Virus record (IMG/VR): IMGVR_UViG_3300020193_000024
Location: 1 to 57,504 of that record
Length of the DNA: 57,504 nt
DNA from: a virus
Taxonomy: Duplodnaviria; Caudoviricetes
Direction: 5' to 3' (one strand)
Shown: one piece after another, positions 1 through 57,504 of the stretch
How the letters are laid out: the number at the start of each line of letters is the position of its first letter
Numbering within the stretch: position 1 is the stretch's first letter
The notes under the pieces: generated by a model
Seen by the model: only the letters and a program-made list of their open reading frames with translations
The model's database searches: none
Told to the model about the DNA's origin: nothing
Position numbers and translations under genes: made by a program

Positions 1-3
1 GAG

Positions 4-444
4 ATGATTCTCGATGACCTACGGGGGTCACAAATCCGTCGAAAAGAACCAAATCAGTTGTTTAGCATGAAGACAGACGAATACGAAAAGGCTAGAAGAG
101 ACTTTAGTGATTCACAGGACCAGTTGGCTGCTGCGTTCTATACTCTGTCCGAAAACATTGTTCGTTATGCAAAGTTTCACCTTATTGACGAGCAGGACGC
201 CGTTCAAGAAGGTGTAATGATTTGCTTCGAGAAAATTGACCGTTTTGACCCCGTTAAGGGGAAGGCGTTCAACTATATGACTACCTGCATCCTTAACCAC
301 TACAGGCAGTTATATCGAACCGCACGTAACTATAACGAACTCAAGAAGAAGTATCATGACTTCCTATGGCAGCAAGTTGCTCAGGTACTAGCTAGACCAA
401 GAAATCAGCCATCTGCTAACAAAGACAAGTTTACTAGATGTTGA
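4..444 (+). CDS. Late-transcription sigma factor, T4 gp55-like (may be 5'-truncated by window edge)
   Basis: Sigma region-2-like segment EQDAVQEGVMICFEKIDRFDPVKGKAFNYMTTCILNHY; adjacent to tail genes. Confidence 0.75.
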   Translation: MILDDLRGSQIRRKEPNQLFSMKTDEYEKARRDFSDSQDQLAAAFYTLSENIVRYAKFHLIDEQDAVQEGVMICFEKIDRFDPVKGKAFNYMTTCILNHYRQLYRTARNYNELKKKYHDFLWQQVAQVLARPRNQPSANKDKFTRC

Positions 445-458
445 TTAGTGGTTATAAT
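430..458 (+). promoter_or_regulatory. Sigma70-type promoter
   Basis: TTTACT-N17-TATAAT upstream of ORF 477. Confidence 0.5.
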
Positions 459-476
459 TAGCGTAGGTTTATCAAT

Positions 477-713
477 ATGGCTAAAAGCTTGATAGAGATT
501 TTAGAACAGCAAGAGCTAATCCAGAAGCTTATCGACAAGGGGTACGGCGAGTTAGTTGATGCCCTCCTAATGAATGAGGGCAAGGTTTACACCAAGAAGG
601 GTCGTCTCAACAAGAGCGGGGCCTGTAGAGTGTTAGGGTGGAAGACCAAGCAACTAGAAGACGCACTATTAGCTTGTCGAGAGATGCTGGACGAAGAAGC
701 TCCCGAAGAATAG
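477..713 (+). CDS. Small hypothetical protein, possible HTH
   Basis: LNKSGACRVLGWKTKQLEDAL resembles helix-turn-helix; own promoter. Confidence 0.55.
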   Translation: MAKSLIEILEQQELIQKLIDKGYGELVDALLMNEGKVYTKKGRLNKSGACRVLGWKTKQLEDALLACREMLDEEAPEE

Positions 714-1625
714 TCACTTTCTGACTAGAAACTTCCGTTTTGTAACGGGCTGAGGCAATGGTTCCTTATTAACAGGAGCCATTGCTTTTTTAGCCATTGC
801 TGCGGGACTTCTTACTATTACGTTGGGCTTCCATATCGGGTCATGGAACTCGATATCTGGCGGGCCAGCGTCTTCTTCGTTAGCCTCTGGGTCGAAGTCT
901 TCGAATTCCTCTTCTTCTAAGGTTTCTTGTGCATTGTCGCAATATAATGGTCCCGATGGAACCAAAACAGGGGCAGTTGCAACAATCGGGCAAAAGTCTG
1001 TTGTAAATGGCGGAAATGTTGGCACAAACGGAGTACACCACTGAGAAGGCAAGGCGCAGTCAATGAACGCCCTGTCGTATCGTAAAGTAAGGTCGCACAT
1101 TACAACATCACTTTCCGCATAGTTCAAATCACCCCAATCCACTGATTCTGGCCACACATGCTCAAAAACCCATCTTTCTTGTAATACACCGCAACCATCA
1201 TACAAGTGTAAAAAGGCATACGCCGCTTTGAAGCTGGGCATAGCCGCCTGGTTGAAAACATCACCCAATGAAGGGTTCCACTGACCACAAACGTCTGGGC
1301 CGGGGTCGTAGGCCCGCATAATCCATGAGAAAATAGGGTTAGACAGAGGATTGCCGCCTCCGTCGTACTTCAAAACGTCATACAACTGTAGTTGCAAAGG
1401 CTTCCATTCGGGTTTTGCAGGGTAGTAGACTGTTTCATTAAGGTGCTGAGCTTCCATCGTCTTGAATGTTAAATTCGGACGGGCCGCTTTGGATGGGGGC
1501 AGTGAGAAAACACCGTCTGCACAAATGGAAGGTATGATGAACTTCCATCGAAATTTTCTTTTGTAGCATCCTGACAACCATTCTGGTTGGTAGAAACCCA
1601 TCGGTATAGCGCCATTTGGATTCAT
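714..1625 (-). CDS. Tail tube-fold protein (gp19/gp54-like) with acidic/Pro-rich C-terminal extension
   Basis: KRKFRW, RP.L.F, W.PL.L.LYD, LYDGCG...E.W.FEHVWP.SV.WG.L.Y...LTLRYD; clear paralog of 1720..2343. Confidence 0.85.
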   Translation of the reverse strand: MNPNGAIPMGFYQPEWLSGCYKRKFRWKFIIPSICADGVFSLPPSKAARPNLTFKTMEAQHLNETVYYPAKPEWKPLQLQLYDVLKYDGGGNPLSNPIFSWIMRAYDPGPDVCGQWNPSLGDVFNQAAMPSFKAAYAFLHLYDGCGVLQERWVFEHVWPESVDWGDLNYAESDVVMCDLTLRYDRAFIDCALPSQWCTPFVPTFPPFTTDFCPIVATAPVLVPSGPLYCDNAQETLEEEEFEDFDPEANEEDAGPPDIEFHDPIWKPNVIVRSPAAMAKKAMAPVNKEPLPQPVTKRKFLVRK

Positions 1626-1643
1626 AATTTACCCTTAGATATG

Positions 1644-1682
1644 AAAAGAGCGAGCGATAAGAATTACCGCTCGCTCTATGTA
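1644..1682 (-). terminator. Intrinsic terminator after the major tube gene, overlapped by a TACATA late-promoter box
   Basis: Stem AGAGCGAGCG/CGCTCGCTCT followed by a T-run on the minus strand; TACATA at 1682-1677. Confidence 0.6.
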
Positions 1683-1719
1683 GTTTTTTAACGGCACAGT
1701 AGCGTTATAGTCCAGGTCG

Positions 1720-2343
1720 TTACGAGCAAGGTACGCAAGGGCACTTCTCGACAGTACCAGTTGGGCAGTAGGTTACATACTGTACTTCGGAGTAACGCAT
1801 AGTCATTTCTACGGTTACTTCTTCCGAGCTAGACATGTCAAGCTCACCGAAGTTAACAGACTGTGGCCACATATGATTGAGCAACCAACCTTCGACAGCC
1901 TGACCGCAACCATCGTAGAGATACAACTGACCCTGACCTTCATAGTCCTGCAAGTGAGAACCCATGTAAAGGGAAACAGAGTTGGTAATATCGTAGATGG
2001 ACGCTAGCCAACCGAAGATGTTGTTAATCGTCGCACCACCTGCTAGCGGGCTGGCTGGAGTACCGGCCATATCGTAGTAGGTTAGCGCCATAGTCTGCCA
2101 AGCGGCCTTACCTGGAATCCAGGTCTTACCGTGCAGGTAGTTGATTTCCGTCTCTTCAATATCCAACTGAGGACGGGCACCTACCTTAACGAATTCCTGC
2201 GGTACAACTTTGGCACCGGCACAATAAGAGATACTCATTGTCCAACGGAATTTTCTTTTGTACACCAGAGAGCCACCACCCAAAGCCCCAAGGCCCATAT
2301 TGATGGTTGGTCCAGTTCCTGGTAGCGAACTTAAAGTTGGCAT
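1720..2343 (-). CDS. Tail tube protein (T4 gp19-like)
   Basis: RPQLDIEETEINYLHGKTWIPGKAAWQTMALTYYD and WPQSVNFGELDMSSSEEVTVEMTMRYS; follows sheath; SD AGGAG. Confidence 0.9.
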   Translation of the reverse strand: MPTLSSLPGTGPTINMGLGALGGGSLVYKRKFRWTMSISYCAGAKVVPQEFVKVGARPQLDIEETEINYLHGKTWIPGKAAWQTMALTYYDMAGTPASPLAGGATINNIFGWLASIYDITNSVSLYMGSHLQDYEGQGQLYLYDGCGQAVEGWLLNHMWPQSVNFGELDMSSSEEVTVEMTMRYSEVQYVTYCPTGTVEKCPCVPCS

Positions 2344-2392
2344 TTGTCTTCTCCTTTTTCAATTAAGAATGTATCAGCCTTCTCACTTTGTT

Positions 2393-2400
2393 TATTTATA
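2393..2400 (-). promoter_or_regulatory. T4-type late promoter TATAAATA
   Basis: Exact T4 late consensus on minus strand, 50 nt upstream of the tube gene. Confidence 0.75.
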
Positions 2401-2406
2401 CACCAC

Positions 2407-3882
2407 TCAACGAAATAGGAACTCTATATAAACATTTTTATTGTCATTAGTTGGTTGCACACCAATCCTGGTCCTAAATTCGTTTCTTTCTGCTTGCTCT
2501 GGCGTGTCCAATTCGTTGGTTTGGATTATGTAGTCGTTAATCCCGCCGCCGTTTTTCACCTGTCCCATTACCCGTTCACAGATTTGGGCAAATTCCTCAC
2601 GGAATGATTCATTGCTCATATCTACGGTCGGAGTAAGTGTATCAGCAGCGTTACGAATACGCTTCTCAACGAAGAAAAGCATCCGTCGCACGTCGATACG
2701 TCCCCTCTGCAAGGTTTTCTGACTTGAAATCATGAAACCTTCTGCATTGGCGAACGGAACAATCGCATTCACTACATTTCGGTTGTCCTTAGTTAAGTTT
2801 TGTTCCTCGTATGTCAAACGACACGATACATCCAACACACCAGAAACAATACCCCTCGTCTCCCCGGTAGGAGAAAACCAGGGTGCGGATAACGTGTCCG
2901 ACCTAGCAATCGCTGCCATCACCGAACCAGATGGTGGCACCGTAACTTCTGTACGGTTATATTGGTCCCTGATTTGCAACCAGGGCCAGAACATAGCGGC
3001 AAAGTCAGACTTCCAATGAATGTCGTTTTCGTACTTACCCCTCTGCCACAAAGAGCTTTCAAGGTAAGATAATCCAACCGGAGAATCAATAATGGCTAAA
3101 CAGTCACGACGACTCTCACATACATCCAAAAGACTTGCTATTACCTGCGTCGAGGAGCAACCTGGAACAGCGATAAGGTCAATATCCACCTGCTCAGGTT
3201 CTGAAAAGGCATACACACCAGACAATTCTTCTTTACTACCAGCTAACAAAATATCACGCTCATCCGGGTCGGTCGGAATTCCGTCATTGCCCCCGTTTAG
3301 TGAATAAATGCCATTCTGCGGTAATTTAGAAGTAGCTGCACTGCTTACCCTAATCCAGTCAGATACCAGTTCGATGAAACTCTCAACGTAGTATTTGCTA
3401 TTTTGCTTTTTAGTAAGCTGACTCCATGACTCAACCTGCACGCCGTTGTGGAACACATTCAACGTGAAAGTTTCTGCCATCTCATCAGTCATTACAACAA
3501 CTCGGGTATCATTCCCTTCCACGCCAGGACTGTCTGCCTGAATTATTAAAGACACTTCGCCCGCTTCATCCAAAACTAGCACACTGGCCGTCTTGCTCAA
3601 ACTTGCGTCAGCGACTCTAACGATAAGGACTTCCGGTAATGTTAATAGGGCTTGCTCTGCACCATATATCAGATGAGATTCACCTGACTCTGGATGAGGG
3701 TATCCAAACGACGAATGCAATTCTTGCACTGTACGCACCGACGTTACGGCGTTAACAGCCCCCTTGCTGGCAAATCCAACCAAGGCTCCCTTGTGGCAGC
3801 TTGGACGAACCTCACCAGTGATTTCAACTGGCATGCCAGGGTCTAGTGCATTCGATGGCGGAAAACCTCTCAAAATTGCCAT
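2407..3882 (-). CDS. Tail sheath protein (gp18-like)
   Basis: LVGFASKG, DIDLIAVPG, R.DCLAIIDSP, AAMFWPW, VPPSGSV, APWFSP.G..RG, DVRRML, IGVQPT. Confidence 0.9.
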   Translation of the reverse strand: MAILRGFPPSNALDPGMPVEITGEVRPSCHKGALVGFASKGAVNAVTSVRTVQELHSSFGYPHPESGESHLIYGAEQALLTLPEVLIVRVADASLSKTASVLVLDEAGEVSLIIQADSPGVEGNDTRVVVMTDEMAETFTLNVFHNGVQVESWSQLTKKQNSKYYVESFIELVSDWIRVSSAATSKLPQNGIYSLNGGNDGIPTDPDERDILLAGSKEELSGVYAFSEPEQVDIDLIAVPGCSSTQVIASLLDVCESRRDCLAIIDSPVGLSYLESSLWQRGKYENDIHWKSDFAAMFWPWLQIRDQYNRTEVTVPPSGSVMAAIARSDTLSAPWFSPTGETRGIVSGVLDVSCRLTYEEQNLTKDNRNVVNAIVPFANAEGFMISSQKTLQRGRIDVRRMLFFVEKRIRNAADTLTPTVDMSNESFREEFAQICERVMGQVKNGGGINDYIIQTNELDTPEQAERNEFRTRIGVQPTNDNKNVYIEFLFR

Positions 3883-3915
3883 ATATTTGCCCGATGCATT
3901 CCTGTGGTAAAGGTA

Positions 3916-4899
3916 CTAACTTTTTACAGCCTCTTCTAATTTGCCGATTACATCTTGTACGTCTGCTGCGAGTTGAGTTACCAGGTTTGACCCTTCAAAC
4001 TTATATCGGGTAATCGGCTGAGGGATATAAGTCTTGGCGGTCATTGTTAACTGGTATTTGAACACTCTCAACTTAATATCACCAGGCTCTGTGTCTAAGT
4101 TATTAGCTTGACCATCTAGCGTGACAATAATTTCCCAGTAGACGCCTCTGACCCTTATATAGGCAACAGGGGAGAATTTTAACCAGATTTGCTCCAGGAT
4201 TTGGTTCATGTCCTCCTGGTACAAAGTCCACAAATACAAGGTGTAAGATACATTCACAGGGATACCACGGGTTACGCCAAACACGGTGTCCTTCTCGAAC
4301 TTCTCTTGCTGCGTAAATCCGTAACCGAAAGCAGGGTTCAGCCAACTCAGATAGCTCTGCGCCTTCTGGTATGTGAAGCGGCTCAAGTCCATGTCAGCGC
4401 CCGAAGAGATAATTGACATCATCGGGAGCTTAATGCGGTCCACCACCAAACTGTTGTCCTTACGCACGTTGTCCTGTAACAACGCCGCTACTGCCTTCTC
4501 CTGTGTTCCCCAAATGATAGGAACGATGTGAGCCTTGCCGTCCTCATCTAAGACTACGACATTGCGGAACAAGTCCACCATAGCCTCATCACAACCCCTG
4601 AGCGCCTTTGAGTAACGATAGATGACCTCTCTGTTGGGGTTCTCTAAGCTGTCGATGATTTGGCCCGTCATTAGCGGGTCACAGTTGGCATGCTGACCGA
4701 TGCCTAGTTTCTTCTTCGTCGGCGGGATTCGCCATGCTTCGGGTGGGTTAGTGGCCACATGCTTCTGTGTGCCCATACCGCCATCGTTACCGCAGTATTG
4801 CTCTACTGGGTCAATGTTTTTGCTGTTTTCCAAGCCAGAAGGTTCTTGACACTGACTGCTCAGCGACGGCTCCTGGTTTAGGTCTTTCATGTTAGTCAT
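3916..4899 (-). CDS. Tail terminator / sheath stabilizer (T4 gp15-like)
   Basis: VPIIWG..EK, LPMMS, IPVNVSYTL.LWT...EDMNQILEQI..KF.P; start ATG 4899 overlaps HNH stop (ATGA). Confidence 0.8.
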   Translation of the reverse strand: MTNMKDLNQEPSLSSQCQEPSGLENSKNIDPVEQYCGNDGGMGTQKHVATNPPEAWRIPPTKKKLGIGQHANCDPLMTGQIIDSLENPNREVIYRYSKALRGCDEAMVDLFRNVVVLDEDGKAHIVPIIWGTQEKAVAALLQDNVRKDNSLVVDRIKLPMMSIISSGADMDLSRFTYQKAQSYLSWLNPAFGYGFTQQEKFEKDTVFGVTRGIPVNVSYTLYLWTLYQEDMNQILEQIWLKFSPVAYIRVRGVYWEIIVTLDGQANNLDTEPGDIKLRVFKYQLTMTAKTYIPQPITRYKFEGSNLVTQLAADVQDVIGKLEEAVKS

Positions 4900-5561
4900 A
4901 TCTGCTCCTGACAAGGTGTGTGTATTTTTTGGACGTAAAAAAGAAATTGTTCTTCGGTTAAGTCCCACTTCATAGTGTTAATTGCCTTATGTACCCATTG
5001 CAAGTTGGACAATTCATTTGTGCCGCCTAGTTTCTTTGGAATCCTGTGGTCTAAAGAAGCGTTTAGTCCAATGGTAATAGGCTCTTTAAGATATGGGCAT
5101 TTGCCGTTTTGTTGGTCAAATAAATCGAGAAGTTCTTTCCATCGTTTTCTATCTTCCCAAACGTCATAAGCTAAACATTTTAGTGTGCAAACTAGGCAAT
5201 TTTTTAACAGATGTATTGACGGAGACTTGCCACATCTAACACAGACTTTGTTCTTAATCCTTTCTTTTCTTGCCCTACTTACTAACGACTTGTATGTCTC
5301 ATAACATTGCTCGCATAAACCGCCTTTGCCATTGGCCGGTTTTTGACATTCTGTGCATAATCCGGTTCGTCTTCTTAATTCACGTCTTTTCCTTCGTCTG
5401 TTATTAGACTTGTCGGTGCATTCCTGGCACCATGCTTTTCCGGGAATTGGCTTGTTTTTTCCACAGGGACATAAGCCATTTAACTTGTGTTTATCCCTCC
5501 ACTTTTTCTCCCTTGCTTTTTTCAATATTAGTGATTGTCCTTGATATTTGCGATTTCTCAT
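4896..5561 (-). CDS. HNH homing endonuclease with N-terminal Cys-rich repeats
   Basis: QNGKCPY...SLDHRIPKKLGG.N...NLQWVHKAINTMK; CxxC repeats; TATATA 5 nt before ATG 5561. Confidence 0.8.
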   Translation of the reverse strand: MRNRKYQGQSLILKKAREKKWRDKHKLNGLCPCGKNKPIPGKAWCQECTDKSNNRRRKRRELRRRTGLCTECQKPANGKGGLCEQCYETYKSLVSRARKERIKNKVCVRCGKSPSIHLLKNCLVCTLKCLAYDVWEDRKRWKELLDLFDQQNGKCPYLKEPITIGLNASLDHRIPKKLGGTNELSNLQWVHKAINTMKWDLTEEQFLFYVQKIHTPCQEQI

Positions 5562-5600
5562 ACTACTATATAGTGTAGACTGCATTTTTTAAGGTACACA

Positions 5601-6434
5601 ATGCCAGAAACACTAGAAGTTAAGTATCGTTGTTGGTATAAGGGTGTTCCTCCAAGGCCAACTAAATTGGTAATTCCAGGGTGGGCGGGCGATTCACATG
5701 GTCATTCAGATGGTGACAAACCTCAACCTTGGCATTGTGTCCCATTTATAGAAGGTGCTACTTATCCATTAGAATTGATTTATCCCTTCGACACCGAATG
5801 TGTCGTCAATAATGTCGATGGGAAACTTTCTTTCCAAGGAGATTTCGAGCCAGAACGACCCGCCGATGACCCTGACTGGCCTCCTTTCAAAGCATTCGCC
5901 CCAGGGCACTACGGCATGACCTCTTCACTAGACATCGAGCCGCCCGAAGGTTACGTCATCCGAACCGAATGCCATCCACGTTACTTTACCGATACCACCT
6001 ATAGCACCCCTTGTATGCTCCCTGGTCACATCCAAGGCGAATGGTGGCCCCGCATCTTCTTCGTCGTCTTCAAAGCTCCTCCTCCCGGACTACCCCATGT
6101 CTTTCGCAAAGGAGAACCCTATGGCCAGTTGCTCATTGTTCCCCGCAAAGTAACTTACGATGTGAAGGAGATGGAATACGAGGAAGCTAGGCTAAGGGCG
6201 AAGATGGATGGGGCGATTGGCAGTTGCCGGAACCAGATAGCCGAAAACATCTGGACAGACAACGAAGGCGGCGGTTTCGATGATAAGTACAAGTGCCTGG
6301 CAAGGGTTTTCCAGAAGGGCGGCTACCCTGCTGTCGAACAACACCTGAATAACGCCCGTCGTCAGCAGGCTGAGGAAATGAAAAAGAAGATGGAAGCCGT
6401 TAATCAGCACATGAAGCTGATAGATAAGGCATGA
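5601..6434 (+). CDS. Hypothetical protein (possibly DUF6065-like)
   Basis: Long ORF; HCVPF.EG..YPLE and F.KGEP..QL..VPR motifs. Confidence 0.55.
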   Translation: MPETLEVKYRCWYKGVPPRPTKLVIPGWAGDSHGHSDGDKPQPWHCVPFIEGATYPLELIYPFDTECVVNNVDGKLSFQGDFEPERPADDPDWPPFKAFAPGHYGMTSSLDIEPPEGYVIRTECHPRYFTDTTYSTPCMLPGHIQGEWWPRIFFVVFKAPPPGLPHVFRKGEPYGQLLIVPRKVTYDVKEMEYEEARLRAKMDGAIGSCRNQIAENIWTDNEGGGFDDKYKCLARVFQKGGYPAVEQHLNNARRQQAEEMKKKMEAVNQHMKLIDKA

Positions 6435-7117
6435 ATTTCAAACTTTGGCTAGAGGCCGACGAAACACACCCGTTTGAGACATGGCACAAAGAGTACACAG
6501 ACTCAAGGGATGCCGAACGCAAGCGTAGAAGTGGCTTTGAGTATCGTCGCTACAGGAACCTCCCTCACCCGCCTGAGCCAGCAGTTAGCACTGAAACATT
6601 AAGGAAAGACCCAAGAGTGCAAAACCTAGAAGTGGTAGATGTACTAAGTCTTTACAATTTCAGTAGTGGTGCGCATAGTTGGGGCGACGAGCCAGATATT
6701 CCGGCAAGCGACCCTGCTCATGGGGCTGAGTGGGAAATCCTGATAGATGGTGCCACTGAGAAAAAACTAATAGGCAGACCAGCTTTTGTGGCAGACGATA
6801 GTGGTGGTTCTTTTCATGAACGATGGCTAAACATTAAAGTCTGTGTCATCGTTGATGAGTTGGCTGTTAACAATGAAATTGCTGATTACTACACCTATCC
6901 AAGCTACAAAGTTAACCACATCATAAAGACATTCAGGTTTGAATCGCTGGCCAAAACTGCTGAAATTGTTGAGGAGCTAGAGCCTAATCTGCCGCCCCCA
7001 AACAAAGAAGGAGAGTCCAGAGAAGACTACTGGAAGAGAATCATGGGCAGCGTGGACCAAACTCCCCCGCCTGACCCCACTGGTTATAACCCATCGGACG
7101 ATTACTACAAACGTTAA
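6431..7117 (+). CDS. Putative head-packaged protein with CTS-like N-terminus
   Basis: MNFKLWLE; TAGATA 4 nt before ATG. Confidence 0.6.
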   Translation: MNFKLWLEADETHPFETWHKEYTDSRDAERKRRSGFEYRRYRNLPHPPEPAVSTETLRKDPRVQNLEVVDVLSLYNFSSGAHSWGDEPDIPASDPAHGAEWEILIDGATEKKLIGRPAFVADDSGGSFHERWLNIKVCVIVDELAVNNEIADYYTYPSYKVNHIIKTFRFESLAKTAEIVEELEPNLPPPNKEGESREDYWKRIMGSVDQTPPPDPTGYNPSDDYYKR

Positions 7118-7305
7118 TTGAAGGTCTGAACAATTTTCTCATCTTTACTGTTCCATAAGTGTACTTGGTATAAGAATGGTTTGGTTCTAGGAAGCCACAC
7201 AACTATCATTTTGTCGAAAGAAACTGCGTCTGGAGGAGCGTCTTTCACTTCTCCAGTCATGCCAGCCCGTTTGATGTCTGACAGCATTTTCTCTAACTTG
7301 TTCAT
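7114..7305 (-). CDS. Small hypothetical protein
   Basis: ATG 3 nt after gp14 stop; fills gap. Confidence 0.5.
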   Translation of the reverse strand: MNKLEKMLSDIKRAGMTGEVKDAPPDAVSFDKMIVVWLPRTKPFLYQVHLWNSKDEKIVQTFN

Positions 7306-7308
7306 GCC

Positions 7309-7863
7309 TTAGTGTAGTAAGGCTCCTTCGTTCAATTTGAAGTCAGGCATCTTTTGTCGTATCTTACCCTCTCCAGTAACAATGCCTTCCTGGAATCGCT
7401 GGGCCATAATGATTACATGCAGTTCGCCCCACAGCTTAAACTGGTCTACATTACGCTGAACGATTACCCAATTTTCTCGTTTGTGTGGTGTGAATAGTCT
7501 TGCGCCAATCTTGGGTGGATGACCAATTGCTTTTAGAACAGCACGGTAATTGAACTCAAACTTCATTTCGTCTGGAGCGTCCAGGCCGAATGTGTTCATA
7601 TAGTTCTGTGCCGGAATTGGTTCGTACAATCCGTATAGCTGAACTTCACAAGTAGACCAGAGTTTACCTCTGTCCTCACGATAAAGCGGGTCAATGGTAT
7701 CCCTCTGCAAGAGAAGGTCATAGTAGAAAATAGGCGACCCGCCAAAAGTAATGAGTTCCTGGTCCCACTGGTTGAACAGGTCATGCTCTGGGTTATACGG
7801 GTCGAAAGTCTGCATGCTTCCGGCTGGTTGATACGGAGTTCCGTCACAATTCTTGATGGCCAT
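7309..7863 (-). CDS. Neck / head-closure protein (T4 gp14-like)
   Basis: ELI..GGSPIFYY, DPLYRED, FGLDAPDEM.F.FN, PKIG..LF.P; start MAIKNCDG at 7863. Confidence 0.8.
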   Translation of the reverse strand: MAIKNCDGTPYQPAGSMQTFDPYNPEHDLFNQWDQELITFGGSPIFYYDLLLQRDTIDPLYREDRGKLWSTCEVQLYGLYEPIPAQNYMNTFGLDAPDEMKFEFNYRAVLKAIGHPPKIGARLFTPHKRENWVIVQRNVDQFKLWGELHVIIMAQRFQEGIVTGEGKIRQKMPDFKLNEGALLH

Positions 7864-7868
7864 ACTGT

Positions 7869-7878
7869 CTATATATAG
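7869..7878. promoter_or_regulatory. Palindromic bidirectional late promoter CTATATATAG
   Basis: Perfect 10-bp palindrome in the 16-nt gap between two divergent ATGs. Confidence 0.6.
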
Positions 7879-7879
7879 C

Positions 7880-8425
7880 ATGACGATTAAGAACAAAGAC
7901 GGTTCAAAGTTCACATTGAAGGCACCCAACCCCCTGATGAAAGATATGTCTCTCTGGAAACAGAAATATAAACTACACAACTGCGATTGGAAGCCGGTAA
8001 GTGTCGAAGACACACATGGCCCCACGTTGCTTCCTAGAAACGTAATTCCTGTCAAGGAAACCGTTTCGGCAACGGAAACACCCATTATTCCGGTGTTAGA
8101 AGAAGCTCCTGGTCCTCCTGACGATGGCCGAATTCAAGTTTGGTGCCTGCCCGCTCAGGTGAGTGAATTGGTCGATAAATTGTACGGACAGAAATTCCAA
8201 AGGATTAAGTACGGCAAAAAGTTCATGTTCGAGGCATTCGTTTTGGAAGAAGACGACCTCTATATGGTCCTATGGACCGATACAAGAGCCGTTACAGAGG
8301 GTTCGGTAGTGTTCCCCCGCAATCAAGACAAACGTTGGTGGCGAATCAATGAGATAGTAGACAGAGACGGCGGCTACGCACTAATGGCTGTCGCTTGCGA
8401 GTTTACTCCTGAGTTTTCCCAATAG
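7880..8425 (+). CDS. gp14-like neck protein paralog
   Basis: N-terminus MTIKNKDG mirrors MAIKNCDG; VWCLP...DKLYGQ...KY..KF.FEAF...EGSVVFP...WWRINEI follows the gp14 pattern. Confidence 0.6.
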   Translation: MTIKNKDGSKFTLKAPNPLMKDMSLWKQKYKLHNCDWKPVSVEDTHGPTLLPRNVIPVKETVSATETPIIPVLEEAPGPPDDGRIQVWCLPAQVSELVDKLYGQKFQRIKYGKKFMFEAFVLEEDDLYMVLWTDTRAVTEGSVVFPRNQDKRWWRINEIVDRDGGYALMAVACEFTPEFSQ

Positions 8426-8666
8426 TAACTCCAATACCCATTTCGGCTAATTGTTCTTTGTAGTCGGCTATTGCTTTGAGATAGCCGACTTCATGTATGT
8501 CGCTAACCATTTTGCTATACGCCAGCAAATCCTTCTCAGTAACCAAGTATGCAGCCATTCTCTCAATAAGGTCTTCATGCTGCCCATATTTCTCTTTAAG
8601 AAGGTCAAACATGAACTTCTTGAGAGCCATACCCCTGGGATTCTGTATAAGCTGTTCTAGTCTCAT
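8403..8666 (-). CDS. Hypothetical protein
   Basis: Helical 87-aa ORF directly downstream of the 1238-aa gene. Confidence 0.65.
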   Translation of the reverse strand: MRLEQLIQNPRGMALKKFMFDLLKEKYGQHEDLIERMAAYLVTEKDLLAYSKMVSDIHEVGYLKAIADYKEQLAEMGIGVTIGKTQE

Positions 8667-8674
8667 AGTTTAAC

Positions 8675-11600
8675 TTAGGAATTGACGAAATGATTCAGTC
8701 GTCCTATAGTGATAATTTCCTTCGGCGTTAGTCTAAACTTCTGGCCAGCCGCTTCCGCCGCAGCACGCTTATCAGCAAAATCTTTCAACATCACTGCTAG
8801 TCTAGCTTTAATATGTGGTTTGTATTTAACTGCCTCTGGATGGTTTAGAATATCGTCTAATTTTCCAGTAGGGTCGGCCAATAGTGCGGCTAAAGGATTA
8901 GCGGCCATCTTACCTGGCGCTGATGTTGGCTCTTGTGGCTTAGTGATGGCCGCAGGTAGTCCTGTTGTAGCTGGCTTTTCCTCTGCTGGAGGAGCGGCTG
9001 GCTTCTCCTTCGGCGCAGGTGCATCATACTTGCCCTGCAAAGGAGGATAGCCATTCTTGGTCATCCAACTAATGATTTCGTCCCTAGATTTTGGTACGTT
9101 GTTGTGTTGCAGAACCTGTCCGACAATATCAACACCATACTTCTGAACGATGTTTGCAGGCGTAAGCCATTCAAATTCATGTGGCTCACGTTTTTCGTCC
9201 TGGGCATTAGCTATTTCTTGCTTGTTAAGCTCTATCTTAGCCCTAACAGCCATCTGTGCAACAACCTTGACGACGCTTTCAATATCTGTCAAGGATGCAA
9301 GTTCTGGCATTCCGACTGATATTGGATGTTCTACGTTGTTTTCGTCAACCAAAACACCGTAACCGTCCTCGGCCAGACCTTGGAACAAGTCGCCAACCCA
9401 TTCGGCTGGTTCGTCAGGTGTGCCCTCCCATACGGTCGGGATAGATGTGAAGCCTTTCTTCCTCATGTCTGACATCATGGTTGCCCAATCTTCGTCTGAC
9501 ATCTTGCCGAATTGCGCCGGACGGTGCTTCATTAGCCAGTTCTTGAGTTTTTCGTCAACTGCTTTTTGTGCCAACGCCTCTTTTCGAGGGTCATCTGCCT
9601 TCATGCCCTGGTTGGTCAGGTCTTCCATCGCCTGGTTATAGATGGCATTAGCTACGTTGGTTGCGTTAAGTAAAGCAGTCTCCAGCTTGCGGCCAGGCTC
9701 AGCCATTGATGCGCCTAGCTTGGCAGCAATCTGTTGGTTGATGCCGTTAAAGAAGGCAGCAAGTGGGCCAACGCCTTTGATTAGCCATTGGGAACGAGCG
9801 ACTTCGGAATGCACTGTCTTATACCAGACACGCATGTTGTCGATGTGACCGCCGAATTCTGATAGTTGGGGTCCACTACTGCCCCCTCTGGCTTTGTCTT
9901 CCATTGCTGCACGACCAGCAACTTGACTACCGTATCGTTTGGCACGCTCTCTTTGACGACGAGAGCCAACTGTTTCATCCAAAGCTGCCTGACTAATGGC
10001 CCAAGCAAAGTCGTAAGCGTAGTTGATACGACGCATCTTGGTTTGTTTTGCAGCATCGGCCCCTGGTCTTGCCCTATTCAAACAAAGCTTCGGAGCAAAA
10101 ATGCCCATAAGTGGGTTGTTCAAGTTCAAGACTAACAATGCGGCACAACACGAAACCATGTCTGCTTTGTGCTTTTGCAACACGCTAAGAACTGTTTCTC
10201 GCTGTTCTGCCGTGAAGTCTTCTTGTGCATTCTCTTTTCTTTTACGTGCCCCTCTTGACTTGACCCTTTCTAGGTGTGGAGGAATGTCCTCGTCCTCGCC
10301 TTTTTTTTGCCAGCCGAGCATGTTGGTCATGTATCTCTCAATACCAGACTTGGCCTCGCCCATTAGACCACCATAGTCGTAAGCGCCTCTGGGTAGACCA
10401 GGGGCACCATAGGGCATATATTGTTCTATGATTTGCCTGATGACATCTGGATTTGTAGGGACGGCCTTTCCGGCCCGACGTTGCTGGTAGTTTGGCGAAA
10501 ATCCACCTAGAACGAAACGTCGGTTAACACCTCTAAATTTGTCGGCCCACTTGTGTTTGTATTCTGGGTCGTTAGCGGCAGCGGTTATGTGGTAAGCGTC
10601 TCTCTGGTTTTCTCGAAGATGCTTCCTCTGCGCAGGAGTCAAAAGGTCATAATGACGAAATAGGTTCTTAATCCTACCGATTGAACGCCAGTCCTTGTTG
10701 GGCTTTTCTGCATCTATTTCGTTTTTTGATACTTTCTTCTGTATTGCTAAAATTCTCTCTTTGTCTTTTTTGGTAAGCGGCTTGCGAGACAAAAACTGTG
10801 CGGCTTTCTGTTGTGCGTCATGCTTCTTCATGAAAAGTTCGCCTAGCTTGTTTTCAATCTCCTCACGCTTGTCTTCTAATTCAGGAGTATTTGCATCATA
10901 CATGCTGGGATGGCGACGAAGTTCGATAATTTCCTTGTCGATTTTCTTTAACTCAGCCTCGGCTTTTTTAAGTGTTTGTGCTTCTTCTTGACCAAGAGGA
11001 TGGCTCTGACTTCCGGCCTCTCTTTGTCGCAACATCTCCAACTCTTGCTTGAGGTTAATGTTGTTCTTGTAGTAGCCGCCTTGTATACGCTTTACCAACG
11101 CATCTCTCTGAGCGTCAGAAAGAGAAGCCTCGGGGGAGCCTTTTAGGTTAGGAAGGACACGGCCCGACCCCAGAACCGGCATAGGCAACACTTCGGTAAA
11201 ACTTTCTTCTGGTTCGTTCTTGGTCCTAATGCTGTAGTTGACTTTTTTGTAAATGACTGGAAGTTCTAGTCCATGCGGCTTGCCTGTAACGGACGGCGGT
11301 GCCGTGTCTTCGTCTCCGTCCTCACTGTCGTCATCATCATCGTCATCATCATCGTCATCATCTTCGTCTTTTACGTCTTCCTGACCCAACTCGTCAGCCC
11401 ATCGCAGGAAGGACTGAGAGGGCTTCTTTCGATGAGTTGGTACAAACTTTCCACGGTATGGGTCGAAGACTGCCTCAACGTCCCGACCAGTTTCAGGGTC
11501 TTTAGTTGTTTGGGTGGACACCCCTAGTAAAGGGGCTTCGACATTTTCGCCATTGTCAATGTACGCACTTCCTCTAATCCAGGCATTTAGAACGTCACTA

Positions 11601-12391
11601 GCTACCTGGTGCTTAATGACTGTCATTCCAGCCATGTGGTGCGGCGGTTGCTTCTTCTTCTTTTTGGCTTCTGCTTCACTGCTAGAAATCAAGTCAATCA
11701 TATCGTCGTCGATGCGATTGGGTTTAGTTAAGTCGAAGTCATAGAAGCCGCCCTTATATGTATCTCGGGGTTGTAATTGCATATCCCTGGTTGCATCAGT
11801 GTGGTTGGGGAACACCATAACCTGGTCAATGCCTGGACCTTCTATTTCCGGCGTTTGCTTTGCAGCCTTGACAGTTTTGTCTTCGTTGGGGTCGTTGCAG
11901 TAGTCGTAGTCTTGTTCTTCGTCGTCAGTATCGGGCTTAGGCTTGCTGACTTTGACAGGGGCCTCAAGTTTCTTAAACAGTTTTTGGAAACCAACGTAAA
12001 GCTGCTTCTGGTTTGGCAAGGGCTTAATGGTGATTGTAGTGCCATTGCGTACGTTGAATACAATGTTATCCACCCAGTCTGGAAGGTGGGCATCGTCCAG
12101 GTTGTTCTTCTCTCTGGCCTCGGAAGCCGCAAGCATACCCTCGTTGTAACGCCATTCTAGGGCCTTCTTCCAGAACTTAGGAGGGAACTGAATAAGGAAC
12201 TTCCAATCTTCATCGTCAAAGAGAATTGGTGGTTTCTCGATGTTGCCACCGAGTTTGGAAGCAAACGCACCTTCGTCGTCATCATCTTCGTCCCAATCAA
12301 AGGCTTCTTTGAAACTCTTTAGGGTATCTGTTCGAGCAAAGAAGTCGTTGAAGTCCAAAATTTGGTCTGCTACATTTATCTTTCCAATCAT
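8675..12391 (-). CDS. Large virion/internal protein candidate (1238 aa)
   Basis: Long ORF in neck module; N-terminal LDFNDFF..LKSFKEAFDWDE; poly-Asp tract and coiled coil. Confidence 0.75.
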   Translation of the reverse strand: MIGKINVADQILDFNDFFARTDTLKSFKEAFDWDEDDDDEGAFASKLGGNIEKPPILFDDEDWKFLIQFPPKFWKKALEWRYNEGMLAASEAREKNNLDDAHLPDWVDNIVFNVRNGTTITIKPLPNQKQLYVGFQKLFKKLEAPVKVSKPKPDTDDEEQDYDYCNDPNEDKTVKAAKQTPEIEGPGIDQVMVFPNHTDATRDMQLQPRDTYKGGFYDFDLTKPNRIDDDMIDLISSSEAEAKKKKKQPPHHMAGMTVIKHQVASDVLNAWIRGSAYIDNGENVEAPLLGVSTQTTKDPETGRDVEAVFDPYRGKFVPTHRKKPSQSFLRWADELGQEDVKDEDDDDDDDDDDDDSEDGDEDTAPPSVTGKPHGLELPVIYKKVNYSIRTKNEPEESFTEVLPMPVLGSGRVLPNLKGSPEASLSDAQRDALVKRIQGGYYKNNINLKQELEMLRQREAGSQSHPLGQEEAQTLKKAEAELKKIDKEIIELRRHPSMYDANTPELEDKREEIENKLGELFMKKHDAQQKAAQFLSRKPLTKKDKERILAIQKKVSKNEIDAEKPNKDWRSIGRIKNLFRHYDLLTPAQRKHLRENQRDAYHITAAANDPEYKHKWADKFRGVNRRFVLGGFSPNYQQRRAGKAVPTNPDVIRQIIEQYMPYGAPGLPRGAYDYGGLMGEAKSGIERYMTNMLGWQKKGEDEDIPPHLERVKSRGARKRKENAQEDFTAEQRETVLSVLQKHKADMVSCCAALLVLNLNNPLMGIFAPKLCLNRARPGADAAKQTKMRRINYAYDFAWAISQAALDETVGSRRQRERAKRYGSQVAGRAAMEDKARGGSSGPQLSEFGGHIDNMRVWYKTVHSEVARSQWLIKGVGPLAAFFNGINQQIAAKLGASMAEPGRKLETALLNATNVANAIYNQAMEDLTNQGMKADDPRKEALAQKAVDEKLKNWLMKHRPAQFGKMSDEDWATMMSDMRKKGFTSIPTVWEGTPDEPAEWVGDLFQGLAEDGYGVLVDENNVEHPISVGMPELASLTDIESVVKVVAQMAVRAKIELNKQEIANAQDEKREPHEFEWLTPANIVQKYGVDIVGQVLQHNNVPKSRDEIISWMTKNGYPPLQGKYDAPAPKEKPAAPPAEEKPATTGLPAAITKPQEPTSAPGKMAANPLAALLADPTGKLDDILNHPEAVKYKPHIKARLAVMLKDFADKRAAAEAAGQKFRLTPKEIITIGRLNHFVNS

Positions 12392-12398
12392 CGTAACG

Positions 12399-12404
12399 TA
12401 TATA
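12399..12404. promoter_or_regulatory. Bidirectional TATATA late-promoter box
   Basis: Lies in the 21-nt gap between divergent ATGs at 12391 and 12413. Confidence 0.55.
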
Positions 12405-12412
12405 TCTCTGAA

Positions 12413-13318
12413 ATGAATAATTGCACACCATGTAAGAGCAATACGTTGTTTATAAATATGCCGACTAATAACGCCGTTGCCAACAAAAGCTGTACGGCGG
12501 TGTCAAACACTACTGAGGGTATTACTACTCAAGTAGACATTCCTATCCCAAGACGACCTAACCGTGAGTTGGTTAGAGAGCAAATCAAAGACTACGTTTT
12601 GCTCAATCTTGGGGCACCCGTCGTCAAGATAGAACTAGACCAACAAAACCTAGATGGGGCAGTTGACTTTGCTCTCCAGGTTTTTGAGGAATACTGTGGT
12701 CGAGAGTATTACACCTATTACACCTTCCTCACCGTGCCCGGCCAGTCGGTCTATAAAATGCCTGATGAAGTTGGCTTAATTCGCAACGTTTACTACAAGA
12801 AACAAGGAAACTTTGGTTTCCAAGGGTCTGACCTGGGTGGTGCGTTGCCTATCGAATACTTCTATCCGGGTGGCGCTTATGGCAGTACGCAGGGCGGTTT
12901 GATTGACCCTACACAGCCGATGTGGGGGAGAATGGGAGAGTGGGTACTATACAAGCAGTACGAGCAGATGTATACCCGTATTAGCAGCCAGATTGGTGGA
13001 TGGGAATGGGTTGGCGGACTTGGTAATATCAAGCTCTACCCCATTCCTTGTCGGTCGGTATGGGTTAGTGTTCAATACTTGCAGAAGCATGCCGACTTCA
13101 AACAGGTCACGCAAGCTATGCAAGAGGGAGCTTTGTGCTTCGCTAAGATAATGCTAGGCCGCATCAGAAGCAAGTATCAGCAGCTACCGGGACCGGGCCA
13201 GGGTATGCAGCTAGACGGTCAGGCTTTGTTGCAGGAAGGCCGTGAGGAGAAGAAGGAGTGGGAAGAAAGATTGATTTATAGGTTCGGCGAGCCGCAACAA
13301 CCAATCTTTATGGACTAA
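12413..13318 (+). CDS. Neck protein (T4 gp13-like)
   Basis: IKDYVLLNLGAPVVKIELDQQNLD.AVD.AL..FEEY; AK..LG.IRSKY..LPGPG.G..LDG..L..EG.EE. Confidence 0.9.
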   Translation: MNNCTPCKSNTLFINMPTNNAVANKSCTAVSNTTEGITTQVDIPIPRRPNRELVREQIKDYVLLNLGAPVVKIELDQQNLDGAVDFALQVFEEYCGREYYTYYTFLTVPGQSVYKMPDEVGLIRNVYYKKQGNFGFQGSDLGGALPIEYFYPGGAYGSTQGGLIDPTQPMWGRMGEWVLYKQYEQMYTRISSQIGGWEWVGGLGNIKLYPIPCRSVWVSVQYLQKHADFKQVTQAMQEGALCFAKIMLGRIRSKYQQLPGPGQGMQLDGQALLQEGREEKKEWEERLIYRFGEPQQPIFMD

Positions 13319-13326
13319 ATAGGACT

Positions 13327-13836
13327 ATGAGACATTTTAGGGCTTACTTGAATGAACAAAGGATGGGCGAATGGGTCTGCATGGCCCGTCTGCCTATGCT
13401 TACCGAAGCCGCCGAGGGCACTCGCTATAGTGTGGAGGTCAACTTCCGCACTACGCCCGATGAGTCCTTGGAAGCTTTTGCTAAGATAGCTCTAGGCTAT
13501 GTTAGTGCCGGTCTAAAGCAGCATAATTTTCATGTCAAGCACGTTTACACCGAAAAACCAATTCGCATCTTAGTTTCCAGCCGCAACTGGGACGACGGGG
13601 AATGGGTAGTCTTAGTTTCTTGGAACCCTGAACATAAATGCTTTGTTTGTTCCAAAGGGTTTTACAACAAAGACAGGCGTACCGTATCCGTTCACTCCAG
13701 CGAGAAGTGTAATGCCGATAATGCGGCTGAAATAACCAAGCAAGTGTACAATTTAATGCATCACTTGAAAAGTCAGCCTGACCGCCACCAAGAGAAGCTA
13801 AAGCCTGTTCCTCTCAAGAGGGGGCCTAAGAGTTAA
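13327..13836 (+). CDS. Putative head-packaged protein with CTS-like N-terminus
   Basis: MRHFRAYLNE; TAAATA 5 nt before ATG. Confidence 0.65.
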   Translation: MRHFRAYLNEQRMGEWVCMARLPMLTEAAEGTRYSVEVNFRTTPDESLEAFAKIALGYVSAGLKQHNFHVKHVYTEKPIRILVSSRNWDDGEWVVLVSWNPEHKCFVCSKGFYNKDRRTVSVHSSEKCNADNAAEITKQVYNLMHHLKSQPDRHQEKLKPVPLKRGPKS

Positions 13837-14701
13837 GTGGAGGCAAGCCTTCTTTGTTTGCCATTCTTCCTTCTTTATCACCGCCACAGCGCACGTAATG
13901 CTCAAATCCGCAAGTCACGGATTTGTTGTCAATCATCTTCTTAACATCAGGGTACTTGTTGACATAGAACTCCTCGTCAAAGCCTGGGTTAGAGAAATCA
14001 CAGATGTCCTCCAGCAAGTAGTTGACGTTATAGTCAGACCAGTCTTGCAGTTGTCTAGTGAAGTAGCATATTACCGAACGTTTGATTAACGGGAATCCTT
14101 TTTCAAGCAGGAAAGGCACACAGAAGTTTGGCAGGCTGTGGCCGGATGAGATAGTGACCGGATATTGTGCCCACATGCGTACTTTTTTCTTCCGCAGGCA
14201 GTCACTCAAGCCTACCTCATAAGTGTTAATGACATCCTGCTTGCCGGTCCTAATGATGCCATGAGCATTGAAGTATTCCCGGACCGAGCCAGTGATTTTC
14301 TGTCTCCAGCCGAAGAAGTAAGACTGGACATGGGTGGATATTTGGGAGTTAGCGGTCAGGCCATAGTAGTCGAAGTTGTTCTTATCCGTCCACTGGAAAA
14401 AACTGTTTAGTCTTTTCACTGGTATGCAGGAGTCGTTGACTAACAAGATGTCGTCGTAAATCTGAATTTTTTCCGACTCTTCGTTAAGGCCACGATACCA
14501 GGCCCCAAAGTCCCATCCTTCGTTTGGATAGATGTGGAAGTTTATTCTGCGGTTCGAGAGGTAGGCTTGTGACTCGCTATTCAGCCTTCCTACCGCTAGT
14601 ACGGTGACTTTAGCGTGGATGCTTAGTTCTTCGATGTAGACCTTGCGGAAGTTCTGCAATTCGCCGGTCGGCGAATACATGACAAAGAGACACAATTTCA
14701 T
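13826..14701 (-). CDS. Rhamnan synthesis F (RgpF)-family glycosyltransferase-like protein
   Basis: NEGWDFGAW, LLVNDS, YGLT...HVQSYF, YEVGLS; C-terminal FDEEFY...YPDV...EHY...G..EGR repeat. Confidence 0.75.
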   Translation of the reverse strand: MKLCLFVMYSPTGELQNFRKVYIEELSIHAKVTVLAVGRLNSESQAYLSNRRINFHIYPNEGWDFGAWYRGLNEESEKIQIYDDILLVNDSCIPVKRLNSFFQWTDKNNFDYYGLTANSQISTHVQSYFFGWRQKITGSVREYFNAHGIIRTGKQDVINTYEVGLSDCLRKKKVRMWAQYPVTISSGHSLPNFCVPFLLEKGFPLIKRSVICYFTRQLQDWSDYNVNYLLEDICDFSNPGFDEEFYVNKYPDVKKMIDNKSVTCGFEHYVRCGGDKEGRMANKEGLPPLNS

Positions 14702-14794
14702 TTCGATGCTCCGTTTCTTTCTATTTCTATTCTACACTATTCGTGCTCACTAGTAGAGTTTTGTTTTATTTTTTTGCAATGCCTAAATAAAGAG

Positions 14795-15256
14795 ATGTAT
14801 TACCACATTGGACAAGGCGGTCGCCGCTATTGGGGGGACAAGGGTGCAGGCATCCTGTTCACAGACGGGGCGAGCATTCTGTTGCTCAAACGTGCGACAG
14901 AGGGCGCAGCCGCAGACCACGGGGAAACCTGGGGCATCCCTGGGGGGAAAGCTGAAAAAGGCGAAATGCCTATCGAAACAGCGGTTAGAGAGACAAAGGA
15001 GGAGGCGGGCAACGTCGAGGGCACAAGGTTTGCGCAGTTTGATGAGAGAGACGGACGCCATGTGTTTACTGTCTTTTTGTACAAGGTAAGAACCCCCTTC
15101 GAGGTCAAACTGAGCGATGAACACACAGACTCAAAATGGATTGCCCTGTCCGACCTCAAGAAGTTCCCCCTCCACCCCAAGTTTGAGGAGCATCTGCCCT
15201 ATTATTTGAAGGCTATACAGCGGAAATTTCACAAAACCACCACGGTTGACTCTTGA
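14795..15256 (+). CDS. Nudix hydrolase
   Basis: Nudix box GGKAEKGEMPIETAVRETKEEAG; TAAATA 5 nt before ATG 14795. Confidence 0.9.
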   Translation: MYYHIGQGGRRYWGDKGAGILFTDGASILLLKRATEGAAADHGETWGIPGGKAEKGEMPIETAVRETKEEAGNVEGTRFAQFDERDGRHVFTVFLYKVRTPFEVKLSDEHTDSKWIALSDLKKFPLHPKFEEHLPYYLKAIQRKFHKTTTVDS

Positions 15257-15281
15257 AAATCAGGTTGTACAGTGCTAAACT
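15253..15281 (+). promoter_or_regulatory. Sigma70-type promoter with extended -10
   Basis: TTGAAA-N17-TAAACT, with TG one base before the -10. Confidence 0.5.
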
Positions 15282-15320
15282 ACTAGGGAATCGCCGCTCT
15301 AACAGAAAGGTTGGTGACTA

Positions 15321-15542
15321 ATGCTGTTGCACATTAGGCGAACGGGAAAAGTTGCCGTGGACGAAATGTGTGTGTGTGGCCACCCGAAATCCCTTCATGG
15401 GAGCCACACACACCACGGCGAGCGTCAGATGCTACGAGTTGCGGAATCTGGCAACTGTTGTGCGGGCGAATGCGCATGTGCCAGATTCCGTTGGGCAAGC
15501 TGGATTTACGATGAGACTAGGCAACAAAAGCACGCTCTCTAA
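15321..15542 (+). CDS. Small Cys/His-rich, probably Zn-binding protein
   Basis: CVCGH...H and CCAGECAC..F motifs; SD-like AAAGG and promoter upstream. Confidence 0.6.
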   Translation: MLLHIRRTGKVAVDEMCVCGHPKSLHGSHTHHGERQMLRVAESGNCCAGECACARFRWASWIYDETRQQKHAL

Positions 15543-16911
15543 TTTCATCCAGCGTCGTTGTGTACATGACTTTCCCGTTGAGGAAAACGTCCAGAAGATA
15601 GTCAGTTCTCGGGTCGCCCGGCCCGGCAGTCACAAGTTTTGGTTTTCCTCCAGCCACAGGACTTTCAGCCCCTAACACTAGCTTCATTCGGCCATGCTTA
15701 GAGTGCTTCCTTGGGTCTGTCGATGGCTGCTTGAACACCGCTTGTTCAACTCCGTTAATGATTGCACTGGAGCATTTGAAGGCAAATCTCTGTGTGTCTC
15801 TGTTGAGCTTTTGCAATAACCCCCCACCAGAACCGAATGCGATATTGTCTGTGGACCACCGTGCGCTTTTCAAGGCTTGCAAACAAGTCTTGAAAGTTGG
15901 GAAGTCAATGCCGTCGCCCTGGATAACCCTTACCTTGGGATGAAGCATCATGTATCCTTTGGCGTTTTTCTCTGTGCCGAACACCTGCCCTGTCCAGGCA
16001 ATGACTTGTAACAAGGTGTCGGGTAGCTTGCCAGAGTCGGGCCTAATGACTAGGATGCCGTCTCGGGCATACACTTGTTCTTTTAGTGTGTGCCAGGTTC
16101 CCATAATGGCTGAGTTGATGTCGTAGGAATCACTAACGACTGCCACCAAACCAGTTGGGTATTGTTCCAGCATGTTCCTGAACGCATCGTTTTGTCCCTT
16201 ACTGCCCCAGCATGTCATTGTGCTGTGTTCGGCAGCAGGGATTGAGTACCCGGCAACTGGACAAGAATAGTAGTCTCTGGCCACAACTAAAGCTTCCAGG
16301 GTGTCTGTGCCTTTGAAGTTGACCAGGTGGGCACAACCGCCCAACCCGGCAGATTCAACAGAACTCACACCCCGGAAGCCGAAGTCATGTAATTTGAAGT
16401 CTACTAGAAGTGGGTCGCCGGTATCTTCCAAGTAGTTCAGCAGCATGATTTTCATTTCTCGGGACTGAGTAGCGACCGTGCTACCGTACCACACCTGCAC
16501 TAGTAGTGTCTCAAGATAGCTAGTTAGCCAAGCACATGCCGGGTCTGTGTTCTCTACCGTCATCATGACGTTGTTAATGGGAACGCATGTTCCTTCCTGC
16601 ACCGCCTTGATGCGGATAGGCAGGTGCCCGTCGTGTTTCTCTAGGATGTATTCCCACCCTTTGCGGTTGAAAAGAGTCGGGTCATTGAAGTGCTGAGCAA
16701 ATAAGGCGGCAGCTTCTTCAATCTTTTCTTTAGTGACTACCTTGCCCTCAAGGTATTTCTTGAGGATGTATTGCAAGCTAAAGAAACAAGTTTCAGGGAA
16801 AACCGCACCATCCCTGCACTCCATGTAGGAGTACACATACTCTGTGCCAGGCGGGTACTGTCGCCAGTGGGTGACTTTGTAACTGTCAGTTAGCAGGAGC
16901 AGATTGTTCAT
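15517..16911 (-). CDS. nadV: Nicotinamide phosphoribosyltransferase (NAMPT/NadV family)
   Basis: LLLTDSYKVTH, LHDFGFRG, SIPAAEHS, VVSDSYD, VIRPDSG, VIQGDG, FGSGGGLLQK. Confidence 0.92.
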   Translation of the reverse strand: MNNLLLLTDSYKVTHWRQYPPGTEYVYSYMECRDGAVFPETCFFSLQYILKKYLEGKVVTKEKIEEAAALFAQHFNDPTLFNRKGWEYILEKHDGHLPIRIKAVQEGTCVPINNVMMTVENTDPACAWLTSYLETLLVQVWYGSTVATQSREMKIMLLNYLEDTGDPLLVDFKLHDFGFRGVSSVESAGLGGCAHLVNFKGTDTLEALVVARDYYSCPVAGYSIPAAEHSTMTCWGSKGQNDAFRNMLEQYPTGLVAVVSDSYDINSAIMGTWHTLKEQVYARDGILVIRPDSGKLPDTLLQVIAWTGQVFGTEKNAKGYMMLHPKVRVIQGDGIDFPTFKTCLQALKSARWSTDNIAFGSGGGLLQKLNRDTQRFAFKCSSAIINGVEQAVFKQPSTDPRKHSKHGRMKLVLGAESPVAGGKPKLVTAGPGDPRTDYLLDVFLNGKVMYTTTLDEIRERAFVA

Positions 16912-17470
16912 CTTCCACCATTGTTTTGATAAGGAATTGCATGTCTTCCCAAACGTCAGGTTTCCTGCCTGGGTTATGTAACAGGAAGCTGGGATGGAAA
17001 GTGCAAATCACTTTTCTGTTGTTGAGATTAAAAACCTGGCCTCTTAGCATACTAATGGGTGTTTTAACCCCTAAGAGGTTTTGTGCCGCACATCCCCCTA
17101 AGCATACTATGTACTTCGGGTTGACCACTTTGATTTGCAGGTCCAGGAAAGGACGGCAGTTAGTGGCTTCTTCTGTTATAGGAGTCCGATTCCCTGGAGG
17201 GCGACATTTACAGATGTTAGCGATGTAAACGTCTTCCCGCTTCCACCCACAGGCTGTAAGGATGTTCGTTAGTAGTTGACCAGCAGGCCCGACAAAGGGT
17301 TCACCTTTCTCGTCTTCTTTCTGACCTGGTGCTTCTCCTATGAACATCACTTTAGCGTCAGAATTGCCTGTCCCGAACACCGTTCGTGACCGATTGCTTA
17401 CTAAGTCTGAGCATTTAGTGCATTGCACAACCTGCTCATCCAGCATCGAAAGCATTTGCAGCTTATTCAT
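16886..17470 (-). CDS. Uracil-DNA glycosylase, family 4 (4Fe-4S)
   Basis: CTKC, FIGEAPG..ED..G.PFVG.AG, KCRPP.NR.P, TFHPS. Confidence 0.93.
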   Translation of the reverse strand: MNKLQMLSMLDEQVVQCTKCSDLVSNRSRTVFGTGNSDAKVMFIGEAPGQKEDEKGEPFVGPAGQLLTNILTACGWKREDVYIANICKCRPPGNRTPITEEATNCRPFLDLQIKVVNPKYIVCLGGCAAQNLLGVKTPISMLRGQVFNLNNRKVICTFHPSFLLHNPGRKPDVWEDMQFLIKTMVEDEQSAPAN

Positions 17471-17475
17471 TGGTA

Positions 17476-17547
17476 CTATGCAACCCTGGTCCTTTGGATG
17501 TTAATGTTCTGACTAGTGGCCTTGAGATACTGCGTGAATGTTTTTAT
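17476..17547 (-). pseudogene. Relic or micro-ORF of a CTS-bearing gene with ATA in place of ATG
   Basis: TAAATA-CTGC-ATA then K-T-F-T-Q-Y-L-K-A-T-S-Q-N-I-N-I-Q-R-T-R-V-A-stop. Confidence 0.5.
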
Positions 17548-17561
17548 GCAGTATTTAGGCA

Positions 17562-17972
17562 TCACTGCCATTTCTTATCATGCCACTCTTCCACCGCTTG
17601 TTCCCAATGCTCAAGGTGTTTCCCTTCCGGCTTTCCCTGCTCCAGCCAGATGTAGTACGCCCGCACCCTTGTCCGTTCTTTAAGTTCCTCCCAGGGTTTG
17701 TCCCAGACCAGGTAGAGTTGCTCATGGATGGAAACGCCATTATTCAGGAGGGTTCTAGCCTCCCGCAGTTGGGTGTGAAAGCATTGCAGTGGCGTGTTGC
17801 CGTCTTCGGGGATGTGCCAAAAGTGGGGGAAGCCCGTTAATCCCCAGATAATTTCTGAGAGTTGGTTCGGGGTGGCGTCGGGGAAGTATTCTTGGGCAAT
17901 CTCTTTGGGAGTACCGTCCCACGGCTCTGTGTTCTCAGGTGGGAGTTTCGGTAGACCTAGTGATTTTGTCAT
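17562..17972 (-). CDS. Hypothetical protein with C-terminal DUF2934-like domain
   Basis: RVRAYYIWLEQGKPEGKHLEHWEQAVEE. Confidence 0.7.
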   Translation of the reverse strand: MTKSLGLPKLPPENTEPWDGTPKEIAQEYFPDATPNQLSEIIWGLTGFPHFWHIPEDGNTPLQCFHTQLREARTLLNNGVSIHEQLYLVWDKPWEELKERTRVRAYYIWLEQGKPEGKHLEHWEQAVEEWHDKKWQ

Positions 17973-18160
17973 TTGTCTTCTTCCTCGTCTTCATGGTAGG
18001 GGCGACGGCGGTATTTCCACCAGTTAGCGGGGTCGTCGTCCTTCTCGTCTTCTTGCTTCGCTTTCTTGCGCAAGTTTCCGATAGTCATTCGAGTGCTTAT
18101 TGTACTCAAAATGAACCCCAACACCATGCCAATAATTATGCCGACGAGAAAAACATCCAT
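17969..18160 (-). CDS. Small single-pass membrane protein
   Basis: N-terminal hydrophobic helix then charged tail; TACCAT 6 nt before ATG. Confidence 0.65.
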   Translation of the reverse strand: MDVFLVGIIIGMVLGFILSTISTRMTIGNLRKKAKQEDEKDDDPANWWKYRRRPYHEDEEEDK

Positions 18161-18189
18161 GCCTTTATGGTAGCTTGCCTGCCCTATTT

Positions 18190-18462
18190 TTATGCCCTTC
18201 GAGGGGGTACTAGGTCGAACAGCAATCTGTCAAATTGTTCCTTGTCGGCGTCGTCTGTGTAGCTTCTCAGCTTGAATAAGGTCTGACGGCAAACCTTGCG
18301 CACTTCCCATTCCAGCATATTTAACATCTGTGCAAGCTGCTGCGGCTTGATTGGGTCTTTTTCGTCCAGGCCGTAACGCCTGGCAAGGATGACGAATTCT
18401 TTGTCTTCGAGAGGCGCTTTTAGCAGCAAATCCATCAACAGTTTGCGGTCTTCGGTACGCAC
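18190..18462 (-). CDS. Stand-alone sigma70 region-4-like HTH protein
   Basis: LEDKEFVILARRYGLD...LAQMLNM....VRKV...TLFKLR. Confidence 0.65.
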   Translation of the reverse strand: MRTEDRKLLMDLLLKAPLEDKEFVILARRYGLDEKDPIKPQQLAQMLNMLEWEVRKVCRQTLFKLRSYTDDADKEQFDRLLFDLVPPRRA

Positions 18463-18510
18463 GGTTGCTCCTTATTCAAGGGGTTCCCATTGATAGAATC
18501 CCACGCCCTC

Positions 18511-18538
18511 ATTCTACCCCGAAAACCCAGGATGTAAA
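18511..18538 (-). promoter_or_regulatory. Sigma70-type promoter
   Basis: TTTACA-N16-TAGAAT on minus strand upstream of 18462. Confidence 0.45.
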
Positions 18539-18614
18539 GCGGTTGGACGAGAATCTCTTATTAAATTTCAAAGCTAGACTACTATCTTACTCTATCACCA
18601 AATCAGGAGGACTC

Positions 18615-19352
18615 ATGTTGAGAAATATCTTTTTCACCTTGTTACTATTTGCATTAGCATTACCAAGTTACGCCCAAGAATCTAAAGAACCGAAAACAGT
18701 CAAAGAGTCGCCAAAAACAGTTGATGCTCCTGTACCACCAGCTTCTCCATCCAAGGTAGAAGGTCTTGAGCTACCTCCAGACATGAGTGTTGGCTTTGAT
18801 GAAGGATTCATTAGCCTGACCGCTAAGTGTAGCGGTCCTGTGAAGTGGCTGGTAGTTAGTGCTGTGAAAGTCAAGTATCAAACCATCCCGCAAAATAACT
18901 CAATCATTATTTCGGTGCCACCCGCAGGTGGTTTGGTTACTGTATTCGCTATTGGTGTGGTCGATGGGAAATTGACCGAATTTGCTCGTACCAACGTAAA
19001 CATTACAGCCCCACTAGCAACCGGACCAGAAGCAGGCCCTAAAGGGGTTGCTCCTGTGGTTGAGGGGCCATTGCATGTAACTTTCTTGATTGATATGGAC
19101 ACCGCAACTCCCACAATGGCTCAGTTGCTTAATTCTCCGACGCTGCGACAGGGTATTTCTGCGAAGGGGCACTTTAGGGTTTATGACATCAAGGACAAGA
19201 TTGTCGCCGGGAAGAAGCTAACTCCTTTCGTCACTAAGGTAGGCGGCTCGGCGGTCATGATTGTGCAGCGAAATGACGGTGTGGTTATTTCGGCAGTAGC
19301 CATACCTAACACCGAAGCTGATATTCTGGCCGTCGTTAACGGAACCAAGTAA
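18615..19352 (+). CDS. Exported protein (signal peptide, beta-rich domain)
   Basis: SD AGGAGG; MLRNIFFTLLLFALALPSYA|Q signal peptide. Confidence 0.8.
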   Translation: MLRNIFFTLLLFALALPSYAQESKEPKTVKESPKTVDAPVPPASPSKVEGLELPPDMSVGFDEGFISLTAKCSGPVKWLVVSAVKVKYQTIPQNNSIIISVPPAGGLVTVFAIGVVDGKLTEFARTNVNITAPLATGPEAGPKGVAPVVEGPLHVTFLIDMDTATPTMAQLLNSPTLRQGISAKGHFRVYDIKDKIVAGKKLTPFVTKVGGSAVMIVQRNDGVVISAVAIPNTEADILAVVNGTK

Positions 19353-19433
19353 TTACCAGGTAATTACCTAGAAATTAGTATTGGATGGTACTAGTATTTT
19401 TGGGATAATGGGAGGCACTATAAGGATTATCTA

Positions 19434-21053
19434 ATGAAATATATCCTCTTTGTTCTTTTGTTTGTTTGCATCATAGCTCCTGCATTTATCCTGGCTCAGG
19501 ATAATCCGCCAAAACAAGCTCCGCTAGTTGCTGTAAAGTTGTATACGCCCGATAGTGCAGTCAAGTTTGCAGCGGCTGATATTGCTACTCTGCCGCCCGA
19601 AGAAGCAAAGTTTACTCGTTATCTGTCACTTTACAGCATCCCTCCAGAACGGAGAAGGGCGTATGGACAGACCCTATCGTTTGTTGTTAATTCACTGAGT
19701 CAACGTCGCCGAATTTACATTCCTGTTTTTGTTGGTGGAACGGATGAAACTCTCATTCGTATCAACATTGAGAACTACGATTGGGATGCTCAGTCGTGGG
19801 AGAATTTGGGCAAGAAGGGCAGTGGTGTCAAGCCTCAAGCCGAACCCTATTTTCATGCGCTGATAGAAAAAATTGACTCAACGACCAAGCTAGAACGCAA
19901 AACTATTACCAGAAAAAAGAAAGTTGAAACTGGTTATTATAACCAAGCGGGTCAGAAGCTATATAGAGAAGTCGAAGTAACGGAGGAGGTTGATGTAGAG
20001 GTCAAAGGCGACCCTGTGAAGAACAGGGTTTTAGCGGCGGCTCCTTGGGTAGACCCTGTGGCTATTGCAGCCCTTATCAAAGCAACTAATTCAGAGTTCC
20101 CTGTAATGAGGGCCGATTGGTTTATTATTAAGGCTACCCTGCCTCCTGCTTACTACGACTTCCTCAAGTTAGGGGATGACATCAAGGATTTTGAGCGTCT
20201 TATCTTTACTGACCAGAAATTAGCAGAGAAGGCACGTTCACAATTCAAGGGTGTTGTCGTAACCTCTATTGTTGCTCGCAACAACAGAACTTTGCTGCGA
20301 AGTCCGACGTTCACCAATGGCTACTATTGGCAGAGCCACGACTCCTTGAGCAGCGTTGATGACCGTCAGTATGTGCAGAATATATTGAATGAAAAGTTCG
20401 ATGCAACTGAGGATATTGGTACGTTGCCAAATGGCTTGCAAGCCTATTTCCTAACGGATGGCAAAGGAAAACGGTTAGACTTTGCCAACCCCGACGTTGC
20501 TATCGACAACACGGCAGTAGACCGTATTGTACGAACTGGTCGTAGTTGCATGATATGTCATAGTGAGGGAATTAAGCCTATAGATGACGAAATTCGAACT
20601 CTAACCAAGAAATTACAGAATAAAGAAGCCATCAAGCTCTTAATAGCTAACAAAGAAGATGCTTTCAAGATTGATGACCTGTTCGGCACAGACTTGGATA
20701 AGCAAATTATAAAAGACCAAAATATTTTTTCCGAGGCCGTGGCTGAAACTACAGGACTTCCGATGGATGTGAATGCAAAACAGTATGCCGCTATTTACGA
20801 TTGGTATGCTGAGCATCTACTTACAGTAGAGGACGTTGTGCGGGAGGTTGGTTTACCGCCCGACTTGTTAGAAAAGTACGTCCGGCTGAGTAATGACAAT
20901 GTGATATTGGGGCTGGTTAAACAGCCCATTCGACCCATTCGGCGTGACCAATGGGAACGGTCCTTCCAAGGCTTTATGATAATTGTCATTGCGGCACAGC
21001 AGGGTGCAGTGCCGATTCAGCCTCAACCGCCTTTTGTAAAACAAACCCAATAA
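19434..21053 (+). CDS. Exported protein with one CxxCH heme-c motif
   Basis: Signal peptide; CMICH at 20547-20561; RADWF...YYD.L and LPNGLQAYFL.DG.GKR motifs recalled from planctomycete cytochrome-c-associated proteins. Confidence 0.75.
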   Translation: MKYILFVLLFVCIIAPAFILAQDNPPKQAPLVAVKLYTPDSAVKFAAADIATLPPEEAKFTRYLSLYSIPPERRRAYGQTLSFVVNSLSQRRRIYIPVFVGGTDETLIRINIENYDWDAQSWENLGKKGSGVKPQAEPYFHALIEKIDSTTKLERKTITRKKKVETGYYNQAGQKLYREVEVTEEVDVEVKGDPVKNRVLAAAPWVDPVAIAALIKATNSEFPVMRADWFIIKATLPPAYYDFLKLGDDIKDFERLIFTDQKLAEKARSQFKGVVVTSIVARNNRTLLRSPTFTNGYYWQSHDSLSSVDDRQYVQNILNEKFDATEDIGTLPNGLQAYFLTDGKGKRLDFANPDVAIDNTAVDRIVRTGRSCMICHSEGIKPIDDEIRTLTKKLQNKEAIKLLIANKEDAFKIDDLFGTDLDKQIIKDQNIFSEAVAETTGLPMDVNAKQYAAIYDWYAEHLLTVEDVVREVGLPPDLLEKYVRLSNDNVILGLVKQPIRPIRRDQWERSFQGFMIIVIAAQQGAVPIQPQPPFVKQTQ

Positions 21054-21063
21054 AAAGGAAAAC

Positions 21064-21942
21064 ATGAATGATAAACTTTTCAAATTGATAGTGTACTTGG
21101 GGCTGATAGCCGTCGCTGTGGCCCCTTCAAATGTGTTTGCTCAGTCATGCGGCCCTAGAAGGGTTGTAGTGACAACACCGCATGTGGTTCATACCCCAGT
21201 AGTTACTCCCATAGTTAAAGAGGTAGTTACTCCGGTTGCAGTGCCAGTTCTCGTACCCGCCTTCCAGTTTCAATACTCCCCTCCCTGCGTAACTCCAGGG
21301 TATGCAGCCGCCCCAGCTTATGGCGTACCTCATGGTGCAGGTTATGCACAACCAGGATATTCCGCAGGTTATGGGGCGCAAGGCTATGCAGGAGCGCCAG
21401 GCTATGGCCAGGGTGTTCCTCCAATGGCACAGCCAGGGTATCAACAAGGTGCTGCCCCTCAGCCAGGACAGCCTGGAGAGAGTCAGCAAGACATGGTTCG
21501 AGCTTTGGCTAAGGCTCTGCTAGAGGAAATGAGCCGTCAGTCTCAGGCACAAGCACCTGCGGGTGGCCCGCCTGATGCTGGTCCACCTGCGGCACCCGCT
21601 CCAGTAGGTGGCCCAAATCCCGCTCCAGCTAATCCTAACCCATTCCCGACCGCACTCCCTAATCAGTTTCCCGCAGGACCAAACGGTCAGGCGTTGGCAA
21701 CCTTTGCATATAACGCAACGATTAAGAACTGTGCTGCCTGTCACACAGGCATCGGGTCTAAGGGCGACACCATCATCTTCTCACAGCCTGGAGTGCTAAA
21801 TCCAGCCGCTCCGTGGAAAACAATGGCTAAGGAAGTTCAGGAAGGTCGTATGCCCAGCCGTGATTCACAGTATAGACTTACGCCAGAAGAGGCTCAGGCC
21901 ATTTTGGCCTGGTATACAGAAATGGGCCGAGCAGGTCGTTAA
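21064..21942 (+). CDS. Exported protein with low-complexity linker and C-terminal monoheme cytochrome c domain
   Basis: Signal peptide; G/Y/P/Q-rich linker; CAACH at 21730-21744; distal GRMP and LT.EE...IL.W class-I cytochrome c pattern. Confidence 0.8.
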   Translation: MNDKLFKLIVYLGLIAVAVAPSNVFAQSCGPRRVVVTTPHVVHTPVVTPIVKEVVTPVAVPVLVPAFQFQYSPPCVTPGYAAAPAYGVPHGAGYAQPGYSAGYGAQGYAGAPGYGQGVPPMAQPGYQQGAAPQPGQPGESQQDMVRALAKALLEEMSRQSQAQAPAGGPPDAGPPAAPAPVGGPNPAPANPNPFPTALPNQFPAGPNGQALATFAYNATIKNCAACHTGIGSKGDTIIFSQPGVLNPAAPWKTMAKEVQEGRMPSRDSQYRLTPEEAQAILAWYTEMGRAGR

Positions 21943-22030
21943 AAAAAAGTGAGGAACGACACTATATTAGGTGTTCCAAAAATTCAAGTTCGAACACTAT
22001 CTATGGTGTCAGTTTCCTACAGGAGGTAAT

Positions 22031-22645
22031 ATGAAAATTTGGCTAACCAGTATGGTTTTGGCCGTTGCTGCTCTGTTTTATGCAGGCGCAAAGGCTGACG
22101 CTGCTGTCGTTGTCCGTGCGGGCAACGTAAGAGTTGTTACACCGGGCTTCAATCGGGTTGCATTTGTTGGTCACAACCACAATTTTGCATTCAACAACCG
22201 TTTTGCGGTCAACCGATTTGCTTTCAATCATGGTCATAACTTTGCTTTCAATCATGGTCATAACTTTGCTTTCAATCGTTTTGGCTTCGGTTACAACAAC
22301 TTCGGCTACAACAACTTCGCTTTCAGCTATCCAGTAGCCAGCTATGCTGCTACTTACGCCGCTCCTAGCTACGCTGTTGCTTGCCCAACTGTTGCAGCCC
22401 CAATTACTTACTCGGCACCTGTTTGTGCCCCGGCAGTATCTTATGCTGCTGCACCTGTCTGCGCTCCAGTAGCGTCATACGGTGTTGGTTATGGTGCTGG
22501 TTTTGCGGCCCCATACGGTGTTGGATTCGGAGGCTATGGTTTCGGCGCACATAACGTAGGTTATGGCGTTGGATTCAACCGCTTCTTCGGGTTTAACCAC
22601 TTCAACACCTTCGGTAACAGGTTTGCAGTTCGCACTCATCACTAA
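22031..22645 (+). CDS. Exported F/N/G/Y/A-rich low-complexity repeat protein
   Basis: SD AGGAGG; signal peptide; FAFNHGHN, FGYNN and APVCAP repeats. Confidence 0.8.
   Translation: MKIWLTSMVLAVAALFYAGAKADAAVVVRAGNVRVVTPGFNRVAFVGHNHNFAFNNRFAVNRFAFNHGHNFAFNHGHNFAFNRFGFGYNNFGYNNFAFSYPVASYAATYAAPSYAVACPTVAAPITYSAPVCAPAVSYAAAPVCAPVASYGVGYGAGFAAPYGVGFGGYGFGAHNVGYGVGFNRFFGFNHFNTFGNRFAVRTHH
22217..22277 (+). repeat. 24-bp coding tandem repeat (about 2.5 copies)
   Basis: TTTGCTTTCAATCATGGTCATAAC repeated, encoding FAFNHGHN. Confidence 0.9.
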
Positions 22646-22664
22646 GACTGATGGGTAGTAAAAC

Positions 22665-22700
22665 AAAAAACCCCTGGAAGTTATCTTCCAGGGGTTTTTT
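22665..22700. terminator. Bidirectional intrinsic terminator
   Basis: A6-CCCCTGGAAG-TTAT-CTTCCAGGGG-T6 between convergent genes. Confidence 0.9.
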
Positions 22701-22713
22701 ATTGCTTGTTTTT

Positions 22714-23178
22714 TTAGCCTAACAAGATTTCGACGCCACTCATTGGGTCTTCGTTAATCAGGACATCTTGCTGCTTGTGCGTTGGCTGACCTTCGTTGAG
22801 GGTCTGCTGCGGCTGCGGCGGAATTACCTGTTCTACGGTTCCTTTAGCGGTCACTCTGTCTGGTTGGTTAAGCAGTAGCTTTTGCTCTTGCATAGTGGTA
22901 CTCCTTTGCTCCTCTGGTGAAATAAGTGTTTCAATAAGCCTCAGTTCATTAGTCCGCAACATGGGCAAAAAGTAACTATCGCCCTGGAACTCGGCCCCAC
23001 GGGGGACAAGTATCATGTTGCCGACTCTCACGCCTCCCTTAATCGGCGGTTTGGCTAACTGTAAGTCACCTTTAGTGTTGTTCGCAAAAACGTACACCCC
23101 TTCGCCTTTAAGAGACTCAGCGATTTTAGCCTTGCGGTTCTCCGCACGCTCAAATCGGTTGAATTTATTGTATTTCAT
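22714..23178 (-). CDS. Hypothetical protein
   Basis: 154-aa ORF with SD-like AAAGG and upstream TATATA. Confidence 0.7.
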   Translation of the reverse strand: MKYNKFNRFERAENRKAKIAESLKGEGVYVFANNTKGDLQLAKPPIKGGVRVGNMILVPRGAEFQGDSYFLPMLRTNELRLIETLISPEEQRSTTMQEQKLLLNQPDRVTAKGTVEQVIPPQPQQTLNEGQPTHKQQDVLINEDPMSGVEILLG

Positions 23179-23249
23179 AGTTATAGCCTTTCATAAAACT
23201 AACTCTAACTATATAATAACGTTAGACGCTTTTTTCAAGGAGTAATTCA

Positions 23250-24137
23250 ATGAAACCGCCAAAATGGACCGATACTTACCCGCATGGTACTAAGCAGGGT
23301 GACGAAGAGGTCAAGTTCTTCATCTCACTAGCAAGAAACCCCAAGTTCCAGTGGCGTAGCACTTCCGCTATCGCTAAGGAATCTGGTTTGACCAAAGAAC
23401 GAGTCGAAGAAATCATTCAGAAGTACCACAGAAAAGGCATGATATTCCAGAATCCTAAGAATGATGAACAGTGGGGGTATTGGGAACGAGTGCCAGAAAT
23501 GCTACCTGACGCCAAGAAGTCTATTTCTGGCAAAGACCAGTGCGACCGGGTGAACAAGGCCGTCTCAAAGGATATGGTTTGCAATGATGACCCCTGCATT
23601 AGTGGCGATACCATGATGCAGTTCCAGACGCTCAAGACTAGCTATGGTGTCAATCTCCAGATGAAGGACGAATGGATTCCTATTGCCGATGTGAAACAAG
23701 AATGGCTAGTAACTAGTCCTCCAGTTGCTAGTGTTTACAACCCTGGTTTTGCCAATTTTGCTCCGACTCCTTGCGATGTGGTGCATGTGAACAAGGAAGG
23801 CGACCGCCGTATCTTCTATATCGACGTTGCCAACATGCCTACTGTAAAGGCAGAGAAGTTCATAGAAAACCTCAAGGCTGCGTTCAAAAAGAAAAAGGTC
23901 GAGAACGACCCGAAGATGGCTGAACATGTTTTGAAGATGGAAAAGCTGGAAGAACTCAAGCTAGAGGTTATGGCTAAGAACCCTTGTATTATGGGTGTGC
24001 CAGTTCCAGAACAAGAGTCGATTCCAGGAGCAGAGATGGGCGAAGCAGTACCGGACGACGTTGCGTATTTTCGCAGCAGGCTTTTTACACCACTGAACTT
24101 CCCCAAGGATGCCGGTAAGTCTGACTACAAGATATAA
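23250..24137 (+). CDS. Winged-HTH protein fused to a T4-type portal (gp20) clip/stem fragment
   Basis: N-terminal WRSTSAIAKESGLTKERVEEII; C-terminal DRRIFYIDVANMP..KA and IPGAE.G...DDVAYFR..LF..LNFP match gp20 motifs. Confidence 0.7.
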   Translation: MKPPKWTDTYPHGTKQGDEEVKFFISLARNPKFQWRSTSAIAKESGLTKERVEEIIQKYHRKGMIFQNPKNDEQWGYWERVPEMLPDAKKSISGKDQCDRVNKAVSKDMVCNDDPCISGDTMMQFQTLKTSYGVNLQMKDEWIPIADVKQEWLVTSPPVASVYNPGFANFAPTPCDVVHVNKEGDRRIFYIDVANMPTVKAEKFIENLKAAFKKKKVENDPKMAEHVLKMEKLEELKLEVMAKNPCIMGVPVPEQESIPGAEMGEAVPDDVAYFRSRLFTPLNFPKDAGKSDYKI

Positions 24138-24182
24138 ACTTCCAGATACTGTAGCGTCTGGACACGCTTTGCAACTCCTAAC

Positions 24183-24220
24183 AAAAACAAGGCGACCTTG
24201 CGCAGGGTCGCCTTGTTTTT
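24183..24220. terminator. Bidirectional intrinsic terminator
   Basis: AAAAACAAGGCGACCTTG-CG-CAGGGTCGCCTTGTTTTT. Confidence 0.9.
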
Positions 24221-24228
24221 CTAGTGTG

Positions 24229-24441
24229 TCAGAAGTTACCAGGTGCTTTACGGCTTGGCTTGTGGCTACCCATCTTGAATTTAGCGTCTGCTGCTGTTGG
24301 CATGAAGTAGCCATCAGGGTACTGTGAACGCACATAGGCGTCCGGGTAGGCCCAATGAGCAATACCGCCTCGTTTGGTGTCTTCGCTAACGGCAGGAAGC
24401 TCAAGCTTTTCGCCTTCTGCCCACTGTAGAAATGTCTTCAT
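24229..24441 (-). CDS. Small putative internal head protein with CTS-like N-terminus
   Basis: MKTFLQWAE; SD GGGAG; TAAATA upstream. Confidence 0.7.
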   Translation of the reverse strand: MKTFLQWAEGEKLELPAVSEDTKRGGIAHWAYPDAYVRSQYPDGYFMPTAADAKFKMGSHKPSRKAPGNF

Positions 24442-24523
24442 AAAAAATCTCCCTTGACAATAAGTTGCAACTTACCCTTATTTATGTTAGTAGTTACGAT
24501 TTTATGTTATAATTCGGTTTAGC

Positions 24524-25234
24524 ATGACACAACCTGCCGTTATTGTTAGCAAAGTCAAGTTGACTCCTCTGGCAACGCCTCCTTTTGGGGAGTTGTCGGA
24601 ACATATAGTGCGAACGTGTAACTTTTGTGCTAAAGAGGTTGCTGCCCCGGCCTATGTGGAGCGTATTAACCAAAGACTAGGCGGAAAGAGGGATTTTTAT
24701 TGCTCATTCTGTCTTCGCAATGACCTTCACACCCGTAATAGCCGACACATCCTAGTTATGAGTTTCCGTAGCATTGTTGGCTATTATTACTACGAGCATT
24801 ACATCGGTTCCCACACTCCTGCCAGTCGTCGTATGTGGCTAGCCGAAATTGACGATTACGTCCAGGCCCATGCAGAGGTTGGTTTGACCAACCCTGTGTT
24901 TAACTACGACCCAAACACCTTGTTATGGTTTGTTGATTTCTCTAAGGTTGGCACTTCAAAAAAGAAAATCAAAGTGGAAGAAATCTTGAAAACTGTGGTT
25001 AATGTGCTAGCAACTTTTAACTTACCGGAACAAATACCTGGCATTCAGTCCACCAGGTTCTATGAGAAGTACCGAGACGCAATCATGGAGTTCTATAACC
25101 AGCGGTATCGGCCCGAAGGTCGCAAGATGCTTATTCCAACCTTCGTCGGGTGTGTGGGCAATGGCGACAACCGCTTAAACAATGTTCTTGAGAAGACCAG
25201 AAATTTCACCATGAATGATATGGTCCCCAGGTAA
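24524..25234 (+). CDS. Hypothetical protein with CxxC...CxxC Zn site
   Basis: CNFC and CSFC; extended -10 TGTTATAAT upstream. Confidence 0.7.
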   Translation: MTQPAVIVSKVKLTPLATPPFGELSEHIVRTCNFCAKEVAAPAYVERINQRLGGKRDFYCSFCLRNDLHTRNSRHILVMSFRSIVGYYYYEHYIGSHTPASRRMWLAEIDDYVQAHAEVGLTNPVFNYDPNTLLWFVDFSKVGTSKKKIKVEEILKTVVNVLATFNLPEQIPGIQSTRFYEKYRDAIMEFYNQRYRPEGRKMLIPTFVGCVGNGDNRLNNVLEKTRNFTMNDMVPR

Positions 25235-25239
25235 ATCTC

Positions 25240-25268
25240 TTGACGCCAGACTCTTTTTCAGATAGAAT
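25240..25268 (+). promoter_or_regulatory. Sigma70-type promoter
   Basis: TTGACG-N17-TAGAAT. Confidence 0.7.
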
Positions 25269-25317
25269 TACTAATTCGGTTATGTCAAAGACATTCACAG
25301 AAAGAAAGGACAGGACA

Positions 25318-25632
25318 ATGAGTGGTTCGTTAACGGTCAAGATTACTTCCCGCAAGTCCAAGACTGGACAAGAAGTGTGGGAAGGCACCGCAAATCTCAG
25401 CAGCAAACGGGTACGTCCAACCAAGCTGCAAAAGCAGGACGGTGCAACAGAGTACACCACCAGGTCGGCGGTCGCTCAGGCGGCTCAGAAGCTGGCTGAT
25501 GAGTTGAAGCTTACTCTGAAACTGGACGAGAAAACACCAGTCAAGAAGGCAGCAAAGAAGTCCACCAAGAAAAAGGCCAGCACTACCGCTGGTTGCAGTG
25601 GCACCCCCTGCACTCCTCCCTGGATGCAGTAA
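25318..25632 (+). CDS. Small basic protein with histone-like KKAAKK tail
   Basis: Own promoter and terminator; VKKAAKKSTKKKAS. Confidence 0.7.
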   Translation: MSGSLTVKITSRKSKTGQEVWEGTANLSSKRVRPTKLQKQDGATEYTTRSAVAQAAQKLADELKLTLKLDEKTPVKKAAKKSTKKKASTTAGCSGTPCTPPWMQ

Positions 25633-25653
25633 TGGAAGCAAAAAACGCTTGTG

Positions 25654-25689
25654 AGAAACAACCTGGAATAATCCAGGTTGTTTCTTTTT
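25654..25689 (+). terminator. Intrinsic terminator
   Basis: AGAAACAACCTGGA-ATAA-TCCAGGTTGTTTCT-TTTT. Confidence 0.85.
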
Positions 25690-25756
25690 ATAGATGGTGG
25701 GTATCAGCTAACAAGAAATATGGCCAGGTGTGTAAATAACTAGTAAGGAGGACACT

Positions 25757-25966
25757 ATGGGTTGTGGTTGTGGGGGTGGAGGTCGTCGCAATGTTTTGCC
25801 GCCACCGACACCGAAAACTTCACCTGACAAGGTGCTGCCAATTTTAATGGGACCAGACGGTAAGCCTGTGGTAGCACAGCCTACGGTCATGGAACAGAAC
25901 CGACACATAGAAAGGCTCAGGAGAGATAAAATCCTGAAACATCTCGGGAAACCCCTGATGCTTTGA
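25757..25966 (+). CDS. Small late protein with MGCGCGG N-terminus
   Basis: TAAATA and SD AGGAGG upstream. Confidence 0.7.
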   Translation: MGCGCGGGGRRNVLPPPTPKTSPDKVLPILMGPDGKPVVAQPTVMEQNRHIERLRRDKILKHLGKPLML

Positions 25967-25999
25967 TATATAGGTTATTCTAAAGGAGACAAAACCGCC

Positions 26000-27076
26000 A
26001 TGATGAGATACAAGCAATGGAAATTACTAAATGAGTCGTTGGGTGGCGCACCCCTGACACTCGGCCTGGGTCGCCCATCGACGCTGGGCATTAGCGGCAG
26101 TCGTTTTGCCGAAGCCAAGTCTAAGAAGATGCTTGGCGGTGCAGACTTGGGCGGCGGCGATATGCCAATGCCGATGCCAAAGAAGAAGAAGAAGCCACAT
26201 CCTGACGACGTTCCCGATGAGGAAGGCGATGAGGACTTGGACAGCCTTGGCGGTGATGAGGACGAAATTCCCGACGACGAGGGCGACGAAGATACGGACG
26301 ACCTTGGCGATGAAGGCGAAGACGACCTTGACGACGAGGGTGGCGACGACGACGTTCCTGACGACCTGGGCGATGACCTGGGCGATGACCTGGGCGATGA
26401 CCTGGGCGATGACCTGGGCGATGACTTGGGCGGTGACATGGGTGGCGACATGGGTGGCGACGAAGATATGCCTATGCCAGCACCTAAGAAGAAGCCCAAC
26501 ATTCTGGACAAGACCCACATGATTCATCATGGCGCAAAAATGATGAAGAGTGGTGCTAAGATGTTGCACAAGGGTATGAAGGAAGAGAAGGAAGATTGCG
26601 GCGACGACCATGACGATGAGGGCGATGAGGAAGAGGGTAAGGCAATCCTTGGCTCCCCAATGGGATTCTGCCACAAGTGCAGCAAGAAACAATCCAAGAA
26701 GCAGTCCAAGAAACAATCGAAGAAAATGACCAAAGAAGAGGTCGAGTTCTTTAAGAGCATTCAGAGTCAACTAGGCGGAACCCGTTTCAAACAAGAAAAT
26801 GGTGAGTTTGTCGTAGACGAAGATGCTGTACTTCCTCCTTCGGACCCAAATGCAAACCTGGTAGACGATAACCAGCCTTCTCCTGGCGATGTAGGGTTTG
26901 CTCCGCAACAGCGTGTAGGCACTATTGGTTCGTTTGCCGAATGGCGTGCCCGCCATACTGGCGAGGCCATCAATGAGTGTCGTGGCTGTGGCAAGGGTAG
27001 CGAGAAAAAGAAGAAGCCAGCCAAAACTAAGAGGACTACTAAGGCCAAGAAGCCTAATATGTCCTGGTTTGGCTAA
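26000..27076 (+). CDS. Acidic/basic low-complexity putative prohead core or internal protein
   Basis: MMRYKQWKLLNE|S; DDLG repeats; KKQS repeats; TATATA and SD upstream. Confidence 0.75.
   Translation: MMRYKQWKLLNESLGGAPLTLGLGRPSTLGISGSRFAEAKSKKMLGGADLGGGDMPMPMPKKKKKPHPDDVPDEEGDEDLDSLGGDEDEIPDDEGDEDTDDLGDEGEDDLDDEGGDDDVPDDLGDDLGDDLGDDLGDDLGDDLGGDMGGDMGGDEDMPMPAPKKKPNILDKTHMIHHGAKMMKSGAKMLHKGMKEEKEDCGDDHDDEGDEEEGKAILGSPMGFCHKCSKKQSKKQSKKQSKKMTKEEVEFFKSIQSQLGGTRFKQENGEFVVDEDAVLPPSDPNANLVDDNQPSPGDVGFAPQQRVGTIGSFAEWRARHTGEAINECRGCGKGSEKKKKPAKTKRTTKAKKPNMSWFG
26360..26455 (+). repeat. 12-bp coding tandem repeat (8 units, DDLG/GDMG)
   Basis: GATGACCTGGGC x4 exact plus degenerate flanking units. 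Confidence 0.9.
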
Positions 27077-27113
27077 CGATTCAGGAGAATGACAGATTTC
27101 AAACTCTGACATT

Positions 27114-27145
27114 AAGGCCGGTAACTTGTTGTTACCGGCCTTTTT
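27114..27145 (+). terminator. Intrinsic terminator
   Basis: AAGGCCGGTAAC-TTGTT-GTTACCGGCCTT-TTT. Confidence 0.85.
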
Positions 27146-27148
27146 CTA

Positions 27149-27177
27149 TTGATGTTATGATGAAGGATAGCTATAAT
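27149..27177 (+). promoter_or_regulatory. Sigma70-type promoter for a leaderless small ORF
   Basis: TTGATG-N17-TATAAT, 6 nt before ATG 27184. Confidence 0.65.
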
Positions 27178-27183
27178 CTCACC

Positions 27184-27324
27184 ATGAGATTAAGTAACTT
27201 TTGGCTCATTAAGGCTAGAGAGAAAACTTTGTTGAAAATCGTTGAGTGGGCGCAGAAGAATGGGAAGAGGGTACAAACCCTAACCCAGGAAGAAGTGCGA
27301 GAAGCCCTAAAGTCTCAGCGTTAA
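27184..27324 (+). CDS. 46-aa protein absent from the ORF track
   Basis: MRLSNFWLIKAREKTLLKIVEWAQKNGKRVQTLTQEEVREALKSQR; fills gap and has a promoter. Confidence 0.6.
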   Translation: MRLSNFWLIKAREKTLLKIVEWAQKNGKRVQTLTQEEVREALKSQR

Positions 27325-27692
27325 GTTAACAAATACCAAGCTGACGTGAGTAAAGTGACGTTGTGTAGAAACTGGTCAAATCCTATGGACCACCAGAAGG
27401 GTGTTATTTTTTGATTCGTCCATAAGTAAGCATTTAACCGACTGGTGCAGTAGTCAATACACAGGTGTATCACAGCATTTATGATGATGAAATAGGCTAT
27501 CCCACTAGCTGGCAGATGGCCTAGATAGCCTTTGAACAAGCTCAGGCCCAGGAAAAGAACAGCAGTATAAATGCCGATGTGGATTAAGAGTGCCTTGTTG
27601 TCTTTGCTCTTGTTTTCTGCCATCCACCTGGACTGAGCAACAAAGTCTCCAACCCAATGTATGAACAAAACGGTTATCAAGATTATCAGCAT
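27321..27692 (-). CDS. DUF3307-family membrane protein
   Basis: HWVGDFVAQSRWMAENKS, H..IY, H..ID, GFDQFLH. Confidence 0.8.
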   Translation of the reverse strand: MLIILITVLFIHWVGDFVAQSRWMAENKSKDNKALLIHIGIYTAVLFLGLSLFKGYLGHLPASGIAYFIIINAVIHLCIDYCTSRLNAYLWTNQKITPFWWSIGFDQFLHNVTLLTSAWYLLT

Positions 27693-28278
27693 GGTGGCAA
27701 TATCTCCGTTTGTTTCGCCGTAAAAAATAGTCTGTTCTCCTTGTCAATCCACATAGGATGACCCTCCATGCTGTCATACTCTAACTCAAAGTACGTTTCT
27801 AATTTAGGTCGTTGAAACTCTTCCCACATTTTGTATTTTACCCTACTTATAGGGCCTTGTTTGGAAAAGTATTTGTCCAACTCACTTTGTTCATGCTGCC
27901 AGCCGATTCGACGTTCCGAAGCTATGATGTCTTCTATGGTCCTCATCATGAATACTACGGTCATCGGCAGTAAATGGCAATAGGCAGACAACATCGGACC
28001 TTGCATCACAAACCTTGTTGCTTGGCGGCACTGCCACATTACATCTATCAGTCTGTTAGGGTCGCCTTCGTCAAAGAAGCGATACTTTAATTCCGAAGCC
28101 AATATCTTAACATTACATCTATCAGTCTGTTAGGGTCGCCTTCGTCAAAGAAGCGATACTTTAATTCCGAAGCCAATATCTTAGCTGCAATGGTCGTGCC
28201 CGACCTCTGTGGTCCAGTAACCAAAACTCTCTCATGGCCCCCACTCCTCAGTCCAACGATAACGTCTTTAAGAATCAT
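27686..28278 (-). pseudogene. Sulfotransferase-like P-loop protein split by a 74-bp tandem duplication
   Basis: VLVTGPQRSGTT (PAPS 5'-PSB-like) and VVFMMR...DIIAS (3'-PB-like); removing one repeat copy gives a 172-aa ORF. Confidence 0.7.
28036..28183. repeat. Exact 74-bp tandem duplication
   Basis: 28036-28109 is identical to 28110-28183. Confidence 0.95.
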
Positions 28279-28924
28279 ATGGTAACTGAGCGTCAGTTTC
28301 TATTTTTTTGTACCCGAACAAAGGCGACAAGAACATACCGGCTACAATCATATCGGCACGGTAAAGCCCATGATTACCTGTGTCTCTCTCCAAACACATG
28401 AAGTTGTAGCCTTTTGCTTTTAGAGCCGCCTTCATGGGGAGGTATCTTTCTTCCCAATAGAAACAAGTATCATCTCTGCTGTGGATGAGCAGTATTTTGG
28501 TACTAGGGTGTTTGCAAGGAGGTAGCTTATCAGGCTCCAGAATAGCTCCAGAATGGCACAGGACTGCCGCAAAAGGGTGTTCGCTACGAGCGGCCACCTG
28601 TAATGCCACAACTGCTCCTGCGCTAAATCCCGCCAAGGCTGTGTTGCGTGAGGTTATGCCAAAGTTACGCCTAATCCTACTTAGGGTCTTAAAGACGTTG
28701 ACTACAGCAGCATCTATCCCGCTCACAGCAGCTTTTTGGTCCCCTGCCCCGTTAGGAAGCGGATACCATTGCCGGTTGGGTGGGGTGACTCCGACAATAA
28801 GGCTTTTGGTTAGCCCTGATTGCTTGTAGAGTTCCACCATCTCCTTGCCCGTACCGTCTCTTCCTGGAAGAGTAACAACACATCCTAAAGGTTTCTTCCG
28901 GGACCGCAGAATTCTATCAATCAT
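28268..28924 (-). CDS. Alpha/beta hydrolase (phospholipase/carboxylesterase family)
   Basis: QWY, LAGFSAGA nucleophile elbow, HSG, IHSRDD, GNH. Confidence 0.85.
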   Translation of the reverse strand: MIDRILRSRKKPLGCVVTLPGRDGTGKEMVELYKQSGLTKSLIVGVTPPNRQWYPLPNGAGDQKAAVSGIDAAVVNVFKTLSRIRRNFGITSRNTALAGFSAGAVVALQVAARSEHPFAAVLCHSGAILEPDKLPPCKHPSTKILLIHSRDDTCFYWEERYLPMKAALKAKGYNFMCLERDTGNHGLYRADMIVAGMFLSPLFGYKKIETDAQLPYDS

Positions 28925-28926
28925 AG

Positions 28927-29124
28927 TTAGTATGTTTTCCAGTAGTGGCGAACATCAGCGTTTTCGACGTAATAGCGGTGGCTTAGAACCCGAAGTTCTT
29001 CCTCCACGGCAATCTTTTGCCCCTCAGTAAGCTTAGCCCAATCTACAGTGGTTTGTAGGTATTGTATCCTTTTGAGCATTTTAGCGTCTTCTTCTAACCT
29101 CTCTTCGGTTATCATAAACTCCAC
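28927..29124 (-). CDS. Small hypothetical protein
   Basis: Tightly packed within the minus-strand operon. Confidence 0.55.
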   Translation of the reverse strand: MEFMITEERLEEDAKMLKRIQYLQTTVDWAKLTEGQKIAVEEELRVLSHRYYVENADVRHYWKTY

Positions 29125-30038
29125 TCCTTGTAAAAGTCGTAACGCTTAATTTGCCGAACTTTTTGAAACTCTTCCATTAGCGGCGACGGCAAGTATTCCT
29201 CTATCAATCTCAGGAATTTTTCACCCTGCCGAAGATTTGTTCTGTCGATTGCCGAACGCAAAGTCCTTACGTTGTAGGCATTACAATGGTGAGCGTTGGC
29301 CCAATCCGGTCTTGTGGCCCAATCATCGTCTATGGACCAAAGCTCTAGGTGCTGTTTAGTGTGGACGAACTGTACCACAAATTCACAGATGTCGTATACT
29401 AACCCAACCAGTCTAGGGCTAGCAAGCCAGAAATTGCCAAGGGTACGGTATTCCAGGCCGTGTGCCGGTCGGCGGTGTCTTCCTGCCTTGCCGTATAGTT
29501 TCTTTCTAGCAGCAGAGGTTGGGTCATGGTCTAAAAAGATAGAAGGAAGACCCAAGAACAGGTCCAGCATTCTAACCGCAAAGACCTGGTTGCATTGGTC
29601 CTTGAGCATGGTGCAACCAAGATGGACATGCCCACCCGCCGAACGGGAATTGGTCTTCTTGATAGTCCTCTCAGTGTTTTCATCCTCAATGTCAGTCATG
29701 GCGTAAGCACACCACTCAATCTTACATCCGACATTGCGTGCGTCAGGGTGGTTCATCTGGTTAGCCGGATAAACCTGAGACGCTTGAGGGACTAGTTTGT
29801 AAGGAGCGACCATCTTTGCGTAGAGCTTGAAGCAGTCCCGGAAATTGCACAGGACTTCTTCTTTGGTGCGGCCTGGCGCAATGCCACACTCGGCTAACAC
29901 GTTGTCGTAGTAGAACTCATGTCCTCCACAACAAACACGACGGTCTTTAGTGCCTTCGACAATGCCGATAGCGCTGTAGTGCTGATTCCCCTTCATCAGC
30001 ATGAATTCCGGGTCTGCACCCATAGTCCACTTAGCCAT
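29112..30038 (-). CDS. phiEco32-like COOH-NH2 ligase type 2
   Basis: MGADPEFML, DNVLAE, RSAGGHVHLG, LYGKAG.HR, GLEYRTLGNFW. Confidence 0.85.
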   Translation of the reverse strand: MAKWTMGADPEFMLMKGNQHYSAIGIVEGTKDRRVCCGGHEFYYDNVLAECGIAPGRTKEEVLCNFRDCFKLYAKMVAPYKLVPQASQVYPANQMNHPDARNVGCKIEWCAYAMTDIEDENTERTIKKTNSRSAGGHVHLGCTMLKDQCNQVFAVRMLDLFLGLPSIFLDHDPTSAARKKLYGKAGRHRRPAHGLEYRTLGNFWLASPRLVGLVYDICEFVVQFVHTKQHLELWSIDDDWATRPDWANAHHCNAYNVRTLRSAIDRTNLRQGEKFLRLIEEYLPSPLMEEFQKVRQIKRYDFYKEWSL

Positions 30039-30804
30039 TTTTATTCTCCACTGCTTCCCTGTGCCAATAAGGGAACAAAGACTTCATTTCCTGTTGGGAG
30101 AACTTGACAATACCCAAGTGGTTGTGCATTACTCCCACGGAAACTTTGGCAGGATAGTTAGCCTTTATGTCTCTATGAAAAATCTTGCGGTCGCCGAACC
30201 TCAAGATTCGCCTAATTCCTGGTAATGCATCAATAAGTTGCTTGCGGTCCTTGTTCTGGTAAGGAGTCACTTTTTTGTTGATAACGTCCAAAATGGTGTC
30301 TTCATAGTGTCGGCCAACCGTGTGAATGAACCCTATCCGCAAGAAAAGGGCGTACATTGAAATCATGGGCGGCGAAATCATCCACCTGCGACTGCCCTCA
30401 AGCAGCCATATCCCGCTGAGGAGGTACTGAGTTGGGGGGTTGGCACATTCGGTAGCCACTGTGGTTTTTAGTTTTAGCTCACGCTCAATCTGGTTAATGA
30501 AATCAAGACAGTTAGCGATTTTATGACGGAAGCGGCTGTCTTTAGCACAAGTAACTAGTAATCTGGTTTGTTTGAGGCACAACGGATGGTGTTTCTCAGG
30601 GTCATAAGTGAACCCGAAGATTTTTCTCTTAATCTGATGCAAACAACCCTGAATGGCGTCCTGCAAGAAGTCTTTGCAATAAACGAATGGACACACCTGT
30701 TTGTTGTCTTGAGATGCAAAGGCGTACTCCAGGCCGCTGCGATATACCTGGTATAATGTGGTCTTAGTGGTGTACCACTCGATTTTCTTTTTTCGACGCA
30801 TCAT
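30031..30804 (-). CDS. Hypothetical protein, first gene of the ligase operon
   Basis: 257-aa ORF; TTGACC-N17-TACATT promoter 6 nt before ATG. Confidence 0.7.
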   Translation of the reverse strand: MMRRKKKIEWYTTKTTLYQVYRSGLEYAFASQDNKQVCPFVYCKDFLQDAIQGCLHQIKRKIFGFTYDPEKHHPLCLKQTRLLVTCAKDSRFRHKIANCLDFINQIERELKLKTTVATECANPPTQYLLSGIWLLEGSRRWMISPPMISMYALFLRIGFIHTVGRHYEDTILDVINKKVTPYQNKDRKQLIDALPGIRRILRFGDRKIFHRDIKANYPAKVSVGVMHNHLGIVKFSQQEMKSLFPYWHREAVENKNG

Positions 30805-30849
30805 ATAGTTAATGTAACAGCGTCTTAAAGTCTGGTCAATAGACTAAAC

Positions 30850-30879
30850 AAAAAACCCCGGCTAGTGACCGGGGTTTTT
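30850..30879. terminator. Intrinsic terminator
   Basis: A6-CCCCGG-CTAGTGA-CCGGGG-T5; near-identical inverted copy at 48092. Confidence 0.85.
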
Positions 30880-30886
30880 ACTAGCC

Positions 30887-31660
30887 TTACTTAGGCCAGG
30901 TATCGAATGTCCTAATCGTCCAGAAGTCGTCTGCGAAGTCGTTCGACATGATGAAGTTATATGGCATCCAGAAGTGTCCCTTGAGGCCCCACCCTACACC
31001 CCAAGAATTGCGAATCTTGAATGCTTTTTTGGCGTTGTCATAACCAACCGCTAGTACAGCATGACCGCCTAGCATCTGCTCACCAGTTTTCGGCAATGGC
31101 ATCATACCACTTGTGAATGCCCAGTTGCCCTGTTCGAAGCTTTCGTAAACGGCGAAACCGAAACTGAACGGAAAACCTGATGCGATGCAAGTTTGCATGT
31201 CGTTTAGGCTAAAGTGGTTCACTGCCAAAGGTGTGCCAACCTTGTATTTGGCGGCATCTTTGACTATTGACTGATTTGGCTTAACGGCGAACTTGGCCGT
31301 GTTGTACCACCACATAGATTCGTGCGGTACGCCTGCGGTGTGACAAATTTTGATGGATGCTTGAATACTAGCACCAGTGTCCTGATTAACATTGGTTTCT
31401 ACAGCCCTGGTCCAGTAGTAAATAGCTAGACGAGACGGCATAAACCAATCATGACCTAGCTTCTTCATTAGAAAATGACACATAGCGCCATTAGCGTTAG
31501 CTGTACAACTTCCTAGATTCAACTGGTCGTATACCGGAGGGCATTGTGGTTCAAGGTCCACCATAGGCGGTAGCGCAAAACCATGTGGGGCCGTAAACTT
31601 ATGGAGTTTTGGGCTTGGTAGAGGCCGACGCCAACCGAGTTTTGATGCGATATTGCTCAT
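30887..31660 (-). CDS. Papain-like cysteine protease (C1A)
   Basis: DQLNLGSCTAN, GGHAV..VGYD, RNSWG..WG..G; SD AGGAGG; TAGATA upstream. Confidence 0.92.
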   Translation of the reverse strand: MSNIASKLGWRRPLPSPKLHKFTAPHGFALPPMVDLEPQCPPVYDQLNLGSCTANANGAMCHFLMKKLGHDWFMPSRLAIYYWTRAVETNVNQDTGASIQASIKICHTAGVPHESMWWYNTAKFAVKPNQSIVKDAAKYKVGTPLAVNHFSLNDMQTCIASGFPFSFGFAVYESFEQGNWAFTSGMMPLPKTGEQMLGGHAVLAVGYDNAKKAFKIRNSWGVGWGLKGHFWMPYNFIMSNDFADDFWTIRTFDTWPK

Positions 31661-31763
31661 GCGAGAATCCTCCTTGTAATGCAATGACAAAGTATCTATG
31701 CCCCTGAAAGCGTTTTTTTGAAATTATTTACGAAGTTATTTACGAAAACGATATAATATAGAC

Positions 31764-32234
31764 ATGGAAGAAACACGTTATCAAAAACGGCGTCGGCTTG
31801 GTGTTTGTCTTAGTTGTGAGGCGAAGGTGGTAAATGATACCTGCTATTGTCTGTATCACTTAAAGAAACAACGACTTTACCAAAAGAATTATAGGAAAAA
31901 AAAGAGAGAGGCCGGTATTTGCATTTGGCCTGGCTGCAAAGTGCATACTGGCACTAAAGCCTACTGTCTGACTCACCTTAATGAAATAAAGAGGCTGCAA
32001 CCTGAAAATCATAGTCCACCTTTAACAGAGGACGAATATACCAAGTTACTTGATAAACAAAACAACGCTTGTGCTATTTGTAAGTGTTCTGGCAAGTTGA
32101 TAATAGACCACGACCATTCTACGCTTGCTGTAAGAGGGTTACTTTGTGGGTCATGCAATACCGGCCTTGGTTGCTTCAAAGACAATTCAAAATACCTTTT
32201 GGCTGCAATAGAATACCTGAGAAAGAACAACTAA
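31764..32234 (+). CDS. Endonuclease VII-type (HNH) homing endonuclease
   Basis: QNNACAIC...IDHDH....VRGLLC..CN.GLG. Confidence 0.85.
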   Translation: MEETRYQKRRRLGVCLSCEAKVVNDTCYCLYHLKKQRLYQKNYRKKKREAGICIWPGCKVHTGTKAYCLTHLNEIKRLQPENHSPPLTEDEYTKLLDKQNNACAICKCSGKLIIDHDHSTLAVRGLLCGSCNTGLGCFKDNSKYLLAAIEYLRKNN

Positions 32235-32241
32235 ATAAAGC

Positions 32242-32556
32242 ATGGAAACGTTCCGGGAGTTCTTAGGGCAAGTTGAAAATGATTACTCCGACCACCAGGT
32301 TGTCAACCTTTATCTCAACGAACCAGGCCGAAAAATCAGCGAAATTGCTCAAGCAACCAACAAGTCGATTGGTGAAATTTACAGGATTTTGCACTCGTAT
32401 AATGTGCAGCCTAACCGTTTACGGACAAACCAACAAAATGTCATTGATTTCGCCACAGCAGGTATGGGAATATCTCAAATAGCCGAGTTGACTGGATATT
32501 CTTCGAGAAACGTTCGTTACATTCTTAACAAACTGAAATTGGAGAAAAATGCCTGA
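32242..32556 (+). CDS. CTS-like N-terminus plus tandem HTH domains
   Basis: METFREFLGQVE; ISEIAQATNKSIGEIYRIL and ISQIAELTGYSSRNVRYIL; TAAATA 4 nt before ATG. Confidence 0.75.
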   Translation: METFREFLGQVENDYSDHQVVNLYLNEPGRKISEIAQATNKSIGEIYRILHSYNVQPNRLRTNQQNVIDFATAGMGISQIAELTGYSSRNVRYILNKLKLEKNA

Positions 32557-33376
32557 TATAGTTAAGTTCTTTCTTTCAGGTGGAGCAAGTAACTCTAACC
32601 CAAATTTATCTTTGGGCGGCGTAATGTCGTCCGTAGAAATCGACTTCTCTGACCCACAAGACAACCTGTTTGATGACGTTCTTTCAGGCGATGCTTTGAA
32701 TGGGTATATCGACTACCGTTGTTTTTACATCATGAACGTGACCACCGGCCTTGACGCTGTGACTGTCCACAACTTGGAGGTACAGATAGATTCTGAGGTT
32801 TCGGGCGGCTCGGACATTGTTCTAGGGGATGATTTGTTGGATGATATGCAGTTGTTAATAATCAGTGGCACTCCTGACGTAAGTGCAAGTCCAAACGTGC
32901 TTTTCAACGTTCCAGGGTGGGGTGTATCCTTCCAAGCTTATTATGGCACAACGGGCATTCCTGCTGACGACATAGTTACTTTTGCCGAGAACATTCAAAC
33001 CGAGATGAATGCCCAGTCTGTTTTTACTGGCGTTACTGCTGTCGCTTTAGATGACATAACAATACTTGTCACTTTTGAGGGATTTCCGGCTAACCACCTG
33101 ATGCCACTTATTGATATAATAAGTGGAAACCTTGGTGGCGGTGCGACGTTAAGTGTGGCCAAACAGCAAGATGGCGGGCCTGTCCTTGTGACTGCCGAAA
33201 CCATACCTAATGAAAGGGTAACGCCATCCGTAACACTTGGTTTGACATCGCTGTCTATTGGCGAACTACAGGCGGGCGAGTATTTCCCTGTGTGGGTGAA
33301 ACGAGTGACCCCGCCTAACTCAGCCGCACTTCTGAACGATAACTTCGTTCTGAATGTGACTGGGGATTATCCATAA
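32549..33376 (+). CDS. Putative virion structural protein
   Basis: LSGGASNSNPNLSLGG, NLFDDV, YRCFYI.N, PVWVKR; acidic and beta-rich. Confidence 0.6.
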   Translation: MPDIVKFFLSGGASNSNPNLSLGGVMSSVEIDFSDPQDNLFDDVLSGDALNGYIDYRCFYIMNVTTGLDAVTVHNLEVQIDSEVSGGSDIVLGDDLLDDMQLLIISGTPDVSASPNVLFNVPGWGVSFQAYYGTTGIPADDIVTFAENIQTEMNAQSVFTGVTAVALDDITILVTFEGFPANHLMPLIDIISGNLGGGATLSVAKQQDGGPVLVTAETIPNERVTPSVTLGLTSLSIGELQAGEYFPVWVKRVTPPNSAALLNDNFVLNVTGDYP

Positions 33377-33394
33377 CCTTTACTCAGTTAAACC

Positions 33395-33946
33395 ATGAAG
33401 AAAATTCTTTCCATCGCTATTGTGTTACTGGCTGTGAGCCTTGTACACGGTCAGGTTGTAACTACCGAAAGAACTATAGGTGATTACAAGGAGGACTTAG
33501 AAAAAGTAACTAAGTATTCCAAGGAGGTTGGCAAACTAGCAACCTATAGGAGTGCTTCGTTTAAGAACAACAAAACAGGAGAGGTCAAGAAGTTTAACGA
33601 ATTGCCTGATTTTGAAAAGAACATTTTCTGTCTTTTCCAAAAGTTGAAATTTGAAGACAGCCTGAAAAAGCTGCAAGAGGATTGGGTTACTAACTTCAAG
33701 AAGCTCAACGCCGACGCCGACAAGGGGAAGGCCGACGACCCTGATACGGCAGTGGCCAAAGCCAGTCATGTGAGCAAGGCCCTAGATAGTCTGTTTGAGC
33801 TAAGGAAACAGGCCGCAGTGGATGCGGAAGCTACCTTAGAAAAGATTTTCAAGGACTTTCCCGACAAGTTTGATGAGAAGGAAAGGGAACTTACTCTCAA
33901 ACAGTTAAAAGAGATGCATGATAAAGAAAAGTTGATTAAGCGATAA
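33395..33946 (+). CDS. Exported helical protein
   Basis: MKKILSIAIVLLAVSLVHG|Q signal peptide. Confidence 0.75.
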   Translation: MKKILSIAIVLLAVSLVHGQVVTTERTIGDYKEDLEKVTKYSKEVGKLATYRSASFKNNKTGEVKKFNELPDFEKNIFCLFQKLKFEDSLKKLQEDWVTNFKKLNADADKGKADDPDTAVAKASHVSKALDSLFELRKQAAVDAEATLEKIFKDFPDKFDEKERELTLKQLKEMHDKEKLIKR

Positions 33947-34323
33947 TGGAAGAACATCCACCATTTAGTTCCCTTTACGAACTTCTGGATTATGTGATTA
34001 AACACACATCACCAGGCAGCAAGGTGTTTATGGGAACAACCCCAACCCCCATTAAACCATCTTGCCCTGCCTGTGGATGGACTCTTGCCGACATCGCTCA
34101 CCACGCACGCCTGGGTTGCGGTGAGTGTTACGAACACTACAAAGAAGAACTACTCCCCGTGATACTGCACGCTCAGAAAGCAGTTAGGCATGTCGGCAAG
34201 CATCCTAAGAACAAGCAGGAGTCACTAGAGGAATTGAGGGTACGACTAGCACACGCCGTCAAGGAAGAAAGATACGAAGATGCTAGTGAAATCAAAAAGC
34301 TCATCGAAAATTACAAAAACTAG
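33946..34323 (+). CDS. mcsA: McsA-like protein (Zn finger plus UVR domain), N-terminally short
   Basis: CPACGWT......RLGCGECY, H.GK.P, L..AVKEERYEDA..IK. Confidence 0.8.
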   Translation: MEEHPPFSSLYELLDYVIKHTSPGSKVFMGTTPTPIKPSCPACGWTLADIAHHARLGCGECYEHYKEELLPVILHAQKAVRHVGKHPKNKQESLEELRVRLAHAVKEERYEDASEIKKLIENYKN

Positions 34324-34883
34324 ATTTCTCGCCCGCTGATGAAGGCGAACAAGTCCTGAGCGGCAAAGGCGTTATTTGTAATCATTACACTAATGACAGT
34401 TTTCTCCGGGAAAGGAATCGCTTGCGGGAAAACGACATCTACAAATAATGAGGTCGCCGAATAGAAAGTCGTTACATGGGTTTTGTTAGCGGCTTGTAGC
34501 TGAACTTTACATGGGCCACCAGACGATGCGGCATAGAACCCCTTGAGAAAAAGGGTCTTGCTGTCTTTAACGGTGTAACTTATCGTTCCTACAGCCTGCG
34601 GCTTAATGTCTGGTGCGGTGCCGTAGTGATGGAGAACCCCGTCTTTCGTTTCTGCCGGTACAGCATCTACGGTTCCAGAAACAGGCTGAGTAACACCAGA
34701 ATTGTCAACTAGCAACCTTCCTTGGGAAGTAAGCTGCAAAGCTTCTTGTTGGCCGTCTGTGGGAGTAGGCAGCTTAGCGTTAAAGACGCCGCCGATAAGA
34801 GTGGACTTCTTTGCTGGAGCGCCAGGCAATACTGGTCCTTCTGTCATACCCTCAGTCAGTTGTGGAGTTTGGATGTCACCCAT
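34320..34883 (-). CDS. Hypothetical protein, possibly structural
   Basis: Beta-rich 187-aa ORF at the end of a late operon. Confidence 0.65.
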   Translation of the reverse strand: MGDIQTPQLTEGMTEGPVLPGAPAKKSTLIGGVFNAKLPTPTDGQQEALQLTSQGRLLVDNSGVTQPVSGTVDAVPAETKDGVLHHYGTAPDIKPQAVGTISYTVKDSKTLFLKGFYAASSGGPCKVQLQAANKTHVTTFYSATSLFVDVVFPQAIPFPEKTVISVMITNNAFAAQDLFAFISGREI

Positions 34884-34884
34884 A

Positions 34885-35202
34885 TTATGCTATACTAGTA
34901 CGAACTGTTTGCTTAATGTTTGCAGAACTTAACCCTCTACCCTTTTCGGGGGTCATGAGCTTCTCAATAACCAGGCCGAGAAGTTGTTTTTTTCTAGGGA
35001 TGCTGATATTCTTGAACTTAGCAAAGACCCTTTGTAGGAGGGATGCTAGTTGGGCATTGTGTAGTATTTCTTCGATTTCAGGCTGGGCTGCTTGGACTTC
35101 TGCTTCTTCTTGAGGATTGGTGCCAGTTACTGGGGCCTCTGGAGCGCTAACCCCTGCCTGGGGGAAACCTTCTTTGATTCGCCATTCTCTCAAGCTTAAC
35201 AT
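34885..35202 (-). CDS. Putative internal protein with CTS-like N-terminus
   Basis: MLSLREWRIKE|G. Confidence 0.6.
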   Translation of the reverse strand: MLSLREWRIKEGFPQAGVSAPEAPVTGTNPQEEAEVQAAQPEIEEILHNAQLASLLQRVFAKFKNISIPRKKQLLGLVIEKLMTPEKGRGLSSANIKQTVRTSIA

Positions 35203-35534
35203 TATTTTCCTCCCATGCTAATCCCGCCAAAAGTTGGTAGTTCGCCTGTATCAAGAAGCTTGGTTTTAGGCTTTTCTTCGCCCTCGCCATTGTCGTCTGC
35301 GGTCTTGACCTTCTCTAGTGCTTCTTGAACTCGACCGCCCCAACTACGCACTTGGTCTTCTCTTACACCAAGCAGTTCGGCCAGGGCATCAGCGTTGTTA
35401 GTGACACTAATGAAGTTATCCCAAAAGTCGTCACTAATGTTCATGCCGGTGCGTATCGCCATCATTGCTTTGGTGTCGGCGTGCTCCCGCTGTTGCGACA
35501 TATTCTCCCAAAGCTGTAGAAACGATACCATCAC
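35202..35534 (-). CDS. Putative internal protein with CTS-like N-terminus
   Basis: MVSFLQLWE; possible HTH LAELLGVREDQVRSW. Confidence 0.6.
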   Translation of the reverse strand: MMVSFLQLWENMSQQREHADTKAMMAIRTGMNISDDFWDNFISVTNNADALAELLGVREDQVRSWGGRVQEALEKVKTADDNGEGEEKPKTKLLDTGELPTFGGISMGGK

Positions 35535-35552
35535 ACCCGCCCTTCATGTTTG

Positions 35553-35879
35553 TTATGACAAGAAAATCAGCACGTCATTCAATGGGTCAGGTGGGTTTGA
35601 GCAATAAGTTTTCTTTAGGTAAACTGCCTTCAACCCCGACGCAGTAATGATAGCACCGTTTTGGGCACTAACGTTAAGTCCACCTGGAATTAGCTGGGCG
35701 ATATTCTCAACGCCTGGAATTAGTCCGGGTAGCCACGTAGTACGAGTGTTCGGTAAATTACTAGCCTCTGTAACGGTTTCATTACCTTCCAGCGATGTAC
35801 GACTCGGTTGTGACCAATCAACTGCCCCCACGGTGGGCAAGTTAACCTGGAATGTATAAGTTGGCCATAATGTTGCCAT
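35553..35879 (-). CDS. Hypothetical late protein
   Basis: TAAATA and SD AGGAGG upstream. Confidence 0.7.
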   Translation of the reverse strand: MATLWPTYTFQVNLPTVGAVDWSQPSRTSLEGNETVTEASNLPNTRTTWLPGLIPGVENIAQLIPGGLNVSAQNGAIITASGLKAVYLKKTYCSNPPDPLNDVLIFLS

Positions 35880-35904
35880 AGAATCCTCCTAGCGATATTT
35901 ATGC

Positions 35905-36210
35905 TTACTTGTTCATTTTCTTCTTCATGAACTTCTTCTTCTGGTCTAGCGCTCCAAGCCTCAGCATCTCGTCATGGTTCCTGCCGTCCTTGTCCTTGTG
36001 TCTAAAGCCGAATATCTCCTCCGGGGCACCCATATTCTGGCCAATTTCCTTGTCTTCTGGCTCCTCATCGTCCTTCTGCTGCCATTTGCTGCGTATGCCC
36101 TTCATGCCGTTGTTGCCGTCCTTGTAGTCGCCAACAGGCCCCTGGTCGAAAGTGTTCCCTACGTTCAGTTGATTATGCTCCAGGTTGTTCAGCCATTGAC
36201 GAAATTTCAT
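35905..36210 (-). CDS. Putative internal protein with CTS-like N-terminus
   Basis: MKFRQWLNNLE; TAAATA 5 nt before ATG; KKFMKKKMNK tail. Confidence 0.7.
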   Translation of the reverse strand: MKFRQWLNNLEHNQLNVGNTFDQGPVGDYKDGNNGMKGIRSKWQQKDDEEPEDKEIGQNMGAPEEIFGFRHKDKDGRNHDEMLRLGALDQKKKFMKKKMNK

Positions 36211-36236
36211 AGGTGTATTTAGTTCACAAAAGATAA

Positions 36237-36629
36237 TTACTCGGAGGGGTTATCGCCCTTTGTGCGTGATAGTTTAGGCAGGACCGGCCCCTCCATACCA
36301 AATGTCTTGTCGGGGTCATGTTTCTTTTTCTTTTTGTCGCAAAACGGCACGCCAGTTCCCATTGGCCCGCCCGGTCCTTGCCCAAATCCGGGGTCGGCAC
36401 CGGCCTGTCCACCACCAGCAAAAACACTACCTACGCCTTCTTTTTGCATCTTCTTCTGCATCTTTTTACCAGGGACAGCGCCCGCACTTCCGCCCGCATA
36501 CAAGTGGAGATTCAGGTCGTTTTTGGCAAGCGCACCAGGGGCGTCGGTGTGGGGGTCGTGCTTCGGTTTTGGTCCCTTCCCTTTCGAGTAGAACATCTCA
36601 GTTAGTTGCAAAAACTCACGGAACGTCAT
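36237..36629 (-). CDS. Putative internal protein with CTS-like N-terminus
   Basis: MTFREFLQLTE; TAGATA 4 nt before ATG; KKMQKKMQKE. Confidence 0.7.
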   Translation of the reverse strand: MTFREFLQLTEMFYSKGKGPKPKHDPHTDAPGALAKNDLNLHLYAGGSAGAVPGKKMQKKMQKEGVGSVFAGGGQAGADPGFGQGPGGPMGTGVPFCDKKKKKHDPDKTFGMEGPVLPKLSRTKGDNPSE

Positions 36630-36705
36630 ATCCTATCTACCTGCCTTGGCCTGAAAGTTTGTAAGAAACCGGGTGTTGTAAAGTTATCTTTTTTAGAAAG
36701 CGAGC

Positions 36706-36733
36706 TTGACATCTGAAAGTTTCGTTCAATAAT
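36706..36733 (+). promoter_or_regulatory. Sigma70-type promoter
   Basis: TTGACA-N16-AATAAT upstream of 36802. Confidence 0.5.
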
Positions 36734-36801
36734 GATGTTGTACAGCCTGATTTGCCACGTCGGCAAATAGGCAAAACAAGTTAGCCGAAAGAGGTTCTAT
36801 C

Positions 36802-37368
36802 ATGGACTCCAATGGAACGCACGAATTGCCCCACGCTGCCCCTGTCGCCACGCCGGTTGCTGATGCCCCTGCTGTTGCTGAAAACCTTCCTGAAAACTCC
36901 GTTGCCAAGCGGCTTTTCCTGGCTGTACAGGAAGTTGAAGGCGAAATCACGAAGATTGACCAGAGCATCGAACGGGTGACTGCTGAGAAGGACCAGGAAG
37001 TCGCCAAGCTCCAGTCTCAGAAGGAAGAACTTTTCCAGTTGCTTCGTCAGTACGGTGGCACCACCAACGGCCATCATGCCCCGGCTTCCAAGAAGGCCAG
37101 CCCAAAGCCCTCTACTGCGCCGTCCGGCAAGAAGCGGAAGGGACCGGCACCCGGTTCGCCCTCCCGCAAGGCCCCTCCTGGCGAGAAGACCATCCCGGAA
37201 CTCATCATGGAGTACATGGAGAACAACCGGAAGGCCACGACCTCCGAGATTCGGCAATATCTGGACGACCTGGGCCGCAGTACGAACCCCGGCGTCGAAC
37301 TTGGCCGCTTGGTCAAGAAGAACAAAATCAAGCTGGTCGAGCGGGGCAATTATCAGCTTGCCAAGTGA
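36802..37368 (+). CDS. Coiled coil, K/P-rich linker and winged-helix DNA-binding protein
   Basis: Heptad N-region; ASKKASPKP linker; TIPELIMEYM...TTSEIRQYL...VELGRLVKK..I..VERG.Y. Confidence 0.75.
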   Translation: MDSNGTHELPHAAPVATPVADAPAVAENLPENSVAKRLFLAVQEVEGEITKIDQSIERVTAEKDQEVAKLQSQKEELFQLLRQYGGTTNGHHAPASKKASPKPSTAPSGKKRKGPAPGSPSRKAPPGEKTIPELIMEYMENNRKATTSEIRQYLDDLGRSTNPGVELGRLVKKNKIKLVERGNYQLAK

Positions 37369-37379
37369 TGTTTTTGCAA

Positions 37380-37427
37380 AAACAGGAATAGCCTAGTGTT
37401 TATTTGACCACTAGGCTATTCCTGTTT
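37380..37427 (+). terminator. 19-bp inverted repeat / terminator
   Basis: AAACAGGAATAGCCTAGTG...CACTAGGCTATTCCTGTTT. Confidence 0.8.
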
Positions 37428-37458
37428 ATTTTGTAACTTTCTATGATATATTACCTGT

Positions 37459-37806
37459 ATGAAGCAGGTAATCAAGGGCATAGACATAAGGAAGTTAAAG
37501 CCCGGCACTAAACTTGAGATTTACACTAGACATAGCACTTACTACTTAGAATTTTTGGACTATGGCGGTAAATGTATAGTGTCCGGTGGTGTGCATGTGC
37601 CAGAACCCCTCACGGCTCAATATGTAGGTGCAGCTTACCGCAGAGGCGGTCCTATCAGGCCAGGTTGGATTAGTCCTTTCGTAGGCATGGAATTCGCCCT
37701 GAGTCAAAAAAGAATCCTCAACACTAGCTCCGTCATCAAGGCAAAAATCATAGGCGATGGATGGGACTATGTTATGGATTGGGAAGAAGAAGCTTGTGAT
37801 GCATAA
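37459..37806 (+). CDS. Hypothetical protein
   Basis: 115-aa beta-rich ORF. Confidence 0.65.
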   Translation: MKQVIKGIDIRKLKPGTKLEIYTRHSTYYLEFLDYGGKCIVSGGVHVPEPLTAQYVGAAYRRGGPIRPGWISPFVGMEFALSQKRILNTSSVIKAKIIGDGWDYVMDWEEEACDA

Positions 37807-38353
37807 ATGGCGGCAAACGATGTGCTATAGTCTTGAGGAACCTTATAGACCCCTCTGGCGTTAGTCTGACTCGGTACTTCCCTTTCTGAATCCACACTTC
37901 TGATTCAATGCCGCATGTCCGCAAGTAACTCACAACCACTTCACTACTCTTCTTGCCGAAATTGTGAGTGTTTAGAATCACCCTGTCCTTATCTAGCCTC
38001 CCGTTGTCCCCGTACCATATAGCTAGTCCTATGTCTCTGAGAGGCTCTAGTGAGGAGGCGGTGATAATTTTGTTGCCGTCCTTGTAAAACATTTTCCTGT
38101 AGCAGTTAAACATCGGCCAGCAGCTAGAATGCCAACGGCTGGTGTTAGTCTCCTTTGTGAAAGGACTTTGCGAAGCGAAGTCTTTCAACTCTTTCGCTTT
38201 GTAAGCTAACCATGTCTTATTGCAAGACCGCATAAACAGATAACAGTTCTTGCCTTTGGGCGGCATCACTATAGACGACCCGCCCAGGATGGTCCCCATG
38301 ATTATCTGTATCTGCCAAGGCGAAGGCGTCTTGGGGTTTGTGTGATACGTCAT
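37772..38353 (-). CDS. LAGLIDADG-type endonuclease homolog with degenerate catalytic motifs
   Basis: IIMGTILGGSSI and GLAIWYGDNG, LNTHNF; TAGATA 4 nt before ATG. Confidence 0.75.
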   Translation of the reverse strand: MTYHTNPKTPSPWQIQIIMGTILGGSSIVMPPKGKNCYLFMRSCNKTWLAYKAKELKDFASQSPFTKETNTSRWHSSCWPMFNCYRKMFYKDGNKIITASSLEPLRDIGLAIWYGDNGRLDKDRVILNTHNFGKKSSEVVVSYLRTCGIESEVWIQKGKYRVRLTPEGSIRFLKTIAHRLPPFMHHKLLLPNP

Positions 38354-38452
38354 GTCCTATCTAGTGAGTTGGTGAAATTTTTACCAATAATTTGCTAAAA
38401 ATAGATTGGCAAGAATATGTAAGTGTAGCATCACCTTATAGGAGGTACAATT

Positions 38453-38779
38453 ATGGGAGCTACTAGCGTTACCGGCGTATCCGGTCATGGCAGTGTTGAC
38501 GGAATCCAGAAGGGTTCGGAACACATGAGTCTTGGCGTCGAGAAACTTATCGGCCCAAGAGTTGTTGCGGCTGGCTCTGCCACCATCGGCGGCGGCGGCA
38601 CCGTAACTGTTAATTTTCCAACGTTAGGCGGCGTTGCTTCGGACTACATTGCTATCGCTAACGATACCAATAGCACCGTTGCCGCAGTTAACGTAACAGC
38701 TTTGACCACATCATCCCTCGCCCTCAAGGGCACTGCGGCTCACGTCGTAAACTGGATGATTATTAAAGCTGGTTTCTAA
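38453..38779 (+). CDS. Small G/T/A/V-rich putative structural (decoration/fibre) protein
   Basis: SD AGGAGG; AGSATI...VTVNFPTL...VNWMII beta pattern. Confidence 0.6.
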   Translation: MGATSVTGVSGHGSVDGIQKGSEHMSLGVEKLIGPRVVAAGSATIGGGGTVTVNFPTLGGVASDYIAIANDTNSTVAAVNVTALTTSSLALKGTAAHVVNWMIIKAGF

Positions 38780-38834
38780 GTGATATTTGATTTCGCAAGG
38801 GGTCAAAGACTCTGTTTTATAGCCTTTCTAATTA

Positions 38835-38879
38835 ACGGAAAAAGCTGTAGCCTCGTTGGTTACAGCTTTTTCCGTTTTT
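38835..38879. terminator. Intrinsic terminator
   Basis: AACGGAAAAAGCTGTA...TACAGCTTTTTCCGTT-TTT. Confidence 0.85.
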
Positions 38880-38889
38880 CCGTTTTTAC

Positions 38890-39009
38890 TTATCTGTCCA
38901 AAGCCACCAATCGCTCATACTCTTCTTCGGTCATGTCACGGTTAAGTCTGTAGAGGTTATCGACGGCGTTCTCTGGTAAAGTTTCACCATTGCCATGACG
39001 CTGGAATGA
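38890..39009 (-). pseudogene. Start-less C-terminal relic of a paralog of the 46763 gene
   Basis: SFQRHGNGETLPENAVDNLYRLNRDMTEEEYERL aligns with SFAANGDGETLPENRRENAKRSARDAEPAEVKRI. Confidence 0.65.
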
Positions 39010-39013
39010 CTAA

Positions 39014-39475
39014 TTAGCCAATAATCAATGATGTGCCTGAGATTGTTACTTTGCAAAGTGATTGTTCTGACAAAGCAAAATGTTTTTCGTGAAACCTTCG
39101 GTGGCATACCGCACATAGGACAACACACTTGTTAATTTCTGAGCAAAGGTTCTTCATACTTAGTGTAGTCATTTTAGACACAGAATTGTTTTTCTCAGAA
39201 GAGTCTAAGTGATGGAGGTCCAAGTCGCATCCTACAAAGTCACCCTCCCAGCAACAGTTAGGACTACAGCACCCATAAGCAAGCTTTACCTTTCTGATTT
39301 CTTCAAGGTTTCTTTTACGCTTGCGTTCCAGTGCTGCGGCGTGCTTGGCGTAATTTTCTCTGACGCTCAAGTAGCATTGCTGCTTCTTTCGTAAGCGTTC
39401 TTTGTTTTTTTGATAGTAAGCTTTACTATAAGCTCTTGATTTACTTAATCTTTCGTCTTTATCTTTGTATGGCAT
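39014..39475 (-). CDS. HNH homing endonuclease
   Basis: LDLHHLD...K...VSKM.....EINKCVVLCAVCHRRFH. Confidence 0.85.
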   Translation of the reverse strand: MPYKDKDERLSKSRAYSKAYYQKNKERLRKKQQCYLSVRENYAKHAAALERKRKRNLEEIRKVKLAYGCCSPNCCWEGDFVGCDLDLHHLDSSEKNNSVSKMTTLSMKNLCSEINKCVVLCAVCHRRFHEKHFALSEQSLCKVTISGTSLIIG

Positions 39476-40845
39476 TATTCTATAGCATCTGCATCACGCA
39501 AGGCTGTTATCAGTTTCATCAGGTGTTTGCACATACCCTCCATTTCTAGTGGATTTGCAGGAGGCCCAATCCCGAGGGAGTTGTATTTGGCTGGTTTACG
39601 CCCATGAAGGCTGTGGTCTAGGTGATTGTAGTATGCAAACCTCCATCTAAAATCAGGGCACGAACATCTTACCAACACATCGTTTTCAACCACACTAGGT
39701 TTTTTGTACTCATACATTAGTCCATCACTAGCGATGATTCTTGTGTCGGCGTTAGTGTTATATAGTATGTTCTTGAATAAAATTTGTGGATTATATTCTT
39801 TTCCCGAGATGGAATTTTGTGCTAGTCCCTTAATGAATAAAGTCTTGACGCCTACAAAAGGTGTCCATTCCATTTGTACTATTTTGATTGGGTCAATCGA
39901 GTGCTGCCTTTTGGTAGTGCGGGGGAAGGCATCGACGGCACTTTGATGGAGGTCGTAGAGGGTGGATTCTTGTTGCTTTTGTTGCGTTTGCGGTTCGGCA
40001 GGATTCTGATTGGGTTCTGGCGGTGGCTTCATACCAAAGAATTTGCGGAATCTTGGCGATGCTTTTACATCGTCTATCTTGCCATGCGATGGGTCTATTA
40101 GTGCTAGCACAAATCCGATAATCCATCGCAATAGCTTATTCTTGGCGTTGCCATGTGCAATAGCCAAGAAAATAACCAAACCCCAGGCAATATAAGCACC
40201 CAACAAGAGTTCGCCACCAAGTACCCATTGATGCATAAGGGCTGCAATTTTAGCTAGAATACCACTGAGGAAAGCAGATGTAGCTAAGAAGTGCAGAAAA
40301 GCCAGTAATGCACCTACCAATGCTATGATGGCTTCTGCTTTAGCCCATATTGAGGCCGCTGATTTGATTTCCTTGAACTTCTCCCAAATGGTGGCAAAAT
40401 AAGTTGGTAATGCTCGAATGATTTTGCCGATATGAATGGCCTCGCCAAAATGGACAATGAGTTCGACCGCCAATGGCAGAGAACTCCTCTGCCAGACAGC
40501 GATGGCCTCTCCTGCATCTTTGTTACTCAAGACTACTTTGCCTTCGGCTTCTAGTTTCTTGGGGTCTATCGCTGCTAGTTTCCTCATGAGGTCCATAACA
40601 CTAGCTTTATTTTGCATAACCTCTAACAGTTCAGGGTGGTCATTTATTTCCCTGTGAGCAGTGACGACTTCTCTGCCTATTTCTGGAACACTAGCAGCTA
40701 TTTGATTGATTTTGTCGGCAACTGCGTCCAAGGCACCAATGCCAGCCCATACGCCTCGCCCAACAGCACTGCCCCCAGACCTCATCCAGTCGGTGAAGCC
40801 CTCGTCCATTTCAAGCCACTCAGCAAATTCTAGTGTTTCTGCCAT
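39475..40845 (-). CDS. CTS-like N-terminus, multi-pass membrane region and C-terminal SWIM-like Zn finger
   Basis: LEFAEWLEMDE|G; 2-3 hydrophobic helices; VRCSCPDF...GMCKHL; TACATA 5 nt before ATG. Confidence 0.7.
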   Translation of the reverse strand: MAETLEFAEWLEMDEGFTDWMRSGGSAVGRGVWAGIGALDAVADKINQIAASVPEIGREVVTAHREINDHPELLEVMQNKASVMDLMRKLAAIDPKKLEAEGKVVLSNKDAGEAIAVWQRSSLPLAVELIVHFGEAIHIGKIIRALPTYFATIWEKFKEIKSAASIWAKAEAIIALVGALLAFLHFLATSAFLSGILAKIAALMHQWVLGGELLLGAYIAWGLVIFLAIAHGNAKNKLLRWIIGFVLALIDPSHGKIDDVKASPRFRKFFGMKPPPEPNQNPAEPQTQQKQQESTLYDLHQSAVDAFPRTTKRQHSIDPIKIVQMEWTPFVGVKTLFIKGLAQNSISGKEYNPQILFKNILYNTNADTRIIASDGLMYEYKKPSVVENDVLVRCSCPDFRWRFAYYNHLDHSLHGRKPAKYNSLGIGPPANPLEMEGMCKHLMKLITALRDADAIE

Positions 40846-40875
40846 TAAAATATGTATGCGAAACTATCATAAAGC

Positions 40876-41148
40876 ATGAAAGAACAGCAACCCAAAAAAA
40901 AATTTGAAGTTAAGTTCCGTATCTTGCCTGATGGAACTATGGAAAAAGACGTTTTCATAGACGGAGAACGTCTTGACTATTCCATTAGTATCAACGATTA
41001 TTTGGAGGCATCCAAAATGGGGCCTCAGTTCAAACACGCAGTCCAAGACGATATTGTGAAGCATTTTACTAACTCTGTGTCGGAATTTCTAGGACGGCAC
41101 GTTACTATAGAAGAGATTCAAGAAGCTATCAAAACCGGCTGGATTTAA
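40876..41148 (+). CDS. Hypothetical protein
   Basis: 90-aa ORF coupled to the next gene. Confidence 0.65.
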   Translation: MKEQQPKKKFEVKFRILPDGTMEKDVFIDGERLDYSISINDYLEASKMGPQFKHAVQDDIVKHFTNSVSEFLGRHVTIEEIQEAIKTGWI

Positions 41149-41149
41149 C

Positions 41150-42862
41150 ATGGCACGACCTAGAACACATAATCTTGAAAATCGAGAGTTCGGCAACTGG
41201 ACAGTGATTCGCTTAGACGACAGTAGGGCCGACAGGTGGATTTGTCGCTGCAATTGTGGGGTTACTAAGTCTATAAATACTGCAAAGTTGCTAAATAGGT
41301 CAACTCTTAGTTGTGCTGAATGTTACAAAAAAAGACGACACAAGTCTGGTAACATTCCGAGCAAGTTATGGCATGCTATTGTTTATGGTGCAAAATCAAG
41401 AAATTTAGACCTAACCGTTAGCCCTGATTATATATGGGGTTTATTCCTGTCCCAGCAAAGCAGGTGCGCTATTTCTGGTCAGAAGCTAGCAATGGGGGAC
41501 ACTGCATCTTTAGACAGAATTGATTCCGCCCGAGGATACGCTCCAGGAAATGTACAATGGGTACACAAGTCCATCAATATGTCAAAAAGAAACTTGGCCG
41601 ATGAATCTTTTATCGACTTGTGTCATGTTGTTTCTGGTCATTGTCGTCAAGAATTAGAAAAAACTAACAGTGTTATCCCTTCGCTTGAGAAGTTTATTTT
41701 AGTGGATGGCTTTCGCATTGTTCCAGACCTGAGAAAGAGCTACAGTTCTTGGATAGTAGATAAACAAAACGGCAAAAAATACCTGGACTGTTTTGGTAAT
41801 TTTGGCAGCCAAGCACTTGGCTGGAATTATCCTTCCTTAGTTGCACGCAATGATGAATTAGCATCGGTTATAACTACAAAAATAGCTCATAGTGACATTT
41901 ACACTGAGTATTACGACAAGTTCGTGAGAATTTTTGCTAGCACCATGCCACAGTTTGAAAAGTTCTTCTTTATAGCTGGAGGAGCTTTGGCTGTGGAAAA
42001 TAGCCTTAAAGCAGCGTTTGACTGGAAGGTTCAGAAGTTAGGCATTCAAAATAACGAAGAAAGAATCAATAAGCTTGACGTTATCCACTTTGAAAATGCT
42101 TTTCACGGAAGAAGCGGATATACTCTTTCTCTAACCAATAGTTCTCCCGTTAAGACAAAATGGTATCCAAAATTTCCCTGGACAAGAGTGCCAATAAGTG
42201 ATTTAGGGCTAGAACAGGTTGAAAAGGCACTAAAAGAGAACAATGCCGCAGCAGTTATCATCGAACCTATTTTGGGCGAAGGGGGTGATATACACAATAC
42301 CAAAGAGTTCCTTGAAACTCTGCGGCGTTTAACTTTAGAATATGAATGCCTGCTTATTTTCGACGAAGTGCAAACATGTTTTTCTACAGGGAAAGCTTGG
42401 TGTTATCAACACCATTCATGCGTTCCTGATTTGATTTCTTTTGCCAAGAAAGTTCAAGTTGGTGGATTTGCCGCAACGGACAGAGTTAATTTGGAAAGTA
42501 ACGTCCTTAACACTCCAGGCCGAATCAACTCGACTTTTGGTGCTGACATTGTGGACTTGGTAAGGGCAACCATTATATTGGAAGTCATTGCTAAAGAAAA
42601 GTTACTCGATAATGCAGCCAAAGTTGGTGAGTATTTTGTCGAAAAACTTAAAGAGTTGGGCTTACTTAATGCTAGAGGTAAAGGCTCGATGATTGCGTTT
42701 GACCTTTCTACTACAGAAGAAAGGGACCACATGCATAACAAGCTGTGTGAAAAGATGCTGTGTCTAAAGTGTGGGGCGAAATCTATTCGATTCCGCCCAC
42801 ACCTGTCATTCTCGGAGGAGGATGCCGATTCTGCTATTGAGATTCTTAAAGCTTGCGCTTAG
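41150..42862 (+). CDS. lat: L-lysine 6-aminotransferase (class III PLP) fused to an N-terminal HNH-like endonuclease
   Basis: ILVDG, KYLD, GALAVEN.LKAAFDWK, AFHGRSGY.LSLT, IEPI.GEGG, FDEVQT, FAKK.QV, RINSTFG; N-terminal SLDRIDS..GY..GNVQWVH..IN. Confidence 0.85.
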   Translation: MARPRTHNLENREFGNWTVIRLDDSRADRWICRCNCGVTKSINTAKLLNRSTLSCAECYKKRRHKSGNIPSKLWHAIVYGAKSRNLDLTVSPDYIWGLFLSQQSRCAISGQKLAMGDTASLDRIDSARGYAPGNVQWVHKSINMSKRNLADESFIDLCHVVSGHCRQELEKTNSVIPSLEKFILVDGFRIVPDLRKSYSSWIVDKQNGKKYLDCFGNFGSQALGWNYPSLVARNDELASVITTKIAHSDIYTEYYDKFVRIFASTMPQFEKFFFIAGGALAVENSLKAAFDWKVQKLGIQNNEERINKLDVIHFENAFHGRSGYTLSLTNSSPVKTKWYPKFPWTRVPISDLGLEQVEKALKENNAAAVIIEPILGEGGDIHNTKEFLETLRRLTLEYECLLIFDEVQTCFSTGKAWCYQHHSCVPDLISFAKKVQVGGFAATDRVNLESNVLNTPGRINSTFGADIVDLVRATIILEVIAKEKLLDNAAKVGEYFVEKLKELGLLNARGKGSMIAFDLSTTEERDHMHNKLCEKMLCLKCGAKSIRFRPHLSFSEEDADSAIEILKACA

Positions 42863-43557
42863 GGTGCTATTCTGTATGGCTTACTTTTGTCCGCATCGTC
42901 GGCTGCATTCTGCTTAGCATGTTGTTGTGCGAAGTGGTCGCTTACTTTCTTCCAAATAGCCGGGAAGTCCTTGTTGCCTTTTAGGTACGGATAGTTCTTG
43001 AAGATGTCCGCCAGTGGTGGCATCTGCATAGGATTCTGTGGGGCTGCTGGCTTAGCTGGTGCTGGAGTGGCAGTTGCTAATGGGTCTGTGCTAGCTGCTT
43101 GAGTGCCTGGCTGCGTTCCAGGGGCTATTCTAGGCTTCTGAGCATTGTCGGGTGGTGGAGTTAGGTTAACGCCGCCACCGTCTTGTTGTACGGTTGGCAC
43201 TGCTGCGCCAGCGTTGGCAAACTTGTCGGCGTACTGAGAGCCTGCCCATTTGTTTTTCAGCTTTTCAGCTTTTGCTGCATCTTGGGTCGAACTTCCATCG
43301 TTCCAGCCAGACCAGTCGCCTGCGGTCTTGAATGCATTCTTTATGCCGCCCCAAGCATTACCTACAGCACCTTTTGCTTTATTCCAAACGCCGCCTAAAC
43401 CGCCAGTTAGTCCTTCGTTAATCTGCCGGTCGGTGGAACAAATAATCCACTCCTCGAATTCGGCTACGTCGATGTTATTCTTGACGACGAATTCGGCCAA
43501 TTTTTGAATGTTCTTGTCACGAACCTGATTAACTAGGAAACTTTCAAAACTCTTCAT
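42859..43557 (-). CDS. Putative internal protein with CTS-like N-terminus
   Basis: MKSFESFL...QINE|G; TAAATATATA and SD upstream. Confidence 0.65.
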   Translation of the reverse strand: MKSFESFLVNQVRDKNIQKLAEFVVKNNIDVAEFEEWIICSTDRQINEGLTGGLGGVWNKAKGAVGNAWGGIKNAFKTAGDWSGWNDGSSTQDAAKAEKLKNKWAGSQYADKFANAGAAVPTVQQDGGGVNLTPPPDNAQKPRIAPGTQPGTQAASTDPLATATPAPAKPAAPQNPMQMPPLADIFKNYPYLKGNKDFPAIWKKVSDHFAQQHAKQNAADDADKSKPYRIAP

Positions 43558-43581
43558 CTATCCTCCTGGTTTGTTATATAT

Positions 43582-44379
43582 TTAGTCATCGTCGATTATT
43601 TCAATATCTCTCATATACTTGATTTGATAAATTGGCAGTCTAGGAATCTCGTCGTTATTCCAAGCGAAAGAAAGAGCATTATTATTTTGGGTGTTCCAAG
43701 TAGCCAGCCTGTGCATGGGAACGGCGTAGGACATGAGGGGTATTAACTGCTTAGTACCTCCAGGCCCCTCTCTGGCACGAATCATAATCATGATGCCCAC
43801 CACCTTGTAATTGTTGAACAAGGCAGAACCAGAGTCGCCTGGAAGCGTATGAATGGTTGTACGAATCAATTCGGAATGACGACCCAACCTGGTCTTTACA
43901 GAACTCACTTTACCTACATCCAGACGAGGTTCGTCCCCGAGGCCGCATCCTATGCGTAGCACATCATTACCAATGTAAAGTTTTGAATCGAAATCAATTT
44001 CTGCTGTTGGCATTTTCTTGGAACTAACGAATACTCCTACCGCTAGGTCTTGTTCCAGATTGACGTCGTAGAAAGAACAAGGCAGAATCAAGTGGCCTCT
44101 TATGGTAGAATCATTGTATTCGTAAACATGAACGTTAAAATCGCCAGGATGGTTTGCAACATGACCAGCAGTAATAAAAACGTTCTGCCATTCAGAACCA
44201 ACCTTCGTGCTGCGAACGATTACGCCCGTGCCTCCAGTTTCCCTTCCCTCAAGCGCAACCATTACGGTTGGATACAAACACTTATTGTGCAGTTTCAAAT
44301 CAGGGGTGTCGGCAAAACAACGGGTGGGAACAGTTAATAACAAAAGAAAGAGAAGGATAGTGTGTTTACAGATGCTCAT
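43582..44379 (-). CDS. Exported trypsin-like serine protease
   Basis: Signal peptide; ITAGHV, QDLAV, PGDSGS; TAAATA 5 nt before ATG. Confidence 0.88.
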   Translation of the reverse strand: MSICKHTILLFLLLLTVPTRCFADTPDLKLHNKCLYPTVMVALEGRETGGTGVIVRSTKVGSEWQNVFITAGHVANHPGDFNVHVYEYNDSTIRGHLILPCSFYDVNLEQDLAVGVFVSSKKMPTAEIDFDSKLYIGNDVLRIGCGLGDEPRLDVGKVSSVKTRLGRHSELIRTTIHTLPGDSGSALFNNYKVVGIMIMIRAREGPGGTKQLIPLMSYAVPMHRLATWNTQNNNALSFAWNNDEIPRLPIYQIKYMRDIEIIDDD

Positions 44380-44458
44380 GTTATTATTTAGAAACTGTGA
44401 AGACTATTTGTACCTCTTTCCCTAAGAATTACTCTTTCAATAGCTGAGGATACTATCT

Positions 44459-45727
44459 ATGTCAATGCTAGAAGACGCCAAAAAGCAGTTAGAAGCTGCG
44501 TACAAATTTGCAGAAATCGACCCGGAAAGCTGGGAGCGTCTGCAATATCCCCAACGTACTCTTCAATGTGCAATTCCTATGCGCCACGATGATGGCACTC
44601 TCAAGATATACAAGGCGTTCAGGTGTCAGTATGATACCACACTTGGCCCTGGAAAAGGAGGCATCCGGTTTCATCCCGCTGTGGACCGTGACCATGTGGA
44701 GGCTTTGGCCTTCTGGATGACTTTTAAGTGTGCCGTCGTCAAAATCCCCTTCGGCGGCGCAAAGGGTGGAATATCAGTTGACGCCAAATCTTTATCCCAC
44801 CGGGAGTTAGAAAGATTAAGCAAGGCATACATAGCTGCCTACGCCGACTTCATTGGTCCCGACGTAGACATCCCTGCGCCCGATATGTACACCGACGAGC
44901 GGGTCATGGGGTGGATGTATAGCGAATACCGCAAGATTAAGGGTGGACACCCCAAGAACATTGTTACAGGGCTTCCTGTGGCTCTAGGGGGCATCGAAGG
45001 CCGCAACTCGGCGACTGGTTACGGCGGTTACTATGTTCTGGAGAACGTTCTGACCCATAAAGACTTCCCTTTGAAGTTCGACAAACCAATTAGCATAGCC
45101 CTACAAGGTTTTGGCAAGGTGGGTTACTGGTTCGCAGAGAAGTGCATGGGGGCCAAACTGCCTATCAACATTGTGGCTATTTCTAATGAGTATGGCGGCA
45201 CTTATTGCCATGCCGGGCTAACTCCGGTACAATGTCGGCAGTCGTTAGATACAACGGCTGAGAAGGCATGGGGTCAAGGGACTCCAATCAGCAATGACGA
45301 ACTCCTGGGGCTAGATGTCGATGTACTGGTTCCAGCCGCCATTGAGAACGTAATCACGGCAAAAAATGTGGACGCTATCAAGGCTAAGGCGATTCTGGAA
45401 CTGGCAAACGGCCCAATTACAGCCGAAGCTGACTCTATTCTATATGACCGTGGGACTGTAGTGGTGCCGGATATTCTGGCGAATGCAGGTGGTGTAGTTG
45501 TATCCTACTTCGAGTGGGTGCAAAACCGAAATGGTCAAGAAAAGACCATTGAAGAAGTAGATGCCGGGCTTAGAAAGATAATGGGGTACGCAACAGAGCG
45601 AACCCTGTCCAGGTACTTCAAGCATAAGATTAGCATGAGAACTGCTGCTTATGCTCTGGCTTTAAGGAGAATTGCCGCAGCTAACGAATGCCTTGGCAAT
45701 AGGTCTTACTTTCATCAAGGAGTGTAA
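44459..45727 (+). CDS. gdhA: Glutamate dehydrogenase (Glu/Leu/Phe/Val family)
   Basis: GPGKGGIRFH, MTFKCA, PFGGAKGG, DIPAPD, ATGYG, QGFGKVG, ELANGP, PDILANAGGVVVSYFEWVQN. Confidence 0.95.
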   Translation: MSMLEDAKKQLEAAYKFAEIDPESWERLQYPQRTLQCAIPMRHDDGTLKIYKAFRCQYDTTLGPGKGGIRFHPAVDRDHVEALAFWMTFKCAVVKIPFGGAKGGISVDAKSLSHRELERLSKAYIAAYADFIGPDVDIPAPDMYTDERVMGWMYSEYRKIKGGHPKNIVTGLPVALGGIEGRNSATGYGGYYVLENVLTHKDFPLKFDKPISIALQGFGKVGYWFAEKCMGAKLPINIVAISNEYGGTYCHAGLTPVQCRQSLDTTAEKAWGQGTPISNDELLGLDVDVLVPAAIENVITAKNVDAIKAKAILELANGPITAEADSILYDRGTVVVPDILANAGGVVVSYFEWVQNRNGQEKTIEEVDAGLRKIMGYATERTLSRYFKHKISMRTAAYALALRRIAAANECLGNRSYFHQGV

Positions 45728-45936
45728 TGAGTGAAGATAGCTACATCTACGTTGAAGATAACAAAACCGTCCGTGTACAATGCGTCGAGTGTCATGAGAA
45801 GAACAATCTTGGCGAACTTTGGAGTGCAAGCAATGGGTATGGACCGTGGGACTTTATTTGCAAGTGCGGTAAGGTCATCCATCGTCATAAAGGGAAAGAT
45901 GAAAATACGACCAGCGTTCAAGATACACGGGGGTAA
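45727..45936 (+). CDS. Small Zn-ribbon protein
   Basis: CVEC...CKCG; TAATG coupling to gdh stop. Confidence 0.6.
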   Translation: MSEDSYIYVEDNKTVRVQCVECHEKNNLGELWSASNGYGPWDFICKCGKVIHRHKGKDENTTSVQDTRG

Positions 45937-46693
45937 GTATTACTTGTGCCAATGGGTTCTGGACAATTTCCCTGTTGGCTACGAGAACCTTACCTACGTC
46001 GAGCCTTTCTCTGGTGCCGCTAGTGTTATGATGAACAAGCATCCCTCTCAGGAGGAATGCCTTAATGACCTAGACAGCGGTATCGTAGCGATACTGCGTG
46101 TAGTGCGTGACCAGTGTGATGAGTTTGTCGCTCGCCTCAAGAAGACCAAGTATACCAAGGAGAACTTTGAACTAGCCCTCACCAGGAAGGAGTTCGCTAG
46201 TGATTTGGACCATGCCGTTAATGAGTTTGTGTTGCGAAGAATGAGTAGAGGCGGATTGAAAACTGCCTTCGCCTGGTCTGAACGGAAGAGGGGTGGTCGG
46301 CCTGGAGATGAGAATGCATGGAACACCATGCACAAGGTTCTGCCTATTATTTCCGAACGCCTACAGTCGGTTTACATCTTGAACCGCCCCGCAGCCGAAG
46401 TCATTAAAGCATTCAATCTCCCAAACACGTTACTCTACATTGACCCACCTTATCTTCCTGATACCCGCTTGAGCAAAAACGCCTACCAGTTTGAAATGGA
46501 CACTGATGACCATATTGCCTTAGCCGACCAGTTGAAGGCTTTCCGTGGTAAGGTCTTGGTAAGCGGCTACCCCTCCACCCTATACACCCGTTTGTATAAG
46601 GGCTGGCGGTGTGAAAAGAAGAAGATAGTCAATCACGCTTCGCAGCAGAAGCAAAAACCAGTTAAGCTTGAAGTGCTTTGGATGAACTACTAG
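45899..46693 (+). CDS. DNA adenine methyltransferase (D12/Dam class)
   Basis: GGKY, YVEPFSGAASV, LNDLD, YIDPPY, EVLWMNY. Confidence 0.92.
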   Translation: MKIRPAFKIHGGKYYLCQWVLDNFPVGYENLTYVEPFSGAASVMMNKHPSQEECLNDLDSGIVAILRVVRDQCDEFVARLKKTKYTKENFELALTRKEFASDLDHAVNEFVLRRMSRGGLKTAFAWSERKRGGRPGDENAWNTMHKVLPIISERLQSVYILNRPAAEVIKAFNLPNTLLYIDPPYLPDTRLSKNAYQFEMDTDDHIALADQLKAFRGKVLVSGYPSTLYTRLYKGWRCEKKKIVNHASQQKQKPVKLEVLWMNY

Positions 46694-46762
46694 TTTTGCT
46701 CTTGTTTTTTTTGTTTATTTCTAGGACACTACAGAAAGTAACTTCAAATACAGGAGAAACTG

Positions 46763-48088
46763 ATGGAAATTCTAGGAACAAACCCAATTTGGCTTGGCGA
46801 AATTGTAGAGAGAGTTGATGTTAGGAAAAGCTTGTTCATTCCTGGGCACCAAAAGCTCAGATGGGATGCTTGGCTTGAACGTCAAAAGTGGGATTGGTAT
46901 TATAATACCATTCTACCTGCTTTCAAAAAGGGCAGAGATACAGGTCGCACCCCTATTGTTTCAGGGTTTGTTATTACTTACGAATTAGCTGGCGACAAAC
47001 TGAGAATAAAGTATCTCAACGATGGCGCAAATCGCACTTATCATTCCATTCGATTTTTGCGAGCGCAATTCAAAGCACTCGCAACAACAGATAAAGGCAA
47101 GAGCGATTTGGCTCTTTTCGAGCAGGTTATTCATGAATGCCAGATTTATGAGCAGTCCAAACTTTTCGATGGAGAGCCAGAGGCGGTCAATGACTACATC
47201 AACGCCAACAGTAAAGGGACGGTTGCAACACCTTATGAACTTCTAGGTGCAGAATTTGTTGCCAAGCTTCCCGATTATGAAACTGTTTGGACTCCGATTT
47301 TTGAAAAGATTCAGGTAGCGGTAAATAAGAACTTGTCGTTTTTAGGGTTCGACCCAGACAAGCTCAAACGGGAAACCTTACACAAGTTCAAGAGAGATAA
47401 TCTCGCCCATTTTGTTCGTTTCCTTGGTGCCTACACAAACAAATGGAAGCCATGTGTCACCAATAAAGTGATTGACTGGAATAATCCAAGACACAGGGAG
47501 GTAGAAAGGAATTGCTTGCAACTATTTTTGAGTACGTCCGTAGAAGAAATAAAGGAAAAGCTAGAGGAGTTTGCTTTGTTTGTGGAAGACAAGGTAGCTC
47601 TCTATCGACAAATCCGTGCCGAAAAAGGCATACAGTTTCTTTCACAAACATCAACAAGCATGAGATGGTGGATTACTTTTGCCATCTGGCATCATAACAA
47701 TGGGTTCAAAGATAGCACTCTGCGGAAATTTACAGAAAAGTACCTGGATTGCAACGGCGGTGGTACAACGCTTTTGTACAAAAAAGCAAGCCAACCAGGG
47801 TTTTCTAATACTAACACCAAACTTCAAGACTTGTGTAACTTGACGGGTATGTACAAAGCATTTGGGCTTAAACCCACAGAGGTTGAAATCATAGATGGCA
47901 AACGCAAAAAGCCCAAGCCTTGTGTGCCTGGCTTTGTTCAAAGTCACTTTAAGTCATTTGCTGCCAACGGTGATGGAGAAACTCTTCCAGAGAACAGACG
48001 AGAGAACGCAAAGCGGTCAGCAAGGGACGCAGAACCAGCGGAAGTGAAGAGAATCCGTAAGGCTAATGCAAAAACGCCAAAAGCTTGA
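46763..48088 (+). CDS. DUF262 (GmrSD/ParB-like) protein with degenerate HNH-like C-terminus
   Basis: IPGHQK..W, LNDGANRT, YINANSKG...ELL; C-terminal SH..SF...G...PEN...N..R. Confidence 0.55.
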   Translation: MEILGTNPIWLGEIVERVDVRKSLFIPGHQKLRWDAWLERQKWDWYYNTILPAFKKGRDTGRTPIVSGFVITYELAGDKLRIKYLNDGANRTYHSIRFLRAQFKALATTDKGKSDLALFEQVIHECQIYEQSKLFDGEPEAVNDYINANSKGTVATPYELLGAEFVAKLPDYETVWTPIFEKIQVAVNKNLSFLGFDPDKLKRETLHKFKRDNLAHFVRFLGAYTNKWKPCVTNKVIDWNNPRHREVERNCLQLFLSTSVEEIKEKLEEFALFVEDKVALYRQIRAEKGIQFLSQTSTSMRWWITFAIWHHNNGFKDSTLRKFTEKYLDCNGGGTTLLYKKASQPGFSNTNTKLQDLCNLTGMYKAFGLKPTEVEIIDGKRKKPKPCVPGFVQSHFKSFAANGDGETLPENRRENAKRSARDAEPAEVKRIRKANAKTPKA

Positions 48089-48091
48089 AAC

Positions 48092-48124
48092 AAAAAACCC
48101 CGGTCACTAGGACCGGGGTTTTTT
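48092..48124. terminator. Bidirectional intrinsic terminator
   Basis: A6-CCCCGGTC-ACTAG-GACCGGGG-T6. Confidence 0.9.
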
Positions 48125-48136
48125 GTTGCTGGAAGC

Positions 48137-48997
48137 TTAGACCTTCCAGGTAGCCACTGGCGTTCTGTTGCCGAAAACGTTAGTCTTTGGTAATGCGGCG
48201 TATGCCTGTGCTGCCGCCTGGTCAGCCGTGTTCAGAACGCCTGCCGGGGCAGCATTTGCTAGTCCTGCTGTCCCGACCAACATATCCGCCACGCCGCCAA
48301 CCGGAGCGGAGAAGTCGCCTACTTCATCGCTGTAGTCGGCACATACCGCTGCATCGTCAGACTGGAGACATTCCATTTTAACGACGCCTCTGGCCCTAGC
48401 TTTGTAGAGCCTATCAGTACGCTTGTTGCTGTTCTGCCAGCCACCCGCTGCCGCTGCTGGCGTTGCGTTGGACCATGCCGCCATGTTGGAGATTGGCGTT
48501 CCGGTTGCCTCAGCGATTTCCTTGAGATACTTGGGACTACACCCCAAGTAGGAAATTGTGAAGTTAGGACGCTTCTCCACCGACTGCACTAGCTCCCGCA
48601 AGCCACCGACGCTGTAGTGCTTGGACTGGTTTTCCTCACCGTCCGACACAATGTAGACGAAGTACGCTACATTGGGGTCTTCGGGGTTGGTGGTGTCCAG
48701 CAACTTCTGGAGGGTGTAGCCAACAGCATCACGCATGGCTGTTGAGCCGCTCGGTTGGTAATCTTCATCACTGGCTTCCTGTAGTTCTTCCACAGGAACG
48801 AGCCACTGATGCTCGAAGACTTCGCCGTTGAAAGTTACCACACAGGCTTTGTAGTCGCCAAGGTCTTTCTGCTCCTTGGCGTTCAGCTTGGCCTGCTGGA
48901 CTTGCTCGTTGAAGCCCATCACGGTTTGTCGTTTGGTAGGTGCCATCGAACCGGAACTATCCAGCACAATGGCAACATAGGTTGTCATTCTACTCAT
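48137..48997 (-). CDS. vWA domain protein
   Basis: MIDAS VLDSSGSM, G.TAMRDAVG, IVSDGEENQS, YLG. Confidence 0.88.
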   Translation of the reverse strand: MSRMTTYVAIVLDSSGSMAPTKRQTVMGFNEQVQQAKLNAKEQKDLGDYKACVVTFNGEVFEHQWLVPVEELQEASDEDYQPSGSTAMRDAVGYTLQKLLDTTNPEDPNVAYFVYIVSDGEENQSKHYSVGGLRELVQSVEKRPNFTISYLGCSPKYLKEIAEATGTPISNMAAWSNATPAAAAGGWQNSNKRTDRLYKARARGVVKMECLQSDDAAVCADYSDEVGDFSAPVGGVADMLVGTAGLANAAPAGVLNTADQAAAQAYAALPKTNVFGNRTPVATWKV

Positions 48998-49020
48998 GGT
49001 CTTTCCTTTCTTGTTTTTCA

Positions 49021-49992
49021 TTAGTGACTCCACTTCTTGTCGGCGGCGTTGAAACGGTAGCCTGGACTTTGTGCCCACACTACTTGCTTCCCTTTAGCAA
49101 AAGGGCGGCGGGCCTCGCCAGCCTCCTTCGCCAAAGAGATTGTCAGCTTCGGCAGGTTTCCGACCCGCTTTAGCTCGTCGAACTTTACCGAGGCATCCCG
49201 GTAACGCTTCCTCAGCTTGGCCATTGGCTCAGACCCAACAACCATGTCAAGGATGTTATGGGCTGTCTCGATTGTAACATCAAGTTCGCCCGTTTGCATC
49301 GCCACTCTGACAAGCTGGCGTAGTTCAGTAGGAACACCTTCCCACGAACGACCCGTCTGGTCGCAAGTGCCGTCAGGACGCAGAGGACGACCTGGGTATA
49401 GCGGGTTCTCGTCCGCATAGGCGTCAATCTTATCACCTACCCGGTAGACCGGCTTGATGGTGCCGCCTACCTCAATGTCCTTGCGACCTTCGTAGCCACC
49501 CTTAACTTCCATAAGAAGCTTAAAGGTGTTGTCTACGTCTACGGTGTTGTTGTTATCTGCGAACACGACGAACGGTTCGCCACGGGAAATGTCCTTGAGA
49601 CGCTTGCCCACAGGGTTGTCGGGTTCGTCGGGGTCATAAGCCTCAACGAGTTCCCGAGGCGTCATCTTTTCGGCCTTCTTGCTACCGACAGGACGCTTTT
49701 CTGCACTATCCGGTGGGTTCTTTTCGTCTCGACCACGGAAAATGCCAGCGATTGCTTTGGCAACCAGAACTGGCTGAACGGCGAACTTGCCGACTTCCGT
49801 GCGGGGCAGGAAGCTAAGGATGTCTTCGTGAGACATCGCTTTCAGTCGGTCTTCCGTAGTTCCGCCGCTGGCCTTGACACATGAGATGAACTGCTCTGGG
49901 TCGATGTAACCCGGTTTGTCTGCACCACCAACGGTGGTGTTGTGTTCGTTGATGACTGCGAGCGCAGCATCAAACTTGTCTTGAATAGACAT
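49021..49992 (-). CDS. Hypothetical protein (323 aa), first gene of an operon with the vWA gene
   Basis: SD AAGGAG; long ORF with GC-rich codon usage. Confidence 0.75.
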   Translation of the reverse strand: MSIQDKFDAALAVINEHNTTVGGADKPGYIDPEQFISCVKASGGTTEDRLKAMSHEDILSFLPRTEVGKFAVQPVLVAKAIAGIFRGRDEKNPPDSAEKRPVGSKKAEKMTPRELVEAYDPDEPDNPVGKRLKDISRGEPFVVFADNNNTVDVDNTFKLLMEVKGGYEGRKDIEVGGTIKPVYRVGDKIDAYADENPLYPGRPLRPDGTCDQTGRSWEGVPTELRQLVRVAMQTGELDVTIETAHNILDMVVGSEPMAKLRKRYRDASVKFDELKRVGNLPKLTISLAKEAGEARRPFAKGKQVVWAQSPGYRFNAADKKWSH

Positions 49993-50005
49993 GCTTCTCT
50001 CCTTC

Positions 50006-50085
50006 GGTGCCGATTGCACCAACTCTAACTTACGCAGCCGATTGCTGCAACTTCGTGGACTTTTCGCACAAGCGAGTCGCTCCAC
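50006..50085 (-). promoter_or_regulatory. Structured 5' leader with twin covarying hairpins
   Basis: AGTT-GCAGC-AATCG-GCTGC and AGTT-GGTGC-AATCG-GCACC, plus an upstream GTGGA...TCCAC stem. Confidence 0.55.
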
Positions 50086-50098
50086 AAACGACTACAGT

Positions 50099-50126
50099 AT
50101 CATAGCACGGCTGGCCCAAAAAACAA
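50099..50126 (-). promoter_or_regulatory. Sigma70-type promoter with extended -10
   Basis: TTGTTT-N16-TATGAT, with TG one base before the -10. Confidence 0.5.
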
Positions 50127-50158
50127 GTGGAATTTGAAAAAATTTTCTCTTATAAAAC

Positions 50159-50779
50159 ATGTCAAGAAAATTTCGTTGGTCATTTGAGGCTGATTTCCCA
50201 GAATGTAAAATCAAACCCGAGTTTGTTCGATTAGCTGTCAGACCAGTTGTAAATGAAGATTTTAAGTTTCCACTAGAAGATTGCAATAAAGGTATTCCTG
50301 TTGTTATTGATAAGTCTGGTGAGATTGTCACTACTTATTTTGATACAACGGATGACCAGTTTAAGACATTTGCATCTCTAAAATCTCTTGGAACTGGGAA
50401 ATTAGTTTTGTTGATTCCTGGTCCTGACAAGTGTTGGTGTTGTGGTTTGCCAAAATTATTCTCCATTAGTGGTCCACTAGAGTCGCTAGAAGAATGGACA
50501 CTAGAAGGGTTAAGTCTTGAAAAGTTTAATCGTGGTGAATTAAATTATACTGGTGAGGATATTATTACAATTGAAGCAACCTGGAAATATGAGAGATTCA
50601 TTTATCGTTATTGCAAGCCGCTTCTGGAGGCTGTCGCCAAATCTCAGGGTCCACCCGCCGAGCCACCCGCAAAGCCACCAACTGTTGGCAACGGTGGATT
50701 GAGTCTCGGAACTCTTGGATGTCATTGTCGGTGTGGTTGCCCAAAGCCAGAAACAGATTCCAAGCCGCCACAAGGTTAG
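50159..50779 (+). CDS. Orphan, divergent tail-tube paralog
   Basis: RKFRWSF, PEFVRL..RP, TYFD, EEWTL, GELNY..EDIITIE.TWKY. Confidence 0.7.
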   Translation: MSRKFRWSFEADFPECKIKPEFVRLAVRPVVNEDFKFPLEDCNKGIPVVIDKSGEIVTTYFDTTDDQFKTFASLKSLGTGKLVLLIPGPDKCWCCGLPKLFSISGPLESLEEWTLEGLSLEKFNRGELNYTGEDIITIEATWKYERFIYRYCKPLLEAVAKSQGPPAEPPAKPPTVGNGGLSLGTLGCHCRCGCPKPETDSKPPQG

Positions 50780-50951
50780 AAAGAACCGCTTGTTCGTCTA
50801 GCGTTAGCCCTTTATGGTCTACTGGTGGGGCAAACGGGTGTCCCGTAGGCCAATGTGCCATTGGTGGTTGCTCCCATTCAAATTTGATGTCCGGGTTAAA
50901 CTTCCAGCCGGGATTCATGAGGCACTGACAAGTGGGTTGTGAAGTAGTCAT
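50598..50951 (-). CDS. Hypothetical phage protein
   Basis: GLT.DEQ.VL..LV.AWN.F..L.....D..EF...IH..Q.L amphipathic pattern; overlaps the tube paralog 3' end antisense. Confidence 0.6.
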   Translation of the reverse strand: MTTSQPTCQCLMNPGWKFNPDIKFEWEQPPMAHWPTGHPFAPPVDHKGLTLDEQAVLSNLVAAWNLFLALGNHTDNDIQEFRDSIHRCQQLVALRVARRVDPEIWRQPPEAACNNDK

Positions 50952-50987
50952 GTTTTTATCATAGCGATGCGGGATACATACTGTGTT

Positions 50988-51161
50988 ATGAAGAACAATT
51001 TTTGGCTGCTGTACCGGCTTCGCAGAAGGCTAGTAGAGCGACTCAACACACTGCTCAAAAAGGGAGCAGACCAATCATCTATCAATGAAACAAAGCAAGA
51101 CATCACTAAAGTTGCCAAAGAACTTGGCAAGTGGCTCCACGGACATAACACTAGTCCATAG
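50988..51161 (+). CDS. Small hypothetical protein
   Basis: MKNNFWLL...; TACATA upstream. Confidence 0.5.
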   Translation: MKNNFWLLYRLRRRLVERLNTLLKKGADQSSINETKQDITKVAKELGKWLHGHNTSP

Positions 51162-51169
51162 ATACACTG

Positions 51170-51982
51170 ATGTCTGATTTTTGCTTTATTCTAGCTTGTC
51201 ACGATAAAGTTGAAGAGTTATTGTGCCATCTTGAGATACTGACTTTTTACCCAGACCCTTACGATGTAATCATCGTACACTCTGGACCCGACCCTTTGCC
51301 GTCTGTTGACATCCTAAGAGGCGTAACGGTCGTAAAGTCTGAAAACACAGGTGCCAATCCTCCTTTGGGGGCTGCACTAGCACTTCTCAACGGTATTATA
51401 GCCGCTCGACGACCTCCCCTTCCTTACGTTCAACATACGTTCAAGTATATGTGTTATCGCAACTGTGACGACTGGCTCTTTAATCATAAGCACACCCTTG
51501 AAACCTTAGAAAAAATGAAAACTCAGGGCAAGAAGATGGCTGGTTACAATTGGTTTGACGAAGGTGTTTATACCAACCTGACTTTGAATGAGTTGTTTGC
51601 CGACATGGCTATTTTCGAAGGTTTAGACCTGGAGGAATGGCGACGGTTCTTCAAAGAGAAAATCATTAAGAAGTGTGAGTTCTTTGTTGCCGACAAACTA
51701 TTTCCTCTTCTCAAAAGAGGCGAGTTTCTTAGGTTTATTGAAAGAGAGCATGGGACAGGCGTAGGAGTTTATGAGAGGTATCAGCACAACAGTCGATTTT
51801 GGAATGAGAAATGGGTAATGATAGGCCATCACAACCAAGACGAAAAAAGGCACGTCTACCACAATGTGCGGCATTTGATACCTTATGCAGATGAGCTAGA
51901 GAAGAAAGAAAACTTCGCTTTATGGCTTAGGAAGACCCTACCCGTTGTTTCTGAGCCGCCGCTAGAGCCTTCTTCCAGTTAG
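51170..51982 (+). CDS. Glycosyltransferase-like (GT-A) protein
   Basis: FILACHDK.EEL...L, VIIVHSG, YRNCDDW (DxD-like); TAGATA 5 nt before ATG. Confidence 0.5.
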   Translation: MSDFCFILACHDKVEELLCHLEILTFYPDPYDVIIVHSGPDPLPSVDILRGVTVVKSENTGANPPLGAALALLNGIIAARRPPLPYVQHTFKYMCYRNCDDWLFNHKHTLETLEKMKTQGKKMAGYNWFDEGVYTNLTLNELFADMAIFEGLDLEEWRRFFKEKIIKKCEFFVADKLFPLLKRGEFLRFIEREHGTGVGVYERYQHNSRFWNEKWVMIGHHNQDEKRHVYHNVRHLIPYADELEKKENFALWLRKTLPVVSEPPLEPSSS

Positions 51983-52397
51983 GGTTGTCGTTGGGGTCGA
52001 ATGGGTTCCAGCCGACGCCTTGGGTGGGTTCTGCACCGAAACTTACTGATGTCGGCATTGGCTGGTTATTCTTCCAGTCTTTGGCTTGTTTTCTTTGTGC
52101 TTCTCCTTCGTCGCTAAGGCCGAGGTCTGTCTGAATTTCGTCCTCATGCCCCATGCCACTAACCCTACCTGCCCTTCTCTTTGCCAAGGTTCCTGGCTCT
52201 AACCCTAGCATGAGTTCATGTTCTGCGTCTGTGTTGTTGGTGGCGTCTTTTTTTCTCTTGGCAGTTGTGCCTCGCACGTAACCCAGGTGGTCATCTTCTT
52301 CCTCTTCGGGAGTTAAAGGTGCCTGCGGGTCTTTCTTCTTAAACCAGTCTAGCCAACCTTCGTTCTGAATTAGCCATTCTCTGAACCCAATATCCAT
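51927..52397 (-). CDS. Putative internal protein with CTS-like N-terminus
   Basis: MDIGFREWLIQNE|G; TAAATA 4 nt before ATG. Confidence 0.7.
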   Translation of the reverse strand: MDIGFREWLIQNEGWLDWFKKKDPQAPLTPEEEEDDHLGYVRGTTAKRKKDATNNTDAEHELMLGLEPGTLAKRRAGRVSGMGHEDEIQTDLGLSDEGEAQRKQAKDWKNNQPMPTSVSFGAEPTQGVGWNPFDPNDNPNWKKALAAAQKQRVGSS

Positions 52398-52418
52398 GCA
52401 GTATTTACGTTAGCAAAC

Positions 52419-52456
52419 AAAAAAGGCCAGGAGGAAAAAAATAAAACCTCCTGGCC
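52419..52456 (-). terminator. Intrinsic terminator
   Basis: GGCCAGGAGG...CCTCCTGGCC-T6 on minus strand. Confidence 0.8.
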
Positions 52457-52520
52457 AACAACGGAACATCCGTTGCTTGCGTGGGTAGCCCAGACAAGCA
52501 TACCGAATGTTCTTCAACTG

Positions 52521-53057
52521 TCAAGATTTGACGGTGTACTTTACACCGTCCACGACCAACCAGTTGATTGTTCTGTGGTCAACCTGACGCAGACGATTCT
52601 TTTTGTCGTCACTGTCCAGGTCTTCGACCATGCTTCGGCCAAGCAAAGGTTCTGGCTTTACCAACTTGCCACGCATAGTTCTCTCAGTACCGTCCTGCTT
52701 CTGGAAGGAAACGGAAAGAGGCGTATTGGGCGAACCGATGAGAAGTTCAGCAGCCTGTGTTTTAGTGACTTTCTTTTCTTCTTGGAACTGGTCTGCCGAG
52801 AGGCAGGTTTCAATGTAGTGAATCTTAAAGAGTGTGGCCCCTGTAGAATGATACTTTCCAAGAATCTTAATCTTGCCAGTATGCACCTTTCGATGGCATT
52901 TTACACAAGTTGTTAGCATATTCCACCAGTGATAAGTGCCTCCATCCTTGCCTTCAATAATACGGTGAGCATCTAGGAGGTCGTAGTCGTTTTCACCGCA
53001 GAAGAAACACTCCTTGTCGAACAATTTCTTAACTTGTTTCTTAGTGTACTTTTTCAT
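52521..53057 (-). CDS. HNH domain fused to an SH3-like beta-barrel domain
   Basis: CFFCG...AHRI....GG.Y...N....CVKCH; VSFQKQDGTERTMRG...VEDLD...RQVD. Confidence 0.7.
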   Translation of the reverse strand: MKKYTKKQVKKLFDKECFFCGENDYDLLDAHRIIEGKDGGTYHWWNMLTTCVKCHRKVHTGKIKILGKYHSTGATLFKIHYIETCLSADQFQEEKKVTKTQAAELLIGSPNTPLSVSFQKQDGTERTMRGKLVKPEPLLGRSMVEDLDSDDKKNRLRQVDHRTINWLVVDGVKYTVKS

Positions 53058-53134
53058 ACTTGTAATTATAACAGCCGCTATGTATCCCTGCCAGATTTTT
53101 TTACCAATAATACTTTGGCGTGCGTCTATACTGT

Positions 53135-53545
53135 ATGGCTAATTTACCAGAGAACGTCATTCCTGAGTCGGCTACTAGGGACGACTCAGGCAGACGAGTT
53201 ATTGTCAATTCGGTAGGCGGTCCATCCTGGCCTGATAACAGGACTGGCAAGAAGGTAATTGAGAACTGGAACGGCGATACCATTGGGCAGTACGCCAAAA
53301 CTGACAAAAAGAAGCGGGCGTTAGAGAATGTTCAAGGAACCGTCGTATGGGGGCCTTACAAGCTCTACTACATGGCCCACTGCAAAGCAACAGACAAGAA
53401 TGGCAATTACATCAAAAAGGGCGGCAAATACGTCCTTACCAGGAACAAACAGAAGTTCATCACAGAACCTTATTGGAACGTCCTGCTCGACGGTTACAAC
53501 CGTGAAGTCCTATTCTGTGAGAAAGAATTGACATTTGTAGATTGA
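53135..53545 (+). CDS. Hypothetical protein
   Basis: Basic, beta-rich ORF. Confidence 0.6.
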   Translation: MANLPENVIPESATRDDSGRRVIVNSVGGPSWPDNRTGKKVIENWNGDTIGQYAKTDKKKRALENVQGTVVWGPYKLYYMAHCKATDKNGNYIKKGGKYVLTRNKQKFITEPYWNVLLDGYNREVLFCEKELTFVD

Positions 53546-53621
53546 AAGAATTTGTAACTTTCTGTCCAAAACTTGTAAATTTTTATAACTTCCACACTAC
53601 ATAAGTGTGGAGGTTATTTTT

Positions 53622-54371
53622 ATGGGTCACGTTTACTTTGTTCAGGAAGTCGAAAGTGGAGCTATTAAGATTGGCTGGTCTAGCAATCTCCGCAAAAGAG
53701 TGCTGGCGTTACAGGCATACAGTCCCAATAAGCTTAAATTATTAGCGGCTTTTGAAGGAACTTTAGATACAGAAAAGAAAGTGCATGAGTCCTTCAAAGA
53801 ATACAGAATAAGAGGGGAATGGTTTCGTCCAGAAAAAGAACTGCTGGACCTTATCGAGAAAAATAAGCTGCAAGAAGTGCCTTTGAATTTGGAAAAGGCT
53901 GTGCAGCAATATAATGGTCAGCCATCAAGCGAAGAGGGCAAAGAATGTCGTAAATGGCTAGAACTTGCCGAATATCATATCGAAGATACAGTGCCAGAAC
54001 CAGAGTCAGAAGATATGCTCTCAGTGGAGGAGGCGGCTTCTGCTCTTGGTATTTCGTCTCAAACCCTGAGAAATTGGGAAAAAAAAGGCATCTTTGTTCC
54101 AACCAGAAGTGCTGGTGGTCATCGCAGATACAAAAGAGCAGACGTTTTGGCTTTACGCAAACAACAAATGACGGGATTTGAATTTGTTCTCCCGTGCATA
54201 ACAGTCAATGACTTGTGGGAGAGTGTTCGTAACTTACTCGCCCCTTTTGACCCTATGGAAAAAATCAACGTTAGTATCCGACAAGATTCTGTGTTGAATA
54301 AGGTTCAAATCATTGTAGATTCAGAAGATGGACTAATCACCATCAACAAAAACTTTACTATCAAGGATTAA
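53622..54371 (+). CDS. GIY-YIG (T5orf172-like) domain plus MerR-type HTH
   Basis: VYFVQ....IKIGWS...R...LQ, E..VH..F...RIRGEWF; LSVEEAA..LGIS.QTLRNWE..G...P.RSAGGHRRY. Confidence 0.85.
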   Translation: MGHVYFVQEVESGAIKIGWSSNLRKRVLALQAYSPNKLKLLAAFEGTLDTEKKVHESFKEYRIRGEWFRPEKELLDLIEKNKLQEVPLNLEKAVQQYNGQPSSEEGKECRKWLELAEYHIEDTVPEPESEDMLSVEEAASALGISSQTLRNWEKKGIFVPTRSAGGHRRYKRADVLALRKQQMTGFEFVLPCITVNDLWESVRNLLAPFDPMEKINVSIRQDSVLNKVQIIVDSEDGLITINKNFTIKD

Positions 54372-54372
54372 C

Positions 54373-54807
54373 ATGAAGAATTTTTGGTTGGACCGCAAGG
54401 GTCCAAAAAAGACACGAATCAATATCTGGCTTTCTGCCAGTATTGCGAATGACGCATTTGAGATGGAGGACAGGACCACCGAGAAGCTCGTAGATTTCTG
54501 CGACATCGAAACCGCCCAACTCCAATCATCTGCCGTCACTAACAAGTTCACCCCCGAAGGGACCAATGAAATGTTGAGTCTCCTACGTGTGGGTAAGGCT
54601 GTTGGCCCAAAAGGTCTAGGTGCCGATTTCAGCCAGCACCTAGACGCATACCACCGCACTTCAACTCAGTGGTACAAGAAAGCCGACTGGCCACAATCGT
54701 TGGATAAAGCAATCGCACAATCCAACAAAGAGATTGGTGAAGCTGAGGCCGCAAAAGTCAAAGAATCGGCTTTTGTGGAACCAGCTACCAAGCCTGTGAA
54801 GATTTAG
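54373..54807 (+). CDS. Hypothetical protein
   Basis: Coupled to upstream gene; MKNFWLDRK start. Confidence 0.65.
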   Translation: MKNFWLDRKGPKKTRINIWLSASIANDAFEMEDRTTEKLVDFCDIETAQLQSSAVTNKFTPEGTNEMLSLLRVGKAVGPKGLGADFSQHLDAYHRTSTQWYKKADWPQSLDKAIAQSNKEIGEAEAAKVKESAFVEPATKPVKI

Positions 54808-54809
54808 TG

Positions 54810-54847
54810 AAAAAAGGCCCGCTTGAACTAACAAGCGGGCCTTTTTT
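54810..54847. terminator. Bidirectional intrinsic terminator
   Basis: A6-GGCCCGCTTG-AACTAA-CAAGCGGGCC-T6. Confidence 0.9.
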
Positions 54848-54849
54848 CT

Positions 54850-55368
54850 TTATGGCTGTGCTGGTGGCATCGGGCCTGCCGGGAGCGGCGGCGGCGGCAC
54901 TGGTAGCGTTGCGGGTGGTGTTGGATTAGCCACATACGGGAACGAATAGGTGCCTAGTGGCACATAAGTAACTGGGTAGAATGCGAAGTGTGGGGCACAC
55001 CAGTAGTACCATGACAAAGCAAATGGGTCATAGTAAAGGTAGGTGCCGTAACGACGGTCCCAATAGTATCGTGACCAGTGATTGTGGTTGAAACCCCTGT
55101 AGAAATAGCCGTAACGGAAATGATGTCCGTGACGATGATGGTAGTTGTGTACGTGCCACCTGTGGGTATGCACTGGCGCAACCGGATGTACATTATGTGG
55201 TCGATGATGCACTGTTACTTTCACATTGGCGGCAGGTGGTGGTGCATGCCGGTGATGATGTGAAGGTTGTGAAGGTTGTGAAGGCGGTTGCTTTGATGAT
55301 GGCTGCTGTGCTAAAACTGGAGCGACTGCTAGAAGAATTACTGATAGTGCGGCAAACAATATTTTCAT
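54850..55368 (-). CDS. Exported His/Tyr/Pro-rich protein
   Basis: SD AGGAG; signal peptide; His-rich region then WSRYYWD.RYG.YLYYDP....WYYWC. Confidence 0.75.
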   Translation of the reverse strand: MKILFAALSVILLAVAPVLAQQPSSKQPPSQPSQPSHHHRHAPPPAANVKVTVHHRPHNVHPVAPVHTHRWHVHNYHHRHGHHFRYGYFYRGFNHNHWSRYYWDRRYGTYLYYDPFALSWYYWCAPHFAFYPVTYVPLGTYSFPYVANPTPPATLPVPPPPLPAGPMPPAQP

Positions 55369-55442
55369 TTCTTTCTCCTTTAATAATACCACTTAACTTA
55401 TTATAGGATAGTGACCCCAATGAAATAAGAGGTTAATAGAAA

Positions 55443-56495
55443 ATGCCTGTACACGAAAAAGAAAGAACGTATGTGAGGACGGCGTTCCCTACGTTTCATA
55501 CAACACCAGAAAGTCCCTTCATTTGGGAGCCGAGCAAACTCCATGTAGTAGCTCCAATCGTTAACGCATGTAGGTTCACTAGCAGATACCATCTGTTTGA
55601 ACGGTTTGAGAAAATGGTGTTAGATGCGGGTGCGAGGCTGTGGGTAGTGGAAGCAGCTTTCGGTAATCGCCCGCACGTTGTTACTACTCCTGATAATCCT
55701 CAACACATTCAGTTGAGAACTTGGTCTGAATTGTGGCACAAAGAAAACCTTATCAACATCGGTATCTCCCGTCTTCCCTCTGATTGGGAATATGTGGCCT
55801 GGATTGACCCCGATGTAGACTTCGCACGGCCTGATTGGGTCAATGAAACTCTAAACCAGTTACAACACTTCCACGTTGTTCAGATGTTTACCAACACCCA
55901 CGACCTGGGGCCTGACTTCAACATCATCAATACCCACATGGGCTTCATCCACCGCTACAAAATTGGCGGTATACCAGCAGCCCCTAAAAACAAGGTGCAA
56001 CTAACAGGTTACTACGGTGGCCTAGCAAGGGGTAAGAAACCACCAAGCCATTACGCACACCCAGGTTATGCCTGGGCTGCTCGGCGTAAGGCGATTGACG
56101 ACCTTGGGGGGCTAATCGACTACGCCATCATTGGCTCTGCTGACTGGCACATGGCCTATGCACTTATCGGCCAAATGGAAACGACCCTGAACCAAAAATG
56201 GTCAAAGTCGTTGGTGGACCTGATGCTTGAATGGCAGGCCAGGGCGGAAACTTACATCCGTCGTAACGTCGGCTGCGTCCCAGGAAGTATCTTGCATCAC
56301 TGGCACGGCAAGAAGAAAGACAGGAGATACACTTCCCGTGCGGGCTTCTTGATTGATAACAAGTACGACCCACTTCTTGACCTCAAGCGAGACGCCCAAG
56401 GTCTGTGGCAATTAACCGATAGGTCGTTCAAGTTGCGGGACGAACTGAGGAACTATTTCAGGACACGCAACGAAGACTCAGTAGACGTAGAATGA
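55443..56495 (+). CDS. Glycosyltransferase-like (GT-A) protein
   Basis: LWHKENLIN.G....P..WEYVAWIDPD, G.AWA.RR, GSADW.MA, H.WHG. Confidence 0.65.
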   Translation: MPVHEKERTYVRTAFPTFHTTPESPFIWEPSKLHVVAPIVNACRFTSRYHLFERFEKMVLDAGARLWVVEAAFGNRPHVVTTPDNPQHIQLRTWSELWHKENLINIGISRLPSDWEYVAWIDPDVDFARPDWVNETLNQLQHFHVVQMFTNTHDLGPDFNIINTHMGFIHRYKIGGIPAAPKNKVQLTGYYGGLARGKKPPSHYAHPGYAWAARRKAIDDLGGLIDYAIIGSADWHMAYALIGQMETTLNQKWSKSLVDLMLEWQARAETYIRRNVGCVPGSILHHWHGKKKDRRYTSRAGFLIDNKYDPLLDLKRDAQGLWQLTDRSFKLRDELRNYFRTRNEDSVDVE

Positions 56496-57184
56496 AATAC
56501 CCAACGATAACAGCACTGATGGTAACAATGGGCCGACTCCCGTTGGTCCGTGAGAGCTACAAGTTCTTTACAAAGCAAACCTACCCTGAGAAGAGGTTGC
56601 TTATTGTCACCGACTGTGCCCAAAAAGAACATGAAGCACTTAAAAAGCTAGCCCATGAAGACAAGCGGGTTCTCATAGCGCATGTTGAAGGACGGCTATC
56701 GCTCGGCGAACTTCGCAATATCTCTCTTGAATACTCCACATCTGACCTGACCATTCAGTGGGACGACGATGACTGGTATGGACCAACCCGCATTATGGAA
56801 CAATGGAACGGCTTGAAGAGTTCCAAGGCTGTTATGCTTCAACAGCAACTGCACTACTTTAGGGACTCAAGTAAAGTTGCTTTAACTTGCGACCCGACCG
56901 GCATTGAAGGTACTTTGCTAATGGACAGGCGATGCGGCTTAACTTATCCTTCTCAGAAGAAAGGTGAAGACACTGTTCTCAAGAAGGAATTGAAGGAAAG
57001 AAACTGGCTGAACCTGGTTACTGGCGGCGTTTGTTACTGCCGCACTTATCATGGCAGCAACACATGGGACAAGGGCCATCACCTTGAGCGTGTGAAGAAT
57101 TTCAAGAAACCCATCACTAAAAAGGAACTCAAAGATGCGGAAAGAATATATGCAAAGCATATGGTCGAGATGTCCTCTGTGTGA
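56492..57184 (+). CDS. Glycosyltransferase family 2
   Basis: ITALMVT.GR, F.KQTY, SLGELRN, QWDDDDWY...RI..Q, GEDT. Confidence 0.88.
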   Translation: MKYPTITALMVTMGRLPLVRESYKFFTKQTYPEKRLLIVTDCAQKEHEALKKLAHEDKRVLIAHVEGRLSLGELRNISLEYSTSDLTIQWDDDDWYGPTRIMEQWNGLKSSKAVMLQQQLHYFRDSSKVALTCDPTGIEGTLLMDRRCGLTYPSQKKGEDTVLKKELKERNWLNLVTGGVCYCRTYHGSNTWDKGHHLERVKNFKKPITKKELKDAERIYAKHMVEMSSV

Positions 57185-57386
57185 CAGATTCTTAGAGGGC
57201 GGCTTGCATAGCTCACACTGTCCAGAGGGACATTATGAGTGGAACTCCAGGGGTTCCTACGCTGCCGACACAAGAATCATACAGGACGGCGCAACAGAAC
57301 ACTTCGATTTGGATGATATGTCTAGTGATTGGGAGAAGTTTGAAGCAAGGGTAGACGAACTTAGGCAAAAAAAATCATCGGTGTAA
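57150..57386 (+). CDS. Small Cys-containing hypothetical protein
   Basis: CPLC...CP.GHY; start codon uncertain. Confidence 0.45.
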   Translation: MQSIWSRCPLCDRFLEGGLHSSHCPEGHYEWNSRGSYAADTRIIQDGATEHFDLDDMSSDWEKFEARVDELRQKKSSV

Positions 57387-57420
57387 TACTCTTGTAACTT
57401 ACACCTTTTTAGGAGACACA

Positions 57421-57504
57421 ATGACGCTTCCAACCGTAACACTACAAAGCGGCCAGCAGGTAAAATTAGGCCGTATCCGCCCGGTAACAAGACCGCAATG
57501 TCTT
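57421..57504 (+). CDS. Partial CDS running off the window
   Basis: SD AGGAG then ATG; open to window end. Confidence 0.5.
   Translation, partial: MTLPTVTLQSGQQVKLGRIRPVTRPQCL

What the first reader, a model, noticed from the sequence alone, without database searches (positions are those of the whole stretch)
23250..24137. DNA-binding winged helix fused to an isolated portal clip/stem fragment
Seen: the C-terminal ~100 aa (about 23802-24107) reads DRRIFYIDVANMPTVKAEKFIENLK...ESIPGAEMG...DDVAYFRSRLFTPLNFP. As I recall T4 gp20, the matching motifs are DRRVWYVDTGNMPARKA...TLPGADN...EDIRWFR..LY.AL.VP. The N-terminal ~85 aa looks like a winged HTH, wing and crown domains are absent, and the gene has its own terminator away from head genes. 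Established: the portal clip docks the large terminase, and portals are PAMPs sensed by Avs4-type STAND immune proteins. Inference: this is not the portal but a repurposed piece of it. It could be an adaptor that tethers terminase to DNA, a packaging inhibitor, or an immune decoy.
Basis: partly seen in the sequence, partly recalled or inferred. Interest (0 to 1): 0.85.

Follow-up and report, generated by a model that had tools for sequence, protein, structure and literature searches.

The report
Winged-helix protein with virion-motif mosaic tail
A small, highly conserved winged-helix protein of a group of giant bacteriophages here carries an extra tail stitched together from short, shuffled copies of the most conserved bits of the phage's own building blocks (capsid and portal proteins), one example of a so far undescribed kind of patchwork protein whose purpose is unknown.

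Summary
The ORF (23250-24137, +, 295 aa) is real, has a promoter-like site, a Shine-Dalgarno sequence and a bidirectional terminator, and is assembled identically in independent runs. Residues 1-108 are a confidently modelled winged helix. This domain is a single-copy core gene of a T4-like huge-phage clade, in fixed synteny, and normally stands alone (45 of 56 viral loci are 135 aa or shorter).

The gp20 match is significant (Pfam Portal_T4, 38 bits against a 22.9 cutoff). But the tail is not one clip/stem fragment. It is a non-colinear mosaic: an MCP (gp23) piece (152-177), portal stem/clip piece (178-214), a portal C-terminal helix (215-252), and portal channel-loop/stem piece (255-287).

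Relatives carry other combinations. 21 of 59 extended tails contain portal pieces, and 25 of 59 contain a piece of some virion gene (MCP, prohead protease, sheath, spike). Stand-alone mosaics of up to 534 aa also exist and are conserved between phages.

In-frame indels and long open frames argue for selection. Function is untested. My best guess is a mimic of conserved virion-protein motifs (a decoy or competitor). The fold search of the tail-only model was uninformative, and the complex prediction gave no verdict.

The parts
23190..23217 (+). sigma-70-type promoter-like site (TTCATA-16-TATAAT); the -10 element is conserved in most orthologues
   Evidence: 10 of 12 matches; 3 sites found against 2.0 expected, so weak alone; TATAAT-like box 25-35 nt upstream of the start in most of 19 aligned orthologue upstream regions; no T4-late TATAAATA box
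23238..23243 (+). Shine-Dalgarno AAGGAG, 7 nt before the ATG
   Evidence: read directly
23250..24137 (+). the ORF, 295 aa including stop codon coordinates
   Evidence: identical in independent contigs
23250..23573 (+). residues 1-108: conserved winged-helix domain plus C-terminal helix; the clade's core, usually stand-alone protein
   Evidence: 17 invariant columns, all within residues 6-100; pLDDT 87-97; Foldseek winged-helix hits; 56 viral loci match only residues 1-121; 45 of 56 ORFs are 135 aa or shorter
23574..23702 (+). residues 109-151: linker predicted disordered. It contains a conserved module (~120-140, DTMMQFQTLKTSYGVNLQMKD) that recurs in P0002, P0003 and the stand-alone mosaic P0134; its source gene was not found. 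DDPCISGDT (113-121) weakly resembles the portal extein/intein junction (E 2-4, not significant)
   Evidence: pLDDT below 50; no match in G001-G005; for the weak junction match
23703..23780 (+). residues 152-177: piece of the major capsid protein (Gp23 family), equivalent to MCP residues 357-382 of relative G001
   Evidence: BLASTP 50% identity over 26 aa, E 4e-6; tblastn E 4.8e-4 to 1e-3; the same piece in P0002 and P0003 (E 2e-6, 2e-7) and at 70-78% identity in P0005 and P0010; donor gene identified as Gp23, 6.6e-86
23781..23891 (+). residues 178-214: portal piece A = end of stem helix alpha5, clip beta-strand, clip tip and clip helix alpha6 (gp20 274-~313; clade portal ~497-537). Clip-tip residues N195, M196 and K200 align with gp20 N291, M292 and K296, which contact terminase gp17
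   Evidence: domain boundaries and gp17 contacts from PMC4493910 (passages read); hairpin plus helix modelled at pLDDT 88-95 in the full-length model
23892..24005 (+). residues 215-252: portal piece C, out of order; equals the clade portal C-terminal helix ~708-752 (LKIQKLEDLKLQVLAQNPxLLGVG), lying just beyond the end of the Pfam Portal_T4 model
   Evidence: BLASTP E 2e-9 to 7e-5 against 5 of 5 clade portals; tblastn 5.9e-8; 69% identity over 26 aa in P0002
24012..24110 (+). residues 255-287: portal piece B = channel loop plus stem helix alpha7 (gp20 ~346-377; clade portal ~580-612)
   Evidence: boundaries
24139..24175 (-). single copy of a 37-nt dispersed repeat (side observation), between the stop codon and the terminator
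   Evidence: summed contig depth 2,449 against 7 in run X3, with many different flanks; 1 copy in the window; 0 in reference prokaryote genomes; 3-9 copies at irregular spacing in 4 other viral loci, clustered upstream of genes
24183..24220 (.). bidirectional intrinsic-terminator-like hairpin (10-bp stem 24188-24197/24206-24215, A-run before and T-run after), shared with the convergent 70-aa gene
22714..23178 (-). divergent 154-aa gene, syntenic partner, no known family
   Evidence: present next to the winged-helix gene in 54 loci; no Pfam, PHROG, NCBIfam or PADLOC hit
24229..24441 (-). convergent 70-aa gene, syntenic partner, 70-80% identical across the clade, no known family
   Evidence: 52 loci
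24524..25234 (+). 236-aa gene with Cys-rich motifs, syntenic, no known family
   Evidence: 35 loci

Best explanation
SHOWN. The gene encodes the core winged-helix protein of a clade of T4-like huge phages (genomes about 340-600 kb). In this lineage the protein has gained a 190-residue C-terminal extension. The extension is a 'virion-motif mosaic': a linker predicted to be disordered, followed by short (26-38 aa), diverged, re-ordered copies of the most conserved segments of the major capsid protein and the portal (stem/clip with the terminase-contacting tip, a C-terminal helix, and channel loop/stem). The same building principle recurs in other tails of this family and in stand-alone ORFs of up to 534 aa in the same phage group, drawing on portal, MCP, prohead protease, tail sheath and a spike-like protein. 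Reading frames are maintained across many indels and across 52%-identical orthologues, so the mosaics are under selection as proteins.

INFERRED (mechanism). The tail acts as a molecular mimic. It displays, as exposed linear or helical elements, the motifs by which unassembled virion proteins are recognised, and so competes for whatever binds those motifs. I think the most likely target is host factors that sense conserved virion proteins, which would make it a counter-defence decoy or blocker. The gene appears to be expressed from a sigma-70-type promoter, before or independently of late structural genes. The winged helix would serve as a stable, possibly nucleic-acid-bound carrier. The alternative target is the phage's own, or a competitor's, assembly and packaging partners. 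The confidence given is for the whole statement including the inferred mechanism; the descriptive part alone I would put at about 0.9.
For: Core gene: 56 viral loci match the N-domain only; 45 of 56 ORFs are 135 aa or shorter; synteny holds in 54, 52 and 35 loci; a 114-aa form sits in the same synteny in a 595-kb GenBank phage.

Mosaic in the query.

Mosaic in relatives: 21 of 59 tails carry portal pieces at E<=0.05 against 5 portals, many at 1e-8 to 1e-21. Adding MCP pieces (P0029, P0031, P0040, L021) gives 25 of 59. Donor genes were identified by Pfam: Gp23 6.6e-86, Peptidase_S77 2.1e-28, sheath, Phage_base_V.

Stand-alone mosaics: P0064, P0083, P0068, P0134, P0098, P0130, P0112 and P0109, with 2-3 separate Portal_T4 stretches in P0064, P0083 and P0068. 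A 460-aa orthologue, 52% identical over all 534 residues of P0064, lies on a 262-kb contig that also has a short winged-helix gene.

Selection: 3 and 7 in-frame indels, with homologous C-terminal ends preserved against P0003; N-domain about 85-88% identical against about 64-68% in aligned tail columns.

Not an artefact.

Pieces are not recent self-copies: L036's piece is 52% identical to its own portal, 71% to another phage's portal, with no nucleotide similarity.

Promoter class.

Background for the decoy idea: bacterial Avs families sense monomeric MCP, portal and other core virion proteins through conserved core and assembly interfaces (PMC13581612: abstract and section 12 read).
Against: No direct evidence of any binding partner or of expression.

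The Avs paper I read describes recognition of whole conserved folds through extended shape-complementary interfaces. Pieces of 26-38 residues may not reproduce such a surface.

The tail-only model is poor (mean pLDDT 56) and finds no portal-like fold (all E>1).

Most family members lack any tail, and 34 of 59 tails show no recognisable virion piece. So the tail is dispensable for the core function, and the fusion partner may be incidental.

The recognition helix of the winged helix is acidic (KERVEEIIQKY), and no Pfam HTH model reaches its gathering score, so DNA binding is not established.

No hit in PADLOC or NCBIfam.

Survivorship bias: only intact ORFs are in the protein databases, so frameshifted relatives would be invisible.
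Confidence: 0.35

Rival explanations
1. Assembly or packaging modulator. The portal-derived pieces (clip tip, stem helices, C-terminal helix) and the MCP piece bind the partners of the genuine proteins: neighbouring portal subunits, large terminase, MCP capsomers. The protein would then cap, delay or poison assembly or packaging, either of the phage's own particles (timing control, or tethering terminase to DNA through the winged helix) or of a co-infecting relative (inter-phage competition).
For: The retained portal pieces are those that line the channel and form the terminase-docking clip. Query N195, M196 and K200 align with gp20 N291, M292 and K296, which contact gp17. The pieces are the most conserved segments, which are often subunit interfaces. 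L036's piece resembles another phage's portal more than its own, which would fit targeting of competitors.
Against: The mosaics also contain sheath, spike-like and prohead-protease pieces, which have no common assembly partner. The sigma-70-type promoter does not suggest co-expression with late genes. Self-poisoning would need an explanation. No structural support was obtained.
Confidence: 0.2
2. Evolutionary debris with little or no function. The gap between the winged-helix gene and the convergent 70-aa gene is a hotspot where short fragments of abundant or conserved genes are pasted by illegitimate recombination or template switching. Loss of the stop codon then reads them through. The tail is tolerated rather than used.
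For: The tail is absent in most orthologues (45 of 56 ORFs are 135 aa or shorter). Tails are hypervariable in content and length. The intergenic gap varies, with a 2-kb insertion in L003. Each close relative has lost different pieces. The linker is predicted disordered.
Against: The chance of about 190 codons staying open in random 47% GC sequence is around 1e-4 (my estimate). 7 indels against P0003 are all in frame, with a conserved C-terminal end. The 'disordered' linker is itself about 65-70% conserved. Stand-alone mosaics of 452-534 aa keep module order at 52% identity. In G001, 10 of the 12 copies of the tag YRSIDD[PD]W lie near the C-terminal end of a small ORF, and six of those ORFs carry a virion-gene piece, which implies they are translated and recognised.
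Confidence: 0.2
3. Silent-cassette store. The diverged gene pieces serve as donors for segmental gene conversion of the genuine portal and MCP genes, as pilS or vls cassettes do in bacteria, letting the phage change conserved epitopes or CRISPR targets.
For: G001 holds MCP pieces that together tile most of the gene: 1-58, 45-102, 218-310, 307-432, 318-368, 400-448 and 438-463, at 33-80% identity.
Against: No nucleotide similarity between L036's piece and its own portal. The pieces are joined in frame, re-ordered and carry shared peptide tags, which a DNA donor would not need. Identity (33-80% at protein level) is too low for homologous recombination.
Confidence: 0.05
4. Assembly chimera or sequencing artefact joining a winged-helix gene to portal DNA.
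For: The source is metagenomic, and the record is a fragment.
Against: One contig of a non-source run spans 22700-24163 with 0 differences, and contigs of two further runs bridge the internal junctions. The exact protein was seen on 4 contigs. The pieces are only 35-50% identical to genuine clade genes, not the ~100% a chimera would give. Homologous tails occur in other samples.
Confidence: 0.01

Closest known systems
T4 gp20-type portal protein (Pfam Portal_T4, PF07230; PDB 3JA7/6UZC)
   Same: Residues 178-214 and 255-287 are homologous to the stem alpha5/clip and channel-loop/stem alpha7 segments, scoring above the Pfam gathering score. The terminase-contacting clip-tip residues N-M-P..K are retained.
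   Different: Only 102 of 433 profile positions are covered. There is no wing. The central clip strands are replaced by a helix taken from the portal's C-terminal end, so the order is non-colinear. It is fused to an MCP piece and a winged helix. The genuine portal of relatives is a separate 831-860-aa gene carrying a mini-intein.
Winged-helix nucleic-acid-binding domains (Zalpha, MarR/IclR/TrmB HTH, Sso10a, SelB WH)
   Same: Three-helix bundle plus beta-wing fold, TM 0.8 on 62-65-residue Zalpha domains; similar neighbours in the ESM Atlas structure search.
   Different: No Pfam HTH model reaches its gathering score. The recognition helix is acidic. It forms its own family, found here only in viral and metagenomic contigs. 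DNA or RNA binding is untested.
Phage counter-defence mimics and decoys (for example the DNA mimic Ocr, recalled from memory) and the pattern-recognition immunity they would face (Avs families sensing portal, MCP and others; PMC13581612)
   Same: The mosaics are made precisely of conserved segments of the protein classes that Avs-type sensors detect (portal, MCP). They are hypervariable between close relatives, as arms-race loci tend to be.
   Different: My searches and the review passages read turned up no decoy built from fragments of the phage's own structural proteins. Avs recognition as described uses whole folds, not short motifs. No binding has been shown.
Silent partial-gene cassettes for antigenic variation (pilS, vls; recalled from memory)
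   Same: Multiple diverged partial copies of an essential surface or structural gene are scattered in one genome.
   Different: Here the pieces are translated, concatenated in frame, shuffled and tagged, and show no DNA-level homology to the expressed gene.
Polyvalent proteins of phages and conjugative elements (Iyer et al. 2017; recalled from memory, not read here)
   Same: Long phage proteins assembled from many unrelated modules, proposed to act in conflicts with the host.
   Different: Polyvalent proteins string together whole enzymatic or binding domains. These mosaics string together 15-45-residue motifs of virion proteins, with no intact domain.

Membership tests
T4-type portal protein (Portal_T4, PF07230) | Sequence match above the family's gathering score | tested here: met
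   38 bits against 22.9, E 1.1e-9; 35.9 bits in the six-frame search
T4-type portal protein (Portal_T4, PF07230) | Full domain set: wing, stem, clip and crown, covering most of the profile | tested here: not met
   Only profile positions 201-302 of 433 are matched. No wing. Genuine clade portals match positions 32-430.
T4-type portal protein (Portal_T4, PF07230) | Colinear stem-clip-stem topology | tested here: not met
   The order in the query is portal 497-537, then 708-752, then 580-612. The clip strands (ERW..WIPIRP) are missing.
T4-type portal protein (Portal_T4, PF07230) | Portal-like three-dimensional fold of the matched part | tested here: inconclusive
   Hairpin plus helices were modelled at pLDDT 88-95 in the full-length model. 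The tail-only model has mean pLDDT 56, and Foldseek against the PDB gave no portal hit.
T4-type portal protein (Portal_T4, PF07230) | Dodecameric ring at the capsid vertex | not testable with these tools
   Needs biochemistry or cryo-EM.
Winged-helix DNA-binding proteins | Three helices plus beta-hairpin wing | tested here: met
   H15-28, H38-45, H49-61, E65-67, E74-77 at pLDDT 94-97; Foldseek TM 0.79-0.82 on Zalpha domains, plus MarR and IclR hits; Atlas structure rows for IclR, MarR and TrmB
Winged-helix DNA-binding proteins | Membership of a curated HTH family | tested here: not met
   MCM_WH_arc 18.7 bits (cutoff 26.1) and TrmB 15.3 bits (cutoff 25.6); no NCBIfam hit
Winged-helix DNA-binding proteins | Binds DNA or RNA | not testable with these tools
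   Needs EMSA or ChIP.
Core winged-helix protein family of this huge-phage clade (unnamed) | Conserved N-domain signature (W6 Y10 G13 G17 E19 E20 F24 R29 R36 S37 E53 I55 K58 Y59 W78 R80 R100) | tested here: met
   Invariant in 20 of 20 aligned members, query included
Core winged-helix protein family of this huge-phage clade (unnamed) | Synteny: divergent 154-aa gene upstream, convergent 70-aa gene downstream | tested here: met
   54 and 52 loci share the neighbours; the same holds in LR756511.1
Virion-motif mosaic proteins (class defined in this report) | Two or more short pieces homologous to conserved segments of different virion proteins, in non-native order, in one open frame | tested here: met
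   MCP piece plus three portal pieces, non-colinear; analogous proteins
Anti-defence decoy against virion-protein sensors | Binds or blocks a host sensor and rescues phage growth | not testable with these tools
   No host or sensor is known for this phage; no PADLOC hit

The most novel reading that the evidence does not exclude
Huge T4-like phages encode a class of 'virion-motif mosaic' proteins. Some are fused to a core winged-helix protein, as here; others stand alone and reach 534 aa. They are strings of the conserved motifs of portal, capsid, prohead protease, sheath and spike proteins, and they work as polyvalent decoys: by presenting these motifs early in infection, they occupy or mis-assemble the host's pattern-recognition sensors (Avs-like, Lit/CapRel-like) before the genuine late proteins appear.
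Probability: 0.2. Interest if true: 0.9.

Novelty: categorically new. Interest (0 to 1): 0.74.

Why it matters
If the mosaics are functional, as frame conservation suggests, they would be a kind of protein I could not find described: open reading frames built from re-ordered 15-45-residue copies of the most conserved motifs of several virion proteins.

That raises two questions, both testable.

First, how are they generated? Some process copies short segments of structural genes and joins them in frame, often at lysine-rich junctions.

Second, what are they for? Bacterial immunity is now known to sense just these proteins (portal, MCP and others). A phage-encoded display of their conserved motifs is therefore an obvious candidate for a new counter-defence principle, or alternatively for a weapon between phages or a regulator of giant-capsid assembly.

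There is also a practical warning for annotation. Pfam Portal_T4 scores above threshold on proteins that are not portals.

Tried and rejected
Fold test of the tail alone. An AlphaFold2 model of residues 170-295, built with an alignment of mosaics and genuine portal segments, gave mean pLDDT 56. Foldseek against the PDB gave no hit with E below 1. This is uninformative, and the portal relationship rests on sequence.

Complex prediction of the tail with residues 340-765 of a clade portal: no verdict (score 0.00, controls not run). It is not evidence either way.

Selection test from DNA. The metagenome scan for close tail-bearing relatives returned only N-domain loci and portal-like matches, most at 34-42% identity, and no DNA of P0002 or P0003.

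Expression. No RNA holder is listed among 18 runs, so nothing can be said about expression.

Source of module 106-150. No match in five large relatives. Nothing rang, which shows nothing.

CRISPR-repeat idea for the high-depth 37-nt element. Rejected: 0 matches in reference prokaryote genomes, and irregular spacing in other viral contigs. There was no Rfam family at threshold (only STnc250 at 22 bits against 42, E 0.17).

Resemblance of the C-terminal ends of P0002, P0003 and the query to the MCP C-terminus (…FYARLSIANFVI). Seen by eye. BLASTP does not report it, so it stays a lead only.

Resemblance of DDPCISGDT (113-121) to the portal extein/intein junction. E 2-4, not significant.

A shared C-terminal tag in the window. 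None found: YRSIDD[PD]W occurs 0 times in the window against 12 in G001, and a loose scan of C-termini was uninformative.

Databases. No NCBIfam or PADLOC hits for the ORF and three neighbours. P0064 has no match in 50,697 GenBank phage records.

Literature. Searches (listings and abstracts seen) and passages read in PMC13581612 and PMC13728456 found no description of proteins made of shuffled structural-gene pieces, nor of decoys made from virion-protein fragments. This covers only the held library; supplements are closed and may hold relevant lists.

The script machine was lost, so later counts were made by eye from tool outputs.
Full report
1. THE OBJECT

The ORF is at 23250..24137 (+) and encodes 295 aa from an ATG start. 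Its signals are as follows:
- a sigma-70-type promoter-like site at 23190-23217;
- AAGGAG 7 nt before the ATG;
- a 10-bp GC-rich hairpin 51-83 nt after the stop codon, flanked by an A-run and a T-run (24183-24220). This would terminate both this gene and the convergent 70-aa gene.

The window is an entire IMG/VR record of 57.5 kb, estimated 11% complete. It holds no second Portal_T4 match. Other genes in it mark a T4-like huge myovirus: tail sheath, a gp15-like sheath stabiliser, a head-tail adaptor, NAMPT, NUDIX, Dam methylase, glutamate dehydrogenase and an aminotransferase.

The gene is not an assembly artefact. In a lake-water run that is not the likely source, one 1,916-nt contig covers 22700-24163 with 0 differences. 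Contigs of two further runs bridge the internal junctions with 0 differences. These runs share a habitat and year, so they may come from one campaign.

2. CHECK OF THE OBSERVATION

The portal similarity is real.
- Pfam Portal_T4: E 1.1e-9, 38 bits against a gathering score of 22.9, query 181-287 on profile 201-302 of 433.
- PHROG 213 'portal protein': 1.5e-9.
- An exhaustive HMMER search with residues 170-295 found 95 proteins at E<=1e-3. The best non-family hits are 830-890-aa proteins at about 40% identity.

The N-terminal winged helix is supported by an AlphaFold2 model (residues 1-108, pLDDT 87-97). It is also supported by Foldseek hits to Zalpha, MarR, IclR and Sso10a, with TM up to 0.82 on the target but a best E-value of only 2.4e-3, and by the ESM Atlas structure neighbours. 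No curated HTH family reaches its threshold.

3. WHAT THE N-DOMAIN IS

The N-domain is the conserved part of the family. In an alignment of 20 members, all 17 invariant columns lie in residues 6-100, and everything after about residue 105 is unalignable across the family.

In IMG/VR, 56 loci encode a relative, and every match stops by residue 121. Of the 56 ORFs, 45 are 135 aa or shorter. The contigs reach 533 kb.

Synteny is fixed:
- a divergent 154-aa gene, in 54 loci;
- a convergent 70-aa gene, in 52 loci at 70-80% identity;
- a 236-aa Cys-rich gene, in 35 loci.

A 595-kb GenBank 'uncultured phage' (LR756511.1) has a 114-aa version in the same arrangement.

The gene is therefore a single-copy core gene of a huge-phage clade. 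It is normally about 107 aa, and the 190-residue extension in the window fills the space before the 70-aa gene.

Most of 19 orthologues keep a TATAAT-like box 25-35 nt upstream of the start, and none shows the T4-late TATAAATA box. This suggests transcription by host-type RNA polymerase rather than late transcription. That is an inference.

4. WHAT THE TAIL IS

Five large relatives (four at least 91% complete, one 69%) each carry one genuine T4-type portal of 831-860 aa. It is about 300 aa longer than gp20 because of a mini-intein after about residue 100 (…ADE|C[LV][AS]G[DNS]T … VYD[LM]SV … HN|CQ; read).

BLASTP of the query against these portals shows three pieces in non-native order:
- query 177-214 on portal ~497-537;
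- query 215-252 on portal ~708-752 (E 2e-9 to 7e-5 in 5 of 5 portals);
- query 255-287 on portal ~580-612.

I mapped these using the published gp20 boundaries (clip 279-358, stem 255-278 and 359-377, channel loop 350-359, crown 451-524; PMC4493910, passages read).
- Piece A is the end of stem helix alpha5 plus the clip strand, clip tip and helix alpha6.
- Piece B is the channel loop plus stem helix alpha7.
- Piece C comes from the helix just beyond the end of the Pfam model, towards the portal's C-terminal end.

The gp17-contacting tip residues N291, M292 and K296 align with query N195, M196 and K200.

Residues 152-177 are not portal at all. They match residues 357-382 of the major capsid protein of relative G001 (50% identity over 26 aa, BLASTP E 4e-6; tblastn). 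That gene is Gp23 by Pfam (6.6e-86).

Residues 109-151 are predicted disordered. Even so, they are conserved in P0002 and P0003, and they contain a module that recurs in the stand-alone mosaic P0134. The source of this module was not found.

5. THE SAME PRINCIPLE IN RELATIVES

I collected 69 family proteins: 58 from the protein search limited to 162-517 aa, plus 11 viral-locus ORFs of at least 140 aa. Two were dropped because my motif anchor failed (P0006, L057). Eight more were dropped because their tails were shorter than 30 aa. That left 59 tails.

Against the five clade portals, 21 of 59 tails had at least one hit at E<=0.05, many at 1e-8 to 1e-21. The hits cover different subsets of portal 61-84, 454-470, 490-506, 505-537, 553-576, 579-612 and 727-752. 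Sometimes the pieces are colinear with large deletions, and sometimes they are permuted.

I then fetched the complete 532,729-bp relative G001 and ran tblastn of all tails against it. This added pieces of:
- the MCP (P0029, P0031, P0040, L021 and others);
- the prohead protease (P0041, P0015);
- the 663-aa ORF between portal and protease (P0009, P0010);
- a spike-like Phage_base_V protein (P0032);
- a sheath motif (L021, weak, E 0.008).

The donor genes were identified. In all, 25 of 59 tails carry a recognisable virion-gene piece and 34 do not.

In the window itself, no other structural-gene piece exists outside this ORF.

6. STAND-ALONE MOSAICS AND MINI-ORFS

The exhaustive search also returned proteins without the winged helix that consist largely of such pieces (read):
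- P0064 (534 aa), P0083 (452 aa), P0068 (472 aa) and P0134 (409 aa);
- P0098 (141 aa), P0130, P0112 and P0109.

They carry protease, portal, sheath and MCP modules in scrambled order, with collagen-like spacers. Pfam reports 2-3 separate Portal_T4 stretches in P0064, P0083 and P0068, and weak Peptidase_S77 hits in P0064 and in the P0041 tail.

A 460-aa orthologue, 52% identical over all 534 residues of P0064, lies on a 262-kb contig that also has a short winged-helix gene (L017).

In G001, diverged pieces of MCP (33-80% identity, together tiling most of the gene), portal, sheath and spike lie in small ORFs scattered over the genome. The motif YRSIDD[PD]W occurs 12 times in G001. In 10 cases it lies near the C-terminal end of a small ORF, usually after a lysine run. 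It occurs 0 times in the window.

7. ARE THE PIECES RECENT SELF-COPIES?

They are not, in the one case I could test. On contig G006, the tail piece of L036 is 52% identical to that phage's own portal and 71% identical to another phage's portal. blastn-short finds no nucleotide similarity.

8. SELECTION

Against P0002 (71% identity overall) the tail differs by 3 indels. Against P0003 (56%) it differs by 7 indels covering 81 alignment columns. Both proteins stay in frame, and the alignment with P0003 still ends at the same terminus, …NFPK..G..D.

By my count from those alignments, the N-domain is about 85-88% identical and the aligned tail columns about 64-68%.

Together with the 452-534-aa open frames of the stand-alone mosaics, this argues for selection on the protein. 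The caveat is survivorship: broken relatives would not appear in protein databases. A dN/dS test could not be run because no DNA of the close relatives was retrievable.

9. MECHANISM

What is shown is the architecture and its conservation. Function is inferred.

The modules are the most conserved motifs of the very proteins that bacterial STAND/Avs sensors detect as monomers (PMC13581612: abstract and section 12 read). The tails are hypervariable between close relatives, and the promoter looks non-late. On that basis I favour a mimic or decoy role at 0.35.

Against this: the same paper describes recognition of whole folds through extended interfaces; most orthologues have no tail; and I obtained no structural or interaction support.

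The rivals are:
- an assembly or packaging modulator or inter-phage poison, which the retained clip tip fits (0.2);
- tolerated debris at a recombination hotspot (0.2);
- a silent-cassette store (0.05);
- an artefact (0.01, refuted).

The remaining probability is for functions I have not thought of.

10. COMPARISON AND NOVELTY

The protein is not a portal family member in any functional sense. Three of the four defining features I could test were not met or were inconclusive, although it passes the Pfam threshold.

It is a member of an unnamed core winged-helix family, and of a class I can only define here, the virion-motif mosaics. Four literature searches and one review gave no description of such proteins. 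I therefore rate it categorically new, noting that its function is unknown.

Noticed in passing
window 24139-24175 (minus strand), between the ORF's stop codon and the terminator: A 37-nt element with an internal 5-bp hairpin is highly repeated in the lake metagenomes (summed contig depth 2,449 against 7 for the flanks, with many different flanking sequences). There is one copy in the window, none in 185,579 reference prokaryote genomes, and 3-9 copies at irregular spacing on four loci of smaller viral contigs, where it clusters directly upstream of genes. It looks like a regulatory intergenic repeat of another phage; it is not a CRISPR repeat.
   Followed up: partly
L059-L063 and L157 (portal genes of relatives), about residues 100-336 of each portal ORF: All six clade portals read carry a mini-intein-like insertion after ...ADE (C[LV][AS]G[DNS]T ... 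TxDHR ... VYD[LM]SV ... HN|CQ), which makes the ORFs 831-860 aa. Intein motifs were recognised by eye and from memory, not tested with a profile.
   Followed up: no
G001 (532,729-bp relative; loci L128-L156), e.g. 58150-58437, 351043-351617, 453411-453812, 517817-518509: A family of 12 small ORFs shares the motif (K)KYRSIDD[PD]W. In 10 of them it lies near the C-terminal end, and several of these consist of one MCP, protease or 663-aa-ORF piece plus this tag. In one ORF the motif lies at the N-terminus. The partner of the tag is unknown.
   Followed up: partly
L148:17460-17816 (minus) = G001 417457-417816: A 119-aa ORF far from the head module carries a portal clip piece (VFYIDVGQLPPFKAEAFVERMK, about 85% identical to G001's own portal there by eye) followed by a shortened ...FFIPVR... 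segment. Pfam Portal_T4 gives 21 bits, just below the cutoff.
   Followed up: partly
L165:6896-7525 (minus) and L160:1495-1689 (plus): Further small ORFs (209 aa and 64 aa) hold only an internal MCP segment (insertion domain, or Gp23 profile positions 135-196 at 59 bits). They sit next to unrelated genes on 262-kb and 123-kb contigs.
   Followed up: no
tails of P0005, P0009, P0022, P0048, L021, L040 (C-terminal ends): Several otherwise unrelated tails end in W-x-L-D-V (e.g. ...EWDLDV...DWTLDV...DWALDV). This may be another lineage's C-terminal tag, analogous to YRSIDDPW. The script meant to look for its source was lost.
   Followed up: no
window 21971-22645 (+), 26000-27076 (+), 21064-21942 (+): Unusual neighbours: a 224-aa ORF with a signal-like N-terminus and NHGHNFAFN-type repeats; a 358-aa ORF with long acidic (D-L-G-D) repeats whose C-terminal part is conserved in 12 loci; and a 292-aa ORF ending in a cytochrome-c (Cytochrome_CBB3) domain (E 4.6e-6).
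   Followed up: no
table: IMG/VR classes the 533-kb and 343-kb relatives G001 and G005 as 'provirus', while G003 has direct terminal repeats. This is odd for T4-like huge phages and possibly a classification artefact.
   Followed up: no
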